NCBI GenBank assembly: GCA_964629815.1 | Contig: CAZVTA010000002.1 | Coordinates: 2,096-66,095, forward strand | DNA: 64,000 nt | DNA from: an uncultured Candidatus Saccharibacteria bacterium | Lineage (GTDB): Bacteria > Patescibacteriota > Saccharimonadia > Saccharimonadales > AWTP1-31 | Direction of reading: 5' to 3' | Shown here: positions 1 through 64,000 of the stretch, piece after piece | Position numbering within the stretch: the stretch's first letter is position 1 | Layout of the letters: the number at the start of each line of letters is the position of its first letter | The notes under the pieces: generated by a model | Database searches by the model: none | What the model was told of the DNA's origin: nothing | The model's input: only the letters and a program-made list of their open reading frames with translations | Made by a program: the position numbers and the translations under genes

Positions 1-299
1 AATTACCAGATGGAAATGAAAAAGGTTTGGGCTATTCCAATTTCGCTCGCCACTACTTTCGGAATCGTTGTTTACTTTCTCTTCCTCGAGGTACTAAGAT
101 GTTTCAGTTCCCCCGGTTACCGCTATCTCAACCTATATATTCAGTTAAGTGCCACAAGACATGACTCTTGTGAGGTTTCCCCATTCGGAAATCTTCGGTT
201 CAAAGCTTAGTTAGCAGCTCCCCGAAGCTTATCGCAGCTTCTTACGTCCTTCATCGGTATCTTACGTCTAGGCATCCTTTATGTGCGCTTGAGTAACTT
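1..299 (-). rRNA. rrl: 23S rRNA, 5' portion only (gene continues past the left edge of the window)
   Basis: Reverse complement of about 180-299 reads AGTTACTCAAGCGCACATAAAGGATGCCTAGACGTAAGATACCGATGAAGGACGTAAGAAGCTGCGATAAGC...TTTCCGAATGGGGA. This is the conserved 5' domain of bacterial 23S rRNA. The 5' end was placed by recall of the E. coli 5' sequence. Confidence 0.9.
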
Positions 300-546
300 T
301 TTACGTTTGTACATCGTTAAACGATGTACGTGCATTGACAATTAGCCAGTTATTGGTGAATACCATTAACTGTGTAGCTGTAATAGCTACTGCCGTTTGT
401 CATATTTACTTATATTTCCAAATTGTTAAGTTACAAACTTTAGGAGCATCAAAACACATGGTTTTTATGCATATCCTTCAGTTTATGCTGATGGCTGAAT
501 TGCCTTTCGACATACAGACACGTGCCTAAACTCAAGGTACCGTCAA

Positions 547-575
547 AGTTTATCACTAATAACAGAGGCGGTCAA
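547..575 (-). promoter_or_regulatory. Candidate promoter for the 23S rRNA gene (TTGACC-17-TAAACT)
   Basis: On the minus strand, TTGACC (575..570), a 17 nt spacer, then TAAACT (552..547). The hexamers and spacing are the same as the infC promoter in this window. It lies about 240 nt upstream of the 23S 5' end. Confidence 0.35.
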
Positions 576-682
576 GCATATTTAGTTGTCAAACTTGCTA
601 CACTTTTGCCCCTTAGGCGACTGCTCTTTTGCTGGTTTCTGGGCTTCATAGCGACAGATTATTGCCTTTTTAGTACCTACTG

Positions 683-711
683 TTGAAAAAATGCGCAATG
701 TTTAGTACAAT
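683..711 (+). promoter_or_regulatory. Promoter of the tRNA-Ala/tRNA-Ile unit (TTGAAA-17-TACAAT)
   Basis: TTGAAA at 683-688, a 17 nt spacer, TACAAT at 706-711. tRNA-Ala starts 16 nt downstream. Confidence 0.5.
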
Positions 712-726
712 ACATCGGTAATTTCT

Positions 727-803
727 GGGGCGATAGCTCAGTTGGCTAGAGCACCTGCTTTGCAAGCAGGGGGTCCGGGGTTCGAGTCCCCGTCGCTCCA
801 CCA
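727..803 (+). tRNA. tRNA-Ala (anticodon TGC), CCA encoded
   Basis: GGGGCGA acceptor arm pairs with TCGCTCC. Anticodon arm is CCTGC-TTTGCAA-GCAGG, T-arm has GGTTCGAGTCC, and the gene ends ACCA. Confidence 0.97.
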
Positions 804-822
804 CAAATTACGAAACTCATCC

Positions 823-899
823 GTAGGGAAAAGAGAAGCCCGACAAATTTTCACACAAATTTGCCGGCGCGATGAGAAAAACCGTAGGTTTGTCTCATT
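823..899 (+). repeat. Structured two-hairpin repeat element, copy A (between tRNA-Ala and tRNA-Ile)
   Basis: Aligns with 57603-57683 through a shared core AAAGAG.AGCCCGA...CACAC...TTGCC(C)GGCGCGATGAGAAAA(A)CC...GGTT(T)GTCTCATT. Hairpin 1 is CAAATTT-TCACAC-AAATTTG. Hairpin 2 is ATGAGAAAAACC-GTA-GGTTTGTCTCAT. Confidence 0.6.
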
Positions 900-901
900 T
901 T

Positions 902-978
902 GGGCGATTAGCTCAGCTGGTTAGAGCGCGTCACTGATAATGACGAGGTCGGAGGTTCGAGTCCCTCATCGCCCACCA
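902..978 (+). tRNA. tRNA-Ile (anticodon GAT), CCA encoded
   Basis: GGGCGAT acceptor arm, anticodon arm CGTCA-CTGATAA-TGACG, T-arm GGTTCGAGTCC, ends ACCA. Confidence 0.97.
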
Positions 979-981
979 CAA

Positions 982-1009
982 ACACCTTTCAAAGGTGTTT
1001 TTTATTTTT
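982..1009. terminator. Hairpin plus T-run after tRNA-Ile; also lies at the 3' end of the convergent HAD gene
   Basis: ACACC-TTTCAAA-GGTGT followed by TTTTTTATTTTT. Confidence 0.55.
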
Positions 1010-1649
1010 CCAACACTATATCAGCGATAGATGCAACGGCTACTGCACGAATAGTATCCCATCCCTCTAGATTCTCGAAATCTTCGGGCGAAAGTAGGCC
1101 AGTCCCCACACCAATAAAGTCAAACCCGGCATCACGGGCCGCATAAAAATCTGTGGGTGCATCACCGATATATATAACCTCTTTTGGATCGTATCCATGG
1201 CCGAGCAAAGGGTCAAACACTCGTTTATCCGGCTTGTGATGCTGGCAATCATCTATAGTAAACACATGATCAAACGTACCCTGTTCTATTGCATTGTGGA
1301 CAAAATCTCCCGCCAGACTGCGTGTATTAGTAGACGTAACAAGCGCAATTATCTTTCCTGCAGCTCGTAAATTCTTTAGTAATCGTTTTGATTCAGGAAA
1401 AATCTCTTTAGGAAAATTGGGTTTTTCTCGCAGTAAATGTGGCTCTACCCTCTCAAATGGATGGCCATATAATTCTTCAACCATACTATGAAAAGGTTTG
1501 CCCCAAACACGCCGCATGTCATCATCGGTGATTGTTACTCCAAACTCAGTCAGGGCGACATGTTTGTGCTGCTTCCAGACATTCTTAATCGTAGCCACCA
1601 ACGTATCATCAAAATCAAATGCTACTACTTTATAATTCTTGTTTATCAT
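1002..1649 (-). CDS. HAD-superfamily hydrolase (phosphatase-like)
   Basis: 215 aa ORF. HAD motif I VVAFDFDDTLV near the N-terminus and motif IV YIGDAPTDFYAARDAG near the C-terminus. Confidence 0.8.
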   Translation of the reverse strand: MINKNYKVVAFDFDDTLVATIKNVWKQHKHVALTEFGVTITDDDMRRVWGKPFHSMVEELYGHPFERVEPHLLREKPNFPKEIFPESKRLLKNLRAAGKIIALVTSTNTRSLAGDFVHNAIEQGTFDHVFTIDDCQHHKPDKRVFDPLLGHGYDPKEVIYIGDAPTDFYAARDAGFDFIGVGTGLLSPEDFENLEGWDTIRAVAVASIADIVLEK

Positions 1650-1664
1650 ATTCTAGTCGTGAAA

Positions 1665-2111
1665 CTAATCGCTAGTTCCCTTGGTTTGATCCACTAACTG
1701 CTTTGCCAGTTCCAGTCGTTCACGTGCGTCATCCCCGACCGGTTCACTCCCCGAATAAGCATTACCTTCAAGAAATACCGCATATTGCCGCAAAGCACTC
1801 AAGGCAATATGCGACATTTTAGAAGACCACGTAAGATCGAGATAGGCCTCCCTATCCTGACCTACCAACTTAGAGTTTAGTATCGCCTGCTGGCCTAATA
1901 CCTCCAGATTATGAAAGCCCTTTGCTTTAGGCGTCTTCTCTGCGAGCCATTCAAGAAGACCCCCCAGCCTTCCGAATCCATGCCCTTCAAAGACACCGTC
2001 AATAAATGGCTTCCTCCGAGAATAAACAGCAGCGTCAGTAACTAAATACACTTCTTCGGTTGAAGTAAATCCAAGACCCTCTAATCCACCCGATCCGCCT
2101 ATAATTTTCAT
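1665..2111 (-). CDS. Hypothetical protein (148 aa)
   Basis: Intact ORF on the same strand, 15 nt upstream of the HAD gene. I recognise no motif. Confidence 0.5.
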   Translation of the reverse strand: MKIIGGSGGLEGLGFTSTEEVYLVTDAAVYSRRKPFIDGVFEGHGFGRLGGLLEWLAEKTPKAKGFHNLEVLGQQAILNSKLVGQDREAYLDLTWSSKMSHIALSALRQYAVFLEGNAYSGSEPVGDDARERLELAKQLVDQTKGTSD

Positions 2112-2149
2112 ATACTAGCTCCTGCTTATGCAAAAAGTATAACATCAAA

Positions 2150-2187
2150 CAAAAAAGAGCCCTCTCGCAAATGGGCTCTTTTTTTTG
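2150..2187 (-). terminator. Rho-independent terminator downstream of the 16S rRNA gene
   Basis: AGAGCCC (2156-2162) pairs with GGGCTCT (2173-2179) across a 10 nt loop. An A-run and a T-run flank it; on the minus strand the stem is followed by TTTTTTG. Confidence 0.6.
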
Positions 2188-2417
2188 GCTTCTCGGCTCA
2201 ATACAGGCTTGAGCAAACCTTGGTTAAAAACTGAAGTAGTGCAAATCAAACGTCGTTCGGGTACAGAACTGATATCTTGTCCTGCAAGGCAGGATATACC
2301 GAAGGTATAGCTGTGCCGAAGCAGGAGATGTACGTTGTCAGTACTGATGTTACAACGTACCAAGACCGACCTAGCTCTAAGAGTGATTGCTCGACTCTTA
2401 TGCTAGTAATCTCCCTA

Positions 2418-3915
<1,498 letters not shown>

Positions 3916-4042
3916 AAGAACTGATACTGTTTTACTTATAAAACTCAGTTTATGAACTGACGTTGATTTGCACTATTCAATTTTTAACGTTCATTTCCTT
4001 TAGAGACACTCTAAAACAGGCAATCCCAAAAGGTCTCCAGCC

Positions 4043-4071
4043 ATATTACATGGCATTTTCGTTATCGTCAA
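4043..4071 (-). promoter_or_regulatory. Promoter of the 16S rRNA gene (TTGACG-17-TAATAT)
   Basis: On the minus strand, TTGACG (4071..4066), a 17 nt spacer, TAATAT (4048..4043). It lies about 125 nt upstream of the 16S 5' end and just downstream of the gyrA stop. Confidence 0.5.
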
Positions 4072-4120
4072 GGGTAAAATATCCAAAGTTGTTGTGGTTA
4101 GTACACTACCCTTACCTCAG

Positions 4121-6670
4121 TTATTGCTCTTCAGACTCCGCATCGTCTTCGACTTTGTCGACAAGTGCAAGCGATACTACCGAATCATCGTCATTGAGGC
4201 GCATAATTCGAACACCCTGCGTGGCTCTACCGAGCTCTGGAATATCCTTAAGACCCAGACGAATCGTTTGACCTTGCTTAGAGATAATAATCACTTCCTG
4301 CCCATCGTTTTCGAGGGTCTTTACCCCTATCAAATTACCGGTCTTGGTGTTCACGACTGCCGAACGAATACCTACGCCACCACGAGCATGCGCCGTAAAT
4401 TGAGCCACCTTGGTGCGTTTACCATAGCCGTGGGCACTAATAACAAAGATACTTGCACCCTCTTGGACAGTATCCATGCCTATTACCTGGTCGCCCGTAC
4501 GTAGTCGAATGCCACGAACACCCCGAGACGCACGACCCATTGGACGAACATCCTTCTCATGGAAGCGAATTGCCTGCCCCATAGCTGTCGAGATAACAAT
4601 TTCGTTATCACTGTTGGTCATACGAATCCACTTGAGCTCATCACCCTCATCGAGATTGATCGCGATAAGGCCTGTTTGGCGTACATTTTGATACTGTTCG
4701 AATGGCGTCTTCTTAACGACACCGCGAATAGTACACATAAACAGGTTGCCCGTCTTTTCGGTCTTACTAATGTTAATAACAGAGCTAACCTTCTCTTCTG
4801 GCTGTAGCTGCAACAGATTAACAATAGCAACACCCTTAGCACTAAGATTGGTCGCTGGCACCTCGTACGTCTTGAGCCTAAAGACGCGACCCTTGTTGGT
4901 AAAGAACAAGAGGTAGTCGTGCGTACTTGCATTTACAACATGTTCTATAACGTCTTCTTCGCGTGTTACCATGCCACGCTTGCCCTTGCCGCCCCGGTTT
5001 TGTCTTCGGTAATCGGCAATTGGTGAGCGTTTAATGTAGTTTGCAGATGTAAGTGTTACTACAACTTGCTCGTCCGGAATGAGATCTTCGTCGCTCATTC
5101 TGCCGAGTTCTTGCGGAATGATCTTGGTGCGTCGTTCATCACCGAATTGCTTCTTCAGTTCAATCAGCTCGTCCTTAATGATGGCAAGAATCTTTTGCTC
5201 GTCTGCAAGAATAGCTTCCAGCTCTGCAATAATCTTCAATAGCTCTGCAAGCTCGTCTTCGATCTTCTGGCGCTCGAGACCGGCAAGCGTACGAAGCTGC
5301 ATGGCTAGAATAGCCTTGGCCTGTATCTCGCTGAGCTTGAACTTCTTAATAAGGTTTGCCTGCGCCTCTTCGGTGGTTTGGCTAGCGCGTATAGTCGCAA
5401 TAACTTCGTCAATGTGATCGAGTGCAATCTTGAGACCCTCTAAGATATGTGCACGGTCTTTTGCCTTGCGTAGCTCATATTCGGTCCTTCGACGCACCAC
5501 AACCTGACGGTGCTTAATGTATTCACCAAGAATATCAACGAGACCCAAAATACGTGGCTGTATGCCGTCGATGAGCGCCAGCATGTTGTAGTGGAAGGTA
5601 GTCTGAAGCGGTGTTAGCTTGTATAGCTGGTTTAATATCTTCTTTGGATATGCGTCTTTCTTGAGGTCGATTACAATACGAACCGTACCACGAGAACTCT
5701 CGTCGCGGATATCACTAATACCGGTTATCTTCTTTTCTTTTACGAGGTCAGCAATCTTTTCGATAAGCGACGCTTTGTTGAGCGCGTACGGTATTTCGGT
5801 AATAACAATCTGGCTTTTACCTTTCTTCGTCTCTTCGAAGTTGGCGACACCGCGGATAATGACACCACCTCTACCCGTCGCAAAGGCACCCTTAATTGAT
5901 TCACGACCATAGACAATGCCGCCTGTTGGAAAGTCTGGGCCTTTAACGTGCTCGAGTACATCATCGAGAGTAGAGTCGGGCTTGTCTATCAGGCATATTG
6001 TGGCGTCGACAATCTCATTAAGGTTATGCGGCGGTATATTAGTGGCCATACCAACTGCAATACCCATCTGTCCGTTAAGCAATAAGTTTGGTAACTTAGC
6101 CGGCAGCACCTCTGGCTCTTGCTCACTACCATCGTAGTTATCTCTGAAAGGCACCGTATCTTTATCGATATCTTCTAGCAAAGCTTGGCCGGCTTTGGCC
6201 ATACGAGCCTCGGTATATCGTTGCGCAGCTGGCGGATCGCCGTCCATAGAACCAAAGTTACCCTGCCCATCAACCAACAAATACCTCGTCGACCAGTTTT
6301 GCGCCAAACGAACCATAGCATCATAGATAGCAACATCTCCGTGCGGGTGATACTTACCCATCACATCACCGGTAATACGAGCACTTTTTACAAACTTACT
6401 TCCTGGCTTCCAGCCGTTCTTGTCCATCGAATACAGAATGCGACGGTGCACTGGCTTCATGCCATCTCGAACGTCCGGCAACGCGCGAGCGACAATGACA
6501 CTCATAGAGTAACGAAGATAGCTATCTTCCATAACATCTTCGACGGTGCGCAGCTCAACCATGTGTGAATGGCCGCTGTCCATGATCTCTACATGATTTG
6601 CAGCATTGTCTGTGCTCGTTACACTGGTGTCTGTGCTGTTTGTTGTATCTTCGGTTTTGTTGTCGTCCAT
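4121..6670 (-). CDS. gyrA: DNA gyrase subunit A
   Basis: 849 aa. Contains [32 protein letters not shown] and [10 protein letters not shown] (active-site Tyr region), plus a C-terminal beta-pinwheel repeat region. Confidence 0.97.
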
Positions 6671-7409
6671 TATTGTGCTCCCATCGTTCTTGAAAGTTCA
6701 AGCATCGCTATCGCGTCATCTTCTGTCATGGCAAATTGCCCATAACCTGCCTCGTGTTCTGGGCGAGTAATCGCCCGCATAGCCCTATCGTGCATCAGTT
6801 CGGCTGTTGTTCCAGGAAAAGTTCTTGCGATATTATGCGCCTTTGCAATATTCTCCCACATATCTGAACGTATCTTGTCGATAGTAGCAGAACGCAATGC
6901 AACATCAACGGCCAATGTATGTAAACGAGCATCCTCTACATCTTTCGGGTTTTTGTCTGCATGTAGGCGGCTAGCTGTTTGTAACTTTTTTTGTTGGGAT
7001 TCAAGCCAATACGATTCATAACACGCACGTATCCCTAAACTAAGCGCCCGCACGCTAAACTCCGAAACATCTTCTTGCCCGAGGCTCTGACAAAGCTCCT
7101 CGACAAATGTTTCTATAGGCATAACGCGGCGCGAATCATCACCGGCAACTCGCACAACCGTTGGCAAAGAAAAATCCAGGTTCCAGTCGCTCACCACAGA
7201 TGAACATGGCCTAAACGATTCGTCATCTAAGTCTCGTTCGTGTTCAAGCCAGTAGCGCAACCCATTATCTCTATCAAAACCCGACCTAAGGGGGCCAAGA
7301 ACCCTTAATAATGAACCGTAGCCACCGGAAGTTCCATAACAAAGATCGTCTGCAGCCTTAGCATAACTATCGATATACGGCTGCCTCTTAAGATATGATA
7401 CTTCCGCCA

Positions 7410-7410
<1 letters not shown>
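6670..7410 (-). CDS. Hypothetical protein (246 aa) encoded between gyrB and gyrA
   Basis: Intact ORF. Both junctions are TAATG overlaps: the gyrB stop overlaps its start, and its stop overlaps the gyrA start. I recognise no motif. Confidence 0.6.
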
Positions 7411-9410
<2,000 letters not shown>

Positions 9411-9419
9411 TTACTAACT

Positions 9420-9448
9420 ATTATACGGTAGAAGTTAATCGAAGACAA
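9420..9448 (-). promoter_or_regulatory. Promoter of the gyrB operon (TTGTCT-17-TATAAT)
   Basis: On the minus strand, TTGTCT (9448..9443), a 17 nt spacer, TATAAT (9425..9420). Confidence 0.45.
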
Positions 9449-9516
9449 CCATTCACTCTTGTTTACAACAGCCCGATTGTGGTTCAATAAACATAAGTAA
9501 TATAGGCAAAAAATCA

Positions 9517-11448
9517 ATGTTTAACAAACTCGTTAGCAACCTCCCCTTTAACCCGAGCCTTATCCATCAGGTCGTGTTTTACGGTAAACGACTTAAGCAA
9601 GAATCCGCAATACGGCGCTTGGGCTTTATTTTCATCGTACTTACGATGTTGCTGCAAGTTTTTGCAGTCATCTCTCCTGCAGGAGCTTCTAATCAGTGTA
9701 GCAACAATGATGTCGTTCGTTGCGGTTTTCGAAGCCGAGACGAGGCAGTAAAACTCTGTAAGAGTAACACGTATGCCTTTGGTACGATCATTAACTACTA
9801 CGGCGTATCTTGTGACACAGTAGCATCGAGCGAAACAAAGACCATTAGCGCCACCGCTGACGGCAATCAGCTGTTTTCTATGGGGCGCAACCCTTATAGT
9901 AAGCCGGGAGAATACCCCGTATCAATTAACAACGCAGGCAAGTTTTACTTACGCCCATTATCAAGCTGGGGCTCGAGCCTTTCACATAAAGTTCTAAGCA
10001 TGAAAACCCCTGACGGTGCACCGTTTATGCTCATGTACGATTGCGGAAATATTATTATTCGCAAAGGATACACTCCGCCCGCAAAACCAGAGCCAAGTTC
10101 TGATTTAAAACTTGCCAAAGTTAACAAACCTACTGGTGAGGTAAAACCTGGTGATCAAATAGAATACACCCTAGCATTCACTAACAAGGGCGGTACTGCT
10201 GCGTTCTTTTCTGTTAACGACGTACTTCCAAACGAGCTCGAATACGTGAGCTCTGCTTCTGGTAGCTGGTTCTTTGAAAACAAGACACCCAACCTCAAGT
10301 GGTACAACAACACGCCGCCGTTCTACACCTTTGGCAATACCGATGCGCTCGGAACACCTGGGTTCATTACCCTCAAAACACGCGTTAAAAGTAACATTGT
10401 CTCTGGAACAGTGATCTGCAACAAAGCATACCTGCAAGATGTTGATAAAAATACCAAGCAAACACGCAACCACAGCGAAGTTACTGTCTGTAACACGGTA
10501 CGCATTCCTTGCCCTGACGGCCAAATCCCGAATGGGTCGGGCGGCTGCGAACCTGTGGTAATTGCTGCTGCAAACTGTACGTATCTAAAAGTCATAAAGG
10601 AACCGAGCCGAACAAAGCGAACATTCGAAGCCAAAGCAACAGCTTTGAATGGAGCAACCATTAGCAGCTACACCTATGACTTTGGTGACGGTACTGCCAT
10701 AACCACACAAAACAACACTAAAGATCTCGACACCATCGAACACACCTACGCAAAAGCTGGAACATACTCTGTGAAAACCACCGTAAAAACATCACTTGGC
10801 GATAAAACGTCAAACGACTGTCAGACCAAAGTAGTTATATCCGACGAACCCGCAGTTCCTATAATCGCCTACCAAAAAAAGGCCAAGAATATCACAAAGA
10901 ACGTCGCAGACGCTAATGGCACAACTGCAAGCGCTGGCGATGTCATAGAATATAGCTTAACTACTACAAACTTCGGTAAGGGCGACGCAAAAGACTTTGT
11001 TCTTGCATCAGAACAGATAGCCGATATCCTCGAGTATGCGAACCTAGACTTTAATTCGCTCAATGGTGCCAGCTTTGATCAAGAAGGCAAAGTACTGTCA
11101 TGGGACAAGAAGCTAACCATCAAGCCTAGCGAAAGCGTTACAAAAACCTTTAGGGTTACCATCAAAGATCCCCTGCCTCAAACGCCTACCCCCTCCGGCA
11201 ACAGAGGCTCTTTTGACCTCACAATGACAAACGTTTACGGTAATACTGTTGAAATAAAGCTTCCAAACTCCGTAGCCAAAACCGTCGAAAAGACGACCAC
11301 ACTACCAAACACCGGTCCCGGCACAAGCCTTGCTATCGGGTTCGTCATCACTACCCTTGTCGGATACTTCTTCGCACGATCACGATTACTGAGCAAAGAA
11401 ATAGACATCATCAAAGCAGACTATAACGCATCGGCCGGAGGAGCATAA
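9517..11448 (+). CDS. Sortase-anchored surface protein with DUF11-type repeats and a PKD-like domain
   Basis: 643 aa with an N-terminal TM/signal segment. Two 'conserved repeat domain'-like segments (PGDQIEYTLAFTNKGG, AGDVIEYSLTTTNFGKG). PKD-like YTYDFGDGT...HTYAKAGTYSV. C-terminal LPNTG, then a hydrophobic segment, then ARSR. Confidence 0.75.
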   Translation: MFNKLVSNLPFNPSLIHQVVFYGKRLKQESAIRRLGFIFIVLTMLLQVFAVISPAGASNQCSNNDVVRCGFRSRDEAVKLCKSNTYAFGTIINYYGVSCDTVASSETKTISATADGNQLFSMGRNPYSKPGEYPVSINNAGKFYLRPLSSWGSSLSHKVLSMKTPDGAPFMLMYDCGNIIIRKGYTPPAKPEPSSDLKLAKVNKPTGEVKPGDQIEYTLAFTNKGGTAAFFSVNDVLPNELEYVSSASGSWFFENKTPNLKWYNNTPPFYTFGNTDALGTPGFITLKTRVKSNIVSGTVICNKAYLQDVDKNTKQTRNHSEVTVCNTVRIPCPDGQIPNGSGGCEPVVIAAANCTYLKVIKEPSRTKRTFEAKATALNGATISSYTYDFGDGTAITTQNNTKDLDTIEHTYAKAGTYSVKTTVKTSLGDKTSNDCQTKVVISDEPAVPIIAYQKKAKNITKNVADANGTTASAGDVIEYSLTTTNFGKGDAKDFVLASEQIADILEYANLDFNSLNGASFDQEGKVLSWDKKLTIKPSESVTKTFRVTIKDPLPQTPTPSGNRGSFDLTMTNVYGNTVEIKLPNSVAKTVEKTTTLPNTGPGTSLAIGFVITTLVGYFFARSRLLSKEIDIIKADYNASAGGA

Positions 11449-11450
11449 TA

Positions 11451-12026
11451 ATGAGTGAGCGTGAACCAATGCAGAACCCCGAGGGTTTTAAAAATGCCGA
11501 AAAAATAGACACCAATACCGAACGCACACAGAATAAACACGAGCACGTGCAGCATAAACAGGAGTCTGAAAAGTCCTTCAGTAGCGAAGATTTAAATACG
11601 ATCCGTCACAAGGTTGAACACGAAGCTATAAGCGGAAAAGATGCAAAGCTCGATCCATCAAGTGAACGATCAAAATCATCATCGCAACCCATGGTCACCA
11701 AAGACCTAAAAAGTATGATGCTCAATAGAACACTAACACGTGTCAGAAAAGAGCTCCCTACCCCCTTACGCGCATTCAGTAAGGTAGTGCATAGCAAACC
11801 GGTAGAGACAATAAGTGCAGTCGGCGAAAAAACCATAGCCCGACCAAAAGGTCTGCTTGGTGGATCCATGACCGCCTTTGTAGGTGTTGCCTATGTTTTG
11901 TATACCGCCAAAGAATATGGCTTTAACTACAATCTGCTACTATTCCTCATGTTATTCAGTGTTGGCTACATAGCAACCACTTTACTCGAAACAATCTTTG
12001 CCCTAATACGAAAATTCCGCACCTAA
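11451..12026 (+). CDS. Hypothetical membrane protein (191 aa)
   Basis: Starts 2 nt after the upstream stop. Charged, low-complexity N-terminal half and two C-terminal hydrophobic segments. Confidence 0.5.
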   Translation: MSEREPMQNPEGFKNAEKIDTNTERTQNKHEHVQHKQESEKSFSSEDLNTIRHKVEHEAISGKDAKLDPSSERSKSSSQPMVTKDLKSMMLNRTLTRVRKELPTPLRAFSKVVHSKPVETISAVGEKTIARPKGLLGGSMTAFVGVAYVLYTAKEYGFNYNLLLFLMLFSVGYIATTLLETIFALIRKFRT

Positions 12027-12088
12027 AGTACTGTCCCGACTACAAACAAGTATTCTGTCCATTGCCTGTACTAAGCCGTCTCCGCTTA

Positions 12089-14974
12089 CTACTTTAGTCT
12101 AACCGTGTGCTCAGTATGAGACTGATCGCCAAGATGTATCTGACCATCTGTTGTTGCTTGTTGCTGCACAGGAACGGGCGTAGTCGCCGAAGGTAGAGTT
12201 GCTTGCTGAGATAGGCTGGCCGGCGTAGTAGACTGTGGGGCACTAGCAGGCTGTACAGACGGAAACGATCCTGCAGGTGGATATTGTGGCGTCTGCAACG
12301 AGTTCATCGCTCCTGCAGGCTGCTGAGGAGCCTGAGCATAGTTTTGCTGCTGCTGGAATGGTCGTTGCCGCATCGCAGCTGGCTGTGGAGCTGTTGGCAT
12401 ACTCTTTTTCGCTAACCAGTCATCCAAGAAAGAAGATCCGGTCGAAGGCTGTTTTGGTCGTTGGGCACCAAAACCCGCAGGAGCACCGGGTCGCGGTCCG
12501 GCAACAGCGTCTTGCTTGGCGTCTTCTACCGTACGCAGTCTATCGAAAATTTCTTTATCAACCTGGGCTTTTGGTCGACCATATTTAGCTTGAGATAACT
12601 GCTTGAGCGCATCACCTAGCTCTTTATTTGGGGTACCCAGTGGGGGCAATCCAGCCATACTGAATGGCTGCGTCGGTATACCGCCAATCAATGTTCGCAC
12701 AATTGCATTCCAGTTTGGAACACGCAGCAAGTCATCACCATCAAAAAGCGGCTGAAAATAGCGAGAAAGCGACTCTACATCGTTCTGGCCAATACGAAAC
12801 GAAACAATCGTACCCATATTACCGAATACCGCATCTCTAATTTCATCGGTCAGCTGGGTTGTAAACTGGTTTGCGACAATAAGATTAAGGTGGTATTTTC
12901 GCGCTTCGGACATAATGGTTGCGAATGAGTCAGTTGAGAAGTTCTGGAACTCATCCACATACAAACAGAAGTCTTGACGCTCGCTCTCGGGCACGTTTGC
13001 ACGGCTCATTGCAGCAGCCTGAAACTTCATTACGAATATCATACCTAACAGTTTTGAGTTCAGCTCACCCGTTTTTCCTTTGCTGAGATTTACCAGCAGG
13101 ATCTTCTTGTTGTCCATTATTTCGCGCAAGTTAAACGAGCTTTTTGTTTGACCAATGATATTTCGCATCATCTCATTAGCCATGAACGCGCCGAACTTAC
13201 TCACAAACCATCCCAGCACCTCACTCTTATGATAATCACTCGTTTGGGCCATTTCTTTATTCCAGAAATCTAAAACAGTCTGATCAGTTACGTGCTGGAG
13301 CTTCTGCTTGGCATATTTGTTGTCGGTAAAGACTTTTGGGATATCAATAAATGTAGCCCCTTCAGGATCGGCCATAATAGTCAGAGCCGCCATTCGAAAC
13401 CAGTGTTCATAACGGGGGCCAATTATCCCTTGTCGTTGTGGGTCGTACAACTTATAAAGCATATTGATCGCTTCTTGAATCAGGAAGTCTTTTTGCTCAG
13501 GACTGTGGAATTCAAACATATTGAGCCCCATAGGAAAGTCCATATCGGCAGGATTAAAGTAAATAACGTCTTCGGTGCGCTCTTTTGGTACCATAGATAA
13601 TAATTTCTCTGCAGTATCACCGTGAGGATCAACGAATGCAAAGCCATCCCCGTTCAACATATCCTGCAATGCAAGATTCTCTAGAAAAGTAGACTTACCA
13701 GTACCGGTCTGTCCAACGACATACATATGTCGCTGCCTATCGTTGAGTGTCAGCCTGATAGGCTTCTTAGCACCCCTAAACAAGTTGTACCCCAATAACA
13801 GCCCATCTTCAGGTATATTGCGCGGAGCATCGACCTGCTTAGAAGCCTGTCTCTCGAGTTGGGCGGTTGGTATATTCTTTTGGTCGGGAAAATGAAAGAG
13901 CGTAGCAAGCTCAACCGAGTTTAGAATGTTTTGATTACTCTCTTGTGGGAAAAATCGCAATATAAACGCCGTAATAAAGCTATCCATATCTTTTGCAGCA
14001 GTATATTTAAAGCCGTTTTTACCCGGAGCATCAAACAACGCAAATGCTGCAACAATGTTATTCAAAATAGAATGAGCTTTTTGGGATATATTTGATGACG
14101 CAACAACACGGATGAGCACTTCATAACCTGGGTAGCGCGTCTTATCATCTACTGCGTCAAGAATTTGCTGGTCAAGACCTGATAAATCATTTTTCTTCTC
14201 TTCTTTTTTCTCGCCCGACTTATCTTCTGGCGGCTTAGCTACGGCGGTAGCAAGCTGGCCTGCCCACCATAAAGCCTTTGTTGCGCCCTTCTTATCTTCT
14301 TTGCCCTTTCGCTTCTTTGAGGCAATATCCTGGGCGGTCTTCCGCCACTCTGGATTAGCGGGACGCATAAGTATCTGTATACCTGCACCATCTTCCTTAT
14401 CGAGCGTGGATAATGCGTTCAGAATTGACTGTAATGCGTCTCGCTTAATCTCCTGATAGGTCGCAATCGGGTATGCAAACTCCTTTTTCAGAGTTAACTC
14501 ACCGCCTATCGTTCCCGCAAGACGACCAACTGGACTAAAAATATTGTGTTCAGCCACTTCCTCAAGCTGGGCGGTTGGATATGAGCTAATCACCGCTTGC
14601 TTCACGACATCCACGAGAGCCACAGGAACCGCTGCATAAAAATGAACAAAACCCTTGCTGCCTATGATTTCGAAGGCAAAGTGCCTTTGGCCGTAGAATT
14701 TACTCTTAAAACCCTTTTGGACAGTACTCGCGATAATACCGTACAACACCTGTGCCTTTGATATATTCTCTTCCGTAACATCACGTATATCACGTCCGTT
14801 ACCTTCTATATCTTCACTGGGTGGCGGCATATGAATAAGTAATGGCACCATTTTGAGACCACGCTCAAAGTTCTTCTGCTCTCGGAGCAATTTCCTAGAA
14901 TAGAAGTAAGCTATCGCTCCCGCACCAGCAAGAATAAATAAGAACACGACGACGACATACAAGATTGGCGACAT
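12089..14974 (-). CDS. Membrane-anchored P-loop ATPase resembling type IV coupling proteins (TraD/TraG/VirD4, FtsK/HerA superfamily)
   Basis: 961 aa with an N-terminal TM. Walker A is VVGQTGTGKST and Walker B is LYVDEFQNF. ARKYHLNLIVANQFTTQL resembles the TraG/TraD C-terminal region. The C-terminal tail is long and Q/P/A-rich. Confidence 0.6.
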   Translation of the reverse strand: MSPILYVVVVFLFILAGAGAIAYFYSRKLLREQKNFERGLKMVPLLIHMPPPSEDIEGNGRDIRDVTEENISKAQVLYGIIASTVQKGFKSKFYGQRHFAFEIIGSKGFVHFYAAVPVALVDVVKQAVISSYPTAQLEEVAEHNIFSPVGRLAGTIGGELTLKKEFAYPIATYQEIKRDALQSILNALSTLDKEDGAGIQILMRPANPEWRKTAQDIASKKRKGKEDKKGATKALWWAGQLATAVAKPPEDKSGEKKEEKKNDLSGLDQQILDAVDDKTRYPGYEVLIRVVASSNISQKAHSILNNIVAAFALFDAPGKNGFKYTAAKDMDSFITAFILRFFPQESNQNILNSVELATLFHFPDQKNIPTAQLERQASKQVDAPRNIPEDGLLLGYNLFRGAKKPIRLTLNDRQRHMYVVGQTGTGKSTFLENLALQDMLNGDGFAFVDPHGDTAEKLLSMVPKERTEDVIYFNPADMDFPMGLNMFEFHSPEQKDFLIQEAINMLYKLYDPQRQGIIGPRYEHWFRMAALTIMADPEGATFIDIPKVFTDNKYAKQKLQHVTDQTVLDFWNKEMAQTSDYHKSEVLGWFVSKFGAFMANEMMRNIIGQTKSSFNLREIMDNKKILLVNLSKGKTGELNSKLLGMIFVMKFQAAAMSRANVPESERQDFCLYVDEFQNFSTDSFATIMSEARKYHLNLIVANQFTTQLTDEIRDAVFGNMGTIVSFRIGQNDVESLSRYFQPLFDGDDLLRVPNWNAIVRTLIGGIPTQPFSMAGLPPLGTPNKELGDALKQLSQAKYGRPKAQVDKEIFDRLRTVEDAKQDAVAGPRPGAPAGFGAQRPKQPSTGSSFLDDWLAKKSMPTAPQPAAMRQRPFQQQQNYAQAPQQPAGAMNSLQTPQYPPAGSFPSVQPASAPQSTTPASLSQQATLPSATTPVPVQQQATTDGQIHLGDQSHTEHTVRLK

Positions 14975-14980
14975 ACCCTA

Positions 14981-15334
14981 TTAGCCCTCGCTTGTTTTTA
15001 CATCTTTATTAAAACGTTTTTTGATGTAATCAGCTTTATACTTACCAAGTTCTTTACTCTGGGCGCTTGGATCATCTTTTGTTTTCGAGATGATCGACTT
15101 TGCGCGTATAACCCATTCTTTCTCTATCACATCGATATCGTCTGCGTTTGATGGAGATACAGCCGAAGCAGCTTGTTGCACACTAGTGCTTTGTGGTGGC
15201 GATATTGGAACACCTGTCGGAACATCCGCGTTAACTAACGGCTGAGGATTTGGCGCGTTCGCAGCTCCACCAGGATTAACCTGGGGCACTGGTAAGCTGG
15301 CCTGTGACTGGTCGGAAGTAGTATTTGGTTGCAT
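14981..15334 (-). CDS. Hypothetical P/Q-rich protein (117 aa from internal Met)
   Basis: The ORF track gives 14981..15391. That start would overlap the upstream gene by 31 nt, so MQPNTTSDQ at 15334 is preferred. Confidence 0.4.
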   Translation of the reverse strand: MQPNTTSDQSQASLPVPQVNPGGAANAPNPQPLVNADVPTGVPISPPQSTSVQQAASAVSPSNADDIDVIEKEWVIRAKSIISKTKDDPSAQSKELGKYKADYIKKRFNKDVKTSEG

Positions 15335-15360
15335 CTTATACGAATTATACCAGATATAAT

Positions 15361-15723
15361 CTACTGAAATCGAATATTTCGAACATACCATCCACCAAGG
15401 ACAACCAGTACGAACAACAATATAATGTCTTTAATACCGAGTTGACCCATCGACTTAAGTAAAATTGCTATAGTAGGAGCAACAGATAAGAGTATCACGA
15501 GTAAAGTTTGTTTGCTGTTTCGTCGTGTTACAACTTCTCTAAACCCAGACACAACGAACGAGACCGTCATAAATAGTGCGCAAAATACGAGCACTAAAGG
15601 AAAGAACAACAAGCCCACTGGCAGTTCGCGCGGATTAGTTAATGACATAAATAATGCAATAACAGCGTAAATTGCCAATAGGCTCAAGAGCGAACGTAGT
15701 CTATGTTTTTCACTCGTTTGCAC
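15361..15723 (-). CDS. Hypothetical integral membrane protein (120 aa, about 4 TM)
   Basis: Four hydrophobic stretches. It is the first gene of the minus-strand cluster 15723..12089. Confidence 0.5.
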   Translation of the reverse strand: MQTSEKHRLRSLLSLLAIYAVIALFMSLTNPRELPVGLLFFPLVLVFCALFMTVSFVVSGFREVVTRRNSKQTLLVILLSVAPTIAILLKSMGQLGIKDIILLFVLVVLGGWYVRNIRFQ

Positions 15724-16492
15724 ATCTCCTCCTCATCGTTACGTCTATACCATTTCATAACGCCGTACCCCAAGTCTGATACAGGCTACATGGAGCCGGA
15801 CGGTAAATGCGCTTATTATTATAGACTACTTAGCGCTTACCGCCCTAGCTGTGACTGACCGCTCTTGTTGCGTTTAGCGCAACATAGAGCGTTATGTGTA
15901 AGTTTTGTTTTTGTAACTCACATAAAAACAATACTACTTATGTTTACCGTAGTCAACTATTTTTTATAGTTATTTTTACATCGTTGAACTGTTAATCTGC
16001 CCGTATTATAAAAATGAATACATATTTTTTGTTGTTCTTTGTGCATCATATAAATTACGTGAAGCCTACTTTTCGGCTGATATTGGTCTGCAATTCGGTG
16101 CTATTTAGAAATAAGCTAACGTGTGCCCATGCTCCACATGCCGAAATAATTCTACATTGCTGCCCTGTCAGCCTGCTGAACAATCATATCGCCCAGCAGG
16201 CTATTGCATATATACACATTACTTAAACTCCATGCATCGTAACCTTGAACAAAAATGTGTAGTGGCATAGCTTCCTTTTAGGCGTCTACTGGGCAACTAG
16301 ACACGTCGCACAATGCTATCTTCGCAACCTATGTAAATAAGATTCTTTACGGCGAATATGCCACCAGCTCAGCTGCAACCACGCACGCCATTTACACCCC
16401 TTTTTACGTAACAACTCCCGACCACACCAGCAATACCTTCCCCTTGTGTAAAAGTTATACACAGGTTTGTGCAGCTTTTTACCATAATCGTG

Positions 16493-16521
16493 TTGACAGT
16501 GTTTTTTGGAATCTATAAGAT
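16493..16521 (+). promoter_or_regulatory. Promoter (TTGACA-17-TAAGAT) driving a short non-coding unit
   Basis: TTGACA at 16493-16498, a 17 nt spacer, TAAGAT at 16516-16521. Confidence 0.45.
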
Positions 16522-16527
16522 AGGCTT

Positions 16528-16680
16528 AGCACTTGAATAAAAAAAGTGCTCAAAAACAAAAACGTATCTGTAACAACGGCTTCTCGCAAGCCGTTGTTCC
16601 ATACAGAGCTCTAGCTGAAAGAAAAATAAACACGCTACAAAAACCATTAATGCTCCGCGATCTGCGGGGCATTTTTTATT
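16528..16680 (+). ncRNA. Candidate small RNA (about 150 nt), family unknown
   Basis: Bounded by the promoter above and a terminator: ATGCTCCGC-GATCT-GCGGGGCAT followed by TTTTTTATT (16650-16680). Internal hairpins are AGCACTT...AAGTGCT and a perfect 11 bp stem AACAACGGCTT-CTCGC-AAGCCGTTGTT. It holds no plausible ORF. Confidence 0.4.
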
Positions 16681-16722
16681 ACGGTTTTGTTTAAAAATAA
16701 CAAAGTGTGTATATATGTTTTT

Positions 16723-18252
16723 ATGAGTGCGCATTGCTCGACAATCATCAGCAAGGGCATGGATGGACACCACATTCGCGTGGAATGCCATATTTCGCGC
16801 GGGCTCCCTAGCATCATGATTGTGGGGCTTGCAACTAAGTCAGTTGATGAAGCGAAAGAACGGGTTCGCAGCGCTTTTACCAGCTCAGGTCTGACGCTAC
16901 CCAGGCAACGCATCGTTATAAACCTAGCTCCAAGTGACATACCAAAAGATAGCGCAAGCATAGATATTGCTATTGCGGTTGCAATACTAATGGCTGACAA
17001 GCAGATAAAAGACTCGCTTGTTGCATCGTCTGTGTTTATCGGTGAATTAAGCCTCACTGGGGATGTAACTGCAGTACCAGGAATTATTGGAAAGCTTCAG
17101 GCTGCAAAAAGGCTCGGCCTTACAACATGCTACGTCCCTGCTGAAAATATCGAGCACGCACGCATAATCAAAGGCCTAACCATACATCCTATTAAAAACC
17201 TACGAGAGCTGTACCTACACCTGACCAATACCCGTATTGTACCTCGTGCAACCTATAAAGAGCCCTCAGCCGTACAAACAATATACAACAATGACATTAC
17301 AGAAATCATTGGCCAGGCCAAAGCAAAGCGAGCGCTTGAAATTGCTGCAGCCGGTGGACACAATATACTGCTATCTGGGCCACCTGGAACAGGAAAAAGC
17401 ATGCTAGCGAAAGCATTTCGAAGCATTTTACCGCCAATGAATAGCGAAGAGATACTTGAAACCACTCATATACACAGTCTTGGCCAAAATCAATGCGAAC
17501 TAGTAACTGAGCGACCCTTTAGAGCCCCCCACCATACAAGCAGTACGACGGCTCTGATAGGAGGAGGAAACAACCCAAAGCCAGGAGAAATAAGCCTCAG
17601 CCATAACGGAGTATTGTTTCTTGACGAAATACCAGAATTCTCTCGTTCGAGCATAGAATCATTGCGCCAACCACTAGAAGATAAGCATGTTACCGTGTCT
17701 AGAATAAAAGATACGACCACTTTCCCTGCCAACTTTACCCTTATTGCAACGGCCAACCCATGTCCATGCGGCAATTTCGGCTCACAAAAACAATGCGACT
17801 GTAGCCCACTACAAATTACAAAATATCAAAGCAAACTTTCCGGCCCGGTCATGGACCGCATTGATCTCTATCTAGAGGTCGCGGATATAGCATATAAAAA
17901 ACTGCTCGATAACAAGCACGACGGAGAAACGTCAACAACTATAAGGAAAAGAGTTATCAATGCTCGACACATACAAAACGCACGACTTAAAAACAACCGG
18001 ACAAATAGCTCGCTCACTAACGCCGAACTAAAAACCATAGCCTATCTTTCTCCTGAAGCACGCGTCTTGCTTGATCGGGCCGCCGAGAGACTTGAGCTTT
18101 CTGCTCGTTCATATATGCGCACGATAAAAGTTGCTCGCACTATCGCAGACCTCGAGTCAAGCAAAGAAATTCGCGTAGAGCACCTTAGTGAGGCTCTGCA
18201 GTACAGAAAACGCACAAACACGAATAGCATTTATTCTCACCCGATATCGTAA
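16723..18252 (+). CDS. comM: Mg-chelatase-like AAA+ protein, YifB/ComM family
   Basis: Start moved to MSAHCST because the family begins just before the conserved GLPSIMIVGL...EAKERV segment. Walker A LLSGPPGTGKSMLAK, Walker B GVLFLDEIPEF, and a C-terminal Mg-chelatase domain. TATATA lies 7 nt upstream of the ATG. Confidence 0.85.
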   Translation: MSAHCSTIISKGMDGHHIRVECHISRGLPSIMIVGLATKSVDEAKERVRSAFTSSGLTLPRQRIVINLAPSDIPKDSASIDIAIAVAILMADKQIKDSLVASSVFIGELSLTGDVTAVPGIIGKLQAAKRLGLTTCYVPAENIEHARIIKGLTIHPIKNLRELYLHLTNTRIVPRATYKEPSAVQTIYNNDITEIIGQAKAKRALEIAAAGGHNILLSGPPGTGKSMLAKAFRSILPPMNSEEILETTHIHSLGQNQCELVTERPFRAPHHTSSTTALIGGGNNPKPGEISLSHNGVLFLDEIPEFSRSSIESLRQPLEDKHVTVSRIKDTTTFPANFTLIATANPCPCGNFGSQKQCDCSPLQITKYQSKLSGPVMDRIDLYLEVADIAYKKLLDNKHDGETSTTIRKRVINARHIQNARLKNNRTNSSLTNAELKTIAYLSPEARVLLDRAAERLELSARSYMRTIKVARTIADLESSKEIRVEHLSEALQYRKRTNTNSIYSHPIS

Positions 18253-18280
18253 AAATAACCACTAAAAACAAAAAAGCGTA

Positions 18281-18309
18281 TTGACCCCTGTTGCTTTGTT
18301 TGGTAAACT
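18281..18309 (+). promoter_or_regulatory. Promoter of infC-rpmI-rplT (TTGACC-17-TAAACT)
   Basis: TTGACC at 18281-18286, a 17 nt spacer, TAAACT at 18304-18309. Confidence 0.5.
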
Positions 18310-18345
18310 AGCATGTAACCTTAATCGTTCAAGGAGAAACTAGGT

Positions 18346-18873
18346 ATCACCAAGACAACTCGCTTGAATCATATGATTCGAGCAAATCAACTGCGTGTTA
18401 TTGACCAAGAAGGCAAGCAGCTCGGTATACTTTCTCGCGCAGAAGCACTACGTGCCGCAGAAGAACAAGGATTGGATCTGGTCGAAATATCGCCTGATGC
18501 AAATCCGCCCGTCGCTAAAATAATAGACTGGGGAAAGTTCAATTACCAACGCACAAAGCAACTGCAAAAGAATAAGAAGAGCGCTAAAGCCGTCGAAGTT
18601 AAACAGATGCGTTTTGGTTTAAAAATTGGTGATCATGATCTCGGAGTCAAGACTCGTAAGATCACATCCTTTCTCGAGGCTGGCCATAAGGTGAAGATCA
18701 CGGTAGTCTATCGCGGTCGAGAGCTTGCCCACAAGGATCTAGGTTTTAAACTTGCCGATAAAGTAATCGAGAGTTTTGGTGATTCGATCGTCGTCGATCA
18801 AAAGCCTCAACTTAACGGAAAACAGTTAAACTTTGTAGTCAGGAGCTCCAATGCCAAAGCTAAAAACACATAG
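18346..18873 (+). CDS. infC: Translation initiation factor IF-3, probably with a non-canonical ATC start
   Basis: RLNHMIRANQLRVIDQEGKQLG matches the conserved IF-3 N-terminus (E. coli RINGEIRAQEVRLTG), so the first ATG (18373) lies inside conserved sequence. GGAG at 18333-18336 is followed 9 nt later by in-frame ATC at 18346. TTG at 18364 is the alternative. Confidence 0.85.
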   Translation: MTKTTRLNHMIRANQLRVIDQEGKQLGILSRAEALRAAEEQGLDLVEISPDANPPVAKIIDWGKFNYQRTKQLQKNKKSAKAVEVKQMRFGLKIGDHDLGVKTRKITSFLEAGHKVKITVVYRGRELAHKDLGFKLADKVIESFGDSIVVDQKPQLNGKQLNFVVRSSNAKAKNT

Positions 18874-19045
18874 CGGAACAAAAGATCGCATTAAACTTAC
18901 CAAGAACGGTAAAGTAATGCGCCGCCACTCTATGAGCAGCCACTTTTTACAAAAGAAAAGTGCAGCTCGTAAGCGTACTTTTGCTGGCGTTGAGGCTATC
19001 ACAGGAAAAGCAAAGAAGAACATTAAGCTGAAACTAGGAGCCTAA
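18851..19045 (+). CDS. rpmI: 50S ribosomal protein L35
   Basis: [22 protein letters not shown]... is typical L35. It sits between infC and rplT. Confidence 0.95.
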
Positions 19046-19047
19046 TT

Positions 19048-19392
19048 ATGCGAGTTAAACGAGGAGTAACTTCTCACGCCCGCCATCAGAAGATACGGAA
19101 AGCTACTAAGGGCATGACCCGAGGTAACCGATCAAGCATTAAGCGCGGTAAGCAAGCCGTAACCAAATCATTACAGTACGCCTACCGCGATCGACGCAAT
19201 CGTAAGCGAACATTTCGTGCACTATGGAACGCTCGCATTAATGCCGCAGCCCGACTTAACGACACGACGTACAGCCGTTTTATAGCTGCCCTAAAAAGCG
19301 CCAATATTGAACTTGACCGTAAAGTACTAAGCGAAATCGCCGTAAACGAACCAGAAGCGTTTAGCGCAATCGTAAAAGCAAGTACGAAATAA
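19048..19392 (+). CDS. rplT: 50S ribosomal protein L20
   Basis: [22 protein letters not shown]...[17 protein letters not shown] is typical L20. Confidence 0.95.
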
Positions 19393-19440
19393 TTACGTTC
19401 GTTCTGGCAAAAACAACAGTTCTTATGGTATAATACCCCT

Positions 19441-19778
19441 GTTGGGCTATCGGCTAATCGCCTGCTTTTACAGGAGGAAAGTCCGGGCAGCAACGGGAGA
19501 GGACAGTTGCTAACGGCAACCGGGGGTAACCCTAGGGAAAGTGCCACAGAAACCAAACCGCCTAACTATTGTTAGGTAAGGGTGAAACGAGCGAGGTAAG
19601 AGCTCGCATTTTATGTCGGTGACGGCAAAAAACGGTAAACCCTGTCCGCTGCAAGGAGATGCATCAAGCACAAGACTCCCACTTTGATGCATCACAAGAA
19701 CCGCTCGATCTACAGAGTAATCTATAGACTAGATAGATGATTAGCTAAAACAGAACCCGGCTTACGGATAACCCAGCA
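19441..19778 (+). ncRNA. rnpB: RNase P RNA, bacterial type A
   Basis: Contains GGAGGAAAGTCCGGGC near the 5' end and ACAGAACCCGGCTTA near the 3' end. P1 forms between GTTGGGCTATC and GATAACCCAGC. An extended -10 TGGTATAAT (19426-19434) sits 7 nt upstream. Confidence 0.9.
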
Positions 19779-19784
19779 CCTAAG

Positions 19785-19814
19785 ACACCCTACAAATTAC
19801 GAGGGTGTTTTTTG
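19785..19814. terminator. Terminator after rnpB, overlapping the 3' end of the convergent RNase H gene
   Basis: ACACCCT-loop-AGGGTGT followed by TTTTTTG. Confidence 0.6.
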
Positions 19815-20612
19815 TTGTTCTGCCGCATCGAGCACCTCGTTCACCATTGCATCTGCGATCTTATTGAGCTCCCTTGGTACGTGCGTAAAAGTAATGTGCG
19901 TAAATTGCTCAGCAAGCTGTTTAGTAGAAAGATACACCGGCAATAAATCTCGGTTCTTAACTTTAAAAATGCCCTTCATTTGGTTAATAACAAGCATACT
20001 ATCCATAAAGACCTGCAAATGCGTTATACGACGCCTCAGCGCCTCTTCTAGGCCAATTTTTAACGCATGGTATTCAGCCTGATTATTAGTAGTAACTCCC
20101 AAGAAAAGCCCGTTCTCAACAATTATCTTGTCATGTTCATCTATGAGCGCAAAACCGCTCGCCGATGGCCCGGGGTTGCCCCTTGAACCACCGTCAGCAT
20201 ACAACTTTACTTTTTGCCTATTGGCAGCGTTCGAAACCTCTTTTACATTAAAGTTTTCTTCAGTTGTATTAGGCGTAAACGTAAAACGAATAATCTTTAC
20301 TGGCGTCTGTTCGTCTATCTGCGGTCCATAGAACAATCGATACTGCTTTATTGCCTCTTTGGCCGAAGCGAACTTCTGCTCTCCTTCCATATCGTCAGAA
20401 GCAATAGCGCCAAGTTGTTTTTCTATAATCGAAACAATGCGCGCCGTCCCTAGTACCTTCCATGTTTTTGGGTCAGTAGGCTCAATTTTATCGATGATAG
20501 AAACATCATCATTCACATGCAAATCTTTATCATCGTTGATCCGCCATGTTACGCTAACCGTACCATTTACAATTTCTGCTGCGTACCTGTGATCAATTTT
20601 TAGTGATTTCAT
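19797..20612 (-). CDS. Fusion protein: N-terminal ASCH/PUA-like domain plus C-terminal RNase HI
   Basis: 271 aa. The C-terminal 140 aa has LYADGGSRGNPGPSASG...NNQAEYHALKIGLE...VPRELNKIADAMVN, which supplies the RNase H type 1 catalytic D/E/D residues. The N-terminal 125 aa resembles small ASCH beta-barrel proteins; that part is a weak call. Confidence 0.75.
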   Translation of the reverse strand: MKSLKIDHRYAAEIVNGTVSVTWRINDDKDLHVNDDVSIIDKIEPTDPKTWKVLGTARIVSIIEKQLGAIASDDMEGEQKFASAKEAIKQYRLFYGPQIDEQTPVKIIRFTFTPNTTEENFNVKEVSNAANRQKVKLYADGGSRGNPGPSASGFALIDEHDKIIVENGLFLGVTTNNQAEYHALKIGLEEALRRRITHLQVFMDSMLVINQMKGIFKVKNRDLLPVYLSTKQLAEQFTHITFTHVPRELNKIADAMVNEVLDAAEQQKTPS

Positions 20613-20633
20613 ATTTCTATTCTACCCTGTTTA

Positions 20634-20710
20634 TGGTCGGGGTGACAGGACTTGAACCTGCGACCTCACGGCCCCCAGCCGTACGCGCTAGCCAACTGCG
20701 CCACACCCCG
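20634..20710 (-). tRNA. tRNA-Pro (anticodon GGG), CCA encoded
   Basis: Reverse complement is CGGGGTG...TACGG-CTGGGGG-CCGTG...GGTTCAAGTCC...CACCCCGACCA. Confidence 0.95.
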
Positions 20711-20725
20711 ACACTATTCTTTAGG

Positions 20726-20753
20726 TAAAAAACACCTCTATTCAGAGGTGTTT
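20726..20753 (-). terminator. Hairpin terminator upstream of tRNA-Pro, closing the M50 protease transcript or a small RNA
   Basis: ACACCTCT-ATTC-AGAGGTGT. On the minus strand it is followed by TTTTTTACC. Confidence 0.55.
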
Positions 20754-20915
20754 CCCTGTAAGTCGATCCAGTGTGACAACCTGGAGGTTTAAACCAGGTG
20801 GGTTGCCTCACGTCAGCACCCCGGTGCTAACAAATATTGGTATCCCGTATGATAGTTATTCAGATTATCATAATACTGGGCTCGACCACTTATACAATAC
20901 ACTACCCCGTCCGTT

Positions 20916-21545
20916 TTAGCCAAGTAGGACTCTATAGATAGCGTCCATAATATTAGCCGTAATTGGACTAATAAACGGAAAGGAGACAAACATGAACAGC
21001 AAGATTGTCATAAACCCAGCAGACTCTATTGCATACATAACCCTCTGCAAGGGTTCCGGCGCAAACGCATATAACAGCCTTGAACCGTCAAGCGGTGGAA
21101 ACGGAATCATATTGAAAACAAAAAACGCGATATTTACCTGTATAAACCCTGTAAGCACCATAAATAGGTCCGTACCCGTTGCAATGGCGCCGATTCGCAC
21201 AACAAACGCCCCTACACAAGCTAAAGCAAGATTTGTGAGCGGTCCGGCAATGCCAATCAAGGCCGCACCAAACTCTTCATATCGAACCCTATCAGGGTTA
21301 AATGGGACAGGTTTTGCAACAAAGAACGGCGGCAATCCAACCAATATGAGAAACATCGGCAACAATACCGTGGTGATTGCATCTATGTGCTTCAATGGAT
21401 TAAGCGTTAGCCTACCCTCATCTCTTGCAGTCGTATCGCCAAGCCAATGAGCCGTAAACGCGTGCATAGCCTCATGTATGCCCATAGAGAGCAGTATTGA
21501 CCCAAATATTGTGACGAGCTGTAATCCTGATAGGTCGCTAAACAT
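20916..21545 (-). CDS. Site-2 protease family (peptidase M50) membrane metalloprotease
   Basis: 209 aa, multi-TM. HExxH as HEAMHAFTAH, and the second conserved motif NMIPFPPLDGSRLL. Confidence 0.85.
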   Translation of the reverse strand: MFSDLSGLQLVTIFGSILLSMGIHEAMHAFTAHWLGDTTARDEGRLTLNPLKHIDAITTVLLPMFLILVGLPPFFVAKPVPFNPDRVRYEEFGAALIGIAGPLTNLALACVGAFVVRIGAIATGTDLFMVLTGFIQVNIAFFVFNMIPFPPLDGSRLLYAFAPEPLQRVMYAIESAGFMTILLFMFVSFPFISPITANIMDAIYRVLLG

Positions 21546-21580
21546 ACCTACCAGTATAACAGCTCATGTCGACTTTACAC

Positions 21581-21609
21581 TTGACGAAAAGAGTAAAAGT
21601 AGCTAAAAT
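21581..21609 (+). promoter_or_regulatory. Promoter of rpmB (TTGACG-17-TAAAAT)
   Basis: TTGACG at 21581-21586, a 17 nt spacer, TAAAAT at 21604-21609. The SD AAGGA lies 10 nt before the ATG. Confidence 0.5.
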
Positions 21610-21637
21610 TAACACCTGAATCTAAGGAAATAATATT

Positions 21638-21826
21638 ATGCAGAAATGTGAAATTACAGGTAAAGGCAAGCAGTTTGGTCACAACGTGAGCTTTTCGCAA
21701 CGTCATACCAAAAAGGTTTGGAAACCTAACCTCCAAACTAAAACTGTTGTCGTTGATGGAAAAAAAGTACAACTTAAAGTTAGTACACAAGCAATTCGTA
21801 CACTCAAGAAAAAAGGCCTTCTTTAA
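21638..21826 (+). CDS. rpmB: 50S ribosomal protein L28
   Basis: MQKCEITGKGKQFGHNVSFSQRHTKKVWKPNLQ is typical L28. Confidence 0.93.
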   Translation: MQKCEITGKGKQFGHNVSFSQRHTKKVWKPNLQTKTVVVDGKKVQLKVSTQAIRTLKKKGLL

Positions 21827-21847
21827 GTTCTGCTTCATGTACACATA

Positions 21848-21873
21848 AAAACGACCCCTAGGGGTCGTTTTTG
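21848..21873. terminator. Bidirectional terminator between rpmB and the convergent MBL-fold gene
   Basis: AAAAACGACCCCTAGGGGTCGTTTTTGG: a GC-rich palindromic stem flanked by an A-run and a T-run. Confidence 0.65.
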
Positions 21874-21895
21874 GTTAGTCGTCTCTTCTCGTACG

Positions 21896-22525
21896 CTATG
21901 TACGTTTAATAACCACCAGCTGAGTCTGATCACCCGAGATATCCTGACTCTTAAGCTTCAGCTTGTCGACTGTCTCTTTTGGTTCCATTGCAATACCTTT
22001 AAGCGCATCCTCTAGACTCACTGCAGGCACTTCATACGCAAGCGAGTTATCTGCATACTGCGTAGGAACAATGATTTTCGGCTCAATCTTCTTAATAAGC
22101 TGTGCTGCGCCTGCCGGATCAAGTGTATAGCCATGCCCCCCCACTGGAACAATCAAGACATCAACGGTACCCAGTGATTCGAGCTGCTGCTCACTGAGCG
22201 AAGGATACACATGCCCAACAACAGCTATGCGAACATCTTCAATATCAATCTTGTACATTGTTGCCGTGGTATCCTTGTCGTCACCCATGTGCGCACGCGC
22301 CGCTATGCCGGCAATCGATACGCCAGACACTTCATATTCTCCTGGCTGATCGATATAAATTTTTCCTCCTTTTGCAGGATGGATGGCGGTTGTTGTGCAA
22401 AGAACTATATCGGACGGTTTCACCACTTGCTTACCTCCGAGAGACTCGATATTATCGTCTACAACCACTGTCGCTTTTTTTGATGTAATATTTACACAAT
22501 TAGCACCATGATACTGTATTTCCAT
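21896..22525 (-). CDS. MBL-fold (UPF0173-like) hydrolase homologue with a degenerate metal motif
   Basis: 209 aa. The N-terminus MEIQYHGANCVNI and overall pattern resemble small metallo-beta-lactamase-fold proteins. I could not see the HxHxDH motif. Confidence 0.5.
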   Translation of the reverse strand: MEIQYHGANCVNITSKKATVVVDDNIESLGGKQVVKPSDIVLCTTTAIHPAKGGKIYIDQPGEYEVSGVSIAGIAARAHMGDDKDTTATMYKIDIEDVRIAVVGHVYPSLSEQQLESLGTVDVLIVPVGGHGYTLDPAGAAQLIKKIEPKIIVPTQYADNSLAYEVPAVSLEDALKGIAMEPKETVDKLKLKSQDISGDQTQLVVIKRT

Positions 22526-22539
22526 ATTTTCCTTCCTTG

Positions 22540-23151
22540 TTATAACTCTAGTAAATTATGCTTGTCAGTTATAACCTGCTTTTTGCAGGATTTTATATTG
22601 GCAACAAACTTATCTTTTATTTGCTCTCGATACTTATAGTCATCAAGCGACATAATGACATATCGGATCTCTTTTCCCTCTCTTTGTTCAAGATCGTCAA
22701 CAAATTTATGTATTTGCGTTTGGTTAACATCTCCGACAATAAGCATGTCTACTCCACTAGACTCATCGCGAGTAAATTGCCCTGTATACAACGCGAGTTC
22801 AACATTACCAATATGCTTGAGTGTGTCGTTTTGCATCACCGCCTGTGGTGCTTCTAACTCTATTGCGGGTTTAGTAGACTGTCGTTTTTTGACACTCTTT
22901 GTACCAAAAATATCACTCAGCTGATCATAATAGTCATACTTCTGATTAACCTCGTAATAGAGCTTATTATTCGTATTATCAGACGATACGATACCAATAC
23001 TCAACAGGTTAGCAAGTTCCCTGCGCACTGAGTTGATTTGCTCATCAATCTGCCTGGTTATCTCTCTAACATAAAAGGAACGGTTCGGATTACTATAAAA
23101 CAGCTGCAGGAGCTTTACCCTCGTCTTAGATCCAAACAATTGTTCAATCAT
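22540..23151 (-). CDS. Winged-helix (ArsR-like) transcriptional regulator with a C-terminal uncharacterised domain
   Basis: 203 aa. The N-terminus LFGSKTRVKLLQLFYSNPNRSFYVREITRQIDEQINSVRRELANLLSIGIV is a typical wHTH. Confidence 0.6.
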   Translation of the reverse strand: MIEQLFGSKTRVKLLQLFYSNPNRSFYVREITRQIDEQINSVRRELANLLSIGIVSSDNTNNKLYYEVNQKYDYYDQLSDIFGTKSVKKRQSTKPAIELEAPQAVMQNDTLKHIGNVELALYTGQFTRDESSGVDMLIVGDVNQTQIHKFVDDLEQREGKEIRYVIMSLDDYKYREQIKDKFVANIKSCKKQVITDKHNLLEL

Positions 23152-23182
23152 GAGTACATTGTATCAGAATACACATATTTGT

Positions 23183-23959
23183 TCAGATATAATTGTTCAG
23201 AAATGATGTAACAATATCTACAGTTTCTTGGGAACTCTTGGCCCATTGAATACTTTGATTTCTCTTGAACCATGTGCGCTGTTTCTTGGCGAGCTGACGA
23301 TCATATACGACGCATTTATCTTCTGCCTCGGCAAGCGTATCGGTACCCTCGTAATAGTCCCGGAACGCCCTGTATGCTGGCGCTTGCAGTGCAGGAAGAT
23401 CCCAGCCATATCGTTTTACGAGTGCTCCAATTTCGTTTACAAGCCCCGAATCAACCATGCCCGTTATGCGCGTCCTGCTGCGCGCTTGGAGTTGCATAGG
23501 ATCAACGTCCATGCCAATAACTAAGGTGTCGTTTCTAAGCCGTTTATTTTGCACCGGCACATCACGAGCCAAATGACGCGGATTGATGATGTCTCGCTTT
23601 TCATGTGAGTGAGCAAAATCATAATCAAATACCACTGAATCTATATAGAGCCCACTACCACCAACCAATATCGGCAGCTTACCCTTTTTCTGAATCTCAA
23701 TTATTTTAGCATTAGCTAGCTTTTGAAATTGCGAAACGTTGAATGATTCGTCCGGCATGACCAGATCAAGCATGTGATGCGGTATACCGTGCATTTCTGC
23801 TTTTGTTGGCTTTGCCGTCCCAATATCCATGCCTTTGTAAATAGTCCGCGAATCTGCACAAACAATCTCACCATTGAACATGCGCGCTAGTTCAACCGCC
23901 AAAACAGTCTTACCGGAAGCAGTAGGTCCAATTAAAACTATAAGTGGTCTGGACGCCAT
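23183..23959 (-). CDS. miaA: tRNA dimethylallyltransferase
   Basis: 258 aa. P-loop LIVLIGPTASGKT, then CADSRTIYKGMDIGTAKPT and GIPHHMLD. Shorter than typical MiaA. Confidence 0.85.
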   Translation of the reverse strand: MASRPLIVLIGPTASGKTVLAVELARMFNGEIVCADSRTIYKGMDIGTAKPTKAEMHGIPHHMLDLVMPDESFNVSQFQKLANAKIIEIQKKGKLPILVGGSGLYIDSVVFDYDFAHSHEKRDIINPRHLARDVPVQNKRLRNDTLVIGMDVDPMQLQARSRTRITGMVDSGLVNEIGALVKRYGWDLPALQAPAYRAFRDYYEGTDTLAEAEDKCVVYDRQLAKKQRTWFKRNQSIQWAKSSQETVDIVTSFLNNYI

Positions 23960-24240
23960 GCGTGCCTTTCCATAATTACTTTGCCGCTAGAGAAAGTAAT
24001 CCCTTCTTGTTCGAGCTGATATTGATGATTCGAAACACCGCCTGGATACCCAGCAGCCAGACCACCATCACTCATTACTACCCGATGCCACGGCAGGGCA
24101 ATGTCCCCCGTATGAGCAATACCACCGACTATTCGTGCTGCACGCGGGCTTCCGCAATACGCAGCAATACTACCGTAAGAAGATACTTTCCCTAACGGTA
24201 TTTGAGCCACAAACGAATATACTCGCCTCTTAAAGTCCAT
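23938..24240 (-). CDS. Alkyltransferase-like (ATL) protein: MGMT DNA-binding domain without the catalytic Cys
   Basis: 100 aa. IPLGKVSSYGSIAAYCGSPRAARIVGGIA...LPWHRVV. The PCHRV active site reads PWHRV, as in E. coli YbaZ and S. pombe Atl1. Confidence 0.8.
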   Translation of the reverse strand: MDFKRRVYSFVAQIPLGKVSSYGSIAAYCGSPRAARIVGGIAHTGDIALPWHRVVMSDGGLAAGYPGGVSNHQYQLEQEGITFSSGKVIMERHAWRPDHL

Positions 24241-24242
24241 AG

Positions 24243-26054
24243 CTACATCTGTCGAAGAAGATCTGAAAGCTGTGAAAGCGGTACTTTCTGTTCGGACTCA
24301 CGCAGCCGCACACTTACCTCGCCCGCCTCGACATCTTTTGGCCCCACGATAAGAACCACCGGTATCTTCATGTTGGCTGCATCTCTAATCTTCTTGCCAA
24401 GTGACTCGTTTCTATCATCGACCGTATAGCGTAGCTCATTGTATTTCAAAGGCTTCATAAGGACGACATTGTCTAATTCATTTACTATTTTATCAACATA
24501 CGGCTGCACCGAGTCGTTAATAGTAAGTATTCGCACCTGCTCTGGTGCTAGCCAGAATGGGAACCATCCACCTGTGTGCTCAATAAAAACGCTCATGAAA
24601 CGTTCGATAGAACCAAGCAGTGCTTTGTGAATCATGACAATATACTTGTCTTCGCCATCTGAATCGGTATAAACAAGCCCAAATCGCTGAGGCTGCACAA
24701 AATCGAGCTGAATTGTCGCGCACTGCCATTCGCGACCCAGCGAGTCTTTAACCATAAAGTCAATCTTTGGCCCGTAAAATGCTGCTTCACCATGCCCGTC
24801 TATAGAGCTGAGCTTTTTCTGCTTCGCGACTTCAGCAATAGCAGCCTCTGCTTTTTCCCATAGACTCTGATCGCCAAGATAGCTATCTTTATCGTCTTTA
24901 TATGATAAACGTGCATAGAATTCCATACCCAGCGACGTATACATGGCTTGTATCATATCAACGAGTCCCGAAAGTTCGTCTTTTATTTGATCTTCTCTGC
25001 AGAATATATGCCCATCGTCTTGAGACAATGACCTTACACGCGACAAACCGTGCAGCTCACCACTTTTCTCGTCACGATAGTTTGTTGTGGTCTCCATGTA
25101 TCTAACAGGAAGCTCTCTGTAGCTTACTGGTTTTCGTAAAAACAACTGTATGTGATGCGGGCAATTCATAGGCTTCATCATGAACAAGTCGTCTGATTCT
25201 TCACTTGAAACAGAGAATCGCTCTGGGTACTTATCAAAATGCCCACTCTTCTTGTATAGCTCTTCTTTGGCCATATGAGGAGTCCAGACACGACTAAAAC
25301 CTTGTTTGGCTTGTAGTTCTTGTGAGTACAGTGCCAACAATTCTCGAACTACGGATCCACGCGGTGTTATGAGCGGCAACCCCGCTCCAACAAGATCGCT
25401 TATTGTAAATAGGTCAAGCTCGTGACCAAGCTTACGATGATCGCGTGCCTTGGCTTCTTCGAGCATTTTCAAATAATGATCAAGTTCTTCTTGCGTTTCA
25501 AATGCCACACCATAAAGTCGCTGCATCTGCGGGTTCGATTCTTTACCGCGCCAATAGGCACCGGCTATGCGCATGAGTTTAAATGCCCCCACCTTGCCTG
25601 TAGACGCAACATGTGGCCCACGGCACAAATCAGTAAAATCACCGTTACGATAAAACGAAACTGTCTCGACTTCACTATCACCACTGGCGATAGTACCCAT
25701 CTCTTCTGTATTGAGATCCTTTGCAACCGTTGTGCCAGAGCGTTTAAGATCATTGAGCAGTTCTAGCTTGTACGGTTGGTTTGCATCTGTAGCCCATGCA
25801 ATCGCCTCGTCTATGGGCAACGTAAATTTCTCAAACGTCTGATCCTGAGCGATGACTCCTCGCATCTTTTTTTCTATTCGCGCAAAATCTTCATTAGAAA
25901 TTTTTTCTTCACCCAAGTCAATATCATAGTAGAAGCCATTTTCTACTACTGGCCCTACTCCTAACTTTGCTTGCGGCCACAACGACATCACTGCAGTTGC
26001 CATAATATGAGCAAGACTATGCCTCATTGCATCTAGGTTGTCCGTCTGTTTCAT
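24243..26054 (-). CDS. thrS: Threonyl-tRNA synthetase
   Basis: 603 aa. Has the SAD editing-related HSLAHIMA motif, class II core motifs (FRNGDFTDLCRGPH, RDHRKLG, MNCPHH, YRDEKSGELHGLSRVR) and a C-terminal anticodon-binding domain. Confidence 0.97.
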   Translation of the reverse strand: MKQTDNLDAMRHSLAHIMATAVMSLWPQAKLGVGPVVENGFYYDIDLGEEKISNEDFARIEKKMRGVIAQDQTFEKFTLPIDEAIAWATDANQPYKLELLNDLKRSGTTVAKDLNTEEMGTIASGDSEVETVSFYRNGDFTDLCRGPHVASTGKVGAFKLMRIAGAYWRGKESNPQMQRLYGVAFETQEELDHYLKMLEEAKARDHRKLGHELDLFTISDLVGAGLPLITPRGSVVRELLALYSQELQAKQGFSRVWTPHMAKEELYKKSGHFDKYPERFSVSSEESDDLFMMKPMNCPHHIQLFLRKPVSYRELPVRYMETTTNYRDEKSGELHGLSRVRSLSQDDGHIFCREDQIKDELSGLVDMIQAMYTSLGMEFYARLSYKDDKDSYLGDQSLWEKAEAAIAEVAKQKKLSSIDGHGEAAFYGPKIDFMVKDSLGREWQCATIQLDFVQPQRFGLVYTDSDGEDKYIVMIHKALLGSIERFMSVFIEHTGGWFPFWLAPEQVRILTINDSVQPYVDKIVNELDNVVLMKPLKYNELRYTVDDRNESLGKKIRDAANMKIPVVLIVGPKDVEAGEVSVRLRESEQKVPLSQLSDLLRQM

Positions 26055-26243
26055 GCATTTTCCTTATTTACGTTAATAAAAAAGACACGTGCTTTGGCGA
26101 ATGACTTGATACACTCAACAAAACTCGCGTCTCGGTCCAGATAACTGGAGGTTCCACCTCGACTTTTACTATTGCAAGCACTGGTAACGTTCGTTCTTGC
26201 CTTGCCAACGTAGCTCAGCGATTGGTGAGGTCGCCTCAAAGCC
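26055..26243 (-). promoter_or_regulatory. T-box-like leader (antiterminator/terminator) of thrS
   Basis: On the minus strand, the extended -10 TGTTATAAT lies at 26258..26250. The T-box-core-like GAGGTGGAACC is followed by TCCAG-TTAT-CTGGA, which gives a UGGAACC 7 nt bulge geometry. A competing long hairpin AGACGCGAGTTTTG...CCAAAGCACGTGTCT plus TTTTTT follows. ACCA (Thr codon plus purine) occurs twice upstream. Confidence 0.5.
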
Positions 26244-26271
26244 TCATCTATTATAACACCTTGCGTGTGAG

Positions 26272-26397
26272 CATAAAACAAAAAGTCGAACGATCTCGCA
26301 TTTCGTTCGACTTTTGAGAAAACTTCTCGCAAAACTTCACCGTGCACCTATCATAACAGTCATAGTATTAAATGGCTAGTACAAAACTATTGTCTTT
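26272..26397 (-). ncRNA. Candidate small RNA (about 125 nt) between tRNA-Val and the thrS leader
   Basis: On the minus strand, a perfect TATAAT lies at 26409..26404. The unit ends in a perfect 13 bp hairpin AAAAGTCGAACGA-loop-TCGTTCGACTTTT (26315..26281) followed by TTGTTTT. No ORF. Confidence 0.3.
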
Positions 26398-26512
26398 TAC
26401 ACAATTATACTGAGGATAACTTTTTGTCGCATCCATATCATTTGTGATAACTTTCTTCGCTATGTTATAAAACAAAAAAATCCGACGCATGATCGGAATT
26501 GTCGCAATTTTA

Positions 26513-26589
26513 TGGTGGGCGATAGAGGATTCGAACCTCTCACCTCCTCAACGTCAATGAGGCGCTCTAGCCAAATGAGCTAATCACCC
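26513..26589 (-). tRNA. tRNA-Val (anticodon GAC), CCA encoded
   Basis: Reverse complement is GGGTGATTAGCTCATTTGGCTAGAGCG-CCTCA-TTGACGT-TGAGG...GGTTCGAATCC...ATCGCCCACCA. Confidence 0.95.
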
Positions 26590-26711
26590 ACAACTTCTGC
26601 AGCGCTATTATAGTCGCAAATGGCCATTACATCAAGAGTTGACGGACACATACTGCACCGACCACAAGCGGCATCACCCCTGTATACTGCGTTGTAAAAC
26701 AATGAGCGCAA

Positions 26712-26740
26712 TTGACTACAAACTGTTTTGGTGTTATCAT
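26712..26740 (+). promoter_or_regulatory. Promoter (TTGACT-17-TATCAT) upstream of a structured RNA and nrdR
   Basis: TTGACT at 26712-26717, a 17 nt spacer, TATCAT at 26735-26740. Confidence 0.45.
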
Positions 26741-26746
26741 AAGCAG

Positions 26747-26921
26747 GTTAATAGAGGTGTTAACAAGTTTTGAGAAGCAAAACAAGCTCGCTTGAGGGCT
26801 TTAAGCTCTTTTATGAAGAACTAGCTTCTTCTAAGCGACTCAATAGGATTCGTAGAATCCGCCCTGTAACTGCTAGCGAATAGCGGAACAGAAAGACCCC
26901 GAGTAATCGGGGTCTTTGTTT
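26747..26921 (+). ncRNA. Candidate structured RNA (about 175 nt): independent sRNA or attenuator leader of nrdR
   Basis: Runs from the promoter above to a strong terminator AGACCCCGA-GTAA-TCGGGGTCT plus TTTGTTT (26894-26921). Internal hairpins are GAAGA-ACTAGC-TCTTC, GGATTC-GTA-GAATCC and GCTA-GCGA-TAGC. No ORF. Confidence 0.4.
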
Positions 26922-27013
26922 ACCCACAGATATTTTCATTTATCCACTAGCATTTTGTCTTGCGCTATGACAATATATGTACATAGGTAAATTAATGTAC
27001 GACGAGGTATTCT

Positions 27014-27427
27014 ATGCTCTGCCCTTACTGTAAACACAAGACTGATGTAACAAATAGTCGCCATAAGCGAGCCAGTAACCAAGTATGGCGACGTCGTCGT
27101 TGCCCGCATTGTAGCGCCCTTTTTACAAGCGAGGAGCAAATCAAACTCGACACCTGCTGGATGGTTCGTTACAAAAACGACTCACTTGCACCTTTTGACG
27201 ATCGTCGATTATTCATAAACATTTATGAGTGCTGTAAACACCGCGCCGATGCAATAAGTGCCGCTGAAAATCTTCATACAACTGTAGTTGCGAAGCTAAT
27301 GAACAAAATAATTGTTCCCGAAATTGAACGCGAGGAAATCGTGAATACTGTTTTTGAAACATTACAAAAATTTGATACAGCAGCCGCAGTGCAATACGCC
27401 GCCTACCATAGCGCACACAAAGTTTAG
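27014..27427 (+). CDS. nrdR: Transcriptional repressor NrdR
   Basis: 137 aa. N-terminal zinc ribbon MLCPYCKHKTDVTNSR...RRRRCPHCSALFTSEE followed by an ATP-cone-like region. Confidence 0.9.
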   Translation: MLCPYCKHKTDVTNSRHKRASNQVWRRRRCPHCSALFTSEEQIKLDTCWMVRYKNDSLAPFDDRRLFINIYECCKHRADAISAAENLHTTVVAKLMNKIIVPEIEREEIVNTVFETLQKFDTAAAVQYAAYHSAHKV

Positions 27428-27432
27428 ATGTT

Positions 27433-29043
27433 CTACATTATCGTTTTATTATCGTCGGTCTTGACTGCTTTTTTTGTTGCATCAAATGTGTCGAGATACT
27501 TTCCAAAAATCAGTCGTGTCTGCGACGTCAACGCGGCCGCCGCGTTAAAGCAGATACCTGTTACGGGCAACATCACCCACTGCAACACCATCCAAACCGT
27601 CCGATGCGCCTTATAACGCTCGGGCTTTGGCGGCAGTGCCTTAAAGCTCAGGAATAACGTTATAACAATACCCGCCATAGCCACCCGCTGGATACCACTC
27701 GCAATGATTGGTAGCTGATTTGCAACATAGCTGTCTGGGTTGATTAATAGCGGTATGAAAGCGGCAAACAGAAGCACCAAAGGCGCAGTTGCCCAGCTAA
27801 CATGCCCCTCTAACAATCTTAGAAACTTCGAGACCATATCGAAACGCGGAACCTTGTTGTCTGTAAAGAATCCCTTCTCAGCAACATATGCAACGTCTGA
27901 TGCTCCCCACGCCCATCGACGCAGCTGAATAAACTGCTCTTTTAGTGTTTTACGGTACGTCTCTGCGAGAACTGCATCTTGATAAATAGGGATAAAGATT
28001 GGGTACACCTCGTATTTACCATCGTATCGGAAGTACGATCGCCAAAACTGATGGCCATCTTCTACAATAGTCCGTACACTCCAGTAATCGGTGTCGATGA
28101 GCGCTTGCATGCTTTGCGTATGAGAAGAAAAGTTACGCAACATATGCGGTCGTAGTGCCTGTACAACCATCCAAAATGAATTACCCGTTGCGATTACGCG
28201 CATTGGCGCTGGAGCATCCCAGATATTATTGGTAAACATTGGAATCGGTTGGTATGACACATGAACCGGATCTGGCGAAAGCGCAATGGTATAACTGAGT
28301 GCCGCAAAATAGCTTGGGTGCGGACGATTATCCGCATCGAGCGTAGTAACCATGACACGTGCAGGATCGATATTGTGTTTTTGTAGATATTTTTCAAGTT
28401 CGCGACCAGCATACGTAGCATTTGGCCCCTTGCCTTTTACTTCGCCGGGGATATCTTTAGGATGTTTAACGGCAATTGCGAACTTAAACACGTCTTTATA
28501 GTCCGCGACAAGCTGCTCAGCCTGTACTTCGACTTCCGTTCCGCCACGCTCTTCATACGCCAAAACTAATATCATATCTTTGACGGGCAGCGTGGACTTC
28601 ATGACATATTGAATGGTAGGCTCAAGTACGGCACGACCCTCGTTGTGTGTAGGAATAATAATGGCGTGCACAATATCACTAGGGCGCAAAGGTGTAGGGC
28701 TGTGCTTTAAGCGCTCGAGATTTTCGTAATGCCATCTTGGAAATATACCGTCTGTAGGAGTTTCACTCTGAATATCATTAAGCATTGCGATCCAATCCAG
28801 TTTTTGATGCTGTTGGAGCGTCTTCCATCCCTGCAAAACCCGAATATTCAATGCAACCGCACGCACAAACCAAACTAACAGAAAAGCGATGATACAAAAT
28901 GCAGTAATCGAGGCACTTATAAGACTAAATACGAATGGCGCAATGAGTACCGACCAACTAAGCAATCCTGGCAATGCCTCAAAAAATCGATACCGCTTGC
29001 TGCGCTCATGCTTAAACGGAATCTCGAGAAGTTCAGTCTTCAT
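27433..29043 (-). CDS. Family 2 glycosyltransferase, membrane-embedded processive synthase type
   Basis: 536 aa with multiple N- and C-terminal TM segments. IIIPTHNEG, TTLDADN and the QxxRW motif (QLRRWAWG). Confidence 0.8.
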   Translation of the reverse strand: MKTELLEIPFKHERSKRYRFFEALPGLLSWSVLIAPFVFSLISASITAFCIIAFLLVWFVRAVALNIRVLQGWKTLQQHQKLDWIAMLNDIQSETPTDGIFPRWHYENLERLKHSPTPLRPSDIVHAIIIPTHNEGRAVLEPTIQYVMKSTLPVKDMILVLAYEERGGTEVEVQAEQLVADYKDVFKFAIAVKHPKDIPGEVKGKGPNATYAGRELEKYLQKHNIDPARVMVTTLDADNRPHPSYFAALSYTIALSPDPVHVSYQPIPMFTNNIWDAPAPMRVIATGNSFWMVVQALRPHMLRNFSSHTQSMQALIDTDYWSVRTIVEDGHQFWRSYFRYDGKYEVYPIFIPIYQDAVLAETYRKTLKEQFIQLRRWAWGASDVAYVAEKGFFTDNKVPRFDMVSKFLRLLEGHVSWATAPLVLLFAAFIPLLINPDSYVANQLPIIASGIQRVAMAGIVITLFLSFKALPPKPERYKAHRTVWMVLQWVMLPVTGICFNAAAALTSQTRLIFGKYLDTFDATKKAVKTDDNKTIM

Positions 29044-29045
29044 AA

Positions 29046-29402
29046 TTAACGAAGTACGAGTAGTGCGTTACTAATAATAATCGAAAGAATTAATAAAATG
29101 CTTGCCATACACAATATTAAAAGACCGTACGCACGCTTGTGTACATATATTCTCCAGGCTAAGATCGAAAATAATATACAGACCACTACAGAAAAAACCG
29201 CAAATGACAAAAGATCTATACCACCCCCACCCTTGTAGGCGCTAATGCCTAGGTTCGCACGATACTGGACAATGTAACCCCCAGAGCGAGAAGCATCGAG
29301 CCGTAGCAGCACCAAGAGCGCAGAAAGCACAACTAAAAAACCGTTGGCGCTTAGTAAAGCCAGTGCGACCTTATCGTGCAAAAACTTTTTTGGCGTTGCC
29401 AT
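29046..29402 (-). CDS. Hypothetical integral membrane protein (118 aa)
   Basis: Three to four hydrophobic segments. Ends 2 nt upstream of the GT2 gene start, in the same operon. Confidence 0.5.
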   Translation of the reverse strand: MATPKKFLHDKVALALLSANGFLVVLSALLVLLRLDASRSGGYIVQYRANLGISAYKGGGGIDLLSFAVFSVVVCILFSILAWRIYVHKRAYGLLILCMASILLILSIIISNALLVLR

Positions 29403-29422
29403 ATATATGTATTCTACACACT

Positions 29423-30346
29423 TTAGTGCTCATCACCAAGGATAGTCATTTGCGCTACACGCAAGAATTCCCAGAAATTTGGCCACGATTTTGCCACCGC
29501 ACCCGGGTAAACAAACGCTGCTTGTAAACCTTCGGTTATTGCAAGCATGGCGACCACCTGAACAACACGATGATCTTTCGACACGACTGTCTCGCCTCGG
29601 CGCATGAGCGCAATCATTTCTGGAGTGTCGGCTATTCTATTGCTTTCGTGCCCAACCAATGCAGGAAAACGCTCAAAACCCTCTTGTGCGCTCATAAGTC
29701 CAAACGCGTGAGCAAAAGGAAAATCTTCTGCCTGCTCTACTACAAACTCATTTACGGGCAGCTGTGCAAGCTTTCGTAAAAAGTACTGCGCCTGCCCCGC
29801 AATAGTTCTATCTTGGCGTGGCGACCAACTTTCACCCTCTTTATATAACGCATGCCATTCATCCCAGGTATCGTACGTAATCTGTAGTTTAAATGGAACG
29901 CCCTCTGTCATTCTTTCTTTTGAACCATCTAAAACAGCCGCTGTTGCCCACTGAGAAGTATCTCCTGGCAACTGTAGCAACTCTCGTTGGCTAGCACATT
30001 GCATCACCTCATCCTTTTCTGGCATGGGCCTGTTTATAAGCGTGCCCTCCTTTACAAATTCAACCGGCCATTCGTGCTTCCACCCTAAGTACTGAAAAAT
30101 ACGATAGACCGTCCCAGACTCACCTACCGATACAACCGTCTTTTCATCCAGCAAATCAGCGATGACACCACGCACCACACGAACGTCGTCCGCGGCATTG
30201 GGTATAGCATCGATAACGCTCAATGCGTTCTGTGCATCACCATATAAATAATCCATCGTTGCCATACGGATTGCGTGCGACTTATCGATGGGCACATACT
30301 CGTTACAGAGTGTCTGAATAGTGTGTTCGAGGGAGGGACTGGTCAT
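29423..30346 (-). CDS. Short EPSP-synthase (AroA/EPT-fold)-like protein
   Basis: About 307 aa from MTSPSLEH; the ORF track start is 30376. IDKSHAIRMATM resembles the N-terminal DKS..R motif and GESGTVYRIF resembles GN(A/S)GT..R. The C-terminus HESNRIADT...KDHRVVQVVAML...AVAKSWPNFWEFL parallels E. coli AroA KETDRL...NDHRMAMCFSL...CTAKTFPDYFEQL. It is about 120 aa shorter than AroA. Confidence 0.5.
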   Translation of the reverse strand: MTSPSLEHTIQTLCNEYVPIDKSHAIRMATMDYLYGDAQNALSVIDAIPNAADDVRVVRGVIADLLDEKTVVSVGESGTVYRIFQYLGWKHEWPVEFVKEGTLINRPMPEKDEVMQCASQRELLQLPGDTSQWATAAVLDGSKERMTEGVPFKLQITYDTWDEWHALYKEGESWSPRQDRTIAGQAQYFLRKLAQLPVNEFVVEQAEDFPFAHAFGLMSAQEGFERFPALVGHESNRIADTPEMIALMRRGETVVSKDHRVVQVVAMLAITEGLQAAFVYPGAVAKSWPNFWEFLRVAQMTILGDEH

Positions 30347-30441
30347 GGGCGGCTTGGTGCGAAATACGAGAATCAAACTCGTGCCTCTTGCTTGGGAAGC
30401 AAGCGTACTATCATTATACTAATCTCGCAGATTTCGTTCAG

Positions 30442-30517
<76 letters not shown>

Positions 30518-30546
30518 ATATATGCTTATATCTGTTAGCATATATA

Positions 30547-30575
30547 TTCTAACAGATTGCATATATCGTCAATAT
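30547..30575 (+). promoter_or_regulatory. Promoter of tRNA-Asp (TTGCAT-17-TAAAAT)
   Basis: TTGCAT at 30547-30552, a 17 nt spacer, TAAAAT at 30570-30575. Confidence 0.45.
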
Positions 30576-30601
30576 CTGATAAAATTTCATGGTTCTGGCC
30601 T

Positions 30602-30679
30602 GGGCTCGTGGTGTAGCTGGCCTAACACGCCTCCCTGTCACGGAGGAGATCGCCGGTTCGAATCCGGTCGGGCCCGCCA
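30602..30679 (+). tRNA. tRNA-Asp (anticodon GTC), CCA encoded
   Basis: GGGCTCG acceptor arm, anticodon arm CCTCC-CTGTCAC-GGAGG, T-arm GCCGG-TTCGAAT-CCGGT, ends CGGGCCCGCCA. Confidence 0.95.
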
Positions 30680-30687
30680 TACAAAGT

Positions 30688-30712
30688 GCCCCATCGAAAG
30701 ATGGGGCTTTTT
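30688..30712 (+). terminator. Terminator after tRNA-Asp
   Basis: GCCCCATC-GAAA-GATGGGGC followed by TTTTT. Confidence 0.7.
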
Positions 30713-30839
30713 GTATGACCAGTCAGTCGGATTTGAGCCGGAGATCAGCGAACAAAGTGAGCCTAGATCGCCGATTCGTACAGGACTGAGCGTGCAGATG
30801 CTTGCATCGAAAAGCGAAGTCCGTGCAAGCGAAGCGCAA

Positions 30840-30855
30840 CCGGTCGGGCCCACCA
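30840..30855 (+). repeat. Direct repeat of the tRNA-Asp 3' end (att-like scar)
   Basis: CCGGTCGGGCCCACCA matches tRNA-Asp 30664-30679 (CCGGTCGGGCCCGCCA) at 15/16. A degenerate T-arm-like piece AGATCGCCGATTCGTACAGG lies at about 30768-30790. Confidence 0.6.
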
Positions 30856-30894
30856 GCATAGACAATTTCAACTTTATGTGGTATTGTTAATTTT

Positions 30895-31551
30895 ATGAGT
30901 TACACTTGGCCACTGTCAGGAGAGATTTATGCGTCAGGTTCGCCCGAAGAAAGAATTGCCATGGCAACCTACGGAGATCTAGAGCGATGCGCGATTGACC
31001 TCTACCGCAAGTTAGCAGGTGCCGTGGAAGACTCTGCTGAACAATTAGATTTTGGCGAAACTGCCATAGATATTGGATCGAGAGACGGCCGATATATCCC
31101 GGTAATAAAGGAGTTCGGATTCTCGGCAATCACTGCTGTTGACCCTTCTGCTGAGGCTATTGCTAAGGGTCGCGTAAATGGATTATTCAAAAATGTCAAC
31201 GTAGTACAAGGCACGCTTGAGGATTTGGTAGCTACTTCGAATCAGGACCTGGATAGTGCCTTTTTATTTAATCTGGCCCCCGATTTGCCCCGTAAACCAG
31301 AGTTTATATCTGCATTATTGGAATCCGTTAAACCTGGAGGTCTGGTCATAAGTAGTTTCGTAGAACTTGAGACCGCTAGAACGTTTGCTACAACAGCGTA
31401 CGGACGAGGGTTGTTAGAACCAGTAAAGAAAAAGCCCCGCTACCAAGATGAGTCTTATGTAATTTACCGCCAAAATCCAGAAAATCAACATACATCGACA
31501 ATAAATGGTTGGCTGGGCATTGGAAGAAAAAGCAGTATGAGTTCTTTTTAG
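30895..31551 (+). CDS. Putative class I SAM-dependent methyltransferase
   Basis: 218 aa. Motif I-like AIDIGSRDGRY, an acidic residue at the end of strand 2 (ITAVDPS), and post-I/II-like VKPGGLVISSF. The extended -10 TGGTATTGT lies 7 nt upstream of the ATG. Confidence 0.45.
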   Translation: MSYTWPLSGEIYASGSPEERIAMATYGDLERCAIDLYRKLAGAVEDSAEQLDFGETAIDIGSRDGRYIPVIKEFGFSAITAVDPSAEAIAKGRVNGLFKNVNVVQGTLEDLVATSNQDLDSAFLFNLAPDLPRKPEFISALLESVKPGGLVISSFVELETARTFATTAYGRGLLEPVKKKPRYQDESYVIYRQNPENQHTSTINGWLGIGRKSSMSSF

Positions 31552-31584
31552 GAATTTGTAACATAATTGAACTAAGGAATCTTT

Positions 31585-31833
31585 ATGACAGAAAATCAAC
31601 CCGACCCACAAGCAGGCATAAAAGAAGTTAATCGCCTGCAAGAGGCAATAGAAGCCACATACGACGGTACTCTACCCCCAGAAGAGGCAGGAACATTTGT
31701 AAATATAATCGGCAGGACTGTAGCCGAAGAAGCATTCGGAATATGCGACTATCCGAGCTACTGCAAATTTTATGGCGATAATCCGAGCTTTTGTGACAGA
31801 AGCTGCGATGAGTCTGTTTGGGATCAGGTCTAA
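31585..31833 (+). CDS. Hypothetical protein (82 aa) with a Cys-rich C-terminus
   Basis: The SD AAGGA lies upstream. The C-terminus is GICDYPSYCKFYGDNPSFCDRSCDES. No signal peptide. Confidence 0.4.
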   Translation: MTENQPDPQAGIKEVNRLQEAIEATYDGTLPPEEAGTFVNIIGRTVAEEAFGICDYPSYCKFYGDNPSFCDRSCDESVWDQV

Positions 31834-32207
31834 ACGATTCGCCAAATGTCAGATTCATACCAGAAGAGACGCACTTAGCGCTTACGCGGCTACGCGACGA
31901 GCTTGCAGCATACGACCCAGATGTTTTGTCGCTGGATTTAAACGATCCAGATATGGCTATATCTTTGTTCATCGTAGCTGCAGTATTACGTGGTAAAAAA
32001 ATAGATATAGTCAAAACCGATAAAAACGGCAGGACCGAAACACTATCCTTTCATCCTCTAGACTCTGATGATAGCGGTAACCCAAATTCTGAACTTGCAT
32101 TTAGTAGCCCAGATGACACGCTTTCACCCTTTACTGCAGAAATTGTCGCACTCATACTACAACCCCAGCTTGATGCCGAAATCAGTCAACTCTTTACCCA
32201 AGAGTAG
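31818..32207 (+). CDS. Hypothetical acidic protein (129 aa, alternative start)
   Basis: The ORF overlaps the previous gene by 16 nt in another frame. No motif recognised. Confidence 0.35.
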   Translation: MGSGLNDSPNVRFIPEETHLALTRLRDELAAYDPDVLSLDLNDPDMAISLFIVAAVLRGKKIDIVKTDKNGRTETLSFHPLDSDDSGNPNSELAFSSPDDTLSPFTAEIVALILQPQLDAEISQLFTQE

Positions 32208-32342
32208 AAATACTAATTGCGCATCATTCTTGCTGCGAGTGAATGACTTCAGCGTATAATCCACGCATGAGGCATTGTAGCCACACAAATTCGTAAATGC
32301 TTATGCTTGCTTGACAGCCAGTTTTAGCTAAAATGATCTAGA

Positions 32343-32657
32343 ATGATATTGCCCGACGAAACTCTCTACAAACGCCTTGAAGCTATGCCTGGCCCACCCA
32401 ATAACGAAATTGTTTGGCATTTATGCACTGCGCCAAGGCACCAGAGATGCGCCCAAAGAGCAGGATCTCTTGCTATTGTTTACTACGATGCTCCCCACAT
32501 TCCCGAAGTTGAAAATGAAGAATATTTTCTTATGAGACTACATCCACCCAGCAATAAGGTCCTACCCTTTATGCCCGAGTTCGGCTTTGTGCGCCTACCC
32601 TCTGCAACATCATTCCCCTTCTCGACAGTATGGTCTTCTCGACAAGAAACACTCTGA
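32343..32657 (+). CDS. Hypothetical protein (104 aa)
   Basis: Intact ORF. No motif recognised. Confidence 0.35.
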   Translation: MILPDETLYKRLEAMPGPPNNEIVWHLCTAPRHQRCAQRAGSLAIVYYDAPHIPEVENEEYFLMRLHPPSNKVLPFMPEFGFVRLPSATSFPFSTVWSSRQETL

Positions 32658-32770
32658 CATTTTAAGATAATCATCGAAAGGTTTATGCGATCATCTTTTA
32701 GAAACATCAGTCGCAATCTTGAAGCGTTTTGCTTTATGTTTTTCCTGCTCTTTCACTTATAATACAGGTT

Positions 32771-33403
32771 ATGCTTTTGGGAACGAGACAGTCTTCGGCA
32801 AAGACGGTGATTTACTCGGTTTTTACACTGACACTTCTGTGGCTTGGTGTTTTTTGTCTTCGAGCTCCAACTGCATTTGCAGCAAGAGTTAACTTTACGC
32901 CCAGCACCATCGCCCTGAACGAAGGGCAATCGCAAACAATCTCAATAACTCTAAGTGAACCAATAGTAGCACCCGGACCTGACCCAGCATATGTAGAACT
33001 TCCATTAACCTCCTCGAATCCAGGCAGGCTTTCTATAAGCCCTTCGTCGATAAATTATACAGCTGGTCAGTGGAGTCAGACTAAAACTTTTACCATAACA
33101 GCCATAGATGACTCGCTTGATAATGGCGATACAGTAGTCACGCTCAGTAGTACAACTAATTCGAACTCAGAATTCTATAGTAACTTTGTCGCAAGTAGCC
33201 AAATAACTATCATTGATAATGACGAGGCCTCCGTAACTGAGAATAATCACGAAACTACCACCTCGCCTACGAGCACTCAGTCACAGACCAACCAACTCGC
33301 AGAAACTGGCAGTAATACTTCCCATGTTCTACGGTTTCTTTCATGGTCAATTATTATTTCTATGCTAGTTCTGTTGGTTTTCAGAAATCAATTGCAGCAA
33401 TAA
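32771..33403 (+). CDS. Sortase-anchored surface protein with a Calx-beta-like domain
   Basis: Start taken at MLLGTRQ; the ORF track gives a TTG start at 32729. Signal peptide ends AFA-AR. FTPSTIALNEGQSQTISITLSEP...TKTFTITAIDDSLDNGDTVVTL resembles Calx-beta. The C-terminus has LAETG, then a hydrophobic segment, then a basic residue. Confidence 0.6.
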   Translation: MLLGTRQSSAKTVIYSVFTLTLLWLGVFCLRAPTAFAARVNFTPSTIALNEGQSQTISITLSEPIVAPGPDPAYVELPLTSSNPGRLSISPSSINYTAGQWSQTKTFTITAIDDSLDNGDTVVTLSSTTNSNSEFYSNFVASSQITIIDNDEASVTENNHETTTSPTSTQSQTNQLAETGSNTSHVLRFLSWSIIISMLVLLVFRNQLQQ

Positions 33404-33443
33404 TTCTGGTAGCGCAAAACTATTGTTTGCTATAATCCGTGCT

Positions 33444-33575
33444 ATGAATACATTGGCACACTACACAGGAAACCCACACGTGGCACACAGCGGCGAGTAC
33501 TTATGGGTACTGGCGCTTGTAGTAGTCTTGCTCTTGGGCGTCGTAGCTGTCATCAGCCACAACAATAAAGATTAG
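33444..33575 (+). CDS. Possible small membrane protein (43 aa), leaderless
   Basis: Not in the ORF track because it is under 60 aa. The extended -10 TGCTATAAT ends 7 nt before the ATG. The peptide is MNTLAHYTGNPHVAHSGEYLWVLALVVVLLLGVVAVISHNNKD, with one TM segment. Confidence 0.35.
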   Translation: MNTLAHYTGNPHVAHSGEYLWVLALVVVLLLGVVAVISHNNKD

Positions 33576-33602
33576 TTTGTACTAATCTTGTACTCACTCA
33601 TC

Positions 33603-34676
33603 TTACAGCTTGATGAATAACCTCGCCTTTTCTCTATCTTTGAGGTCATTGACATAGTCGTTAATGTCTTTAAAAGTGAACACAATATGTGCACCCTTAA
33701 TTTTGTCTCCCTGGTTTTCTAGGTTTTTAACTATTTCTAGACGATGCCGGCCAGTCGACAAATCGTCTGACTGAAACACACTTGAATAGCTGCCCTGCTG
33801 TAATGCAAATAACGATTGTACAGTTTGCGGAGAAACATCTGCACTATTTTTTGCAATAACACCAAACTCTCCGCCTGAATCTTTAGTAGCATCTTCATCT
33901 GAATATTTTTTTGCGACGGCAGCAAAATCTGCACCCGCCTGCAACTCGGCGATAGCCGCCTTTGCTCGTTCGGAAGTTGCTGTATCAAGCTTTGCAACGA
34001 CCTTTTTAGCCAACAACTGTTGTTTTATTGTTCGACGAAAGTCATCAACCGACCATCCAAAACTCTCTTTAAGCGTATCCTTAAATGCTTGTTCATTGCC
34101 GCCAATACGGTTCTGATTGCGTATTAGCGTAATTTCGTCGTCTACCTCTCTATCACTTACCGAAATGTCATTACGTTCTGCTAATTGTTTTACATAGGCA
34201 TCACCCACGACAATATCAAGCGCTCGCTTTTTAAAGTCTTCAAGCTGCTGCTTACCGGCATCGTTATTGAAATCAAGTTTCTGCTGGTTCTTATAGAAGT
34301 GAATATAATGCTTGAGTTCAAATAAATAATTCTCGTACGCTACGTAGTCTGAACCAGCTTTTGCCACCGGAAACGGTAGTACCTGTGTTACACGATAAAG
34401 AAATGTAGAATATGATTTCATCTTGTAAAGCGCGAGAGTAGTGTATGTAAAAAAACCTATAAATATCGCGATAAAAATGGAGGTAGAAATAAATACAATC
34501 CTGTGTTTTGAGTGCTGGAGCGGATAGATGTACTTGCGCGCGCTCGACAGCACCTCTTCACGATGCTCTGAAACTGTCTCGTTAGTTATCCGAGGAGCCT
34601 GACTGATTGCCTCCTCAATATTCAAACGCTTCTTACGAAACGAAGGTTTCTTTATCTTTTTAACAAGCTTTTTCAT
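33603..34676 (-). CDS. Membrane-anchored parvulin-type peptidyl-prolyl isomerase (PrsA/SurA/PpiD-like)
   Basis: 357 aa with an N-terminal TM and a SurA-N-like helical region. The PpiC-type segment is AGADFAAVAKKYSDEDATKDSGGEFGVI. Confidence 0.6.
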   Translation of the reverse strand: MKKLVKKIKKPSFRKKRLNIEEAISQAPRITNETVSEHREEVLSSARKYIYPLQHSKHRIVFISTSIFIAIFIGFFTYTTLALYKMKSYSTFLYRVTQVLPFPVAKAGSDYVAYENYLFELKHYIHFYKNQQKLDFNNDAGKQQLEDFKKRALDIVVGDAYVKQLAERNDISVSDREVDDEITLIRNQNRIGGNEQAFKDTLKESFGWSVDDFRRTIKQQLLAKKVVAKLDTATSERAKAAIAELQAGADFAAVAKKYSDEDATKDSGGEFGVIAKNSADVSPQTVQSLFALQQGSYSSVFQSDDLSTGRHRLEIVKNLENQGDKIKGAHIVFTFKDINDYVNDLKDREKARLFIKL

Positions 34677-35245
34677 TTTTCCCTTCCCTCTGCAGCATTT
34701 ACTTCTATTGGCTCTTTACCGTCTATTTCTTCGGCAATAATACCTTGGTCACGCAGAATCTGTGATATTTTTTTTATAACTTTTGCCGGGTGGTAAACCT
34801 CGTGTACAACCAAATCACCCATGTAAGTCTGCAATACTATTGTACCAAAACCGAGCAGAGTTGCTTGCAAGCCGCGGATCTGATAGTTCGTTGACTGTAT
34901 CTTTGCTAGTCCCAGATCAACCACACTCCGGCTAAAAAGCCCCTTTTGAGTAATCTGAATGAGTCGCTGATCGGTAACAACAAAAACACTGTAGTACCAA
35001 CTAATCCATGACGGGAAAAACATAAGCATACCAAGCAATACGCCAACTCCTAACCCACCAAAAAAAGCCCCAAAACCCAATTCAGGCTTTGCAGCAGCCG
35101 GCAATACGCCTATCAGAGGTCCCAGGCAGCCCAAAACAAGACCACGCCGCATAACAATAGGATGCTTGCGAAACACCAGTAACACCGACTCATCGTCAAA
35201 CTGATCTTCGAAATACTTCTTGCCAGAAGTATGTTTTTTTACCAT
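34673..35245 (-). CDS. Membrane protein with a bacterial PH domain (YdbS/YdbT-like)
   Basis: 190 aa. LLVFRKHPIVMRRG, then two TM segments, then VFVVTDQRLIQITQKGLFSRSVVDLGLAKIQ. Confidence 0.6.
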   Translation of the reverse strand: MVKKHTSGKKYFEDQFDDESVLLVFRKHPIVMRRGLVLGCLGPLIGVLPAAAKPELGFGAFFGGLGVGVLLGMLMFFPSWISWYYSVFVVTDQRLIQITQKGLFSRSVVDLGLAKIQSTNYQIRGLQATLLGFGTIVLQTYMGDLVVHEVYHPAKVIKKISQILRDQGIIAEEIDGKEPIEVNAAEGREK

Positions 35246-35276
35246 AAGAATATTGTACCTTAATTACGCGAATCTG

Positions 35277-35305
35277 TTGGCATTTTGTGCGTACCCCTAT
35301 AAAAT
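35277..35305 (+). promoter_or_regulatory. Promoter (TTGGCA-17-TAAAAT) upstream of the truncated tRNA-Arg copy
   Basis: TTGGCA at 35277-35282, a 17 nt spacer, TAAAAT at 35300-35305. The fragment starts 11 nt downstream. Confidence 0.45.
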
Positions 35306-35315
35306 AAGCGATTGA

Positions 35316-35350
35316 GGCCCGGTAGCTCAGCTGGATAGAGCGCCGCCGTC
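35316..35350 (+). repeat. Exact 35 nt duplicate of the tRNA-Arg 5' half
   Basis: GGCCCGGTAGCTCAGCTGGATAGAGCGCCGCCGTC is identical to 35439-35473. The copies diverge inside the anticodon loop. Confidence 0.85.
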
Positions 35351-35438
35351 AAATGACCCCACAAACCAATACCTAGCGCTAAGGTTTGCGGGGACCCCAA
35401 ATAGTTATATAATTACGCACATTCTTACATTACCGTTT

Positions 35439-35515
35439 GGCCCGGTAGCTCAGCTGGATAGAGCGCCGCCGTCCTAAGGCGGGCGTCGGGGGTTCGAATC
35501 CCTCCCGGGTCACCA
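35439..35515 (+). tRNA. tRNA-Arg (anticodon CCT), CCA encoded
   Basis: GGCCCGG acceptor arm, anticodon arm CCGCC-GTCCTAA-GGCGG, T-arm GGTTCGAATCC, ends CCGGGTCACCA. Confidence 0.93.
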
Positions 35516-35525
35516 CAAGAGTTTT

Positions 35526-35553
35526 AAAAACCCGCTCATACGAGCGGGTTTTG
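35526..35553. terminator. Bidirectional terminator between tRNA-Arg and convergent ndk
   Basis: AAAAACCCGCTC-ATAC-GAGCGGGTTTTG. Confidence 0.65.
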
Positions 35554-35563
35554 TGTTGGCCAT

Positions 35564-36121
35564 TTACGCAAAGGTATGTTGTTCGTGTACTGTCGAATAA
35601 GAATGCAGTTCTTCTTTTTTGAACCACATAGCAATTTCTTTCTCTGCCTCGTCAACCGCCCCTGAAGCGTGAATAAGGTTTGCGGCACCCTTCTTTGCCA
35701 TCGATGCACGACCAAGACTCAAATGCGCATAATCACCACGAATAGTACCAGGTGCAGAATCTTTTGGCCCAGTACTGCCAACCATTTTACGCACAATCTC
35801 TACCGCATGGCCACCCTCGAGCACCGCAGCTATAACAGGGCCACTTCGCATAAACTCTCGGGTAGAATCTACGATCATACGGCCAATCTCTTCTGCAGAC
35901 TCAGTATACTCAACGCCATAAGCATCCCAGTCATTTTTGGTTTTTTGACCAACGATTGGGACAAGCGAGTCTGGGTAATGGTCTTCGAGTAGTTTTTGCT
36001 CGGGCACAAGCATCTTCATGCCAACAATTTTAAGACCTGCTTTTTCAAAGCGCGTCAGTATTTCGCCAACCAAACCACGTTGTACTGCGTCAGGTTTGAG
36101 AATTATAAGTGTTTGTTCCAT
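35564..36121 (-). CDS. ndk: Nucleoside diphosphate kinase (long form)
   Basis: 185 aa. MEQTLIILKPDAVQRGLVGEILTRFEKAGLKIVGMKM, IRGDY, and NLIHASG holding the active-site His. Confidence 0.9.
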   Translation of the reverse strand: MEQTLIILKPDAVQRGLVGEILTRFEKAGLKIVGMKMLVPEQKLLEDHYPDSLVPIVGQKTKNDWDAYGVEYTESAEEIGRMIVDSTREFMRSGPVIAAVLEGGHAVEIVRKMVGSTGPKDSAPGTIRGDYAHLSLGRASMAKKGAANLIHASGAVDEAEKEIAMWFKKEELHSYSTVHEQHTFA

Positions 36122-36194
36122 ATCTTCCTTTTCGTTACAGGCATATTATAACAGATACCGTTACAAGTATGTCCCCGTGTCGTACAATATAGAC

Positions 36195-37109
36195 ATGTTA
36201 CTAAGCAAACTCAAAAACGAATTTCTAGAACACATGGAGATCGAGCAAAACCGCTCGCAAAAAACCATAACCAACTACGACCACTACCTAACAAGACTTA
36301 TCGATTATGCAGGCGATATACCCGTTTCTGGTATAGATATCGAGTTAGTACGTAAATGGAGATTATGGCTCAACCGGCTCGGCACAAATGTGTCAGATGA
36401 GCTGCAAAAAACCACTCAAAATTATCATCTTATAGCACTGCGTAGTTTTTTAAAATATTGTGCCAAACGCGATATTAAAACGCTGTCGGCCGACAAAATA
36501 GAGTTGGCGCGCACAAAACGAAAAGAAGTTACCTTTTTAACCCCAGAAGAAATAGAACGATTATTTGACCAACCCGATACAAACACATCTGCCGGTATGC
36601 GAGACCGCGCCATTATGGAGCTGCTTTTTAGCAGTGGGCTGCGTGTTTCTGAGCTCGTAAACCTCAACCGCGACCACATCAACCTAAAGCGCCGTGAATT
36701 TACCGTACGAGGTAAAGGACAGAAAGACCGGCCGATATTCATAAGTACTGAAGCGGCCGAGTGGATAAAAAAATACCTCGACAGCCGAACAGATGTATCA
36801 CAGCCATTGTTTATACGTGTTGGAGGCAAAAAACAAGAAGATCGTAGCGGCAACTATGCACGACTTACCGCCCGAAGTATTCAGCGTATGGTAGCACGCT
36901 ACGCCTTGCTCGCAGGCATAACAAAACACGTCTCACCCCATACATTACGACATAGTTTTGCTACAGACCTGCTGATGAATGGAGCCGATATTCGCTCGGT
37001 ACAAGCAATGCTTGGTCACAGCAATATCGCCACTACGCAGATATACACACACGTTACCGACCCGCACCTAAAGGCCATCCACGAAAAGTTTCACCACCGC
37101 AAAGACTAG
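36195..37109 (+). CDS. Tyrosine recombinase, XerC/XerD family
   Basis: Start moved to MLLSKLKNEF; the ORF track start at 36018 would overlap ndk. TACAAT lies 6 nt upstream. Contains RDRAIMELLFSSGLRVSELV, HTLRHSFATDLL, and LGHSNIATTQIYTHV with the catalytic Tyr. Confidence 0.88.
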   Translation: MLLSKLKNEFLEHMEIEQNRSQKTITNYDHYLTRLIDYAGDIPVSGIDIELVRKWRLWLNRLGTNVSDELQKTTQNYHLIALRSFLKYCAKRDIKTLSADKIELARTKRKEVTFLTPEEIERLFDQPDTNTSAGMRDRAIMELLFSSGLRVSELVNLNRDHINLKRREFTVRGKGQKDRPIFISTEAAEWIKKYLDSRTDVSQPLFIRVGGKKQEDRSGNYARLTARSIQRMVARYALLAGITKHVSPHTLRHSFATDLLMNGADIRSVQAMLGHSNIATTQIYTHVTDPHLKAIHEKFHHRKD

Positions 37110-38062
37110 TTAATAACACATCCCGGCGCTTCTGCACCACCGGGCCACACTTCGAGCTGCTTACAGACGCCACCGATGCCTTCGAACACATACTGTGCGT
37201 ATGGATATTTCGTCCATTTACTTTCTCTTGTTTTTACGCGTTTTAACACATCGCCCGCCCTGCCCGTTACATCAACTTCGTACTGATCACCAATAAATTC
37301 CTTTGATGGATTGGCAGGATACAAGGTTATATCTGATGCGGCGTAGAGAGAGCTAATACGAAGTGCATAATCGCTTTCGGTCACACCTGTTATCTTCATC
37401 GTACAGCTCGCACCGCTACACGCAGTAGCCACCACTTCTCCACTCGCACCAAGCGCATGAGTATTTGAACCACCTGAGCTTACAGGAAACAAGAACAACA
37501 CCCTTGCATTGTCTCGCAAGCTCGCCCTACTTATGGAGCTCAACGGCACAAGTTCTACGCGCAGTACACTTGCAGCGTACGTCCACGAGCTCTTTGGTGT
37601 AAAGCCGATCGAGCCAGGAAAGCCAGCTCCACCCGCTGCATTATTTCGCCATTGCACATCAAAAGAGCCAATTGCCGAGCCATCGCTATATTTTAGAGAT
37701 GTAACAACCGCGTCGACCCCAACATTCTGATAATCTTTGCTGTCGAGCGTTTGGTCGATAAGGACACAAGTATACGAGACATTGTCACCGAGACTGCGAT
37801 TTTGTAAGCCTGCAGGCGCTGTGCTTGCATCACAAGAGGTAACATCTGCCGCGAATCCCGCATCGACAAGTTTCTTCGCATCGTTTCGCCCTGACTCTGC
37901 AGCATAAAGTGCCTGTGCGCCAAGTTGCCTGTCGAGCGCCTGTCGTTGCTCTCTGCGAGAAAGTTGTGCAAAGCCGGTAACAATGAGCGTGAGCACTATC
38001 ATGATTATCATTGTTACAATGATCGAAACCATGCCTGACTGATTACCTCTTGTGTACTTCAT
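37106..38062 (-). CDS. PilX-like pilus assembly protein or minor pilin (318 aa)
   Basis: The N-terminus GNQSGMVSIIVTMIIMIVLTLIVTGFAQLSRREQ resembles the PilX N-terminal domain. It is the last gene of the pilus operon. Confidence 0.45.
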   Translation of the reverse strand: MKYTRGNQSGMVSIIVTMIIMIVLTLIVTGFAQLSRREQRQALDRQLGAQALYAAESGRNDAKKLVDAGFAADVTSCDASTAPAGLQNRSLGDNVSYTCVLIDQTLDSKDYQNVGVDAVVTSLKYSDGSAIGSFDVQWRNNAAGGAGFPGSIGFTPKSSWTYAASVLRVELVPLSSISRASLRDNARVLFLFPVSSGGSNTHALGASGEVVATACSGASCTMKITGVTESDYALRISSLYAASDITLYPANPSKEFIGDQYEVDVTGRAGDVLKRVKTRESKWTKYPYAQYVFEGIGGVCKQLEVWPGGAEAPGCVIN

Positions 38063-38070
38063 GCTTATGC

Positions 38071-38673
38071 CTATTGTAAGACCTTTCGAACTTCGGTGTC
38101 CAGGCTAGAAACTGCACAAAACTGACTGCCTGCACCCCCTTTACAGTTATTGTCTGTGCTATCACCCTCAAATAAATCGTTGTCGCCGCTCACCACACGC
38201 ACTCGTACATTAAAGTTACCCGTAACTGTATTTTCTGTAATGTCGAATCGTGTAAGTGTCATATTCTTGCCTATTTGTTCAATAGTGTTCGGCCCAGGAG
38301 TCATATTAGGCGTACAGCCAGCAACCGATGTATAGTCTTCTATGAGTAGCACGCTATTTGTATCATCCTTTTTCGTATTCAGTTTGTAGCTGTACTTCTT
38401 TCCGCCTGCACACACAGCGCCTGGAGCGCCTGGAGTGCCTGGAGTGCCTGCAGTAAGAATGATACTGTCTGCGGAGTATTGGATCGCCTGCACTACATTG
38501 TCGCTGATCGCCCGTGTGGCGGCTTGTGTACGCGAAGATGTAATACCACGATAATATATATTACCAACGCTTATAATACCCGCTGTCAGCAGGAGCAGAA
38601 TAACCGAAAATACCACGGTCGCTATCATGAGTTCTACGATAGTAAAGCCCCTGAAGTTTAATCGCTTCTTCAT
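38071..38673 (-). CDS. Type IV minor pilin (prepilin-type N-terminus)
   Basis: MKKRLNFRG/FTIVELMIATVVFSVILLL: a class III signal with Gly-1 and Glu+5. Confidence 0.75.
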   Translation of the reverse strand: MKKRLNFRGFTIVELMIATVVFSVILLLLTAGIISVGNIYYRGITSSRTQAATRAISDNVVQAIQYSADSIILTAGTPGTPGAPGAVCAGGKKYSYKLNTKKDDTNSVLLIEDYTSVAGCTPNMTPGPNTIEQIGKNMTLTRFDITENTVTGNFNVRVRVVSGDNDLFEGDSTDNNCKGGAGSQFCAVSSLDTEVRKVLQ

Positions 38674-39074
38674 TACTGCACCCTATACCGTATTATTAGT
38701 TGCTCCTGAGGAGCACCAGACACAATACTATCCCATTGCGTGGTAATAATATAGACTGTGTTACCGCTATCGTATTCGACTTTAGTGCTGTATCGTCCAT
38801 CGGCACAGGGCGCTGAAATAATCGCGTTTGTGTCATTAATACAGAAAGCCCCAGTGGTAGGCAATGGCGCACTCACCACCACCGCATAACTTTTGAGTCG
38901 TTCGAGCATACGAGTAGTTATTTTTTGAGCCTCTGTTCGTTCTTGTGCCGAACGAATTACCTGCGACGACCTATTCGCAACCGCAAAAGAACCAGTCAGC
39001 AGTATCCCAACGACAGCCGTAGCAATAAGGACTTCTACAATGGTGTCGCCTGATTGTGCCCTACGAATTAACAC
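38673..39074 (-). CDS. Type IV minor pilin-like protein
   Basis: AQSG/DTIVEVLIATAVVGILL: a prepilin-like hydrophobic N-terminus with Glu+5. Confidence 0.65.
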   Translation of the reverse strand: MLIRRAQSGDTIVEVLIATAVVGILLTGSFAVANRSSQVIRSAQERTEAQKITTRMLERLKSYAVVVSAPLPTTGAFCINDTNAIISAPCADGRYSTKVEYDSGNTVYIITTQWDSIVSGAPQEQLIIRYRVQ

Positions 39075-39841
39075 GCGGTGCCGTCCTTAATCTGCATATT
39101 TGTTAGCGACTGACTATTACTTCCACCTACCGTGATAAGCGCACTCTGGTTCGTACCGCCACTTGCGAGACATATTTGCACACCCCGAGAATCGGTAACA
39201 ATATTGCCCGAACCAAGACTTGGAGTCGCAGATGGAGCGGGCGGCGTTCCCGCATCGAACGAGTATATGTCTAGCTGAGTACCACCACTCTTTAAGCCTG
39301 CAGAAGACGTTGTTTGCCCTTGGGCAAACGCATTAAAAAAACCTATGGTACTGAAGTCGGCTGTTCCAGCTTTAACGTACTGCACTCTGAGGCCATTTTT
39401 AAGATTACGAGCTTCCTTAGATCCTCCAACGGTTTTAATCTGCGCATCGGCTATACTTGTAGCATCGTCTTGCGTCCCCCATTTTTGGCGTAGGCCAGCA
39501 ATCGAATATACATTTACTATGTCACTGTTCGTAAACTGCATAATCTTGCCAACAAATATACACTCGTTATTCTCGCCAGAATTGGCAGTACCACTAAAGT
39601 TTGGCCCTGAGCCAGTCGCTCGACACCCTTGTGTGTTGGCGTTTCCATAATAGCCGCTGGCAACTTCGTTAATAACGTCGTTTATCTGCTGATTTATATC
39701 GTTTGCTGCTTGCGTAAACTCGGTCTTGTTTTGGGATCCAGATACCAACGCCAATGCAGAAACCAACATAAGTGCTGTTACCGCCATAACAATCAACACT
39801 TCTACAATGGTATACCCTCGGGACTTTTGCCCACTCTTCAT
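39068..39841 (-). CDS. Type IV minor pilin (prepilin-type N-terminus)
   Basis: MKSGQKSRG/YTIVEVLIVMAVTALML. Confidence 0.75.
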   Translation of the reverse strand: MKSGQKSRGYTIVEVLIVMAVTALMLVSALALVSGSQNKTEFTQAANDINQQINDVINEVASGYYGNANTQGCRATGSGPNFSGTANSGENNECIFVGKIMQFTNSDIVNVYSIAGLRQKWGTQDDATSIADAQIKTVGGSKEARNLKNGLRVQYVKAGTADFSTIGFFNAFAQGQTTSSAGLKSGGTQLDIYSFDAGTPPAPSATPSLGSGNIVTDSRGVQICLASGGTNQSALITVGGSNSQSLTNMQIKDGTAC

Positions 39842-39872
39842 ACCAGAAATTATAGCATAAGCGTAGTCTACT

Positions 39873-40712
39873 CTATAAGCCTATTTGTCGCTTGTACCAC
39901 GCAATTAGGCTTGCGCCGAATAGCTGCACAACCACCGTTGCTGCCATAAGGTACGGGCCAAATGGTAAATGCGAACCTTTTTTGGCGCGACCGACCACTA
40001 TCTGCGGCAACGACACAGTTGTTCCCAGTAGCGAGGCGATGAAGATCATCAGAAAACTAAGCGGCCAACTGCCGAGTAAAAGTCCAATAAGCCACCCTAG
40101 CTTTACATCTCCGCCGCCAATCCATGTGCCATCACTAATCTGAAACAGTACCCAAAAGATACCGCCGCCTGCAAACACCGCAAGCATGGTATGCACGAGT
40201 GTATCTACCACCTGCCCCTCATAAATTAGCCGTGCAAGCACACCAAGACTCGCAATTCTCATAAGCGGAAAGACAATTTTATCTGGCAGCAAAAACCAAC
40301 GTATATCGTAAACCGTTAGCGCAACAAAACCCACGACAACCACAAGCCATACGCCAAAATACAACCATTCCATACCCTGTAGTGCTTGGGGCCAAAAAAT
40401 ATAGCTGCCTACAAATAATAACGATGTAGCCAGCTCTACGGCCGGATACTGCCACGAAATTGGCTTGACACAGTACCTGCACCTACCTTTAAGCACTAGC
40501 CAGCTAAACACAGGGACGAGGTCCACAGCAGCAAGTTCGTGACCACAATGCACACACACCGATCTACCCGTAGCAATAGACAGGTTTTTGCCTTTCAGCT
40601 TTTTGTTCTGCTTCTTATTTACGAGCGGATCGGCTTGCGCAGTGCGCCAGACGAGCGCATTCGCAAAACTACCCAGCATAAGCCCTAATACACTAAGAAT
40701 AGCAATAACCAT
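39873..40712 (-). CDS. pilD: Prepilin peptidase (A24 family)
   Basis: 279 aa, multi-TM. N-terminal Cys cluster CVHCGHEL...CRYCVKPI, plus GGGDVKL with the catalytic Asp region. Confidence 0.9.
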   Translation of the reverse strand: MVIAILSVLGLMLGSFANALVWRTAQADPLVNKKQNKKLKGKNLSIATGRSVCVHCGHELAAVDLVPVFSWLVLKGRCRYCVKPISWQYPAVELATSLLFVGSYIFWPQALQGMEWLYFGVWLVVVVGFVALTVYDIRWFLLPDKIVFPLMRIASLGVLARLIYEGQVVDTLVHTMLAVFAGGGIFWVLFQISDGTWIGGGDVKLGWLIGLLLGSWPLSFLMIFIASLLGTTVSLPQIVVGRAKKGSHLPFGPYLMAATVVVQLFGASLIAWYKRQIGL

Positions 40713-40724
40713 AAACCCTATACT

Positions 40725-40752
40725 ACCACAAACTAAAACAGGGCTTTCGCCC
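40725..40752 (-). terminator. Hairpin after pilA (likely partial terminator before pilD)
   Basis: Perfect 12 bp stem CTAAAACAGGGC-TTTC-GCCCTGTTTTAG. On the minus strand it is followed by TTTGTGG. Confidence 0.55.
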
Positions 40753-40776
40753 TGTTTTAGTCAACCTACACTTTGT

Positions 40777-41265
40777 TTAGATATTTTGACAAAGCTGAGT
40801 AGGGTTAGCTGCGCTACTTGATTCAATCTGATATTGAATTGCTGCTTGTCGTGCAGAACCCGCAACAGTAGCACCGTCGGCACCACACTGGGCTCCTGTT
40901 ACAAGCCTAAAGAACGTGCGACCTGCTACAGTACCCTGAACAGCCTGTGCACCCGCTGCATTAGCATTACGGTCTCCAGCAGGAGCGTCTGCAGGAGCGT
41001 ACTGGTTCAGATTGCCGACATTTGTTCCTGCTATAGTTCCAGTTTGAACGTTTGTTGGCAGCGTACCGTTGTTGTTAGATACGAATTCGTTTACGCCCGC
41101 CGCTATGCGAGAAATATCATTCTTTCGACCATTATTTCGGCTGTTTCGCTGCAATGCAGGAACCGCCAAGAACACAATCAATAGGATAAGACCTGCGATT
41201 GCAAGCACGATAAGAACTTCGATGATAGTGAAGCCTTCTGTTTTCTTTTTTAAGTTGTTTAGCAT
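40777..41265 (-). CDS. pilA: Major type IV pilin
   Basis: 162 aa. MLNNLKKKTEG/FTIIEVLIVLAIAGLILLIVFLAV. It has its own promoter, a strong SD (GGGGG) and a downstream hairpin. Confidence 0.85.
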   Translation of the reverse strand: MLNNLKKKTEGFTIIEVLIVLAIAGLILLIVFLAVPALQRNSRNNGRKNDISRIAAGVNEFVSNNNGTLPTNVQTGTIAGTNVGNLNQYAPADAPAGDRNANAAGAQAVQGTVAGRTFFRLVTGAQCGADGATVAGSARQAAIQYQIESSSAANPTQLCQNI

Positions 41266-41308
41266 GTATGTATGCCCCCTACATAATTATTTGTTAACGG
41301 ATACGCTT

Positions 41309-41337
41309 AATATAAACCGCTTGTGCTTACAATGCAA
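41309..41337 (-). promoter_or_regulatory. Promoter of pilA (TTGCAT-17-TATATT)
   Basis: On the minus strand, TTGCAT (41337..41332), a 17 nt spacer, TATATT (41314..41309). Confidence 0.4.
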
Positions 41338-41357
41338 GCACTTATCCCCAGATACCT

Positions 41358-42578
41358 TTACTTAATGATCGTTTGGCCGGCTAAGCCGTAGATTGGCAGA
41401 AGTACCGCTGCAACAATCGTAAATGCTACGACACCGAGGATAACCATTAAAACCGGCTCGATAATGGTTGAGATATTGCGGATAGCAGTATCAACCTCTC
41501 GCTCATAATAGTCTGCAATTTTTTCGAGCATTGCTTCTATTGCCCCAGACTGTTCACCAATACTTAACATACTCGGCACAAGCTCAAGAAAATTTGGGTC
41601 GCCAGACAAAGATTCAGATAACGACTTACCGCCCTTTACCTTAGTAATAGCATTGTGAAGCGACTTCTCTACGTGTACGTTATTAATTGCATCTGCAGTA
41701 ATCTCGAGCATCTGTATAAGGGGTACGCCACTACCAATGAGCGTAGCTCCTGTTCGGGCAAACCGCGCCATATACAGCTTCATAAATAGTTCACCTACAG
41801 GCCACGCCTTCATTTTTGCCTTATCGACGAACTCTTTACCAGGGCCCGTTCGAGCCCAACGAGTTGTAAAGAAACCAAGCCCAACTAAAATGCCGGTTAT
41901 TATATACCAATATTTAACCGTAAACTTACTCACTCCTAATAGAATACGAGTTACCAGCGGTAAGTTTGCTCCAGGCAAATCGTTATAAAGAATCTGCACC
42001 TGTGGCAAGACCTTTACAATCATAAATCCAATAACCGCCACCATGATCAGAATCACAATTGCAGGGTATATCATGGCACCACGGACTTTGCTGAGGATTT
42101 CGGCGTCTTTTTCTTGCTGATTAGCAAGACGTTCGAGCGCTTTGTCAAGCGTACCCGATGTTTCGCCGGCAGCAACCATACTCACAAACACACGATTGAA
42201 GGCATTTGGATGCCGACCCAGGGCAACAGACAAAGCTGCACCACCTTCTACGTCGCTGATTACCTGCGTAATAACAAACTTGAGTGATTTGTTCTGTGTT
42301 TGCCCTGCGACGTTACGCAAGCTCTGCACAAGCGGCAAGCCAGCATTAATCAGTGTCGATAGCTGGCGAGAAAACAATACCTTGTCTTTTGTGCCAATGC
42401 GATTCGTAAACCGAGCAACCAAACCATTCTCTTCGCCGGTCATAGCTTTGATTTCTATAGGCGCTAAGCCTTGGTCGCGAATAAGTTTGGCAGCTGCTTG
42501 TTCTGAATCTGCCTGCACCAGATTACTAACCTTTTGACCGGTCTTTGGATTACGGGCGGTAAATTTATACGTTAGCAT
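41358..42578 (-). CDS. pilC: Type IV pilus platform protein PilC (GspF family)
   Basis: 406 aa. Two GspF-type repeats (FSRQLSTLINAGLPLVQSL and FARTGATLIGSGVPLIQML) and three TM segments. Confidence 0.92.
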   Translation of the reverse strand: MLTYKFTARNPKTGQKVSNLVQADSEQAAAKLIRDQGLAPIEIKAMTGEENGLVARFTNRIGTKDKVLFSRQLSTLINAGLPLVQSLRNVAGQTQNKSLKFVITQVISDVEGGAALSVALGRHPNAFNRVFVSMVAAGETSGTLDKALERLANQQEKDAEILSKVRGAMIYPAIVILIMVAVIGFMIVKVLPQVQILYNDLPGANLPLVTRILLGVSKFTVKYWYIITGILVGLGFFTTRWARTGPGKEFVDKAKMKAWPVGELFMKLYMARFARTGATLIGSGVPLIQMLEITADAINNVHVEKSLHNAITKVKGGKSLSESLSGDPNFLELVPSMLSIGEQSGAIEAMLEKIADYYEREVDTAIRNISTIIEPVLMVILGVVAFTIVAAVLLPIYGLAGQTIIK

Positions 42579-42579
42579 T

Positions 42580-43644
42580 CTAGCCCCTCATTAACCGATC
42601 GAGTTCATCGAGGTCGACAGCATAGTTTCGCGCTTCTTCGTATGTAATTGTGCCGTTATGGATAAGGTTTACTAAGGTTTTGTCCATAGACTGCATACCA
42701 AACTCTGCACCCGTCTGTATCACCGCCTCGAGCTGATGGCTTTTGCCTTCGCGCACAATATTACGCACAGCGGGCGTTGCGATCAAAATTTCTGCGGCAG
42801 CAATTCGACCACCACCAATCGCAGGAATAAGTCGCTGAGAACAAATCGCCATAAGAATATTAGCCAACTGCGAACGAATTTGTGGCTGTTGGTGTGGTGG
42901 GAATACGTCGATCATACGGTCGACACTCTGTGCAGCATTGTTGGTGTGTAGGGTCGCCAGAACTAAGTGACCTGTTTCGGCAATAGTAATGGCAGAGCTG
43001 ATGGTTTCAAGATCGCGCATTTCTCCAATCAACACAACATCGGGGTCTTGGCGAAGACTGCTTCGAAGCGCCGCCGAGAATGAATACGTATCGTAGTGCA
43101 CTTCTCGCTGCACCACAACAGATTTGATGGATTTGTGTGTGTATTCAATAGGGTCTTCGATAGTAACAATATGAGTTGCGCGCTCGTGGTTTATGCGATG
43201 AATAATTGCCGCAAGGGAGGTAGACTTACCGGAACCAGTTGGACCCGTAAACAGCACAAGACCTCTTGGATAGTCGGCAAATTTGTTGACAATTGGTGGT
43301 AAACCAAGCTGCTCGACCGTGAGGATTTCGTTAGGGATAAGTCGAAGTGCTGCCGCTAGATTGCCTCGTTCGTGAAATGCATTTACACGAAAACGACCGA
43401 GATCACCAAAAGCAAAGCTAAAGTCGAATTCCTTATCTTTCAGCAGAATTTGCTTTTGATCTTCATCGAGAATAGCAAATACCAGCATTTCGACAGACTC
43501 TTCAGTTAGCGGCTCGGTATTGCCTACCGGTATGAGTGACCCGTCTACGCGAAGCATTGGCGGCAAACCAACCTGCAAATGAAGGTCAGATGCTTTTTTC
43601 TTTATTACTTCTTCTAGTAGTATTTCTATTCTTAATTGCTGCAT
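42580..43644 (-). CDS. pilT: Type IV pilus retraction ATPase PilT
   Basis: 354 aa. ASDLHLQVGLPPMLRVDG, Walker A GPTGSGKST, IGEMRD, and LVLATLHTNNAAQSVDR. Confidence 0.92.
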   Translation of the reverse strand: MQQLRIEILLEEVIKKKASDLHLQVGLPPMLRVDGSLIPVGNTEPLTEESVEMLVFAILDEDQKQILLKDKEFDFSFAFGDLGRFRVNAFHERGNLAAALRLIPNEILTVEQLGLPPIVNKFADYPRGLVLFTGPTGSGKSTSLAAIIHRINHERATHIVTIEDPIEYTHKSIKSVVVQREVHYDTYSFSAALRSSLRQDPDVVLIGEMRDLETISSAITIAETGHLVLATLHTNNAAQSVDRMIDVFPPHQQPQIRSQLANILMAICSQRLIPAIGGGRIAAAEILIATPAVRNIVREGKSHQLEAVIQTGAEFGMQSMDKTLVNLIHNGTITYEEARNYAVDLDELDRLMRG

Positions 43645-43657
43645 ATTCCACCCTGTT

Positions 43658-45454
43658 TTATGCGCTGTCTATTGCTGCCACACGATTCACTTCTTGTAGT
43701 GAGGTGAAGCCAGCTAGCGCTTTAAAGTACCCGTCTTCGCGCATGGTAACCATGCCTTCTGCTTGGGCTGCTTTCTGAATCTCGGTACTTGTCGAACGTT
43801 TAAGGATAAGATTCTGGATAGATTCCGATACATTAAACACTTCGTACAAGCCAATTCTTCCCTTGTAGCCGCCCGGCGTTTCGGGGGTATCTTGACCCTT
43901 GAATAAAGTATAAGCGTTTTGGGTCGCTAAGGGCAAGTTATCGTAGCCAAAATCGGCTGCGAATTGTTTTTGTTCTTCGGTAGTTTTTGGCAAAAATTTT
44001 CCAAGTGTTGCATGGATGGCGTCGGTTTCAATTTTTTCACTTTGGTACGTCGTACGATTATCGGCAATTCTTCGCACCAAACGTTGCCCGATTACCGTGT
44101 GAACGGTACTAGCTATTAAGAATGGTTCTATGCCCATGTCGAGCAGACGAGGCAAAATTCCTGCAGCAGAGTTGGTGTGCAGCGTACTAAACACCAGGTG
44201 CCCCGTAAGTGCAGCCTGAACAGCCAGCTGCGCTGTCTCTTTATCGCGAATTTCTCCAACCATGACAATATCTGGGTCCTGGCGCAAAATAGAGCGCAAA
44301 CCTGTTGCAAATGTCAGGCCTACGTCTGCATTAACTTGGATCTGATTGATACCGTCCATCTTATATTCAACTGGATCTTCGAGCGTTACGATATTTACCG
44401 TGTCGCTCTTTATTTCTTGCAGCAAGGCGTACATAGACGTAGACTTACCGGAACCCGTTGGCCCACTCGTAAGTATCATGCCGTTTGGCTGCTTCAGACC
44501 TTCGCGTATGGTACGAAGTGCCCGTCCATGATAACCCATATCCTCGAGCTTAAGGCTCGTGCCCGATTTATCGAGCAGACGAATAACGACCTGCTCGCCC
44601 CATACAACTGGCGAGATCGCAATACGAAGGTCAATTGAGCGTTTGTCGACCACAATAGCAAATCCACCGTCTTGTGGAATACGGTGTTCATCGATCTTAA
44701 GGTTAGCTAGAATTTTAATACGCGACACGAGCGCAGGCTCGGTGCTTTTCGGGAGCTTCATGATTTCGCGCAACACACCATCGATACGCGCACGAATTTT
44801 GAAGGACTTTTCGAGGGGTTCCATATGGATATCGCTTGCACGATTCTTGGCAGCGTATTCCATAATGGTAGACAACGCCTTGCTTATTGGCGAGTCTTGC
44901 ACAATTGCTGCAACCTTCTCGCCAGCATCGGACTGTCTAGCTGCTTCATTGGCCCCCGCAGCTGCTTGATCAGCAACGCCTTTTAAGTCTCCAAGTGCCT
45001 TGCTATCGAGCTTTTCGTTATACTGCTTGAGAATGCGTTTTATGCCCGCTTCGCTGGCTGCATATACTTTGAGCGGCCTTCCAATCTTATTAGACAAAAA
45101 GTCGGCTGCTTGCACATTATCTGCATCGAGCATAGCGACCACAAGCCGGTGCTGCATCTCGCCGAGCGGAACAGCCATATACCGTTCTGCAATTTCTTGG
45201 GGCAATAAGTCTAGAACATCGGGGTCTATCTTTGCACTTGTGAGATTGACATATGGCACGCGCGAAACCTTGGCAATCGTTCGCGTAAGATCTTCTTCGG
45301 TAATTGTTCCACCAGAAACAAGGAGTGTTAAGAGTGGAGTTTTGTCTGCGTCAGCCTTCGCACGAAGCTCTTCGAGCTGTTCGGCAGATAATAGACCTTG
45401 CTGCACTAAATCATCTTCGACAAGCTTTTGGGTTGTTGCAGAGAGCACACTCAT
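43658..45454 (-). CDS. pilB: Type IV pilus assembly ATPase PilB (GspE family)
   Basis: 598 aa. N-terminal GSPII_E_N-like domain, Walker A GPTGSGKST, VGEIRDKETA, and LVFSTLHTNSAAG. Confidence 0.92.
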   Translation of the reverse strand: MSVLSATTQKLVEDDLVQQGLLSAEQLEELRAKADADKTPLLTLLVSGGTITEEDLTRTIAKVSRVPYVNLTSAKIDPDVLDLLPQEIAERYMAVPLGEMQHRLVVAMLDADNVQAADFLSNKIGRPLKVYAASEAGIKRILKQYNEKLDSKALGDLKGVADQAAAGANEAARQSDAGEKVAAIVQDSPISKALSTIMEYAAKNRASDIHMEPLEKSFKIRARIDGVLREIMKLPKSTEPALVSRIKILANLKIDEHRIPQDGGFAIVVDKRSIDLRIAISPVVWGEQVVIRLLDKSGTSLKLEDMGYHGRALRTIREGLKQPNGMILTSGPTGSGKSTSMYALLQEIKSDTVNIVTLEDPVEYKMDGINQIQVNADVGLTFATGLRSILRQDPDIVMVGEIRDKETAQLAVQAALTGHLVFSTLHTNSAAGILPRLLDMGIEPFLIASTVHTVIGQRLVRRIADNRTTYQSEKIETDAIHATLGKFLPKTTEEQKQFAADFGYDNLPLATQNAYTLFKGQDTPETPGGYKGRIGLYEVFNVSESIQNLILKRSTSTEIQKAAQAEGMVTMREDGYFKALAGFTSLQEVNRVAAIDSA

Positions 45455-45469
45455 ACGTCGCCCTCCCTT

Positions 45470-45718
45470 TTATTGCTGTGCGTTAAATGGTTTGTCGTTG
45501 CTATTATCACCAATGGTAATCTTCTTTGTTGGGTTAACCGAGTCTTTATTGAAGTACTTTGTGTCTGGCTGCGTAAATTCGGTACTGATCGGATCTACCG
45601 TAGAGGCTTTTTGCTGAAAAGCAGACTTTGGCGCGATAACAAGATTAGAAAGCAGTATAGAAAAGATACCACTAATAAACACTGCGACGACTATCATAGC
45701 TATATCTTTTTGTTTCAT
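45470..45718 (-). CDS. Small single-pass membrane protein of the pilus operon (82 aa)
   Basis: One N-terminal TM. ATGA overlap with the upstream pilO-like gene. Confidence 0.5.
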   Translation of the reverse strand: MKQKDIAMIVVAVFISGIFSILLSNLVIAPKSAFQQKASTVDPISTEFTQPDTKYFNKDSVNPTKKITIGDNSNDKPFNAQQ

Positions 45719-46395
45719 TCTTTCACCACCTGTGTCTTAATGTTCAGTGACTTTTCTGGCTGATAATATGTCTTGGCCGTTACGCGAAGCTTTAGGTTAC
45801 TTTCGCCACCGGTAAGCGTAATCGACTTGATGTGTATTGGCCGAATTGATTTTTCAAGCACATTTATTAGATCTTTTGTCGCACCCGAGTTACTTTCGGC
45901 GTCAAACTCAAACGGAATCTCTATTGGCTCTGGGTTATCAACCGATTCGTTCTTCGATTGTGCAACTTCATCATCCGTTCCGGTGATTGAATTAACCTTG
46001 AACTTCTTCTCTCCGAGTAATTTCTCGATACTTGTCGTTAAGGCCGGAAAGTCATATTTACTCGGTAATGCATCTAGGATAATCTTTGCATTGTCACCAT
46101 CTTTATCACCTGTTCCTGAAGGGTTTCCTCCGATAACATTGTCTGGGGTTGTCGTAAAGCTCTTGTAGGCTATCACGAGTTGATCTACGGCTGCAAGGTT
46201 CGTCTTTAGCTGATCACGCGCTTTAGTTTGCTGGTCAATCACTTTATTTTGGTATGTACGTTGTCGCAATAACGCCCGGCTCGAAACGAGCGAAAACACC
46301 GCAATAAATGCTGCTGCAGCAACCATAGCCACCATAGTTGCATTTGCCTTGTCAATCTGGAGTCGTTTGGTTACGTTAAGTTGTTGCTTTGCCAT
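45715..46395 (-). CDS. PilO-like pilus assembly protein
   Basis: 226 aa. N-terminal TM, then a coiled coil, then a globular domain. Position after pilN, with a TAATG overlap. Confidence 0.6.
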   Translation of the reverse strand: MAKQQLNVTKRLQIDKANATMVAMVAAAAFIAVFSLVSSRALLRQRTYQNKVIDQQTKARDQLKTNLAAVDQLVIAYKSFTTTPDNVIGGNPSGTGDKDGDNAKIILDALPSKYDFPALTTSIEKLLGEKKFKVNSITGTDDEVAQSKNESVDNPEPIEIPFEFDAESNSGATKDLINVLEKSIRPIHIKSITLTGGESNLKLRVTAKTYYQPEKSLNIKTQVVKE

Positions 46396-47087
46396 TATTG
46401 CACTTCCTTTGGATTTACGGGCAGCGCCTGGAACAAGTCGGTTGGCTTTTCGGTTTCAGAACGCGTTGTCGTGATCTTTGGCACTTCAAGCGTTACTGCA
46501 TACGCCGAGTTAAATATAACCTCGTCGTAGCTCAGTTTTACTTCGTACGTGGTTGCTTTTTCATTCTTCGAAAATGAGCTCAGCACCACACCAGTAAATG
46601 CTTTACCCGTCTTTTCTTGATTGTCAGCCGTGTATTTATATTTCGTAAACTTCAACGTATCGGTAAATTTGTTTACTGTACTGAGTGCATCGGTCGTACC
46701 TTTTACTACAAACGTTTTTGCATCGAAATCAACGACAATGTCGCCAATATTTACTTGGTTTGGCGTTGTCTGCTTTATATATTCAAACAATCGAGATACG
46801 ACTGGTTTTTTGCCATGCAAGTCCGGCAAACTGTTGAGCTGGTTCTGAACGGTAAGCACTTTGTTAAGTTCTGGCGTATTTTTGAGTGTTTCAGAATCGG
46901 TTTTGATGTCTGCAGCAAGGTTATTCATATGCGTCTTTTGGAATACATTCACTGCCAAGAACATCATAATAAAGATTGCCAGCGAACTCGCTGCAACGAT
47001 TGCAGACACAACCATAACCGTACGCTTTACATTCTTCGCCTTAATATACTGCATTTTTACGTCTGGGAGTAAATTGAACTGAATCAT
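46395..47087 (-). CDS. PilN-like pilus assembly protein
   Basis: Start taken at MIQFNLLPD (47087), 1 nt after the pilM stop. It has the conserved PilN N-terminal INLLP-type motif and one TM. Confidence 0.7.
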   Translation of the reverse strand: MIQFNLLPDVKMQYIKAKNVKRTVMVVSAIVAASSLAIFIMMFLAVNVFQKTHMNNLAADIKTDSETLKNTPELNKVLTVQNQLNSLPDLHGKKPVVSRLFEYIKQTTPNQVNIGDIVVDFDAKTFVVKGTTDALSTVNKFTDTLKFTKYKYTADNQEKTGKAFTGVVLSSFSKNEKATTYEVKLSYDEVIFNSAYAVTLEVPKITTTRSETEKPTDLFQALPVNPKEVQ

Positions 47088-47088
47088 A

Positions 47089-48129
47089 TTATTCTTCCCT
47101 CTCCGCAAGTCCTGCTGCTACTGAAAATTGATTCGCTACCGCAAGTAATTCGTTTTGCCGATCTGCAGGGAATGAAACATTGCGCCAGGCATTGCCAATT
47201 TCAACGTTTATACCAAAGCGGTTCGCTACATACAATGGGAACTCTGGCAATGCCGATGCTGCACCCGTTAGGATAATTCGCTCTACTTTGGCTTCTGGAT
47301 ATCGCACCTGAAAGAATTTTATTGATTTCTCTACCTCGGTAACCAATAGGTCTATGGTGCTAATGATTGCGTTATATATTTGCCCCTCGAGCTTGTCTTT
47401 ACTCAGGCCAAATTTGTTCACAAATTGCTCTGCTTGCTTTTGGTCTATGTTTAGGTTCTGAACTGCCGCTCGCATAATCGCTTCTGAACCGGTTGGGATG
47501 GTACGTGCTAAGCGAGGTGAGCCGTTTAGACAAACAACAATGTCGGTCGAGCGTGTACCAATATCTACTACCATCTGAGGTGTTGTTGCATCTGCCGGAA
47601 TAACGGCACGACTTACCGCCATATGATCTGGCTCAAACGCGATAACATTGAGCCCGATTGCCTCAAGCATATCAAGACGTGCTTCGACAAATGAATTTGT
47701 TACGCTACTGAGCAGCACTTCCACCTTGTTTTTATCTTTGGGCGAATCACCCAAGATAGCCCATTCTATCTTTGACTCTGCAACTGGTGTCGGAATAAGC
47801 GAATCGGCCTGATACATAATGGTTTTTGCAATCTCGGAAGGAGACAAACGATCAATATCGACTATTGTCGTAAAAACGCGCTGCGACGGGATACCAACTG
47901 CCACATTTCTTGTAGTTATTTTAGCCTGTGCTAACAGATCTCGAATGGTCTCCATTAATTTTTGCTGATCAGCTGGTGCATCACTCATAGCGATCTTGCT
48001 GTCAACAGGTACGTAGGCGTATTTTACGAGCGCTTTAACCCTACCGGACCCATGCAACTCAACAAGCCGAATTGCACTTGTACCGATGTCGAGCCCAAAA
48101 AATTCAGATACCCCACTCAGTAAACTCAT
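47089..48129 (-). CDS. pilM: Type IV pilus assembly protein PilM (actin-like ATPase fold)
   Basis: 346 aa. FGLDIGTSAIRLVEL and DIGTRSTDIVV (ASKHA phosphate motifs). Confidence 0.88.
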   Translation of the reverse strand: MSLLSGVSEFFGLDIGTSAIRLVELHGSGRVKALVKYAYVPVDSKIAMSDAPADQQKLMETIRDLLAQAKITTRNVAVGIPSQRVFTTIVDIDRLSPSEIAKTIMYQADSLIPTPVAESKIEWAILGDSPKDKNKVEVLLSSVTNSFVEARLDMLEAIGLNVIAFEPDHMAVSRAVIPADATTPQMVVDIGTRSTDIVVCLNGSPRLARTIPTGSEAIMRAAVQNLNIDQKQAEQFVNKFGLSKDKLEGQIYNAIISTIDLLVTEVEKSIKFFQVRYPEAKVERIILTGAASALPEFPLYVANRFGINVEIGNAWRNVSFPADRQNELLAVANQFSVAAGLAEREE

Positions 48130-48176
48130 ATTGGTTCGATTATAGCATAAGCTTCTTGGTTGTTAACAACGTTTTC

Positions 48177-50300
48177 TTACAAAATTGGTGGTAGTGTTGT
48201 GATATATTGGCTGGCACCGCTCGAAACTGGATCGGGCGCAGTTGGCTTAGCCAAGAACAGTTCTGGTAAATAGTTGATCTCTTCAGCTGCTCCGCTGCGG
48301 CCATCTCCACTCCAGTCTCGCTGCGAACCCTTGGCGCGCAAGAATTTAACGTCTTTGGCAATGAGCGCACCGTTGACCGTCAGTTTTATATTGCAGTTAA
48401 TGTACAGGTCCGAGGCACTCGCATAAGGCGTAGATCCGTTGGTACAGGTATAGATTTTACCGCCCGTTCCATCTGCACGAGGCTGCGCTATATACACTCC
48501 ATCGAGCCTCGATACATCTTTATCAATAAATATGTCCCCCTGAACTACAACATACAGCGAAGGGATGCTATTGATATCGGTAAAGTCTTGAAGTATCTGA
48601 TTTTCAGAAATAGTAAGGTTGGTGTTTTGCCGAACAACTTTTTGCCCACTGTGTGTATTAGCTACCGAAAAGTTTACTGCCCCACCCCTTGGTGTAAAGA
48701 GCGCATCGTTATAATAATCACGAATACAATGGTCGCCTGTAAACGTACCATTTGGTGTCGTCGTATTCGCAAACCTCAATGCATTTGGTGGGTTGGTAAG
48801 CGATGCCGAAGAGAACGTCTCGATGACACCGATAGCGAAGACAGCGAGCTGCGCACTAGAGCCTCTGCTTGCAGCGTTTATATACCCTTTGACGTCACCT
48901 ACATTGTTACAGGCAGTTGTACCAAAGCCGCCGCCCGCAAATACATCGCCACCATAAAACGATACATAGGGCTTGTTCACCTTTCGCTTGCAGTCTGGCG
49001 GACTCGTATATTCGCCCACCACCACCGTTTCTGCGCCAAGGTACCCGATAGAAACCTCTCGTTTATTGACCTTTATCTGGGTACACGCTTTGTCGCCAAC
49101 ATTCAATATACTGGCCGATGTGGTTACAGTAGGGTACGTCTTATCGCCAGTTATGGTCTCGACCGCATTAGGCAGACCAGGTATTGGCACAACCGAGCCG
49201 TCTGCTCGGAGAATAAAGTAGCTGCGGGTCACTTCTACCGCGTAATCTGTTCCAGCTTGCTCGACGCGCGCCCCAAAATTAATATCGACGGGGTTTTCGT
49301 TGTCATCTGGGTTGAATATCGTACTTGGGTACACATTCGTTCTACTATTTGATGGTGGACATGGGCCAAATCTATACCACGTACCTGACAACTCATTATT
49401 GCCACCCCCACCCTGATTTATACCCACGGCTTTTACCGTATGCTGATTTCCATCATACGGATTAATGAGTGTTACCGAAGACATAGGGTACAAATAGCCG
49501 TGATTGCCCTGCGTTGGATGCGGTTTGTCTGCAATTACACCTGGTATACCTGCTGCCATATTGTCGAAGAACAAATGCACCTCTATCGGACCAGCTATGT
49601 CGTCGTCACGTGCCCAGCCTGTAATAGCGTTACAATCTGCCTGAACAAGCCCTTCTGGATTATTAGCAGTAGATGTAAGCTGATAGTCAAACACATAGTT
49701 ACCGAGCTGATTATTTACATCTATGGTGCCGCCGCCTTGGCCTGCCCATACCTGACCGAATGCCTGGTTTGCTTTAAAATAACCCGAACCACCTGCATCA
49801 CCAACCGAAATAGGCGTAAACCGAAACCCAAGGCCATGCTCTTTGCCAGGACCCTTTCCCCATGTTCCCCACAAGCAGGCAAGGTATGGATAGCCGTCAG
49901 TACCATCACCGAAGATCAACTTGGTCGCATTGGTTCCATCCCAGGTAGGACAACTGAGTGTTGCGGGTCCGCCCGCCGTTGCATTAAATGTAATATTACT
50001 TGTCGGAAAGCCCGGCTTCCCCGGCCAGTTAATCGCAGTGTTTATGGGGATACTGCTTGGGCCATACGGAGCGGGATTCAGCGCCTCTACGTTGATATTA
50101 AAGTTTGAGGACCATTTTTTAAACGTGCCATCAGGATTAAAAATACGAACAGCGATAGTTGCGTTATAGTAGGCGGCCGTCGCAGGAGGATAGCACGACG
50201 CCGCTTCTGTTTTACTGCCTCCAATAGCATTAATGGCGATAAAAGAAAACACAAAAACAAGACCAAACTTAAGAAGCGAACGAGTTTTAGTTAGTTTCAT
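48177..50300 (-). CDS. Large secreted protein of unknown function (707 aa), immediately upstream of pilM
   Basis: Signal peptide MKLTKTRSLLKFGLVFVFSFIAINAIGG. Rich in G/N/T with many Cys. No motif recognised. Confidence 0.6.
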   Translation of the reverse strand: MKLTKTRSLLKFGLVFVFSFIAINAIGGSKTEAASCYPPATAAYYNATIAVRIFNPDGTFKKWSSNFNINVEALNPAPYGPSSIPINTAINWPGKPGFPTSNITFNATAGGPATLSCPTWDGTNATKLIFGDGTDGYPYLACLWGTWGKGPGKEHGLGFRFTPISVGDAGGSGYFKANQAFGQVWAGQGGGTIDVNNQLGNYVFDYQLTSTANNPEGLVQADCNAITGWARDDDIAGPIEVHLFFDNMAAGIPGVIADKPHPTQGNHGYLYPMSSVTLINPYDGNQHTVKAVGINQGGGGNNELSGTWYRFGPCPPSNSRTNVYPSTIFNPDDNENPVDINFGARVEQAGTDYAVEVTRSYFILRADGSVVPIPGLPNAVETITGDKTYPTVTTSASILNVGDKACTQIKVNKREVSIGYLGAETVVVGEYTSPPDCKRKVNKPYVSFYGGDVFAGGGFGTTACNNVGDVKGYINAASRGSSAQLAVFAIGVIETFSSASLTNPPNALRFANTTTPNGTFTGDHCIRDYYNDALFTPRGGAVNFSVANTHSGQKVVRQNTNLTISENQILQDFTDINSIPSLYVVVQGDIFIDKDVSRLDGVYIAQPRADGTGGKIYTCTNGSTPYASASDLYINCNIKLTVNGALIAKDVKFLRAKGSQRDWSGDGRSGAAEEINYLPELFLAKPTAPDPVSSGASQYITTLPPIL

Positions 50301-51261
50301 TCTTGACCTTTATATTCTTAACGGTTTCGTTAAAATTATTCACAAATTCAGTATCAACCTGCATATTCTTTGTCTTGTATACAAAATAGTATGCTGCGTT
50401 CTTTGTTTGTGCCTTACCATTAGTATCGCGATAGCGTTGCACATCTTCAATAATAGACGAAGCTTCACCCTCCTTTAGGGCTACAAGCTTATCGAAGAAC
50501 TTGCTTACAGAGGCACTCGCATCGTTTGTGGTTTGATTGAGTGCAAAACCCTGCTTATCGACAATAAATTTGCCCGACTTATTCGATGCATTGCCATACA
50601 CTAAGCTACTATCCGCCTTGATATCGGCAACAATATCTTCTGGCTTCTGTTTGTTTGTAGCTAGATCTTCGCGCGCCTGGGTAGCCTTAGTTTGTGCTGC
50701 TTTTCGATCGGTCTCTATGGCTGCCGGATCATTAAACTTTGGATCGCTTGGTTTGGCTTCAGAACTAAAGAAATACCTGCTAAACGGATAAAAGAACGCA
50801 TAACCTTCATAACCATCTCGTTTTTTCGTCTCAAGATAGTTTTCTATATACGCTTGCTTTGCCATAAGACGACCAAACTCGTTATTAGTCGATTCAGTAC
50901 CCTTAGAGAGGTTTGTATCTACTGTTAACACTTTATCGTCTATGGTTATGTTGAGTTTTTTTGCAGCCTCGATATATTTATAAGCTAATATTATTTGAAA
51001 AGTGGCACCTTCTTTATTTATGGAGCGCTTCTTTGCCTGTTCCAGGAGAGTATCATACTGTTTTTTCGTAAGCCTCGTATCGCCAACAGTCAGAACTGCA
51101 CTTTCTCGTATTATCAAAAATACAGCAACAGAAACACTGAGTGTAACCACAAGAAAGAGTGCAATAATTTTTTTAGAAATTCGAAAGTTAAACTTAACAA
51201 TCTCGCGGGGCTTGCGTCGAGAGAATGCGACAATTTCTGGCTTTTTTTGCTCACCACTCAT
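50287..51261 (-). CDS. Membrane-anchored protein of unknown function (324 aa)
   Basis: Short basic N-terminus, one TM (IIALFLVVTLSVSVAVFLII) and an extracytoplasmic domain. It overlaps the next gene by 14 nt. Confidence 0.55.
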   Translation of the reverse strand: MSGEQKKPEIVAFSRRKPREIVKFNFRISKKIIALFLVVTLSVSVAVFLIIRESAVLTVGDTRLTKKQYDTLLEQAKKRSINKEGATFQIILAYKYIEAAKKLNITIDDKVLTVDTNLSKGTESTNNEFGRLMAKQAYIENYLETKKRDGYEGYAFFYPFSRYFFSSEAKPSDPKFNDPAAIETDRKAAQTKATQAREDLATNKQKPEDIVADIKADSSLVYGNASNKSGKFIVDKQGFALNQTTNDASASVSKFFDKLVALKEGEASSIIEDVQRYRDTNGKAQTKNAAYYFVYKTKNMQVDTEFVNNFNETVKNIKVKNETN

Positions 51262-51269
51262 TTCTCTTG

Positions 51270-51298
51270 ATTATACTTATGCTTTGCATGAGTAGCAA
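51270..51298 (-). promoter_or_regulatory. Promoter (TTGCTA-17-TATAAT) 8 nt upstream of the 324 aa gene ATG (leaderless type)
   Basis: On the minus strand, TTGCTA (51298..51293), a 17 nt spacer, TATAAT (51275..51270), ATG at 51261. Confidence 0.5.
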
Positions 51299-51316
51299 GC
51301 ATCGTGGCAGAACTAG

Positions 51317-52114
51317 TTAATTTTCGGCAGTATCAGGAGCTAAAAGCTCTCGAGCTTCTCGCGTTTTGCGGCGTACAAAAACCTCAATTGCAGCCCGTTC
51401 TTTGCCAAGCATATCGGCAATTTCGGTTGCACCCATGCCCTCTACCCACGCCAAATATAAAATGGTGCGTCGTTCGGCATTTTTTTGTTGACGTTTTTTG
51501 GGTAGTGTTTCGTCTTGTGGGTATAGGTCGTTGAGCACTTTACCAACCAACGACGTTTCGTCGTAGCGTTCCATTGCTGCGGTTGCAGCTGCATCGCCAA
51601 GGCTACGAATTACACGCTGCGTGCCTTGCTCGGCTGCATACTCTACCGAATCGTGCTCTGCTTCGCGCATAAGCTTAGGGTTTTTTGCGACTCGTTTTAA
51701 GCGCCTATCGAGCGCTGGTACGGCATAGGTAGAAAAGCGGTTCCCTCGGTCTGGGTCAAAGCTGCGAACAATGGTAGTTAAGTACATATTGCCTTCTTGA
51801 ATAAGATCATCGAGCCCAACACGCCGGCAGGCGTGTTTGGCTGCAATGGCCGGCACCAAGCGTAGGTTACGCTCTACGAGTATTTGCTCGGCAATTTGGC
51901 CGTCAGCGATGCGTGCAGCAACCACACTATCTGCCTCTAGTGTTCCGTCGACTATTTGTTGTTGCAATGCCAAACCATGGCGTACATCGCGCGCCAAAGA
52001 TAGTTCTGCTTCGGGCGACAACAGCTCTATGGCACCAATGGCATCAAAATAGTAGCGCGTAGAGGCTTCGCCCATGCGCACACCAAAGCCAGTACCAACG
52101 TCTCCGTGCTCCAT
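51317..52114 (-). CDS. Sigma-70 family alternative sigma factor
   Basis: 265 aa. Region 2 is NLRLVPAIAAKHACRRVGLDDLIQEGNMYL...FDPDRGNRFSTYA. The region 4 HTH is GMGATEIADMLGKERAAIEVFVRR. No region 1. Confidence 0.85.
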   Translation of the reverse strand: MEHGDVGTGFGVRMGEASTRYYFDAIGAIELLSPEAELSLARDVRHGLALQQQIVDGTLEADSVVAARIADGQIAEQILVERNLRLVPAIAAKHACRRVGLDDLIQEGNMYLTTIVRSFDPDRGNRFSTYAVPALDRRLKRVAKNPKLMREAEHDSVEYAAEQGTQRVIRSLGDAAATAAMERYDETSLVGKVLNDLYPQDETLPKKRQQKNAERRTILYLAWVEGMGATEIADMLGKERAAIEVFVRRKTREARELLAPDTAEN

Positions 52115-52153
52115 ATATGCATATTATTGCATATTTTTAAGTTTTTTTCAATA

Positions 52154-53869
52154 CTAGCGCACGCCGCTTGTTGCTATCCTCTGTTGAGTCCAGCCGGTAC
52201 GCCAATCCCAGCCTGTATTACTTAAACCTCCTTGTGCATCCTTTGCGAATACATCTAGATTACCCGATGTCCGCGCAACCATACTTGGATTACGAGTAAG
52301 CCCTGTTCCCCTATGTGTAAGTGATGTCCAGCCGTTACTTGCCGTCCAGCCTCTTTCTTTTAGGCTCCCTGCCTCATCAACATAGACCACATTCATACTA
52401 TTTGAGTCTCGCACTACTGCAGCAGGATTACTTCGTACACCACTATTAACGAGTAGTTGCGTTCGCCAGCCAAGGGTTGGATCCCAACCTGCATTACCCA
52501 GCCCATCGTTACTTGTTCGATAAAATGCGTCCATGGTCGACTCGGTACGAGAAACTGCCGCCGGATCTCCTTTTATGCCGGTTGCTCGCAACACTGGAGA
52601 ACCCCAGCCCGTACGCCAATCCCAGCCTATGCTCATCATGTTTTGGTTTTTGTCTCGATAGAACACTTCTATAGCACCTTCGCCGCGCGCTACTGCAACC
52701 GGATCACCAGCGAGAGAGTCATTTGCAACAAGTGTCTGTGTCTTAGACCATCCAAGCAATGCGCCCCAACCCAGATTAACCAAATCACCTTCTTGGTTTC
52801 TATAGAACACATCTACACTTCCCTCGTTACGATGGATAATCGCAGGATCACCTGCTACGCTACCATCTGCAACTCGTGTTTGTGGTGACATCCATCCAAC
52901 ATTTGCATCCCAACCCATTGTCCTTAAATTATTATTCTGACTGCGGAATACTACGTCCATAGTTCTATCGCTTCGTGATGTCGCAGCAGGATTACTGGCA
53001 ACTTCTCCACGAGTAAGTACTTGCGGGGCCCTCCACCCAGTAGACGCATCCCATCCTGTATTTGCTAAATCTCCGCTGGGAGTCGTGTGGAATTCATCCA
53101 TCGTTCCGGTACTCCGAGATACAACAGCAGGCTGCGTGTCAAACTCCGCGACCGGCGCCGTAGCACCTACGCCAGTGCCGTTAACATCAATGAATGTATC
53201 CCAGTCCGCGCTAGATGATCTTGAGAATTTTCCTAAAGAGTTCCTTGAAGCATAGTCCTGGTGTGTCTGATAGCCTGTACCAGCCGCGTTCATTTCGGCG
53301 ATCTTTACCTTAGAAACTCTACCCTCTGAGTCTTTTGTTACCTGAGTTACAAAACCTACGTGTCCATAGAAACCGTCATTACTTTGTGCTATATCTCCAA
53401 TCTCAATATTATTTGCTGTACCAGGCTTTACGATAAATCCTTTTCCGGGCGCTGCATCATCCCAGTTTTTTGCATCTCCCAGTTGAGAAATGTCTTTCTG
53501 GTTATAGACCTTGGACCAATACGCCGCTCCGTCGGTACAATTTCTGTAATAATATCCTAGCGGACTAACTAGCTCTCCTGGCACATCTGCCTTTCCGTTA
53601 CCATTTTCGTCTACCCACCAATCATAGTCTGCTGCATTATATGTTTTGGAATTATTTTCATTGTATGGATAATCCCTCAACTGACCCAAATCGGTTACAT
53701 TTTCTGCCGATACATCTTCTTGTATAGTAAGTCCTTCAATTGCCAATACTCCAGATGACAACGCTAAGCTCGCCGTCAGAACTCCTGCAGCTTTCATGAC
53801 TCGTATTTTCAATGACTCCAATCTGTCAATCATTGTGTTTTGTTCGATCTTTTCGTTAGAGTACTGCAT
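52154..53869 (-). CDS. Exported CHAP-domain peptidoglycan hydrolase fused to a 7-bladed beta-propeller (lectin-like) repeat domain
   Basis: 571 aa. Strong SD AAGGAGG and an N-terminal TM/signal segment. CHAP motifs are YYRNCTDGAAYW (Cys) and GHVGFVTQV (His). Seven tandem repeats of about 47 aa follow, with consensus D-V-F-Y-R...L...GW...GW...(aa 245-571, nt 52157-53137). Confidence 0.75.
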   Translation of the reverse strand: MQYSNEKIEQNTMIDRLESLKIRVMKAAGVLTASLALSSGVLAIEGLTIQEDVSAENVTDLGQLRDYPYNENNSKTYNAADYDWWVDENGNGKADVPGELVSPLGYYYRNCTDGAAYWSKVYNQKDISQLGDAKNWDDAAPGKGFIVKPGTANNIEIGDIAQSNDGFYGHVGFVTQVTKDSEGRVSKVKIAEMNAAGTGYQTHQDYASRNSLGKFSRSSSADWDTFIDVNGTGVGATAPVAEFDTQPAVVSRSTGTMDEFHTTPSGDLANTGWDASTGWRAPQVLTRGEVASNPAATSRSDRTMDVVFRSQNNNLRTMGWDANVGWMSPQTRVADGSVAGDPAIIHRNEGSVDVFYRNQEGDLVNLGWGALLGWSKTQTLVANDSLAGDPVAVARGEGAIEVFYRDKNQNMMSIGWDWRTGWGSPVLRATGIKGDPAAVSRTESTMDAFYRTSNDGLGNAGWDPTLGWRTQLLVNSGVRSNPAAVVRDSNSMNVVYVDEAGSLKERGWTASNGWTSLTHRGTGLTRNPSMVARTSGNLDVFAKDAQGGLSNTGWDWRTGWTQQRIATSGVR

Positions 53870-54111
53870 GTGATTCCCCTCCTTTTGCCCTGCTCAATAC
53901 TAAAATTGTTGTAATACTTGTACATGTTTTTAATTTATAGACATAGATCGGGTGTACAGATAGGTTTTTAACAATAAAGCGACACCTGACATTATCGTTT
54001 TCTTGTTCATAGACCCTCCACTTAGTTGCTATGAATGTAGCGCACTGCAAAATATTTGCAAGCACGAGCAAAATAAAGCTGTGTACAACTTGTGCATAAC
54101 GTGCGGATAAC

Positions 54112-54849
54112 CTATTTTGCTGCAGCCTTTTGTAGCCAGTCGCTGATGAACTGCTGGTACGCAGCCCTATCTGCCTTTGGAGCCTCTATGCGGTACCCGT
54201 GATAAAAGTTCTTTGCAAGATACGTGTCTGCCTGAAAAGCCTTAATATATGCGTCGGTTGTGGGTACTGGCACAAGCTCGTCTAGCTCGTGCACAACTAC
54301 CAGAGTTTTGCCAGTAAATCGTTGGCGCGCACGTACCAAAAGTGGATGCTTTGCCAAAGCTTCTGCATCTTCTCTGAATGTGCGCTCTTGCCTTATATAC
54401 TCTGCCTCGTCTTTAAGTCGCTGCCCCCATTTGGTATAAAATGCCTCTGGTCTGTAGATAGCTGGCACACGCAGCACCAAATTTTGGAATGTGCGATATT
54501 TTGTCAGCTGCGTAGCCAAAAAACCACCGTAGCTAGTACCCATTACATCTACTTTTTTATTCGGATAGTTTTGCATAAGCCAATCGAATGCAGTGATTAC
54601 ATCTATAAAGTTCTGGGCAGGAGAAATATCGTTAAGGTCGAAGGGACTCTCGCCATGACCGGTGTAGTCGAGGACCAATGCCGAACATCCGGTTGCCTCT
54701 ACAATGGCCGAAACAATGTCCCGATGATTCTTTTTATTTGAGGTATACCCCACCAAACAGAACAATACACGATCGGTTGCTCCTTCGTACCAGTCAGCGG
54801 CTAATTCGTAGCCAAGGGCCGGTATTGTGACTTGTTCAATTTTTTGCAT
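54112..54849 (-). CDS. Alpha/beta hydrolase (S9/dienelactone hydrolase-like)
   Basis: 245 aa. Nucleophile elbow GTSYGG, and HELDELVP (the acid/His region). Confidence 0.7.
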   Translation of the reverse strand: MQKIEQVTIPALGYELAADWYEGATDRVLFCLVGYTSNKKNHRDIVSAIVEATGCSALVLDYTGHGESPFDLNDISPAQNFIDVITAFDWLMQNYPNKKVDVMGTSYGGFLATQLTKYRTFQNLVLRVPAIYRPEAFYTKWGQRLKDEAEYIRQERTFREDAEALAKHPLLVRARQRFTGKTLVVVHELDELVPVPTTDAYIKAFQADTYLAKNFYHGYRIEAPKADRAAYQQFISDWLQKAAAK

Positions 54850-54884
54850 ATACCTATCTTATCACCTATAAAATAGATTTTGTC

Positions 54885-55781
54885 TTAGAGATCGAGGCTA
54901 TCTACAACCCACATGCCAAGGCCTTCCTCTATTTTGTCTAGGATTGCTGGCTGGAGCTTTCTGAGACCGGCTGCACGCTCGGCGTCTATCAGTGCATTGG
55001 TTTCTAGTATATTACCGCTAATCCCAACTATTTCCCCATCTTCTCGAATAAGATTTTCTGGCTTGACGTATCTGGCTTTATACTCCATTAGGCTTGATGG
55101 TCTTGGGTAACTTTCGAGCGCATCTTGCCGAGTGCGCTCTAACTGGTACTGAATTGGTCGCTCGCTGCGCGCAACCGCTAGCTTGGCTTGCTGCTGCAAC
55201 ACCAACTCTTCTATATCCGGAAGGCTGCCCGATGCGGCTACATCTTTAATGTAGAGCCAGCTAGTATCGGGCAATTTTTGCCGTGTTGTCTCGGTTCTAA
55301 TTTCGCCTCCGCCCGCAAGTATCTGCCGATAAAAATCAACAAGCTCTGTAACTTTCTGCTGCGGCCAGTCGTGTTCGACCCCATCGAGCACTGCTGCAGT
55401 ATGGGCAGCTGTTAATAAGCCATGCATGGGAGAGCCGCTCTCTACACCTTCGGTCAGTTCTTCTACAGCCAACAGCGATCTGTTGCTTCCGCGAAACATC
55501 CCGCCAACCAACTTCTTTACATCGAAATACAATTCGGGTGCACAGTTGTGCTCGCCAGTTACAGGATCTGGCTTTCTGCGTATATACATGGATGTTACGC
55601 CAAGTGGTGGCCAACCTTCAAACGCCTCTGCAGAATCGACAATTTCGCGCAGCTCTACAGAAAAATCATTCGCCAGATCGAAAGAACAATACGCCTCTAC
55701 ACGCACCCGGGTATCGACTGAAGTGCCGAGTACACTACTGGCTTGCGCCAGCAACTGCTCTGCTCGCTGCACTAATTCCAT
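54885..55781 (-). CDS. Hypothetical protein (298 aa)
   Basis: Intact ORF. No signal peptide, TM or motif recognised. Confidence 0.5.
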   Translation of the reverse strand: MELVQRAEQLLAQASSVLGTSVDTRVRVEAYCSFDLANDFSVELREIVDSAEAFEGWPPLGVTSMYIRRKPDPVTGEHNCAPELYFDVKKLVGGMFRGSNRSLLAVEELTEGVESGSPMHGLLTAAHTAAVLDGVEHDWPQQKVTELVDFYRQILAGGGEIRTETTRQKLPDTSWLYIKDVAASGSLPDIEELVLQQQAKLAVARSERPIQYQLERTRQDALESYPRPSSLMEYKARYVKPENLIREDGEIVGISGNILETNALIDAERAAGLRKLQPAILDKIEEGLGMWVVDSLDL

Positions 55782-55840
55782 ATTTATATACTATACAATA
55801 TAGTCGTATTGTACTCAAATTAGCACGTCGGCATGTCGTT

Positions 55841-56446
55841 TCAGTTTTTGCGTCGTATGGCTTTTGACACAACTTGTGGCGCCAAACCATTCACTTGTCC
55901 TGCGCGCAATCGTGCCTGTCTTTCATGGGGCGCCAGCCAGTATCCTAATTGATAGCCCAAAAAGCCACCCAAAGCTGAACCGACTTTTCCTTTTACGCCC
56001 TTACCCAACCGATTGCCTGCCATTGCTCCAAGTGCAGCCAACCCATATATAGCTATGTGACCTTCAGTTACTTTTTTGTCATGCCTATCTGCCTGTGCAA
56101 GATGCTCCAGCTCATGGGTTAGTGTTTTATTCATTTGCTCATCAGTTCGGTCCTTGCCGCGCACTTTTGTACTAATACGGACAACATCACCTTCTACTCC
56201 TCGCATTGCCGGATTAGACATAAAACGCAATCGCGCTAACCTCGGGGAATAGTGTGTCCCGTTGTTTGCAGTCCTATTTATTGGATCAATGTATACGACG
56301 CTTTTTGCTATACCTTGCTCGGATACACCAAGGTCTCGCATCGTATCTGCGGCCATGTCAGGATATATCTTTACGGCATGGTCGGCGCCCTTGCCATAAA
56401 CTATCCGTGGACTAGTATCGCTTGATGCTATGGGAATTTCAGACAT
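55841..56446 (-). CDS. Putative zinc metallopeptidase (HExxH) with a C-terminal glycine-zipper segment
   Basis: 201 aa. TLTHELEHLAQ (HExxH). The C-terminus is IAIYGLAALGAMAGNRLGKGVKGKVGSALGGFLGYQLGYWL. Confidence 0.45.
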   Translation of the reverse strand: MSEIPIASSDTSPRIVYGKGADHAVKIYPDMAADTMRDLGVSEQGIAKSVVYIDPINRTANNGTHYSPRLARLRFMSNPAMRGVEGDVVRISTKVRGKDRTDEQMNKTLTHELEHLAQADRHDKKVTEGHIAIYGLAALGAMAGNRLGKGVKGKVGSALGGFLGYQLGYWLAPHERQARLRAGQVNGLAPQVVSKAIRRKN

Positions 56447-56492
56447 TTTTTGTTTTATATTTACATATACATATTATCACGTATATGCTTAT

Positions 56493-56521
56493 TTGTCAAT
56501 GTTTTCTACCTCTGTTATAAT
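56493..56521 (+). promoter_or_regulatory. Promoter of ychF (TTGTCA-17-TATAAT), ATG 7 nt downstream (leaderless type)
   Basis: TTGTCA at 56493-56498, a 17 nt spacer, TATAAT at 56516-56521, ATG at 56529. Confidence 0.55.
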
Positions 56522-56528
56522 AGCTGTT

Positions 56529-57602
56529 ATGAGTTTATCTATCGGTATAGTTGGGTTGCCTAATGTTGGCAAGTCTACCCTGTTTAACGCACTCACAGAT
56601 GCAGAAGCGTTGGCTGCGAATTATCCGTTTGCAACCATTGAACCAAACACCGGAATTGTACCCGTCCCCGATGCACGTTTGCATGCATTGGCCGAGCTAT
56701 ACCAATCGCAAAAAATAGTACCCGCCACCGTAACATTCGTAGATATCGCAGGGCTTGTTGCTGGCGCCAGCCAAGGCGAAGGCCTTGGTAACCAATTCTT
56801 AAGCCACATTCGCAGCACTAATGCCATCGTACATGTAGTACGCGCCTTTGATGACAATGATGTCGTGCACGTAGACACCGAACATAACCCCAAAAAAGAT
56901 ATCGAGACAATCAATACAGAGCTAATCTTGGCCGATATACAAACGCTTGAAAAACGATTACCAAAATTTGAAAAAGAAGTACGAGCTAACGCCAAGCTTA
57001 AACCAGTTCTCGATACATACCAAACTATACTAACCGCACTCAACGAAGGCAAACTCGTAAGCCAGCTCGACTACGAGCACGAGCATATTACCGACCTACA
57101 CCTTATTACCGCAAAACCCGTTATTTATGCATTTAACGTTGATGAAGCAGGACTCACCGACCACTCGAAGCAAAAAGAGCTGCAAGCACTTGTGGCGCCC
57201 GCCCAATGTGTATTTATTTGTGCCAAGCTCGAGAGTGAATTGCGCGGGCTCGATGAATCAGACCGCGTGGAACTATTGGAAAGCTATGGACAAACAGAAT
57301 CGGGCCTGGTGCAACTGATCGCCGCGGCATACGACACACTCGGACTACAAAGCTACCTTACTGCTGGCGAGCAAGAAATTCGCGCCTGGACAATACCTAA
57401 AGGCGCCACCGCCCCACAAGCTGCTGGCGTCATCCATGGCGACTTTGAAAAAGGCTTTATTGCAGCGCAAGTGGTTGACTATAATGACCTGATTGACGCT
57501 GGCTCTGAGCAAGCAGCAAAAGCTGCCGGCAAGGTTCGCACCGAAGGCAAAACATACACCATGCAACCGAACGACGTTGTCGAGTTTCGCTTTAACGTTT
57601 AA
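56529..57602 (+). CDS. ychF: Ribosome-binding ATPase YchF
   Basis: Start moved to MSLSIGIVGLPNVGKSTLFNALT (G1 motif). Also has DIAGLV and NVDE, plus a C-terminal TGS domain ending MQPNDVVEFRFNV. Confidence 0.93.
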   Translation: MSLSIGIVGLPNVGKSTLFNALTDAEALAANYPFATIEPNTGIVPVPDARLHALAELYQSQKIVPATVTFVDIAGLVAGASQGEGLGNQFLSHIRSTNAIVHVVRAFDDNDVVHVDTEHNPKKDIETINTELILADIQTLEKRLPKFEKEVRANAKLKPVLDTYQTILTALNEGKLVSQLDYEHEHITDLHLITAKPVIYAFNVDEAGLTDHSKQKELQALVAPAQCVFICAKLESELRGLDESDRVELLESYGQTESGLVQLIAAAYDTLGLQSYLTAGEQEIRAWTIPKGATAPQAAGVIHGDFEKGFIAAQVVDYNDLIDAGSEQAAKAAGKVRTEGKTYTMQPNDVVEFRFNV

Positions 57603-57683
57603 GTAGCTGGAAAGAGCAGCCCGAGCAAAAATCACACTTTTTGCCCGGCGCGATGAGAAAACCATTTTAATGGTTGTCTCATT
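57603..57683 (+). repeat. Structured two-hairpin repeat element, copy B (inserted after ychF)
   Basis: Aligns with 823-899. Hairpin 1 is GCAAAAA-TCACAC-TTTTTGC. Hairpin 2 is ATGAGAAAACC-ATTTTAAT-GGTTGTCTCAT. Confidence 0.6.
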
Positions 57684-57689
57684 ACTGTG

Positions 57690-57733
57690 CCATGCAACCA
57701 AACGACGTTGTCGAGTTTCGCTTTAATGTTTAG
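57690..57733 (+). repeat. Duplicate of the last 44 nt of ychF (displaced gene end)
   Basis: CCATGCAACCAAACGACGTTGTCGAGTTTCGCTTTAATGTTTAG versus 57559-57603 CCATGCAACCGAACGACGTTGTCGAGTTTCGCTTTAACGTTTAAG. There are two substitutions, both synonymous in the ychF frame, and the stop changes from TAA to TAG. Confidence 0.85.
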
Positions 57734-58393
57734 CTAGGCCGCTTGCCAGTTGTCGACAAGGTTTTGAATAGTTTGTATAACCGTTTCGTGCGACGGCATG
57801 CGGTTGTCTTCGTAATAATGGTCGGCACCCATGTAGTTGTCGACGGTCGACAAACAATACAGTTCGTCTGCAAGTAAGTGCATTTTATCGACAGCGCCAA
57901 TGTTGGCGACTGGCACTGCAATAACAATCTTTTTTACTTTTATAGACTTTAAATACAACTTGGCCGCTTCGAGCGAAAAGCCCTTGCCCAGACCATCTGC
58001 CACCAATATAACGACACGGCGCTTAACAAGGTCTCGACGAATAATTCCATGTCGACCCAACAACCGGTGCATAGCACTAAGCTTGTCGCGTTTGTCCTGT
58101 TCGAAAAACTGGTGATATTCCATATCGAATTCTTCTATCTGCCCTGGACTGTACGACGAGTTGTACGTATAGCCACCATCTTGGTTAATACTAGCCACTT
58201 CTTCCGGTTCACCAGGAGCGTTAATAGGCTCTGCCATAAGTAATGTCATGACACAGTGCAAACGCGCGGCAATTTGTGCGCCCACCACAACACCACCATC
58301 TGATAACGCTACCACGGCACATTTTTCTTTTTTATAATGTTCGAGTTTCTCGGCAAGAAGTTTGCCAGCCTCTACACGACTATTGAAGTACAT
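57734..58393 (-). CDS. Phosphoribosyltransferase-family protein
   Basis: 219 aa. PRPP-binding-type motif VVILVADGLGKGFSLEAA. The N-terminus is typical of the 'putative phosphoribosyl transferase' family. Confidence 0.7.
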   Translation of the reverse strand: MYFNSRVEAGKLLAEKLEHYKKEKCAVVALSDGGVVVGAQIAARLHCVMTLLMAEPINAPGEPEEVASINQDGGYTYNSSYSPGQIEEFDMEYHQFFEQDKRDKLSAMHRLLGRHGIIRRDLVKRRVVILVADGLGKGFSLEAAKLYLKSIKVKKIVIAVPVANIGAVDKMHLLADELYCLSTVDNYMGADHYYEDNRMPSHETVIQTIQNLVDNWQAA

Positions 58394-58421
58394 ATATGGA
58401 AGTGTACCACAAGCGTAAGCG

Positions 58422-60149
58422 TTATTGGTTGAGTACGTTGCTAATTTGTCGTGATAGGTCTGCTATAGCACTAAAGGAACTGTTATTCGATAGTACCGTT
58501 AAGACATAGGTACCCTTTGGATGATACACAATAGCCGCATCGTGATTCAGTGCGTACAAAAATCCAACCTTGTTAGCAACGCTCCCTGCAGAACCAGCAG
58601 GAATACCCTTGCGATAAATCTGGCGACGCATCATATCTAACCAGCTATTCTTATATGTGTCTGAAACAAGCGTACCTGATTGCAATTTTACAAGTAGGGT
58701 CGTTGCATCATTTGCGGTAGTTAATTGGTTACCCGCCGACAGCGTGGTTCCTACGATTCCATTAGTACGAAGGAAACCGTCGTTTGCACTCCAGCCAATA
58801 AGGTTACCGACCGCGACAGCACAAGCATTGTCGGAAACAACGATCATGCGGTCTATACATGTTTCGACACTTTGGCCGGTTGACGTTGTTGAGCTCAGGC
58901 TCAACTGGCCATTGTTGGCCTTGGTGTACGCTACATATGTAACATACAGCTTATAAATACTAGCGCTTGTAAACTGCTTGGTGCCATTGGTCGATGCATT
59001 AATCGAACCATCGATCATGCGTAAACTAACACCGTATTGTCCTGAATGAGACGAAACCCAATAGTCAATGAGCGCCTGTAGGCCCTTGCTTGTACGCGTG
59101 TATGAACGAACGTATTGCGTCTTTGGCGTAACGTCTTCTGTTTTGGCATCAACACTTGTCGCTTTAGTTGCCAGAGCTTTTTCTACTGCTTCTGCACTAG
59201 CGTCGAGCAACAGCATCTTACCCTTCTTGCCAGAAGAGCCGCCTGCAACCTCGCCGTCTACAAGCACAATCTTATTGCTGGTTTGTGCAATATAAACGTA
59301 TGGCGACAGTTCTTTTAGACGCGTAACAATTTCGTCACGGTTATATGAAAGCGCAAGCGTGTTGCCGTCTTGCTTTGTTTGAAGTATTTTCGCAAGTTCG
59401 TTTTTGCTAAGTTCGATTGAGTGGCCTGCCGCATGAACGCTCAGCGGCGTATTAAGTCTTTCTTGTATTTGCGCAGCCAAAACAGCCGCATCGTCGGTTT
59501 TAATTTTTGGCGCAACCGTTTCGGCCGGAACAACAACCTGCATGTCTGCATCGAGTTGGGTGTTTGCAATTGCCTGTTTTGTTGCCTCTTCTTCATACGT
59601 ATACCCTGGCTCACTGTCTACAACCGCAACCTTGTCGGCTGCGATAGTAACCGTTGCATCTTTAGGAGCCTTGCTAAATTTAGCAACAGACTTTGCAAAC
59701 TCACCAGCTTGCGGTGTGTCTACCTTTGTATCGAATGCATCGACAGTTTGAGCCGCAAATACAGAGAAGGGAATAAAACGCTGCAAAAGCGGGTAGTCGA
59801 CTGCCTTTTGAGCAGTTTTTTCACCATCTATCTGCAGCCCAAGTGCCGCTGGCTTTTCTCGTTTTACGGCACCTTGAAGGTTAACTGCCACTGTTTGATC
59901 GTTGTAACGTGCTACGGATTTTGTTATCGAATTCTTAGAGTGTAAACCAACATTTTTTCCACCAACCAGTGTTCGTGGACGAGCAAGCTGCACAGGATAT
60001 GCAAGCTGCAATCCAATAACAGAACTTACACCGATCACGAATGCGAGCGCGATGGTGTTTTTGTGCGCTAATACTCGCTGCTCGAGATGCCGAGCCAGCA
60101 CATACCAGACAGAGATTTCGTGTAAGAGGGTTGTTTCTAGCAGGTACAT
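58422..60149 (-). CDS. Membrane-anchored serine hydrolase of the class A beta-lactamase/PBP type with a long N-terminal extension
   Basis: 575 aa with an N-terminal TM. The C-terminal domain has SxxK (SASIYK), SDN (VVSDNA) and a KTG-like triad (NKVGF). Confidence 0.65.
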   Translation of the reverse strand: MYLLETTLLHEISVWYVLARHLEQRVLAHKNTIALAFVIGVSSVIGLQLAYPVQLARPRTLVGGKNVGLHSKNSITKSVARYNDQTVAVNLQGAVKREKPAALGLQIDGEKTAQKAVDYPLLQRFIPFSVFAAQTVDAFDTKVDTPQAGEFAKSVAKFSKAPKDATVTIAADKVAVVDSEPGYTYEEEATKQAIANTQLDADMQVVVPAETVAPKIKTDDAAVLAAQIQERLNTPLSVHAAGHSIELSKNELAKILQTKQDGNTLALSYNRDEIVTRLKELSPYVYIAQTSNKIVLVDGEVAGGSSGKKGKMLLLDASAEAVEKALATKATSVDAKTEDVTPKTQYVRSYTRTSKGLQALIDYWVSSHSGQYGVSLRMIDGSINASTNGTKQFTSASIYKLYVTYVAYTKANNGQLSLSSTTSTGQSVETCIDRMIVVSDNACAVAVGNLIGWSANDGFLRTNGIVGTTLSAGNQLTTANDATTLLVKLQSGTLVSDTYKNSWLDMMRRQIYRKGIPAGSAGSVANKVGFLYALNHDAAIVYHPKGTYVLTVLSNNSSFSAIADLSRQISNVLNQ

Positions 60150-60296
60150 GATTTATTTTTTGGCAAAAGCCAGCAACAGCTCTGGGCCATTTCCTCTGTT
60201 TTTTATGTTTTTTGTATTAGCTAAATGCTATATACAATGTAGCACTTTTTTTGACTAATGTCAATATTGTTATGCTTATTATTTACTTTTTTTGTT

Positions 60297-61028
60297 TTAG
60301 TTTTTTGGTAGGTTTTTTAGCAAGTAAAAGCGTTCTACGTTCCCTTTTGTGCCCGACACCGATGAGTCGGCCTTATTAAGTAGTACAAAGTGCTGCTTTG
60401 CCCACATTTCAAAGTCCGCCAAGATTGCTCGTCGCTGCTTTTCGTTTTTAACAACTCCATGGTGTTTAACTCGAGAAGCCACGGCTTCAAATTGGGGTTT
60501 TACCATTACCGCATATATGGTATTGGCATTTGAGAGCTGTTGTACACTTGGCAGGATCTCTCGTAGCGATATAAAACTAACGTCTGCAACCACGATATCA
60601 ATTGCACAATGCGTCTTAAACGAGCGAATGTCGGTTTGTTCGTGTAATTCTATGCGATCGTCGCCCCGTAATGATGGGTGCATTTGATCCGTACCAAGCT
60701 CTACGGCAATAACCTTTTGGGCACCATGCTTTAGAGCGAATTCAGTAAAACCACCCGTGCTACTACCGACATCGAGGACGGTCTTATTCTGAAAATCTAT
60801 CTTAAATATAGCTGCAACTGACGCAAGTTTGAGCGCCGCACGCGAAACATACTGGTCGGCTATACGCACCTCGACACGAGAGGATTCCTGCACCAAAAAT
60901 CCAGGCTTTGTTTGTGCAATGCCGTCGACAAATACATAGCCAAGACGAATATAATTCTCGGCCTGGGAACGACTACGCACCAAGCCGTCGGCGAACACCT
61001 TAGCGTCGAGTCGCTGCTTCATGGCCAT
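60297..61028 (-). CDS. tlyA: TlyA-family rRNA 2'-O-methyltransferase
   Basis: 243 aa. N-terminal S4 domain (RLDAKVFADGLVRSRSQAENYIRLGYVFVDG), then an FtsJ-type MTase (LDVGSSTGGFTEF). Confidence 0.88.
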   Translation of the reverse strand: MAMKQRLDAKVFADGLVRSRSQAENYIRLGYVFVDGIAQTKPGFLVQESSRVEVRIADQYVSRAALKLASVAAIFKIDFQNKTVLDVGSSTGGFTEFALKHGAQKVIAVELGTDQMHPSLRGDDRIELHEQTDIRSFKTHCAIDIVVADVSFISLREILPSVQQLSNANTIYAVMVKPQFEAVASRVKHHGVVKNEKQRRAILADFEMWAKQHFVLLNKADSSVSGTKGNVERFYLLKNLPKN

Positions 61029-61491
61029 CTCCTAGGCCATATGCCCGTGCAATCCGCTTTTCGCCCTGGTCTGACTGCACTACAAAGAGCTCTTTAACAG
61101 TAATAACGTCGCCCTCTTCTAGGGCTGGTTGCCCCGGGTGAAGCGTAATGTGCGGATTATACCCATGTGCAATAAGATAGCGCGGATCTTCTACCTTTGC
61201 AGCTCCGTGAAGAATTGTGCGCGCAGCACGGTGCAATCGTTTGAGCTCATCGAATGGCTGCAGTCGAACGGCCGTTTCGCTGCCATCGCCAAAGGGAACT
61301 TGGTTGCCAATTATAATATCAAGCGAATCGAACACAGCGAGTACTCTATCGATTCGCTGCATCGAAACTTCTATGTCGCCCACCATCCAGGGCAACACCG
61401 TAAAATGCTGAGGCCACTTTTCAAATGAACCCGACGCAGGCGCCGGTTCGGTAAAGCCTGCAAGCATAAATCGGTCTTGTTCTGCTGGCAT
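61000..61491 (-). CDS. 2H phosphoesterase superfamily protein (LigT-like)
   Basis: 163 aa with two H-x-T/S motifs (HFTVLPW and HITLH). Confidence 0.6.
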   Translation of the reverse strand: MPAEQDRFMLAGFTEPAPASGSFEKWPQHFTVLPWMVGDIEVSMQRIDRVLAVFDSLDIIIGNQVPFGDGSETAVRLQPFDELKRLHRAARTILHGAAKVEDPRYLIAHGYNPHITLHPGQPALEEGDVITVKELFVVQSDQGEKRIARAYGLGDGHEAATRR

Positions 61492-61492
61492 A

Positions 61493-62059
61493 TTATTCCT
61501 TTACACGCTCGCGATATGCACCAGTCGCGGTGTCGACACTAATAACATCGCCCTGCTTGATGAATGCTGGAACGCGTACCGAAATACCCGTCTCTACTGT
61601 AGCGTCTTTCATGACACTGCTTGTCGTGTCGCCTTTTACGACATCTTCAGTATAGGTAACAACAAGCGGTACGTTTTTAGGTAGTTCGATATTAATAACC
61701 GTGCCATTGAATAATTGCGCTTGCACCACATCGCCTTCCTTCATATAGCCAGAGAGCTCACCAATAATATCTGCAGGAATTTCAAACTGCTCGAACGTCT
61801 CGTCGTTCATGAAGTAGTACGTCGCGCCATCGTTATACAAATACTGCACATTCTGATAGCTCACATCGGCCGATTCGATCGATTCGTTGCCTTTAAACGT
61901 TTTGTCTAAGACCTTGCCATCTATGAGGCTCTTTATTTTAACGTTTACAATCGAACCACCTCGACCCATAACTTTTTGTGCATACTCAACAACCCGATAC
62001 GGTGTGCCATCGAGCTGGAATACTTGCCCTTTTTTGAGATCTGTAACACCCAATGCCAT
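61493..62059 (-). CDS. efp: Elongation factor P (Arg at the modified-loop position)
   Basis: 188 aa. DGTPYRVVEYAQKVMGRGGSIVNVKIK aligns with E. coli [26 protein letters not shown], which puts Arg in place of Lys34. Confidence 0.93.
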   Translation of the reverse strand: MALGVTDLKKGQVFQLDGTPYRVVEYAQKVMGRGGSIVNVKIKSLIDGKVLDKTFKGNESIESADVSYQNVQYLYNDGATYYFMNDETFEQFEIPADIIGELSGYMKEGDVVQAQLFNGTVINIELPKNVPLVVTYTEDVVKGDTTSSVMKDATVETGISVRVPAFIKQGDVISVDTATGAYRERVKE

Positions 62060-62061
62060 AC

Positions 62062-62346
62062 TTACCTTTCCTCTTTCTCAATTTCGTCTAGTAGAGCCAG
62101 TAGCTCTTCTGCATCCTTTTCGCCGACAAGTCCTGTTGTTTCGCTGACTAATATTTGTCCGCGAATTTTGTCGATGGTGCTTTTTATTTCACTTTTATCA
62201 GAATTGCTGAGCTGCGCAATTAGATTAAGTAAGTCTTGATCAAACTTTGGCTGCAGCGAAATATGACCACCATATGTCTGAGCTTTTGACTGACTTTGAG
62301 TCATGCTGTAAACCCGTTGCCATAACTTATCTACAAGATCGCTCAC
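62062..62346 (-). CDS. Hypothetical protein (94 aa)
   Basis: Intact ORF between rpsR and efp. Helical and acidic. No motif. Confidence 0.45.
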   Translation of the reverse strand: MSDLVDKLWQRVYSMTQSQSKAQTYGGHISLQPKFDQDLLNLIAQLSNSDKSEIKSTIDKIRGQILVSETTGLVGEKDAEELLALLDEIEKEER

Positions 62347-62354
62347 AACGAATC

Positions 62355-62558
62355 CTAGTTGTTAGCTACGAATGGTAGTAGCGCAATGTGTCGAGCACGC
62401 TTAATAGCAACTGCAAGATGGCGTTGCTGACTTTCGGTTAAACCGGTCTTTTTGCGTGATTCGATCTGGCCATATGTGTTTACATATCGCTGTAGAGTTT
62501 TAAAATCTTTGTAGTCAAAATATGCTACGTCTGTTCGGTGTTTAAATATCTTTGCCAT
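62355..62558 (-). CDS. rpsR: 30S ribosomal protein S18
   Basis: [27 protein letters not shown]...[18 protein letters not shown]. Confidence 0.95.
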
Positions 62559-62851
62559 TACTCTTCTCCTTGAGGTTTATATGATCTACAGGCTGGTGAG
62601 CCTAGTCTTTGAATTGCAAGTCGTAACCGTGTTGGAGCATCTTCTAAGTATGAAATGTCCAAAACAGTGGCTACAACTTCAGTCGTGCATATGGAAAGAT
62701 CACGATAACCAGCCGCTTGAAGTTTTTCTGCCGCCTCACCAAGCCTTTCAGCTTCTTCATAGCGATAGTTAAAAGTACCAACAGCCTCCTCGACTATATT
62801 CGAGTTGATTGGGCAACCTTCGCAACTTGAATCTGTTCCACAAATCAACAT
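62558..62851 (-). CDS. Hypothetical Cys-containing protein (97 aa) inserted between ssb and rpsR
   Basis: Intact ORF with a TAATG overlap onto the rpsR start. The N-terminus is [14 protein letters not shown] (C-x5-C-x2-C). Confidence 0.5.
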
Positions 62852-62868
62852 GTGTTTACTGTCCTTTG

Positions 62869-63321
62869 TTAAAATGGAATGTCGTCTAGGTTGATAGGCT
62901 CTTCGCCTACATCTTCTATAACAACATCGTCGGTTTTCTTGGTATTTTTGGAAGCACTTGGTGTGTAGCTGCCGCCACCTTCACCTTCGCCACGACCACC
63001 CAAGAATGTTACGTCTTGGGCAATAACTTCAACCTTGCTCCGTTTTTGTCCGTCTTGTTCCCACGAACGACTTTGTAGTCGACCGTTCACAAGCACGGGG
63101 CGACCTTTTGTTACATATTGCGCAACGCGCTCTCCAAGCGGCCCCCACGCCACAACATCAACGTAATCTGTGGCTTCTTGCCAGTTTCCGTCGCTGCCTT
63201 TGTAGCTCCGGTTCAATGCAAGGCTAAAGCTGCAAACGCTTTGGCCATTTGGGGTTTGGCGCAATTCTGGGTCTCTGGTGAGATTACCCATTAATATAAC
63301 TTGGTTAAATGATCGTGCCAC
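62869..63321 (-). CDS. ssb: Single-stranded DNA-binding protein
   Basis: 150 aa. The OB fold begins NQVILMGNLTRDPELRQTPNG. Has a Gly-rich linker and an acidic tip ending DDIPF. Confidence 0.95.
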   Translation of the reverse strand: MARSFNQVILMGNLTRDPELRQTPNGQSVCSFSLALNRSYKGSDGNWQEATDYVDVVAWGPLGERVAQYVTKGRPVLVNGRLQSRSWEQDGQKRSKVEVIAQDVTFLGGRGEGEGGGSYTPSASKNTKKTDDVVIEDVGEEPINLDDIPF

Positions 63322-63405
63322 AACAGCTTCCCTCCTTGTAGGATCTATGTCCTTTAGTTTAATGTACTCTTACCCTACGACGAGTAAGTGGTATCGTCAA
63401 GCGAA

Positions 63406-63786
63406 TTACTTATCTTCGTCTTTTTCTTCGTCGGCGCTTTCACCACGCTCAGCTGCTTTTGCAGCTTTGTCGGCTTTTGCAGCTTCTGCTTTAGCAATTG
63501 CGCGAAGATCTGGACGTGTAATCATGAAACGAATTACTTCGTCTGCGATGTTGAGTGAATATTCAACTTTTTGCACACTTGTACCTGGCAATTCTACGGT
63601 ATAAAACACATAGATTGCGTGTTCTTGCTTTGCAATTTTGTACATAAGCTTTCGTTTGCCCCAGTTGTCGGTAGCAACAATCTTGCCACCGTTGTCGGTA
63701 ACAATCTTTTGTACTTTTGCTTCAGCTTTGCTGAGATCTACTTCGAGATCTGGGTGATACAATACGGCAATTTCGTACTGATTCAT
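63406..63786 (-). CDS. rpsF: 30S ribosomal protein S6 (with an acidic/Ala-Lys C-terminal extension)
   Basis: Start taken at MNQYEIAVLYHPDLE, preceded by the SD AAGGAAGGA. The ORF track start at 63822 adds 12 non-conserved residues. Confidence 0.93.
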   Translation of the reverse strand: MNQYEIAVLYHPDLEVDLSKAEAKVQKIVTDNGGKIVATDNWGKRKLMYKIAKQEHAIYVFYTVELPGTSVQKVEYSLNIADEVIRFMITRPDLRAIAKAEAAKADKAAKAAERGESADEEKDEDK

Positions 63787-64000
63787 ACACTGTTCCTTCC
63801 TTTGGTTAAAGCCCGCACTCACAAGGGGATGCGAACTGAAGTTGATATAACAGAGGTAATTATATCGTCTTACGCTGTTTTAGTCAATAACAGGATTGTG
63901 TTCAGCGGATGTGTTTGTTTAAATATAAGCATATGCAGCATAAGGTAAAGATAACCTAACCTATGAGCGACAGATTCCTGTACCCTCAAGGAACCCTGCC

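Follow-up and report, generated by a model that had tools for sequence, protein, structure and literature searches.

The element described here occurs twice in the 64,000-nucleotide stretch of Saccharibacteria DNA that we analyzed (the window), and it is probably a member of a Saccharibacteria-specific family of small, nonautonomous mobile elements that create long and variable target duplications. The family was previously uncatalogued and, among the matches listed, is limited to Saccharibacteria. Judged from its sequences, it appears to stand apart from other small mobile repeats in three ways: its structure is conserved in the manner of an RNA, it probably forms a triple helix, and its target duplications are very long. 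Saccharibacteria (TM7) are episymbionts with reduced genomes and are thought to be poor in mobile elements.

Two copies of the element in the window

The initial annotation described two look-alike elements in the window, and both are present at the places given, with boundaries set by covariance model R1 at 825 to 898 (copy A; a 74-nt core, 89.9 bits, E 3e-24) and 57606 to 57682 (copy B; a 77-nt core, 84.7 bits), both on the plus strand. When the window was scanned with this homologue-built model, the next-best match scored 17 bits. The two copies have a 17-mer in common that occurs twice versus 0.1 times expected, and two or more matches were seen in none of 100 shuffles. The window also contains the 5' end of a 23S rRNA, a 16S rRNA, RNase P RNA, and eight tRNAs.

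The anatomy of the two copies was taken from predicted folds and pair counts. Copy A has a 5' purine tail, GGGAAAAGAG (826 to 835), that is the mirror of the purine strand of helix P2, as seen in its sequence and in the covariation of A-run lengths across 94 copies. It continues with P1 and an enclosed hairpin 1 (together 838 to 870), in which P1 pairs 838-842 with 865-867 and 869-870, leaving C868 bulged, and hairpin 1 pairs 844-850 with 857-863 around a loop at 851-856. Helix P2 (872 to 898) pairs 872-883 with 887-898 and carries the conserved A878.G892 mismatch. Copy B has the purine tail GGAAAGAG (57609 to 57616), a P1 (57619-57623 with 57646-57648 and 57650-57651; 57619 to 57651) that encloses hairpin 1 (57625-57631 with 57638-57644), and a P2 (57653 to 57682) with the corresponding A57659.G57676 mismatch; all of these are on the plus strand. 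The sequence blocks said to be common to both copies (AAAGAG.AGCCCGA, the TCACAC loop, CCGGCGCGATGAGAAAA, and GTCTCAT) are all found, and hairpin 1 is indeed exchanged with its pairing kept, copy A having CAAATTT/AAATTTG where copy B has GCAAAAA/TTTTTGC. It was also correct that the second hairpin of copy B is one A-T pair shorter with the A.G mismatch retained. A further feature, unremarked in the earlier description, is that the 5' A-run of copy B is likewise one A shorter than that of copy A, with three A's that match its shorter P2.

A family in Saccharibacteria genomes

A scan for the pattern GCCCGA-N14-28-GGCGCGATGAGAA in one genome for each of 185,579 species gave matches at 120 or more loci. 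The full element is present in about 85 loci among the matches listed, all of them in metagenome-assembled genomes (MAGs) of Candidatus Saccharibacteria/Saccharimonadales, and the remaining listed matches are chance occurrences in GC-rich genomes, with the flanking blocks absent. The proteins coded in the window have their best matches (40 to 78% identity), in syntenic runs, in those same MAG loci, which places the window in a Saccharibacterium. Model R1 was built from 78 copies, and at E < 1e-6 there are 94 copies in 673 kb, comprising the window and the loci from the matches listed, so that the search of related genomes suggested in the initial annotation did yield further copies. There are at most three copies in one 8-kb locus, with a tandem pair in one locus, and the copy number per genome appears to be low, at a few.

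The initial annotation did not recognize the family, and it has no Rfam match at threshold: a gathering-mode scan with Rfam 15 of the window and 18 loci reported nothing at the element and only rRNA, tRNA, RNase P, and SAM entries elsewhere. Neither window copy has a ribozyme, riboswitch, SRP, or tmRNA match in Rfam at E ≤ 10, and a search of the literature on Saccharibacteria RNA motifs, target-site duplications, and miniature inverted-repeat transposable elements (MITEs) found no description of the element. It is a candidate addition to RNA-family catalogues, which are now without this family, and it could serve as a lineage marker, with insertion polymorphisms usable for strain tracking. 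An origin in phages or plasmids was considered and rejected, as a 15-mer scan of IMG/VR gave 45 matches that are all chance, none with the flanking blocks, and BLAST searches of plasmid and phage collections gave no match to the element.

Conservation of the fold

The core of about 74 nt is sharply bounded, running from (A)GGGAA to GTCTCAT, and the unpaired blocks within it are strongly conserved in sequence across copies. Across the 94 copies, standard pairing is found in 95.2% of cells, and 17 of 23 pairs have changed in both partners. Compensatory cells number 321 versus 91 ± 12 in shuffles, with none of 500 shuffles reaching the observed value, and control structures slid by 1 to 3 columns are only 41 to 54% paired. 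The compensatory pattern noticed between two copies is therefore strong across 94 homologues, and its reading as selection on single-stranded structure is supported by this covariation.

Three helices make up the fold. P1, of the form GCCCG/CGG-C-GC with a bulged C, has a covarying GCCGG/CCG version in five copies; hairpin 1 varies greatly, several of its types being found repeatedly; and P2 is 11 to 13 bp long, with the A.G mismatch in about 85% of copies. In well-aligned helices there are 22 G.U or U.G pairs versus 8 A.C or C.A pairs (12 of the 22 come from one column), an excess that favors the plus strand as the folding strand. About one in five copies (∼17) also have a GC-rich mini-hairpin with a G(A/G)A triloop 3' of the core, and in four cases (L056, L099, L102, and L128) the mini-hairpin is part of the inserted unit.

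A purine tail that covaries with P2

The purine strand of P2, GAG-A(n+1)-CC, is mirrored by the 5' tail, GGG-A(n)-GAG, and the lengths of the two A-runs covary. Tail and P2 run lengths are 2 and 3 in 26 copies, 3 and 4 in 3, 4 and 5 in 42, and 5 and 6 in 6; four exceptions look like substitutions or single-base deletions, not coordinated changes in length. The extra A of P2 is the one that faces the mismatch, and the number of A's in the tail is thus the number of A-U pairs in that segment of P2. In one diverged copy the tail (AAGGAG) and P2 (GAGGAA/UUCCUU) have changed together. A mirror repeat cannot be templated by a polymerase, and we therefore infer a tertiary contact in which the tail docks on P2, most simply as a triple helix. 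The putative triplex would be of the purine motif on the plus strand, or of the U.A-U/C+.G-C type if it is the reverse-strand RNA that folds, and the mirror covariation makes this a directly testable prediction.

Long target duplications at gene ends

Direct repeats that exceed the 99th percentile of controls with mismatched flanks (11) are found on either side of 20 of the 94 copies. In four cases they reflect similarity between neighboring tRNAs and are not target repeats; the others are mostly 24 to 50 bp long and are repeats of the interrupted locus. Other copies besides the one remarked on in the initial annotation do therefore lie in long target duplications (at least 15 copies). The repeats at L103, L099, and L116 are perfect over 50, 48, and 44 nt, respectively, and that at L128 matches at 24 of 24 positions. 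The others are of 43 nt (copy B of the window), 37 nt (L125 and L075), 33 and 30 nt (the two copies of L081), 32 nt (L153 and L108), 31 nt (L083), 30 nt (L101), 26 nt (L056), and 25 nt (L158). L170 is a further case, with a 21-nt repeat.

The repeated DNA is always an end, 3' or 5', of a neighboring gene. Where it is a 3' end the element is in the sense orientation, as with ychF in the window, an alaS-like C terminus in L099 and L108, and the copies in L103 and L081. Where it is a 5' end, at or near the ATG, the element is antisense, as with lepA-like (L056, L153, and L158) and bipA-like (L125) genes, tpiA (L075 and L101), msrA (L116 and L102), and a cysteine-desulfurase-like gene (L083). When a 5' end is repeated, a −10 box stays with the displaced copy, mostly 5 to 9 nt from its ATG, and the intact gene copy has gained a Shine-Dalgarno sequence in the junction. 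The interrupted genes were apparently leaderless originally, and the element rewires gene starts by parting leaderless genes from their promoters and placing a new Shine-Dalgarno sequence at the junction; gene ends are altered as well.

Several further features speak for mobility. The same site is occupied by elements with different hairpin 1 sequences at the alaS end (L099 and L108), tpiA (L075 and L101), lepA (L056, L153, and L158), and msrA (L116 and L102). Near-identical cores are found in unrelated flanks (L058 and L130, 97%; L103 and L063, 93%; window copy A and L152, 92%), and the similarity of such pairs stops exactly at (A)GGGAA and GTCTCAT. Tandem double insertions and one nested insertion are also seen. 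Between core and repeat there are fillers of variable length, 2 to 33 nt on the left and 4 to 26 nt on the right, for which no template was found in the loci examined beyond chance 10- to 14-mers.

In the 8-kb loci examined, the search found neither a transposase or reverse transcriptase nor a larger autonomous element that shares these ends, and no autonomous parent in the form of 5' and 3' halves lying 0.1 to 4 kb apart. This result counts against the mobile-element reading, as do the low copy number and the lack of terminal inverted repeats. Target duplications of 24 to 50 bp made without transposon-like ends point to an undescribed mechanism of insertion or to a host enzyme used for transposition.

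The repeat pairs differ at 44 synonymous and 14 nonsynonymous positions, in reading frames set by hand from the gene sequences; the differences include two TCN-to-AGY serine switches, and the nonsynonymous ones are concentrated near the two extremities, in the first or last few codons. The synonymous excess departs from the expectation for neutral drift of one copy (P ∼ 0.02), and such a bias is not predicted by simple insertion followed by neutral decay and counts against it. Possible sources are recombination with empty alleles, frequent precise excision mediated by the repeats, gene conversion, or translation of the truncated copy. Divergence of this coding-like kind suggests that the duplicated gene-end fragments may stay functional, through frequent precise excision, translational coupling, or bypass. 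In L153 and L066, an open reading frame begins within the displaced copy and runs across the element, and its end overlaps the genuine start codon.

Insertion of copy B into ychF

With copy B, the element has inserted into the final 43 bp of ychF (56532 to 57602, plus strand; Pfam YchF-GTPase_C and MMR_HSR1), and the placement of this copy inside a duplication of the ychF 3' end is confirmed. The left repeat (57559 to 57601) is the functional 3' end of the gene, with its stop codon at 57600-57602, and the right repeat (57690 to 57732) is the displaced end, with a pseudo-stop TAG at 57731-57733; both are on the plus strand. The two repeats have 2 mismatches in 43 nt, with stops (TAA versus TAG) that differ just beyond, and all three differences are synonymous. 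The left filler (57602 to 57608) separates the repeat from the conserved core and the right filler, TACTGTG (57683 to 57689), follows the core, both on the plus strand; as at other copies, such fillers are variable. A convergent phosphoribosyltransferase gene (57734 to 58393, minus strand) abuts the displaced ychF end.

The orthologous site is generally empty. A protein-guided scan gave 80 metagenomic loci with ychF orthologues at 57 to 79% identity, and in just one of these (L170) does the element follow ychF, with a hairpin 1 that differs from that of copy B. There is no element after ychF in 78 of the 80 within the sequence covered, one locus, in which the contig ends with ychF, being left out. 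Two loci that were inspected (L166 and L167) have a single ychF 3' end and no element, and with the orthologous loci empty in this way the ychF duplication in the window is tied to the insertion. In a search for strain-level polymorphism of the window copies, YchF and the phosphoribosyltransferase had no match in the exact-match index.

Copies in tRNA and 5S rRNA leaders

Copy A lies between two tRNAs, as described. It belongs to a tRNA-Ala/tRNA-Ile operon, in which it occupies a leader or spacer position. The tRNA-Ala(TGC) gene (727 to 803) ends 21 nt upstream and the tRNA-Ile(GAT) gene (902 to 978) starts 3 nt after the element, both on the plus strand. Upstream is a promoter-like site, TTGAAA-17-TACAAT (683 to 711, plus strand; a match to consensus only), that would drive a transcript of tRNA-Ala, copy A, and tRNA-Ile, and a terminator-like hairpin with a T-run (980 to 1010, plus strand) closes the operon.

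This setting is common in the family. A same-strand tRNA follows the element at 3 to 12 nt (mode, 6 nt) in 27 of the 94 copies, the tRNAs being of 14 isotypes, and just one copy has the opposite orientation to the tRNA that it abuts. In L097 a copy lies in the 23S-5S rRNA spacer, 4 nt before the 5S rRNA and on the same strand. The element has thus populated the leaders of tRNAs and of a 5S rRNA. Many of the tRNA-leader copies have, 15 to 40 nt upstream, a −10 box (TATAAT or TACAAT) followed by CCCCTGTT, from which it follows that the plus strand is probably transcribed as a 5' leader at these sites. Against mobility, the tRNA-leader copies have no flanking repeats, and several of them, in different species, lie in one and the same tRNA-Arg leader, which follows a tRNA-Ser of the opposite orientation; these copies may be old, vertically kept, and functional in the host.

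The neighbors of the element were also oriented with a rough caller of open reading frames, which called both neighbors for 68 copies. The upstream and downstream neighbors are both on the strand of the element in 31 of these and both on the other strand in 13; they diverge from the element in 21 (upstream minus, downstream plus) and converge on it in 3 (upstream plus, downstream minus), so that convergent contexts like that of copy B are rare. The element occurs in both orientations and also after stop codons. A reading of the element itself as a promoter was rejected, as the changes in the hairpins are compensated, no hexamers recur consistently within it, and the promoter-like sites are upstream of it.

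Possible RNA functions

The initial annotation had offered three options, a mobile element, a processing signal, and a small RNA, which fare differently. The first is directly supported by the insertions described above, the second gains partial support, as a processing signal or leader, from placement before tRNAs and 5S rRNA, and there is no specific support for the third as a free-standing gene.

A possibility that we regard as improbable is that the element is a host cis-acting RNA, a structured 5' leader or spacer for the processing, stability, or transcription of a downstream tRNA, 5S rRNA, or mRNA, which has spread by occasional duplication and for which mobility is incidental. The closeness and shared strand of the 27 tRNAs of 14 isotypes, the copy 4 nt before a 5S rRNA, the promoters upstream of leader copies, and the scarcity of copies between convergent genes (3 of 68) all favor it, as do the tRNA-Arg, tRNA-Met, and tRNA-Pro leaders that are each occupied in several species. 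A host function would likewise agree with the strong conservation of the unpaired blocks in many species. However, most tRNAs are without the element, including six of the eight in the window, about 12 copies are antisense to the adjacent gene, and others follow stop codons. Copy B, between convergent genes, has nothing downstream to serve. The element is not consistently oriented before one functional class of gene, and no common class of downstream gene is evident among tRNAs of 14 isotypes, 5S rRNA, and unrelated coding genes. Insertion events, moreover, are shown by the long target duplications and the sharp ends of the core.

We consider it quite unlikely that the element is a small RNA acting in trans through its conserved single-stranded blocks, whether from a free-standing gene or as a leader released by RNase P. 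A conserved fold with invariant unpaired blocks and several copies per genome are in keeping with such a role, and the leader placement suggests that an RNase P cut at the tRNA 5' end would free an RNA of about 90 to 110 nt. However, it does not consistently have a promoter or terminator of its own, many copies lie antisense to or within transcription units that belong to other genes, a complementary target was not identified, and the flanking duplications would be left unexplained.

The reverse strand and the Chlorobi-RRM motif

On its reverse strand the element consists of two hairpins and then a CUCUUU-type tail, in which it resembles RF01697 (Chlorobi-RRM). RF01697 is the best Rfam match of both window copies, over its full length and on the minus strand. 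A minus-strand cis-regulator or terminator related to this motif, with two hairpins followed by GCUGCUCUUUUCCC, is nonetheless very unlikely in our view. The scores of 22.2 and 20.5 bits are less than half of the gathering threshold of 45, and the matching strand is opposite to that of the tRNA and 5S context, with 27 tRNAs and one 5S rRNA following on the plus strand and plus-strand promoters upstream. The counts of wobble pairs (22 versus 8) also favor the plus strand. RF01697 comes from the 5' untranslated regions of RRM-protein genes in Chlorobi; the element is found in a different taxon, the Saccharibacteria, beside tRNAs, 5S rRNA, ychF, tpiA, lepA, msrA, and alaS, with no RRM-protein genes adjacent.

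Several observations do agree with folding of the minus strand. Its folding z-scores are lower than those of the plus strand, a terminator scan flags the P1/hairpin 1 stem and tail in both copies (a weak match), and at about 11 copies a minus-strand gene begins close to the left end, its Shine-Dalgarno sequence and start codon being no more than about 35 nt away. The pyrimidine triplex motif, which is common in RNA, is compatible with the mirror repeat, and the pyrimidine tail GCUGCUCUUUUCCC could form a U.A-U/C+.G-C triplex with the first hairpin, pair with a nearby Shine-Dalgarno sequence, or weakly terminate transcription.

An ordinary intrinsic terminator or a chance pair of palindromes is hardly credible: copy A ends in UUUU and copy B lies between convergent genes, but most copies lack a plus-strand U-tract (of the window pair, only copy A has a UUUU tail), only 3 of 68 are between convergent genes, and invariant unpaired blocks, 94 homologues, and covariation are not features of terminators and in effect refute it.

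Two local resemblances were also set aside. A likeness to the hammerhead core (GAUGAG...GAAAC, by eye) fails at C3 and U4, which differ, there is no stem II, and a G is at the cleavage position. A boxA-like GCUCUUU is confined to the strand that is antisense to the tRNA and 5S context.

Comparison with known mobile elements

MITEs, Correia/NEMIS, RUP, ERIC, and REP/REPIN elements are shorter than 150 bp, noncoding, and hairpin forming; they are dispersed in intergenic regions and at gene ends, cotranscribed, and mobilized in trans. The target duplications of the MITE type are 2 to 10 bp and of fixed length. The Saccharibacteria element resembles MITEs in being small, noncoding, and dispersed (94 copies), with the orthologous ychF site empty in 78 of 80 loci. 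It likewise forms hairpins and lies between genes or at their ends, and it would also be cotranscribed with its neighbors and mobilized in trans. In contrast to MITEs, it has no terminal inverted repeats and its ends (GGGAAAAGAG... and ...GTCTCAT) are asymmetric; its target duplications are 24 to 50 bp and variable, with junction fillers; its copy number is low; and it shows RNA-like conservation, with covarying helices and invariant loops.

Long, variable-length direct repeats are also a feature of the IS1634 family, in which IS1634 and IS1549 are the one bacterial precedent that we could document for long variable target duplications (8 to 514 bp; PMC2266710). No such ends or transposase gene as this family has are found at the Saccharibacteria element in the 8-kb loci examined. 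IS1634 and IS1549 are 1.5 to 2 kb long, have terminal inverted repeats, and encode a DDE transposase.

Eukaryotic short interspersed nuclear elements (SINEs) are short, nonautonomous units derived from structured RNAs, with asymmetric ends, variable target duplications, fillers, and a link to tRNA units. The element is similar in that variable duplications flank a putatively transcribed structured unit with asymmetric ends, fillers, and a tRNA-unit link. It differs in having no A-rich or simple-repeat tail and no 5' truncations, its core ends being sharp, and no partner reverse transcriptase was identified in the 8-kb loci. We know of no bacterial example of SINE-like target-primed reverse transcription.

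Palindrome-associated elements derived from IS200/IS605 (PATEs) and the REP/RAYT systems insert without target duplication beside a fixed tetra- or pentanucleotide, and their end hairpins are alike. The element shares with them single-strand hairpins with specific flanking nucleotides and asymmetric ends, but it has long duplications and two unlike hairpins, and no common flanking tetranucleotide is evident.

Insertion and survival of copies, and a possible intermediate

As a probable nonautonomous mobile element, the unit enters new sites at staggered breaks in the target, 24 to 50 bp or more apart, so that a long stretch of target is duplicated; short variable fillers are present at both junctions. 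The intermediate would be single-stranded, either RNA or single-stranded DNA, and its fold and conserved unpaired blocks would probably be recognized by machinery acting in trans. Copies that survive in these compact genomes are of three kinds. Some lie in tRNA and 5S leaders, where the element would be cotranscribed and removed during 5' processing; others lie at the very ends of genes, which the duplication makes whole again; and a third kind lies just ahead of gene starts.

A bolder and rather doubtful proposal is that this is a new kind of transposable element, in effect a bacterial SINE in tRNA units, in which a leader RNA or single-stranded DNA of about 75 to 110 nt with a triplex fold would be copied by retrotransposition or template switching, with duplications of 24 to 50 bp. 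Two observations hint at a transcript-bounded intermediate. The copy in L170 starts with CCCCTGTT, the sequence otherwise found downstream of the −10 box in tRNA leaders, and the TACTGTG filler of copy B is identical to the 6-nt spacer before tRNA-Arg in L121 together with the first G of that tRNA.

Insertions at gene starts and divergence of the flanking repeats

Where the element lies at a gene start, the displaced gene-start copies to its right (related loci L056, L153, L083, L116, and L075) have a -10 box 5 to 9 nt from the ATG and lack a Shine-Dalgarno sequence; the original form of several Saccharibacteria genes (lepA, tpiA, msrA, and a cysteine-desulfurase-like gene) was apparently leaderless. 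After insertion, the intact gene copy has a good Shine-Dalgarno sequence within the junction filler, the bases between the element core and the repeat. At L153 and L066 (7737-7809), an open reading frame (ORF) originating in the displaced gene-start copy runs through the entire element, and its stop codon (TAA or TAG) shares bases with the intact gene's start codon, an overlap suggesting that the two are translationally coupled.

Differences between the members of repeat pairs are mostly synonymous (44, versus 14 non-synonymous; window copy B, L101, L102, L108, L153, L158, and others), and the truncated copy thus looks protein-constrained. The synonymous differences include TCN-to-AGY serine switches. 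L158 also carries a SAM riboswitch (407-524, forward strand).

Tandem and rearranged copies

The related locus L081 (70-271) has a tandem pair of elements of different subtypes that keep apart three copies of one gene 3' end, an arrangement implying that a single site was hit by two insertions in succession. Several other copies depart from the simple form, including a full element with an orphan GGGAAAAGAGCAGC fragment immediately upstream (L132, about 3270-3392), a reverse-strand copy whose P2 helix is interrupted by an insert of about 55 nt (L170, 6785-6917), a copy enlarged to 119 nt (L096, 91-209), and one with a longer insert in place of hairpin 1 (L123, 1455-1542).

Transcription signals and RNA gene context

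Promoters preceding tRNA-leader copies, those just upstream of a same-strand tRNA, have in common a -10 box (TATAAT or TACAAT) and, 2 to 3 nt beyond it, CCCCTGTT or CCTCTGTT; the pattern lies 15 to 40 nt upstream of the element (L049, L055, L094, L098, L133, L154, and others). At L170, the octamer of these promoters adjoins the element directly, immediately past the ychF stop codon. Read on the minus strand, the P1/hairpin-1 stem of both window copies, A (840-867) and B (57621-57648), is followed by GCU(G/U)CUCUUU, and a terminator scan marks this stem and tail as terminator-like; in copy B this stem is downstream of a convergent phosphoribosyltransferase gene.

The window encodes a class A RNase P RNA (19442-19780, forward strand), and the tRNA leaders here are therefore presumably RNase P substrates. 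Its rRNA operon has an unusual layout (1-3917), with 2.1 kb separating the 16S rRNA (2419-3917, reverse strand) from the 23S rRNA 5' end (1-303, reverse strand), and ORFs for a HAD hydrolase (1002-1649) and an unassigned 148-aa product (1665-2111) lie between them on the same strand. tRNA-Ile and tRNA-Ala are the usual spacer tRNAs of rRNA operons; in the window they are on the strand opposite to the rRNAs, forming a separate small operon. In the related locus L097 (3791-3985, reverse strand), the 23S-5S spacer holds one element copy, which ends 4 nt upstream of the 5S rRNA.

Follow-up and report, generated by a model that had tools for sequence, protein, structure and literature searches.

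DNA gyrase is the only known business of a varied group of small, soluble and often acidic proteins, which includes the modulators and protectors YacG, GyrI/SbmC and MfpA/Qnr/McbG/AlbG and the toxins CcdB and ParE. These proteins are optional and patchily distributed, and they are often linked to conflict, whether over antibiotics, microcins or plasmid addiction. To our knowledge, no gyrase modulator is encoded between gyrB and gyrA. A comparable gene arrangement has been described in phage T4, where the free-standing, promoter-less homing gene mobE separates nrdA from nrdB and has a UAAUGA stop/start overlap, and in T4-like phages, where mobA is found at the topoisomerase II subunit genes 39/60 (PMC2988022).

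We analyze here an open reading frame, which we call X, that occupies the gap between gyrB and gyrA in an uncultured Candidatus Saccharibacteria bacterium. The window is the whole 64,000-nucleotide stretch of contig CAZVTA010000002.1 that was studied. We searched the literature on Saccharibacteria and other organisms for genes located between gyrB and gyrA; the sole case was an unrelated 4.7 kb gap in Caldalkalibacillus.

Architecture and expression of the gyrB-gyrA locus

The locus contains the following features, given in the direction of transcription.

9420..9448, minus strand: best sigma-70-like promoter match in a consensus scan (TTGTCT-17-TATAAT, 10/12), about 50 nt upstream of the gyrB start
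7410..9371, minus strand: gyrB, 653 aa, GTG start, first gene in the operon (ORF list; Pfam on the identical contig L004)
7423..7427, minus strand: AAGGA, Shine-Dalgarno-like element in the last gyrB codons (K-D of ...KDLDV), 12 nt before the X ATG (sequence read)
6670..7410, minus strand: X, 741 nt, 246 aa (ORF list)
6678..6682, minus strand: GGGAG, Shine-Dalgarno element for gyrA in the last X codons (..MGAQ and stop), 7 nt before the gyrA ATG (sequence read)
4121..6670, minus strand: gyrA, 849 aa (ORF list; Pfam on the identical contig L004)
2419..3917, minus strand: 16S rRNA gene, directly downstream of gyrA (Rfam SSU_rRNA_bacteria, 1493.8 bits)

X fills the gap exactly, as a sequence-only reading of this DNA had stated, and both the coordinates and direct reads of the junctions confirm a TAATG overlap at either end. 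The gyrB stop (TAA, 7412..7410) overlaps the X start (ATG, 7410..7408), and the X stop (TAA, 6672..6670) overlaps the gyrA start (ATG, 6670..6668). X has its own ATG and TAA, is read in a frame that differs from those of gyrB and gyrA, ends in ...SRTMGAQ and is native in composition and codon usage. No paralog occurs elsewhere in the window. The flanking genes encode gyrase subunits with full Pfam domain sets, as seen on L004: HATPase_c, DNA_gyraseB, Toprim and DNA_gyraseB_C in GyrB, and DNA_topoisoIV and DNA_gyraseA_C in GyrA. The closest gyrB loci all come from Saccharibacteria/Saccharimonadales MAGs, in line with the Patescibacteria affiliation that the sequence-only reading had assumed, and the window GyrB shares 65-84% identity with GyrB of Saccharibacteria.

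X is a real protein-coding gene. By our own estimate, an open frame of 246 codons has a chance of about 7e-6 in random sequence of the same composition. The ORF is kept intact in 8 lineages besides the window, and comparison with the L001 allele (dN 0.047, dS 0.138, dN/dS or omega 0.34) indicates purifying selection. The frame is therefore beyond chance. The encoded protein is hydrophilic and acidic (GRAVY -0.45, pI 5.05), which, together with empty Pfam, NCBIfam, PHROG and PADLOC scans, is consistent with the earlier description of a protein that lacks a signal peptide, a transmembrane segment or a recognizable motif.

The three genes had also been proposed to be co-transcribed, and the layout of the DNA supports a single unit: the sole good promoter-like site lies upstream of gyrB, the consensus scan found no promoter for gyrA inside X, and the junctions are tight in the carriers of X. 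By its position, the site at 9420..9448 probably drives the gyrB-X-gyrA transcript, the site total being at chance level, as is a terminator-like hairpin within X (7299..7280). In carriers with both junctions sequenced the genes overlap or lie at most 2 nt apart (-1 to +2 nt), except in L093, where called gene coordinates place X and gyrA about 26 nt apart. An AAGGA-type element also precedes gyrA in relatives that have no X, and the pattern ...AAAGGA...TAA(n)ATG is found in all carriers as well as in the X-less L072 and L100. All 6 carriers inspected have GGAG, GGAGG or GGGAG 6-12 nt upstream of the gyrA start.

Presence and absence of X among relatives

X carriers are a scattered minority of Saccharibacteria. 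Our closest-relative set was L011-L090, 80 inspected of at least 598 related genome loci, and X was absent from all 79 informative GTDB species loci in it, with gyrB and gyrA directly coupled and mostly 0-15 nt apart. Direct coupling without X was likewise found in 5 of 6 Saccharibacteria-like metagenome loci. These X-less loci are otherwise identical to the window locus in their surrounding genes: carriers and non-carriers share the order DUF8128 ATPase, 191 aa ORF, PKD protein, gyrB, gyrA, 16S rRNA, and the gyrA-16S rRNA arrangement recurs in L007, L012, L014, L017, L022, L024, L025, L030 and others. Absence from close relatives with an identical locus is what the sequence-only reading had itself named as evidence against its proposal that X is a partner of gyrase, and it is what all 79 of these species loci display.

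A neighbor-joining tree of GyrB plus GyrA, not bootstrapped, places the window as sister to the X-less L011 and has the carrier L007 branching separately among X-less genomes. As judged from flank fragments, the nearest sampled representative of every carrier is without X. Five loci with longer spacers of 60-157 nt (L016, L034, L038, L042 and L046) gave no HMM signal when searched for relics of X, and the apparent gap in L072 proved to be a gyrA that is frameshifted but adjacent. No carrier-specific residue of GyrB or GyrA, of the kind that co-adaptation or homing-site immunity might produce, survives multiple testing.

The gyrB-gyrA slot is occupied by three or more ORF types that show no detectable relation to one another, their lengths ranging from 136 to 251 aa. 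Besides X, these are a 180 aa ORF in L056 and a 136 aa ORF in L100, neither of which has a detectable relation to X; comparisons of the two with X and with one another gave no significant homology. Their junctions (TAAGATG/TAATG and TAAtATG) are as tightly coupled as those of X. The coupling is thus imposed by the site, since ORFs not detectably related to X are equally coupled in it. We also observed, in comparing these slot ORFs, a collinear LPLRSAA / DVPLRSA match with P0004.

The X family and its evolution

The X family, of which the window protein is the founding member, is very small and fast-evolving. It comprises 9 lineages among 1.84 billion cluster representatives, with no frameshifted or stop-containing copy among them, and a search of GTDB genomes, JGI metagenomes and IMG/VR with the family profile gave no match with the WNLDF-motif pattern. 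X lies directly downstream of gyrB in 8 of the 9 lineages, 7 of which are confirmed as gyrB-X-gyrA, and this order is kept down to about 31% identity in the A1 alignment matrix. P0006 is an X homolog encoded away from gyrase, outside any gyrase operon, where it seemingly has a promoter of its own. Within the family it holds a nested rather than a basal position (best match P0002, 39%), and it adjoins a 424 aa ORF that has no Pfam, NCBIfam or PDB match.

Pairwise identity between X proteins is 22-47%, whatever the relatedness of the hosts. The comparison of L010 with L093 illustrates the pace of change. Their gyrB fragments are 98% identical at the amino acid level (dN 0.017, dS 0.91, synonymous sites being near saturation between most carriers) and their X genes differ with a dN of 0.74, so that the X protein has evolved at about 40 times the rate of the neighboring GyrB segment; nucleotide identity between the two drops precisely at the gyrB stop.

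Across these divergent alleles certain features persist. The motifs GSLxxxGPLR, WNLDFTLP, ALSxGIRxxYE, DVALRxA and AHNIA are conserved, G32, L34, G39, Y53, D63, L78, D79, F102, E132, D169 and R173 are invariant, and the conserved polar residues are Y53, N77, D79, E132, D169, R173 and H192. The proteins of the family range from acidic to neutral, with a pI of 4.65-6.5 and a net charge of -1 to -22. Cysteines number from 0 to 4 and are not conserved in position. P0008, P0005 and P0010 vary in or lack the C-terminal third, which is absent altogether from the 187 aa P0008 allele.

Predicted fold and searches for known relatives

The AF2 model of X is confident (pLDDT 81.6, pTM 0.76) and predicts a single integrated novel fold, in which an N-terminal alpha/beta part is joined to a long helical hairpin, giving a small beta-sheet and long helices. 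When modelled alone the N-terminal 114 aa are of low confidence (pLDDT 60.8), which suggests that they are not an autonomous domain. A Foldseek search of PDB and BFVD with the full-length model returned only partial helical overlaps (best E 0.33, TM<0.3). At the level of sequence, Pfam, NCBIfam and PHROGs contain no family that matches X at E<=10, scans of its relatives were likewise empty, the best E in a PDB sequence search with the family profile was 0.82, and IMG/VR viral contigs hold no X homolog.

Several specific identities were considered and rejected. An intein or HINT element is inconsistent with the separate start, stop and frame of X, with the complete domain sets of GyrB and GyrA and with the lack of any Hint/Intein Pfam match, and on this point the earlier reading was correct. 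Origin from the coiled coil of gyrase itself was discounted because hhalign found no similarity to GyrA or GyrB alignments. A pentapeptide-repeat protector (Qnr, MfpA, McbG, AlbG) is at odds with the predicted beta-sheet and long helices and with the lack of a Pentapeptide Pfam match, and a GyrI/SbmC-like or YacG inhibitor with the lack of a Pfam or fold match and the unconserved cysteines. For a CcdB/ParE-type toxin there was no Pfam or PADLOC match, and the neighbors of X are solely gyrB and gyrA. A known anti-phage defence protein was rejected on the basis that X, P0002, P0006 and P0007 match no PADLOC-DB family at E<=10.

A model for the expression and exchange of X

We consider there to be about an even chance that X is an optional, promoter-less and hypervariable cassette, not part of the gyrase core, which is exchanged by way of its gyrase flanks and whose protein possibly acts on gyrase in conflict. 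On this model the gyrB-stop/gyrA-start junction of Saccharimonadales would natively be a translational-coupling site of 0-15 nt, within which X sits. Since X has no promoter of its own, it would be transcribed from that of gyrB. Its translation would rely on termination-reinitiation, in which ribosomes that reach the gyrB stop start again on X with the help of the AAGGA at the 3' end of gyrB, an element that normally serves gyrA, and X would in turn hand ribosomes to gyrA by means of the GGGAG within its own last codons. Any ORF in the slot would have to hold GyrA translation in step with that of GyrB. The overlaps would consequently be a constraint of the site and no proof of a stoichiometric partner.

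The cassette would be gained, lost and replaced among related Saccharibacteria, which are naturally competent (PMC10633639). It would likely spread by natural transformation and homologous recombination, the conserved gyrB and gyrA serving as homology arms. Exchange of this kind would explain why X is so scattered, why its alleles diverge in a star-like pattern and why identity breaks off sharply at the borders of the gene. We infer this recombination route from the sequences, and the donor-recipient pair and breakpoint are hypothetical.

As to function, X would most likely be an optional modulator or protector of gyrase or of gyrase-dependent DNA transactions. It possibly acts on the enzyme in some conflict, for example with phage or with hosts or competitors whose toxins or antibiotics target gyrase; a looser gyrase-related accessory role is also possible. 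Counting for a link to gyrase is the location of X directly behind gyrB in all but one of its lineages. Counting against the favored reading are the lack of any carrier-specific gyrase residue and the nested, non-basal position of P0006, away from gyrase. Transfer mediated by the flanks would explain retention in the slot without a functional link to gyrase.

Tentatively, and with the view that it is unlikely, we also put forward a more elaborate proposal in which the junction is a dedicated, exchangeable 'gyrase accessory slot'. The X family, perhaps with the L056 and L100 ORFs, would then be a novel-fold class of gyrase-binding proteins that are produced in concert with the enzyme and whose diversity is driven by an arms race. 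An example would be protection from toxins or antibiotics that actinobacterial hosts, competitors or phages direct at gyrase, in the form of a variable immunity cassette within the operon of its target.

Alternative explanations

X could instead be a conflict gene unrelated to gyrase, acting in anti-phage defence, counter-defence or toxin immunity, for which the junction is a safe, constitutive and recombination-accessible landing pad, in effect a variable island of one gene. Conflict genes are typically hypervariable and patchy, and the presence in the slot of at least three ORF types with no detectable mutual relation, the non-gyrase locus of P0006 beside its 424 aa ORF and the failure of gyrase to co-vary with X all fit this explanation. 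However, X has no PADLOC or PHROG match and no IMG/VR viral homolog, and it is a lone small gene without a partner, whereas most defence systems are multi-gene or have recognizable enzymatic domains. The tie to gyrB in 8 of the 9 lineages is also more than a generic pad needs, though flank-mediated transfer could account for it. We regard this explanation as unlikely while giving it serious consideration.

A selfish parasite of the operon, of the free-standing homing-gene type, would spread into X-less junctions without benefit to the cell; X might cut or nick the empty allele with an unrecognized type of nuclease and be copied in by repair. X has the anatomy of such a cassette, being sporadic, promoter-less, set in a fixed slot between conserved genes and overlapping the upstream stop, much as in T4 mobE, and mobA is associated with topoisomerase subunit genes (PMC2988022). 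The patchy distribution with empty nearest relatives, the sharp identity breaks at the borders of X, the different ORFs in one slot and the truncated P0008, as expected in a cycle of degeneration, are similarly in keeping with it. The sequence-only reading had set homing endonucleases aside on the ground that X is free-standing. That logic is faulty, since free-standing homing genes with a stop/start overlap exist, T4 mobE being one (PMC2988022). We disfavor a homing endonuclease on other grounds, namely the missing nuclease motif and the acidic character of the protein. No HNH, GIY-YIG, LAGLIDADG, His-Cys, PD-(D/E)xK, EDxHD or other nuclease domain was found in Pfam, NCBIfam or PHROGs at E<=10, nor any nuclease among the Foldseek matches in PDB and BFVD, and the acidic pI range of the family argues against a DNA-binding enzyme. 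Purifying selection, the intact frame in all 9 lineages and the one copy outside the slot, seemingly with its own promoter, are also difficult to reconcile with a selfish element, which we accordingly judge to be distinctly doubtful.

The tight coupling had been taken in the sequence-only reading to suggest a stoichiometric partner or regulator of gyrase. In its full form this explanation would have X as a dedicated protein, present in a fixed ratio to GyrB and GyrA and needed for normal gyrase function in this organism. Stop/start overlaps on both sides, a gyrB-X-gyrA order conserved in 7 lineages to about 31% identity and purifying selection would be expected of such a protein. This explanation is nevertheless largely refuted by the absence of X from the 79 closest species representatives, which have an identical locus and GyrB/GyrA 65-84% identical and include the sister L011, and from 5 of 6 metagenome loci. 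The roughly 40-fold faster protein evolution of X relative to the adjacent GyrB segment, the lack of carrier-specific gyrase substitutions, the equally coupled, not detectably related ORFs of L056 and L100 and the unlinked P0006 further oppose it, and we find it highly improbable.

We give equally little credence to addiction by translational coupling, in which X has no protein function and its frame stays open solely because an early stop codon would break the coupling to gyrA translation, at a lethal or costly price: gyrA indeed has no promoter of its own and its Shine-Dalgarno element lies inside X, and the alleles diverge extremely, with a C-terminal third that varies or is lost in P0008, P0005 and P0010, but invariant residues and motifs persist across alleles of 22-47% identity, omega is 0.34 and not ~1, the co-varying alignment supports a confident, compact predicted fold, P0006 is conserved outside the operon where the constraint does not apply, and precise loss evidently occurs, relatives being empty.

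Implications

If X acts on gyrase, it would bring a new fold and a new genetic logic to the modulation of a major antibiotic target, with the modulator encoded within the operon of the target itself and swapped between strains. Even without an action on gyrase, the locus shows that an essential, coupled two-gene junction in a streamlined genome of ~0.8-1 Mb can host hypervariable accessory ORFs, and it cautions that a stop/start overlap with essential genes is no sign of stoichiometric partnership. The hosts of X are epibiotic CPR bacteria. Saccharibacteria are genetically tractable through natural transformation (PMC10633639), so hypotheses about X are testable.

Comparison with known systems

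In its properties X resembles the gyrase modulators and toxins, being small, soluble, acidic, optional and patchy, and its position ties it to gyrase in 8 of 9 lineages. It differs from them in having no sequence or fold similarity to them (no Pfam match, and no PDB neighbor of the predicted fold). The locus also resembles core-flanked variable islands and hot-spots, with conserved flanks, mutually unrelated and fast-evolving contents that are present or absent among close relatives, and plausible exchange by homologous recombination in the flanks. Unlike these, the gyrB-gyrA 'island' is a single ORF in an essential operon, translationally coupled on both sides, which lacks boundaries formed by an integrase, a tRNA or repeats and matches no known defence protein.

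The T4-like mob cassettes differ from X in carrying nuclease signatures, whereas X has no HNH, GIY-YIG or any other. X is moreover acidic, resides in a cellular CPR genome rather than a phage and has no viral homologs, is coupled to the downstream gene as well, and has a mobility that is inferred. The likeness lies in the arrangement: a small ORF without its own promoter sits precisely between genes that encode the subunits of an essential enzyme, its start overlaps the upstream stop (UAAUGA in mobE, TAATG in X), some relatives have it and others do not, and different ORFs occupy the same slot across genomes (PMC2988022). In this sense the gyrB-gyrA slot is a cellular counterpart of the mob/seg cassettes of phage T4.

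The gyrB-X-gyrA operon

On re-reading, the 246 aa ORF called X here lies exactly where the sequence-only reading had placed it, on the minus strand between gyrB and gyrA, and the TAATG overlaps reported for its two ends agree in their coordinates (7412..7408 and 6672..6668).

Features of the operon
4121..6670, gyrA, flanking X downstream
6670..7410, minus, X, 246 aa ORF
7410..9371, gyrB, flanking X upstream in the same operon
7412..7410 and 7410..7408, gyrB stop and X ATG, overlapping as TAATG
6672..6670 and 6670..6668, X stop and gyrA ATG, overlapping as TAATG
7427..7423, SD-like AAGGA within the final gyrB codons
6682..6678, GGGAG within the final X codons
9448..9420, promoter-like match upstream of gyrB

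A consensus scan found this promoter-like match to be the sole good one in the region and revealed no gyrA promoter inside X. Together with the SDs in the ends of gyrB and X, this makes it reasonable to infer that the three genes are co-transcribed and translationally coupled, as the sequence-only reading had also held. A terminator-like hairpin followed by TTTT is present in the 5' part of X (7280-7299, minus), where it covers the conserved GPLR codons. It is reminiscent of the terminator inside the phage homing cassette T4 mobE, but such sites occur in the region at chance level.

Surroundings of the operon

Other features of the window
1..303, minus, 23S rRNA start
727..803, plus, tRNA-Ala
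902..978, plus, tRNA-Ile
1002..1649, minus, HAD-family hydrolase ORF
2419..3917, minus, 16S rRNA
within 9517-14974, PKD/DUF11/DUF7927 surface protein, 643 aa, carrying an LPNTG-like motif and, C-terminally, a hydrophobic segment
within 9517-14974, 191 aa ORF
within 9517-14974, 961 aa ATPase
19442-19780, plus, RNase P RNA, bacterial class A (245 bits)

The rRNA region (1-3917) is unusual: about 2.1 kb separates 16S from the start of 23S, both minus-strand, and this interval holds the hydrolase ORF and two opposite-strand tRNA genes. The segment upstream of gyrB (9517-14974) is conserved, in the same arrangement with or without X. Its ATPase, which has DUF87 and AAA_22 matches, a DUF8128 match on the identical contig L004 and sub-threshold TraG/TrwB-like matches, possibly belongs to the type IV secretion or coupling ATPases. 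Several tRNA genes are dispersed across the window; these and the RNase P RNA are ordinary.

X defines a protein family whose predicted fold is novel

Scans of Pfam, NCBIfam, PHROGs and PADLOC gave no match to X, in keeping with the earlier impression that it has no recognisable motif. When 1.84 billion cluster representatives were searched exhaustively with phmmer, a small family was recovered (P0001-P0008 and P0010); P0009 was dropped as a spurious repeat protein. The family alignment contains the motifs GSLxxxGPLR, WNLDFTLP, ALSxGIRxxYE, DVALRxA and AHNIA and 12 invariant columns, among them Y53, D79, E132, D169 and R173. Compared with its 90%-identical allele at locus L001, X has dN = 0.047, dS = 0.138 and an omega of 0.34, and its GC, GC3 and codon usage lie about 1 s.d. 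or less from those of the other window genes. X is a genuine gene that is under selection and accessory.

The AlphaFold2 model of X, built from a 10-sequence alignment, is confident (pLDDT 81.6, pTM 0.76) and predicts an N-terminal helix, a small beta-sheet and a disordered loop (62-75), followed by a long hairpin of two helices (117-148, 161-191) and, at the C terminus, another two helices. The N-terminal 114 residues fold poorly when modelled alone (pLDDT 60.8), which suggests that the predicted fold is a single integrated unit. A Foldseek search with the model, as the sequence-only reading had recommended, found no neighbour in the PDB or BFVD (best E 0.33, TM <0.3, partial coiled-coil overlaps only), a PDB profile search with the family was empty, and no earlier description of X was found in the literature searched. 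X represents a new protein family and, as modelled, a novel fold; its members are acidic and soluble (pI 4.65-6.5).

Assignment of X as a pentapeptide-repeat protein, GyrI/SbmC, YacG, CcdB, ParE, an intein, a homing endonuclease or a PADLOC defence protein was rejected, the defining domain or fold being absent in each case. The earlier view that X is not intein-like therefore stands; a homing-endonuclease nature is disfavoured by the missing nuclease domain or fold and the acidic protein, not by X being free-standing, since T4 mobE is free-standing too.

X is confined almost entirely to the gyrase operon

X directly follows gyrB in eight of nine lineages, and gyrB-X-gyrA is confirmed in seven of those.

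Retrieved loci with X after gyrB
gyrB-X-gyrA: window, L004 and L005, and L001 and L002
gyrB-X-gyrA: L003
gyrB-X-gyrA: L009
gyrB-X-gyrA: L006-L008, one being an 820 kb contig
gyrB-X-gyrA: L010
gyrB-X-gyrA: L093 and L094
gyrB-X, then contig end: L095-L097

The six carriers inspected have junction spacings of -1 to +2 nt on both sides of X and an SD-like GGAG inside the final X codons; in L093 the X-gyrA distance is about 26 nt. The lone lineage away from gyrB is P0006, a 311 aa protein extended at both termini and encoded in the segment L091:10001-12249 (NCBI MAG GCA_039028495.1, JBCCHY010000014.1). Its gene is divergently transcribed from an HhH-GPD glycosylase gene, with a TATAAT-like sequence upstream, and is nested in the family rather than basal (closest to P0002 in the identity matrix, 39%). 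A 424 aa ORF in this segment, located 39 nt after P0006, has no Pfam, NCBIfam or PDB match and may be its functional partner outside the gyrase context.

Close relatives keep the locus and lack X

The window organism is a Saccharibacterium (Saccharimonadales), and its top GTDB gyrB matches are all Saccharibacteria MAGs (65-84% GyrB identity). We compared 80 GTDB species-representative loci chosen by GyrB similarity, the best 80 of at least 598. gyrA directly follows gyrB in essentially all of them, mostly with 0-15 nt separating the gyrB stop codon and the first ATG of gyrA, and none of the 80 encodes X. One candidate filled locus, L072, was rejected as merely having a frameshifted gyrA. The X-less loci keep the order DUF8128/DUF87 ATPase, 191 aa ORF, PKD surface protein, gyrB, gyrA, 16S rRNA. 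The sequence-only reading had proposed a stoichiometric gyrase partner or regulator and had named absence from relatives with the same locus as evidence to the contrary; this is what we find, and it speaks against an obligate partner.

A neighbour-joining tree built on concatenated GyrB and GyrA pairs the window with X-less L011 as its sister and places the carrier L007 on a separate branch among X-less genomes. For every carrier, the nearest representative is X-less.

Nearest X-less representatives (flank fragments of short contigs)
window: L015, L012, L011
L094: L019 (91-94%)
L093 and L010: L025, L017, L023
L009: L019, L054
L003: L028
L095: L056

Since the tree and flanks place every carrier next to X-less relatives, X is scattered over at least seven positions. 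Five X-less loci (L016, L034, L038, L042, L046) depart from the usual 0-15 nt with non-coding gyrB-gyrA spacers of 60-157 nt, possibly the scars left by lost cassettes; an HMM detected no residual X similarity in them.

Other ORFs occupy the same slot

Two other Saccharimonadales loci carry ORFs in exactly the position of X, with equally tight junctions.

L056:7957-8499, plus, 180 aa ORF, junctions TAAGATG (gyrB stop) and TAATG (gyrA start)
L100:~4243-4653, plus, 136 aa ORF, TAAtATG junction

In L057, the sister of L056, the slot is empty. Neither ORF is significantly similar to X, to its counterpart, or to any Pfam or NCBIfam family, the only hint of kinship being a stretch (LPLRSAA / DVPLRSA) in which the L056 ORF and P0004 are collinear. 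In other phyla, a gene found now and then between gyrB and gyrA shows no such coupling and looks like an ordinary housekeeping gene, resembling inorganic pyrophosphatase or thiamine pyrophosphokinase (translations judged by eye); a 4.7 kb gyrB-gyrA gap of similar kind is reported for Caldalkalibacillus (PMC7561548). Tight coupling is a demand of the slot, not of the X protein: because gyrA is promoter-less and would natively re-initiate at the gyrB stop via the AAGGA in the final gyrB codons, an ORF in the slot must take in and hand on ribosomes.

X alleles are hypervariable

With the exception of the window/P0001 pair, X alleles are 22-47% identical pairwise, independently of host relatedness. 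Between L010 and L093, the gyrB fragments share 97.8% protein identity (dN 0.017, dS 0.91) and the gyrA fragments have a dN of 0.126, with X at a dN of 0.74 and only 37% identical in protein. At the nucleotide level the two loci are about 88% identical up to the gyrB stop, drop at exactly that point to about 45-50%, and regain similarity in gyrA. An omega of about 0.34 and a dS of 0.9 predict a dN of about 0.3; the two X alleles differ roughly twofold more than this clock-like vertical descent would give, which, with synonymous sites near saturation, is suggestive of replaced alleles or of strong pressure to diversify.

Between the window and L001, a 14-residue GyrB block (window ~7620-7660, minus; L001:1-45, there reading AMETIKNIGARGVT) is wholly different, the 69 C-terminal GyrB residues after it show one substitution, and X is 90% identical, with a dS of 0.14 that is below the 0.28-0.40 of the short flank fragments. 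The pattern, from short fragments, may be a recombination mosaic.

Proposed mechanism and function

X is promoter-less (consensus scan), tightly coupled on both sides, patchy and hypervariable, in a slot that other ORFs reuse. We infer that X could be gained, lost and allele-swapped through homologous recombination with conserved gyrB and gyrA as arms, a route made plausible by the natural competence of Saccharibacteria (PMC10633639). The near-exclusive gyrB association, acidic soluble protein, conserved polar residues and fast diversification point to a gyrase-directed function, in which X would act on gyrase or gyrase-dependent processes as an optional modulator or protector in a conflict. 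Against this link, no carrier-specific gyrase residues were found, P0006 is encoded outside the gyrase operon, and flank-mediated transfer would by itself hold X in the slot. That X is instead a conflict or defence gene with no relation to gyrase, merely using the slot, is unlikely but deserves consideration. Somewhat less probable still is a selfish homing-type cassette: the anatomy of X is strikingly mobE-like, but X lacks any nuclease motif or fold, the protein is acidic, purifying selection acts on the gene, and no decayed copies were seen. Given the X-less relatives, we find a stoichiometric gyrase partner very hard to credit, and a frame open solely to keep gyrA coupled is equally implausible in view of the invariant residues, the omega of 0.34 and the conservation of P0006 elsewhere.

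That the gyrase operon should contain a hypervariable slot was not to be expected; the slot is reproducible across lineages and now open to experimental testing. T4 mobE likewise has no promoter and sits between nrdA and nrdB with a UAAUGA overlap, and mobA, which X also resembles, sits at topoisomerase genes (PMC2988022). In its genetics X is like a phage-type promoter-less inter-subunit cassette and, should the gyrase-directed function prove right, its protein could act in the manner of an optional gyrase modulator.

Follow-up and report, generated by a model that had tools for sequence, protein, structure and literature searches.

A folded ~80-nt element flanked by duplicated gene ends in Saccharibacteria

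The end of ychF is present twice in a 64-kb stretch of DNA from an uncultured member of the Saccharibacteria (hereafter the window, that is, the whole of the 64,000 nt analysed), and the two copies, which stand on either side of a short insert, differ only at silent positions. This raises the question of what the insert is, which of the two copies belongs to the old gene and how both came to lie at one locus.

The ychF locus and its ancestral junction

The gene itself is intact: ychF occupies 56529..57602 on the forward strand and encodes the redox-regulated ATPase YchF (357 aa; PF01926/PF06071), which is 100% identical to P0001. Its working 3' end is the upstream, in-frame copy X1 (57559..57602, +), which reads CC + ATG CAA CCG AAC GAC GTT GTC GAG TTT CGC TTT AAC GTT TAA; the displaced and non-functional end X2 (57690..57733, +) has the same sequence with CCA, AAT and the stop codon TAG. 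The duplicated unit comprises the last 13 codons of ychF, the stop codon and the two preceding bases, 44 nt in all, and the three differences between the copies, at 57569/57700 (G/A), 57596/57727 (C/T) and 57602/57733 (A/G, in the stop codon), are all silent, the translation being MQPNDVVEFRFNV-stop for both X1 and X2. The earlier note had placed the first copy at 57559-57603 and had given 86 nt for the insert; the duplication was confirmed, with 57559-57602 recurring at 57690-57733 around an insert of 87 nt (57603-57689) that holds no open reading frame. Taken as a 48-nt direct repeat (57559-57606 and 57690-57737; 92% identical, 131 nt from start to start), it is exceeded in length by no other close-spaced repeat of the window, tRNA-derived repeats excepted, and the flanks of the locus reach a best ungapped score of 37 as compared to a mean of 7.3 and a 99th percentile of 11 for the mismatched-flank control.

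As had been claimed, the insert holds copy B of a repeat element; the other copy lies at 824-898. This element is called E here, and the copy at ychF (copy B; 57609..57682, +) was recognized by a covariance model with 81.8 bits (E-value 3.5e-20). On the forward strand it consists of a purine tract (57609-57616), hairpin 1 (57619-57649) with the conserved base GCCCGA/CCGGC and a variable 7-bp top, the linker GCG and hairpin 2 (57653-57682; ATGAGA...TCTCAT). The filler at the left junction, GTAGCT (57603..57608, +), differs among family copies and includes a TAG that is found before the purine tract in most family members. The right tail TACTGTG (57683..57689, +) is comparable to the TAC(C/T) that directly follows TCTCAT in about 30 family members and to the TACTGT found immediately 5' of a tRNA at another locus (L044). 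A further match that had been noted between the bases flanking the two copies, AGCTGG and AGCTAGG, is ambiguous in that TAGG(G) is also the consensus 5' edge of the E family itself. The stop codon of X2 is touched by that of a convergent gene of the phosphoribosyltransferase family (57734..58393, -; 219 aa; PF00156, E-value 1.1e-9; stop read as CTA on the forward strand, 57734-57736), which shows synteny in relatives. Because X2 lies between E and this convergent gene and its reading frame is shut by a TAA within the loop of hairpin 2, it is most simply a dead copy, and no coupling role is apparent for it at this locus.

Which copy is the old one may be judged from the relatives, the nearest YchF homologues outside the source genome being 84% identical. 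On five relative contigs (L001-L005) the same convergent phosphoribosyltransferase gene adjoins ychF directly, the two being separated by 24 nt or overlapping by 4 nt, and neither the element nor the duplication is present at the 3' end of ychF. This comparison points clearly to an ancestral state in which the ychF stop stood against the phosphoribosyltransferase stop, and since ychF of the relatives directly abuts the convergent gene, X2 is the displaced native end, with 131 nt inserted. These 131 extra bases are one gene-end copy plus element E. The reading of the duplication as an insertion footprint was thereby borne out, X2 having kept the old junction. The comparison of ychF 3' ends that the earlier note had called for established the ancestral junction; it gives no verdict on the native synonymous variant, silent sites being saturated at 84% protein identity (the Pro codon is CCT or CCA and the Asn codon AAC in L001 and L005). 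An exact-protein look-up using YchF with two start choices and the phosphoribosyltransferase returned no close strain or second assembly of the locus, a search of a metagenome collection with a 26-nt repeat core gave no match, and no pair of an empty and a filled strain was found for it; among the E copies collected, none lies at the ychF 3' end of another genome. As a separate observation, one copy (L065) is located upstream of ychF instead of at its 3' end.

Element E in the window and across the group

Element E is an undescribed, folded and non-autonomous mobile element of ~80 nt that is found across Saccharibacteria. A family scan of one genome per species with the pattern CCGGCGCGATGAGA-N(8-30)-TCTCAT detected at least 119 loci. 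The rest of E is also present upstream in 106 of the matches listed, which gives ~105 true E copies; the E loci among the matches listed come from Saccharibacteria assemblies in nearly all cases, and the strict pattern occurs there 1-4 times per genome. Its parts follow one another in the order purine tract, hairpin 1, CCGGCGCGAUGAGA, hairpin 2 and UCUCAU, or, written out as DNA, (TAG)GGGAAAAGAG, CAGCCCGA, a 7-bp stem with loop and stem, CCGGCGCGATGAGA, a further stem with loop and stem, and TCTCAT. At a length of ~75-85 nt the unit is sharply bounded, its ends GGGAAAAGAG ... TCTCAT being constant in more than 100 copies, and an invariant core of ~25 nt is common to the copies of the whole group. 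On its 3' side there is often TAC(C) or a mini-hairpin of the GCGAAGC type.

The fold is strongly supported by covariation. In an alignment of 103 copies, 95.9% of the cells in the two hairpins are paired, at ten base pairs both partners have changed in a compensatory manner in dozens of sequences, and the covariation score is 0.398 as compared to 0.102 in shuffles (reached by 0 of 500) and at most 0.13 in slid registers. The folding of copy B stands out from shuffled sequences with z=-4.4 as RNA and z=-4.6 as DNA. Over the 64-kb window the covariance model detected exactly two copies, A and B, and the 17-mer CCGGCGCGATGAGAAAA occurs twice where 0.10 occurrences are expected. Copy A (824..898, +; 83.8 bits) is without flanking duplication; it lies between tRNA-Ala (727-803) and tRNA-Ile (902-978), ending 3 nt before the latter, and differs from copy B in both hairpin tops by compensatory changes. 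The same position is occupied by an E copy at locus L117, and in the family E precedes tRNA genes by 3-11 nt, in 34 cases on one strand and in 3 on the other, and stands immediately 5' of one third of the tRNA genes next to it.

The earlier note regarded the insert as either a remnant or a non-autonomous hitch-hiker. The former description was not upheld, the insert being a complete unit of a family whose members have sharp boundaries and a length of ~75-85 nt, while a tiny, non-autonomous element without an open reading frame is indeed what was found. The search for an integrase joined to the element, likewise proposed in that note, detected no tyrosine recombinase within ~4 kb of ~105 copies: the XerD query (an approximate sequence), run by tblastn over 974 kb, matched only the window at 36216-37100 and one further locus (L015), neither of which is near any E copy. 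The sole tyrosine recombinase of the window (36018-37109, PF00589) is 20 kb from the ychF locus and looks like a Xer-type housekeeping enzyme. No larger or integrase-bearing version of E was found, nor a circular or free form or a helper enzyme. Rfam 15 at the gathering threshold showed no family at copy A or copy B, and the best permissive match to copy B scored 20.5 bits against a cut-off of 45 bits, on the opposite strand. The motif strings of E gave no match in the indexed literature, in which no paper on such Saccharibacteria repeats was found, and the three pattern matches in a viral contig collection are all without the rest of the E core.

Several other functions were considered for E and rejected. 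A promoter does not agree with the variable spacing of the conserved blocks and with the lack of a -10/-35 match, and an intrinsic terminator on the forward strand does not agree with the lack of a T-run after either hairpin. On the reverse strand, where hairpin 1 is followed by GCUGCUCUUU, a terminator is doubtful, as tpiA, msrA and lepA need read-through elsewhere. Hammerhead or other small ribozymes, an idea derived from the GAUGAGA motif, misfit the core, and the Rfam models gave no match.

With respect to mobility, 55 pairs of copies from different loci share at least 93% identity across the element, variable tops included, and the flanks are unrelated in nearly all of the best 40 of these 55 pairs. 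Similarity between near-identical copies begins at the purine tract and stops at TCTCAT. The best pair, with 98.6% identity, consists of a copy upstream of a tRNA (L012) and a copy after a gene of 484 aa (L037). Moreover, the site upstream of tRNA-Arg(GCG), tpiA, msrA and an alaS-like gene carry different E types in different species. Because near-identical copies stand at unrelated loci in different species, these comparisons show that E is mobile between unrelated loci and genomes. Since the sites reached, as in L012 and L037, have no gene-end segment in common, an insertion step that is independent of homology must exist.

Gene-end duplicates and their silent divergence

When 150 nt on each side of 102 E copies were compared, using mismatched flank pairs as control, duplicated gene termini were found around ~16-20 of the 102, with 20 scoring above the 99th percentile of the control, and the architecture X-E-X is present in more than 15 independent assemblies. 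Fully identical duplicates were seen at the 3' end of the 484-aa gene (L037, 50/50 nt), at the 3' end of the alaS-like gene in two species (L035, 48/48 nt; L051, 15/15 nt) and at the 5' end of msrA (L042, 44/44 nt); at L078 the msrA 5' end is duplicated over 29 nt and has diverged. Further duplicates concern the 5' ends of tpiA (L019, 37 nt; L036, 30 nt) and of a nifS-like gene (L024, 31 nt) as well as the 3' end of a 482-aa gene (L053, 41 nt), which at L023 carries an X-E-X-E-X array with two E types. At L089 the overlap of the rmlB stop and the rmlC start is duplicated over ~26 nt and both genes are whole, and the boundary of lepA is also among the sites with flanking gene-end duplicates.

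The geometry of these duplicates is uniform in some respects and variable in others. The repeats abut E on both sides, and in every example locus one copy is continuous with the intact gene and the other with the DNA that had adjoined the gene before. In the cases checked, at least 12 in number, the outer edge of the duplicate lies no more than 3 nt from a start or stop codon, and at L107 it lies at tRNA position +1; at non-coding sites, at most 2 of ~60 E copies have a flanking repeat. The duplicates measure 15-50 nt, mostly 26-50 nt, and the filler varies at both junctions of E. Comparing the inner edges of 11 duplicates gave unrelated sequences with no common crossover core, which makes a site-specific crossover core unlikely. 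Across the loci compared, duplication of the terminal 15-50 nt around E thus appears firmly as a recurrent trait of the family.

At the 5' ends of genes the duplicates have an additional property. In seven cases (L009, L019, L036, L042, L078, L024 and L068) the gene whose 5' end E adjoins lies on the strand opposite to the element, and in all seven a start codon is still present in the displaced copy, closely preceded in several of them by a -10-like box. From the displaced copy an open reading frame runs through the entire antisense element, again in 7/7, and ends on or just past the real start codon of the gene, as ATGA, GTGA, TTGA or TAATG or two codons in (7/7). By its sequence this is the layout of translational coupling, which would explain how a leaderless gene survives the insertion of an 80-nt structured element in front of it.

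The earlier note had concluded from the silent differences at ychF that both copies evolved as coding ends. At that locus taken by itself the evidence is thin, three differences that are all silent having P=0.033 under random placement; family-wide the claim held. In 12 duplicate pairs pooled, codon position 3 accounts for 40 of 53 differences (one third expected; binomial p=4e-10), and the differing codons comprise 34 silent and 12 replacement changes, the latter mostly conservative. At L043 a gene ending in HFDDKFLANKGIDY-stop is present in three copies, one on the gene, one between a small element P and E, and one after E, so that E was inserted beside a dead copy. Relative to the attached copy, the detached ones carry 6 and 5 differences (stop codon included), all silent, and between these two (X1 against X2) there are 10 differences, all silent and all transitions. 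Neutral decay of dead copies cannot give this pattern, which argues for an origin in the working ends of different lineages. Furthermore, the lepA relic at L068 has TCC where the working copy has AGT at one aligned serine position, a switch of serine codon family that would be the mark of long divergence under protein-level constraint. As the differences are mostly silent, both duplicate copies would descend from working gene ends of different lineages, a conclusion for which the silent divergence is weak evidence at ychF alone and strong evidence across the family.

Origin of the duplicates and relation to known elements

For the way in which the copies came together, we tentatively favour, with somewhat less than even confidence, integration via gene-end homology combined with exchange between lineages, in preference to target-site duplication. 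The ychF locus would then have received a 131-bp insertion exactly at the ychF/phosphoribosyltransferase boundary, made up of the last 44 nt of ychF and the ~80-nt E. The gene-end segment would travel with E and integration would occur by homologous pairing in that segment, either through a Campbell-type single crossover of a small circle or through overlapping-arm ('duplication-insertion') recombination. Ordinary recombination, probably following natural transformation, would spread E-bearing alleles from lineage to lineage, and in a naive lineage the incoming copy would become the working end and the resident end would become X2. Because no recombinase travels with E, host functions would act in trans. 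Integration by homology explains the outer edges at the gene boundary, the L023 arrays and the foreign-looking alleles; with mostly 26-50 nt, the duplicates are about as long as the minimum homology for recombination and do not agree with a fixed transposase stagger, and the insertion beside a dead copy at L043 agrees with integration guided by homology and not with selection for gene function. Against this stand the occurrence of E at sites without a shared gene-end segment (L012 versus L037) and the fact that the cleanest duplicates are identical (L037, 50/50; L035, 48/48; L042, 44/44), which fits target-site duplication.

Target-site duplication is a possible, less probable route, in which E enters a long and variable staggered break, handled by a transposase, a retroelement or repair, and fill-in gives identical copies of 15-50 nt. 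Later recombination would overwrite either copy with a working allele and so produce the silent bias; the exchange points could lie within the conserved core of E or within the block that E-less donors have in common with X2 and the DNA downstream of it. Identical duplicates at those insertions that look the most recent, the arrival of E at unrelated sites, the variable filler at both junctions and the lack of a recombinase in cis all agree with it. However, an obligatory duplication predicts many flanking repeats at non-coding sites, where at most 2 of ~60 copies have one, and a random stagger does not predict an outer edge within 3 nt of a start or stop in at least 12 cases. A stagger of 15-50 nt would, moreover, be without transposase precedent, as we know of no transposase whose stagger lengths span this range inside one family, and at L043 the two copies flanking E, both dead, have 10 differences that are all silent. 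The two routes nevertheless have much in common. Identical duplicates fit duplication at the time of insertion followed by recombination between lineages equally well, recombination after insertion could yield the same silent pattern as a repeat copy of foreign origin, and the homology-independent step needed in either model could itself create the duplication. In both, X2 at ychF is the resident end and the ychF-E junction the newcomer, and both involve exchange between lineages, which is plausible because Saccharibacteria are a naturally competent group.

The remaining explanations carry less weight. Template switching, in which the hairpins stall the polymerase and the nascent strand copies E elsewhere and re-anneals upstream with no dedicated enzyme, would make use of the strong structure of E (z=-4.4, -4.6) and allow for variable duplicate length and junction filler and for the failure to find an enzyme; we consider it improbable in view of the sharp, constant ends of E in more than 100 copies, its group-wide conserved core and its placement 3-11 nt 5' of tRNA genes, where one strand is preferred by 34 to 3, and it leaves the silent-only divergence unexplained. 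That the locus is the deletion remnant of a large integrative element, a prophage or island with a ychF end borne on its attP, recalls the classic attL/attR picture of gene-end direct repeats around foreign DNA, and the window does encode a tyrosine recombinase (36018-37109), but independent deletions are not expected to leave one same complete unit of ~75-85 nt with the same boundaries in more than 100 copies; with the three viral-contig matches lacking the rest of the E core and no adjacent integrase, this origin is very unlikely. An assembly artefact, a mis-join or local mis-assembly that mimics a duplication, would be open to checking by a second assembly of the ychF locus, of which none was found for comparison; given that X1 and X2 differ at three positions, that more than 15 assemblies, produced by different projects and assemblers, show this architecture and that a 44-nt repeat with its copies 131 nt apart is below typical final k-mers and reads, an artefact is extremely unlikely. 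Finally, a gene 3' end, a hairpin-rich spacer and a near-identical second copy resemble the pair of variable repeat and downstream template repeat in diversity-generating retroelements, a reading with hardly any credibility that was dropped on the substitution pattern: the changes are G/A, C/T and A/G and not adenine-specific, L043 X1 and X2 differ by transitions alone, the repeat has just 44 nt, and changes that are all silent are the opposite of diversification.

Replacement of a gene end by an integrating element is known from e14 and phage 21 in icd and from Rac at the 5' end of ttcA (PMC6379469 and, in the part available, PMC7192596). Like these elements and the islands that target tRNA genes, the E insert is flanked by direct repeats of a gene terminus and the gene is intact; the displaced native end persists as a pseudo-fragment beside E, and the copies flanking E diverge silently, as e14/Rac-type ends do by silent or conservative changes. 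Unlike E, which has ~80 nt and no gene, e14/Rac-type elements are kilobases long, have their own integrase and a defined crossover core, whereas E has no shared core at the repeat edges and is also found at duplication-free sites. At ychF, terminus repeats and an intact gene were found and an adjacent recombinase was not, nor was a fixed core found among the 11 duplicates compared. Judged by the same outcome, namely an intact gene, a displaced end and silent divergence, E would be a variant of the known replacement-end elements. CIMEs are att-flanked, integrase-less derivatives of integrative elements, kilobases long and with identifiable parents; E resembles them in being non-autonomous, bounded by attL/attR-like repeats and reliant on functions in trans, and differs in having no known parent and in being conserved and structured as a unit instead of left over from a deletion.

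Among small repeats, MITEs, REP/REPIN, Correia and RPE elements are described, in the parts available of PMC3184786 and PMC2229807, as short, multi-copy, structured, intergenic and non-coding, all of which applies to E. Unlike them, E has no terminal inverted repeats, two internal hairpins alone being found and its ends (GGAAAGAG... and ...TCTCAT) not being complementary; its flanking duplicates have 15-50 nt, are absent at most sites and show no short fixed length, and it is of low copy number (1-4 strict matches per genome, among the matches listed) with an invariant core of ~25 nt. MIRU-type repeats, intergenic tandem minisatellites, contain small open reading frames that overlap the ends of neighbouring genes. 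The open reading frame through upstream-sited E, with its stop overlapping the gene start in 7/7 cases, is similar to this, but it begins within the duplicated 5' end of the gene and runs antisense to the element.

Taken all together, it is possible, if short of probable, that E represents a class of very small mobile elements that had gone unrecognised. On this reading E is a folded nucleic acid of ~80 nt without a gene, with two covarying hairpins and a purine tract that mirrors hairpin 2 and suggests a triple helix; it would insert precisely where transcription or translation units begin or end, and the host gene would survive because its terminus is duplicated. In insertions at 5' ends, the displaced copy would become a leaderless, translationally coupled upstream open reading frame, and a second family, P, would behave alike at tRNA genes, E and P nesting in each other. 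If true, selfish DNA would have in this a new mode of life in genomes almost without intergenic space. The genomes of Saccharibacteria are tiny and tightly packed, with little room for mobile DNA, and the pattern of E is one of colonisation of packed genomes without killing genes, through duplication of the gene terminus that is entered. The duplicate pairs hold gene-end alleles of different lineages side by side and may be a direct record of inter-lineage recombination in an uncultured group. Furthermore, E has a strongly covarying, conserved structure that is new to Rfam and, as it immediately precedes one in three of the tRNA genes beside it, may have a role at the level of RNA or of single-stranded DNA.

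A second hairpin element at tRNA-Arg(CCT)

The duplication of a gene segment around a small element was found at a further gene of the window, tRNA-Arg(CCT) (locus at 35316-35515), whose first 35 nt occur as exact duplicates at 35316-35350 and 35439-35473. The insert of 88 nt between the two 5' copies contains a promoter-like stretch and a hairpin at 35357-35393 (CCCCACAAA...TTTGCGGGG), here termed P, which differs from the hairpins of E, the mobile two-hairpin element family of Saccharibacteria. The architecture is like that of ychF, the end of which is duplicated around E copy B; however, the intact gene is to the right of the insert at tRNA-Arg(CCT) and to its left at ychF. Another Saccharibacteria genome (L015, 3008-3160, minus strand) has this 5' half of tRNA-Arg as well, with a P hairpin after it at the position observed in the window. 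The complete tRNA-Arg(CCT) that follows P in L015 is quite different in sequence, as if it were an imported replacement gene.

The tRNA-Arg/P locus and the gene for the sole tyrosine recombinase of the window (36018-37109, plus strand; PF00589 with a SAM-like N-domain, 31% identical to an XerD query) are about 0.5 kb apart, with ndk between them. A tyrosine recombinase is also encoded within about 0.8 kb of the corresponding locus in L015, on the opposite side as compared to the window.

Nested and tandem elements

Both kinds of element were found combined at single loci. In L043 (7560-7960, minus strand), one gene end is present three times and its downstream spacer twice, nested around one P and one E, and every difference between the coding copies of the gene end is silent. 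Upstream of tRNA-Met in L107 (4700-4960), the first segment is a relic of 15 nt from the 5' end of the tRNA, after which come an inverted P, an E interrupted by a second P and, lastly, the intact tRNA gene. Since this second P sits in the hairpin-1 loop of E, the small elements insert into each other. An array with two types of E was found at the 3' end of a single gene in L023 (1-330), where the duplicated gene-end segment X and E alternate in tandem (X-E-X-E-X); the last 10 codons are present in three alleles, with differences that are either silent or conservative.

Placement and structure of E

Among the matches listed, a same-strand tRNA gene begins 3-11 nt after the end of E in 34 of 106 copies (L006-L124), as exemplified by the junction of E copy A and its tRNA in the window (893-902). 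These genes represent 20 different tRNA species, and only three of the 106 copies have an opposite-strand tRNA at that position. One E copy is located directly 5' of the 16S rRNA start (L118). Moreover, two sense-oriented copies with the same hairpin sequences lie within a ribosomal protein operon in L014, one between L23 and L2 and the other between S17 and L14 (3205-3294 and 6337-6426). Where E precedes a gene, the duplicated gene start opens an ORF that crosses the antisense E, the stop of this ORF overlapping the real start codon as ATGA, GTGA, TTGA or TAATG, or lying two codons in (seven of seven cases: L009, L019, L036, L042, L078, L024 and L068).

In about 20 E copies among the matches listed (e.g., L009, L011, L030, L053, L067 and L118), TCTCAT is followed by the right tail (A/G)AG(G)CGAAGC(C)G. 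This tail includes GCGAAGC, an unusually stable DNA mini-hairpin, and the duplicated segment, or 16S, begins immediately 3' of a tail of this type. Furthermore, the alignment of the E family (A2) revealed that in hairpin 2 the 5' arm (GAGAAAAACC) is mirrored by the 5' purine tract (e.g., GGGAAAAGAG), a match that was reached in 0 of 5000 shuffles. Tract and arm covary across the family, GGGGAGAG occurring together with GAGAGGGG; in copy B they are located at 57609-57616 and 57655-57664, respectively. This mirror symmetry of purine tracts suggests that E may form a triple helix.

Transcription units in the window

The 16S rRNA gene (2419-3917) and the start of the 23S rRNA gene (1-303), both on the minus strand, are about 2.1 kb apart, and the tRNA-Ala and tRNA-Ile genes between them are encoded on the opposite strand with promoter-like and terminator-like sequences of their own, so judging from this arrangement the rRNA genes do not appear to form one operon. 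Hairpin 1 of E copy B (57621-57648), followed by GCUGCUCUUU on the minus strand, was scored as terminator-like on that strand. The ancestral layout had no space for a terminator behind the phosphoribosyltransferase gene, and hairpin 1 could provide the end of the phosphoribosyltransferase transcript.
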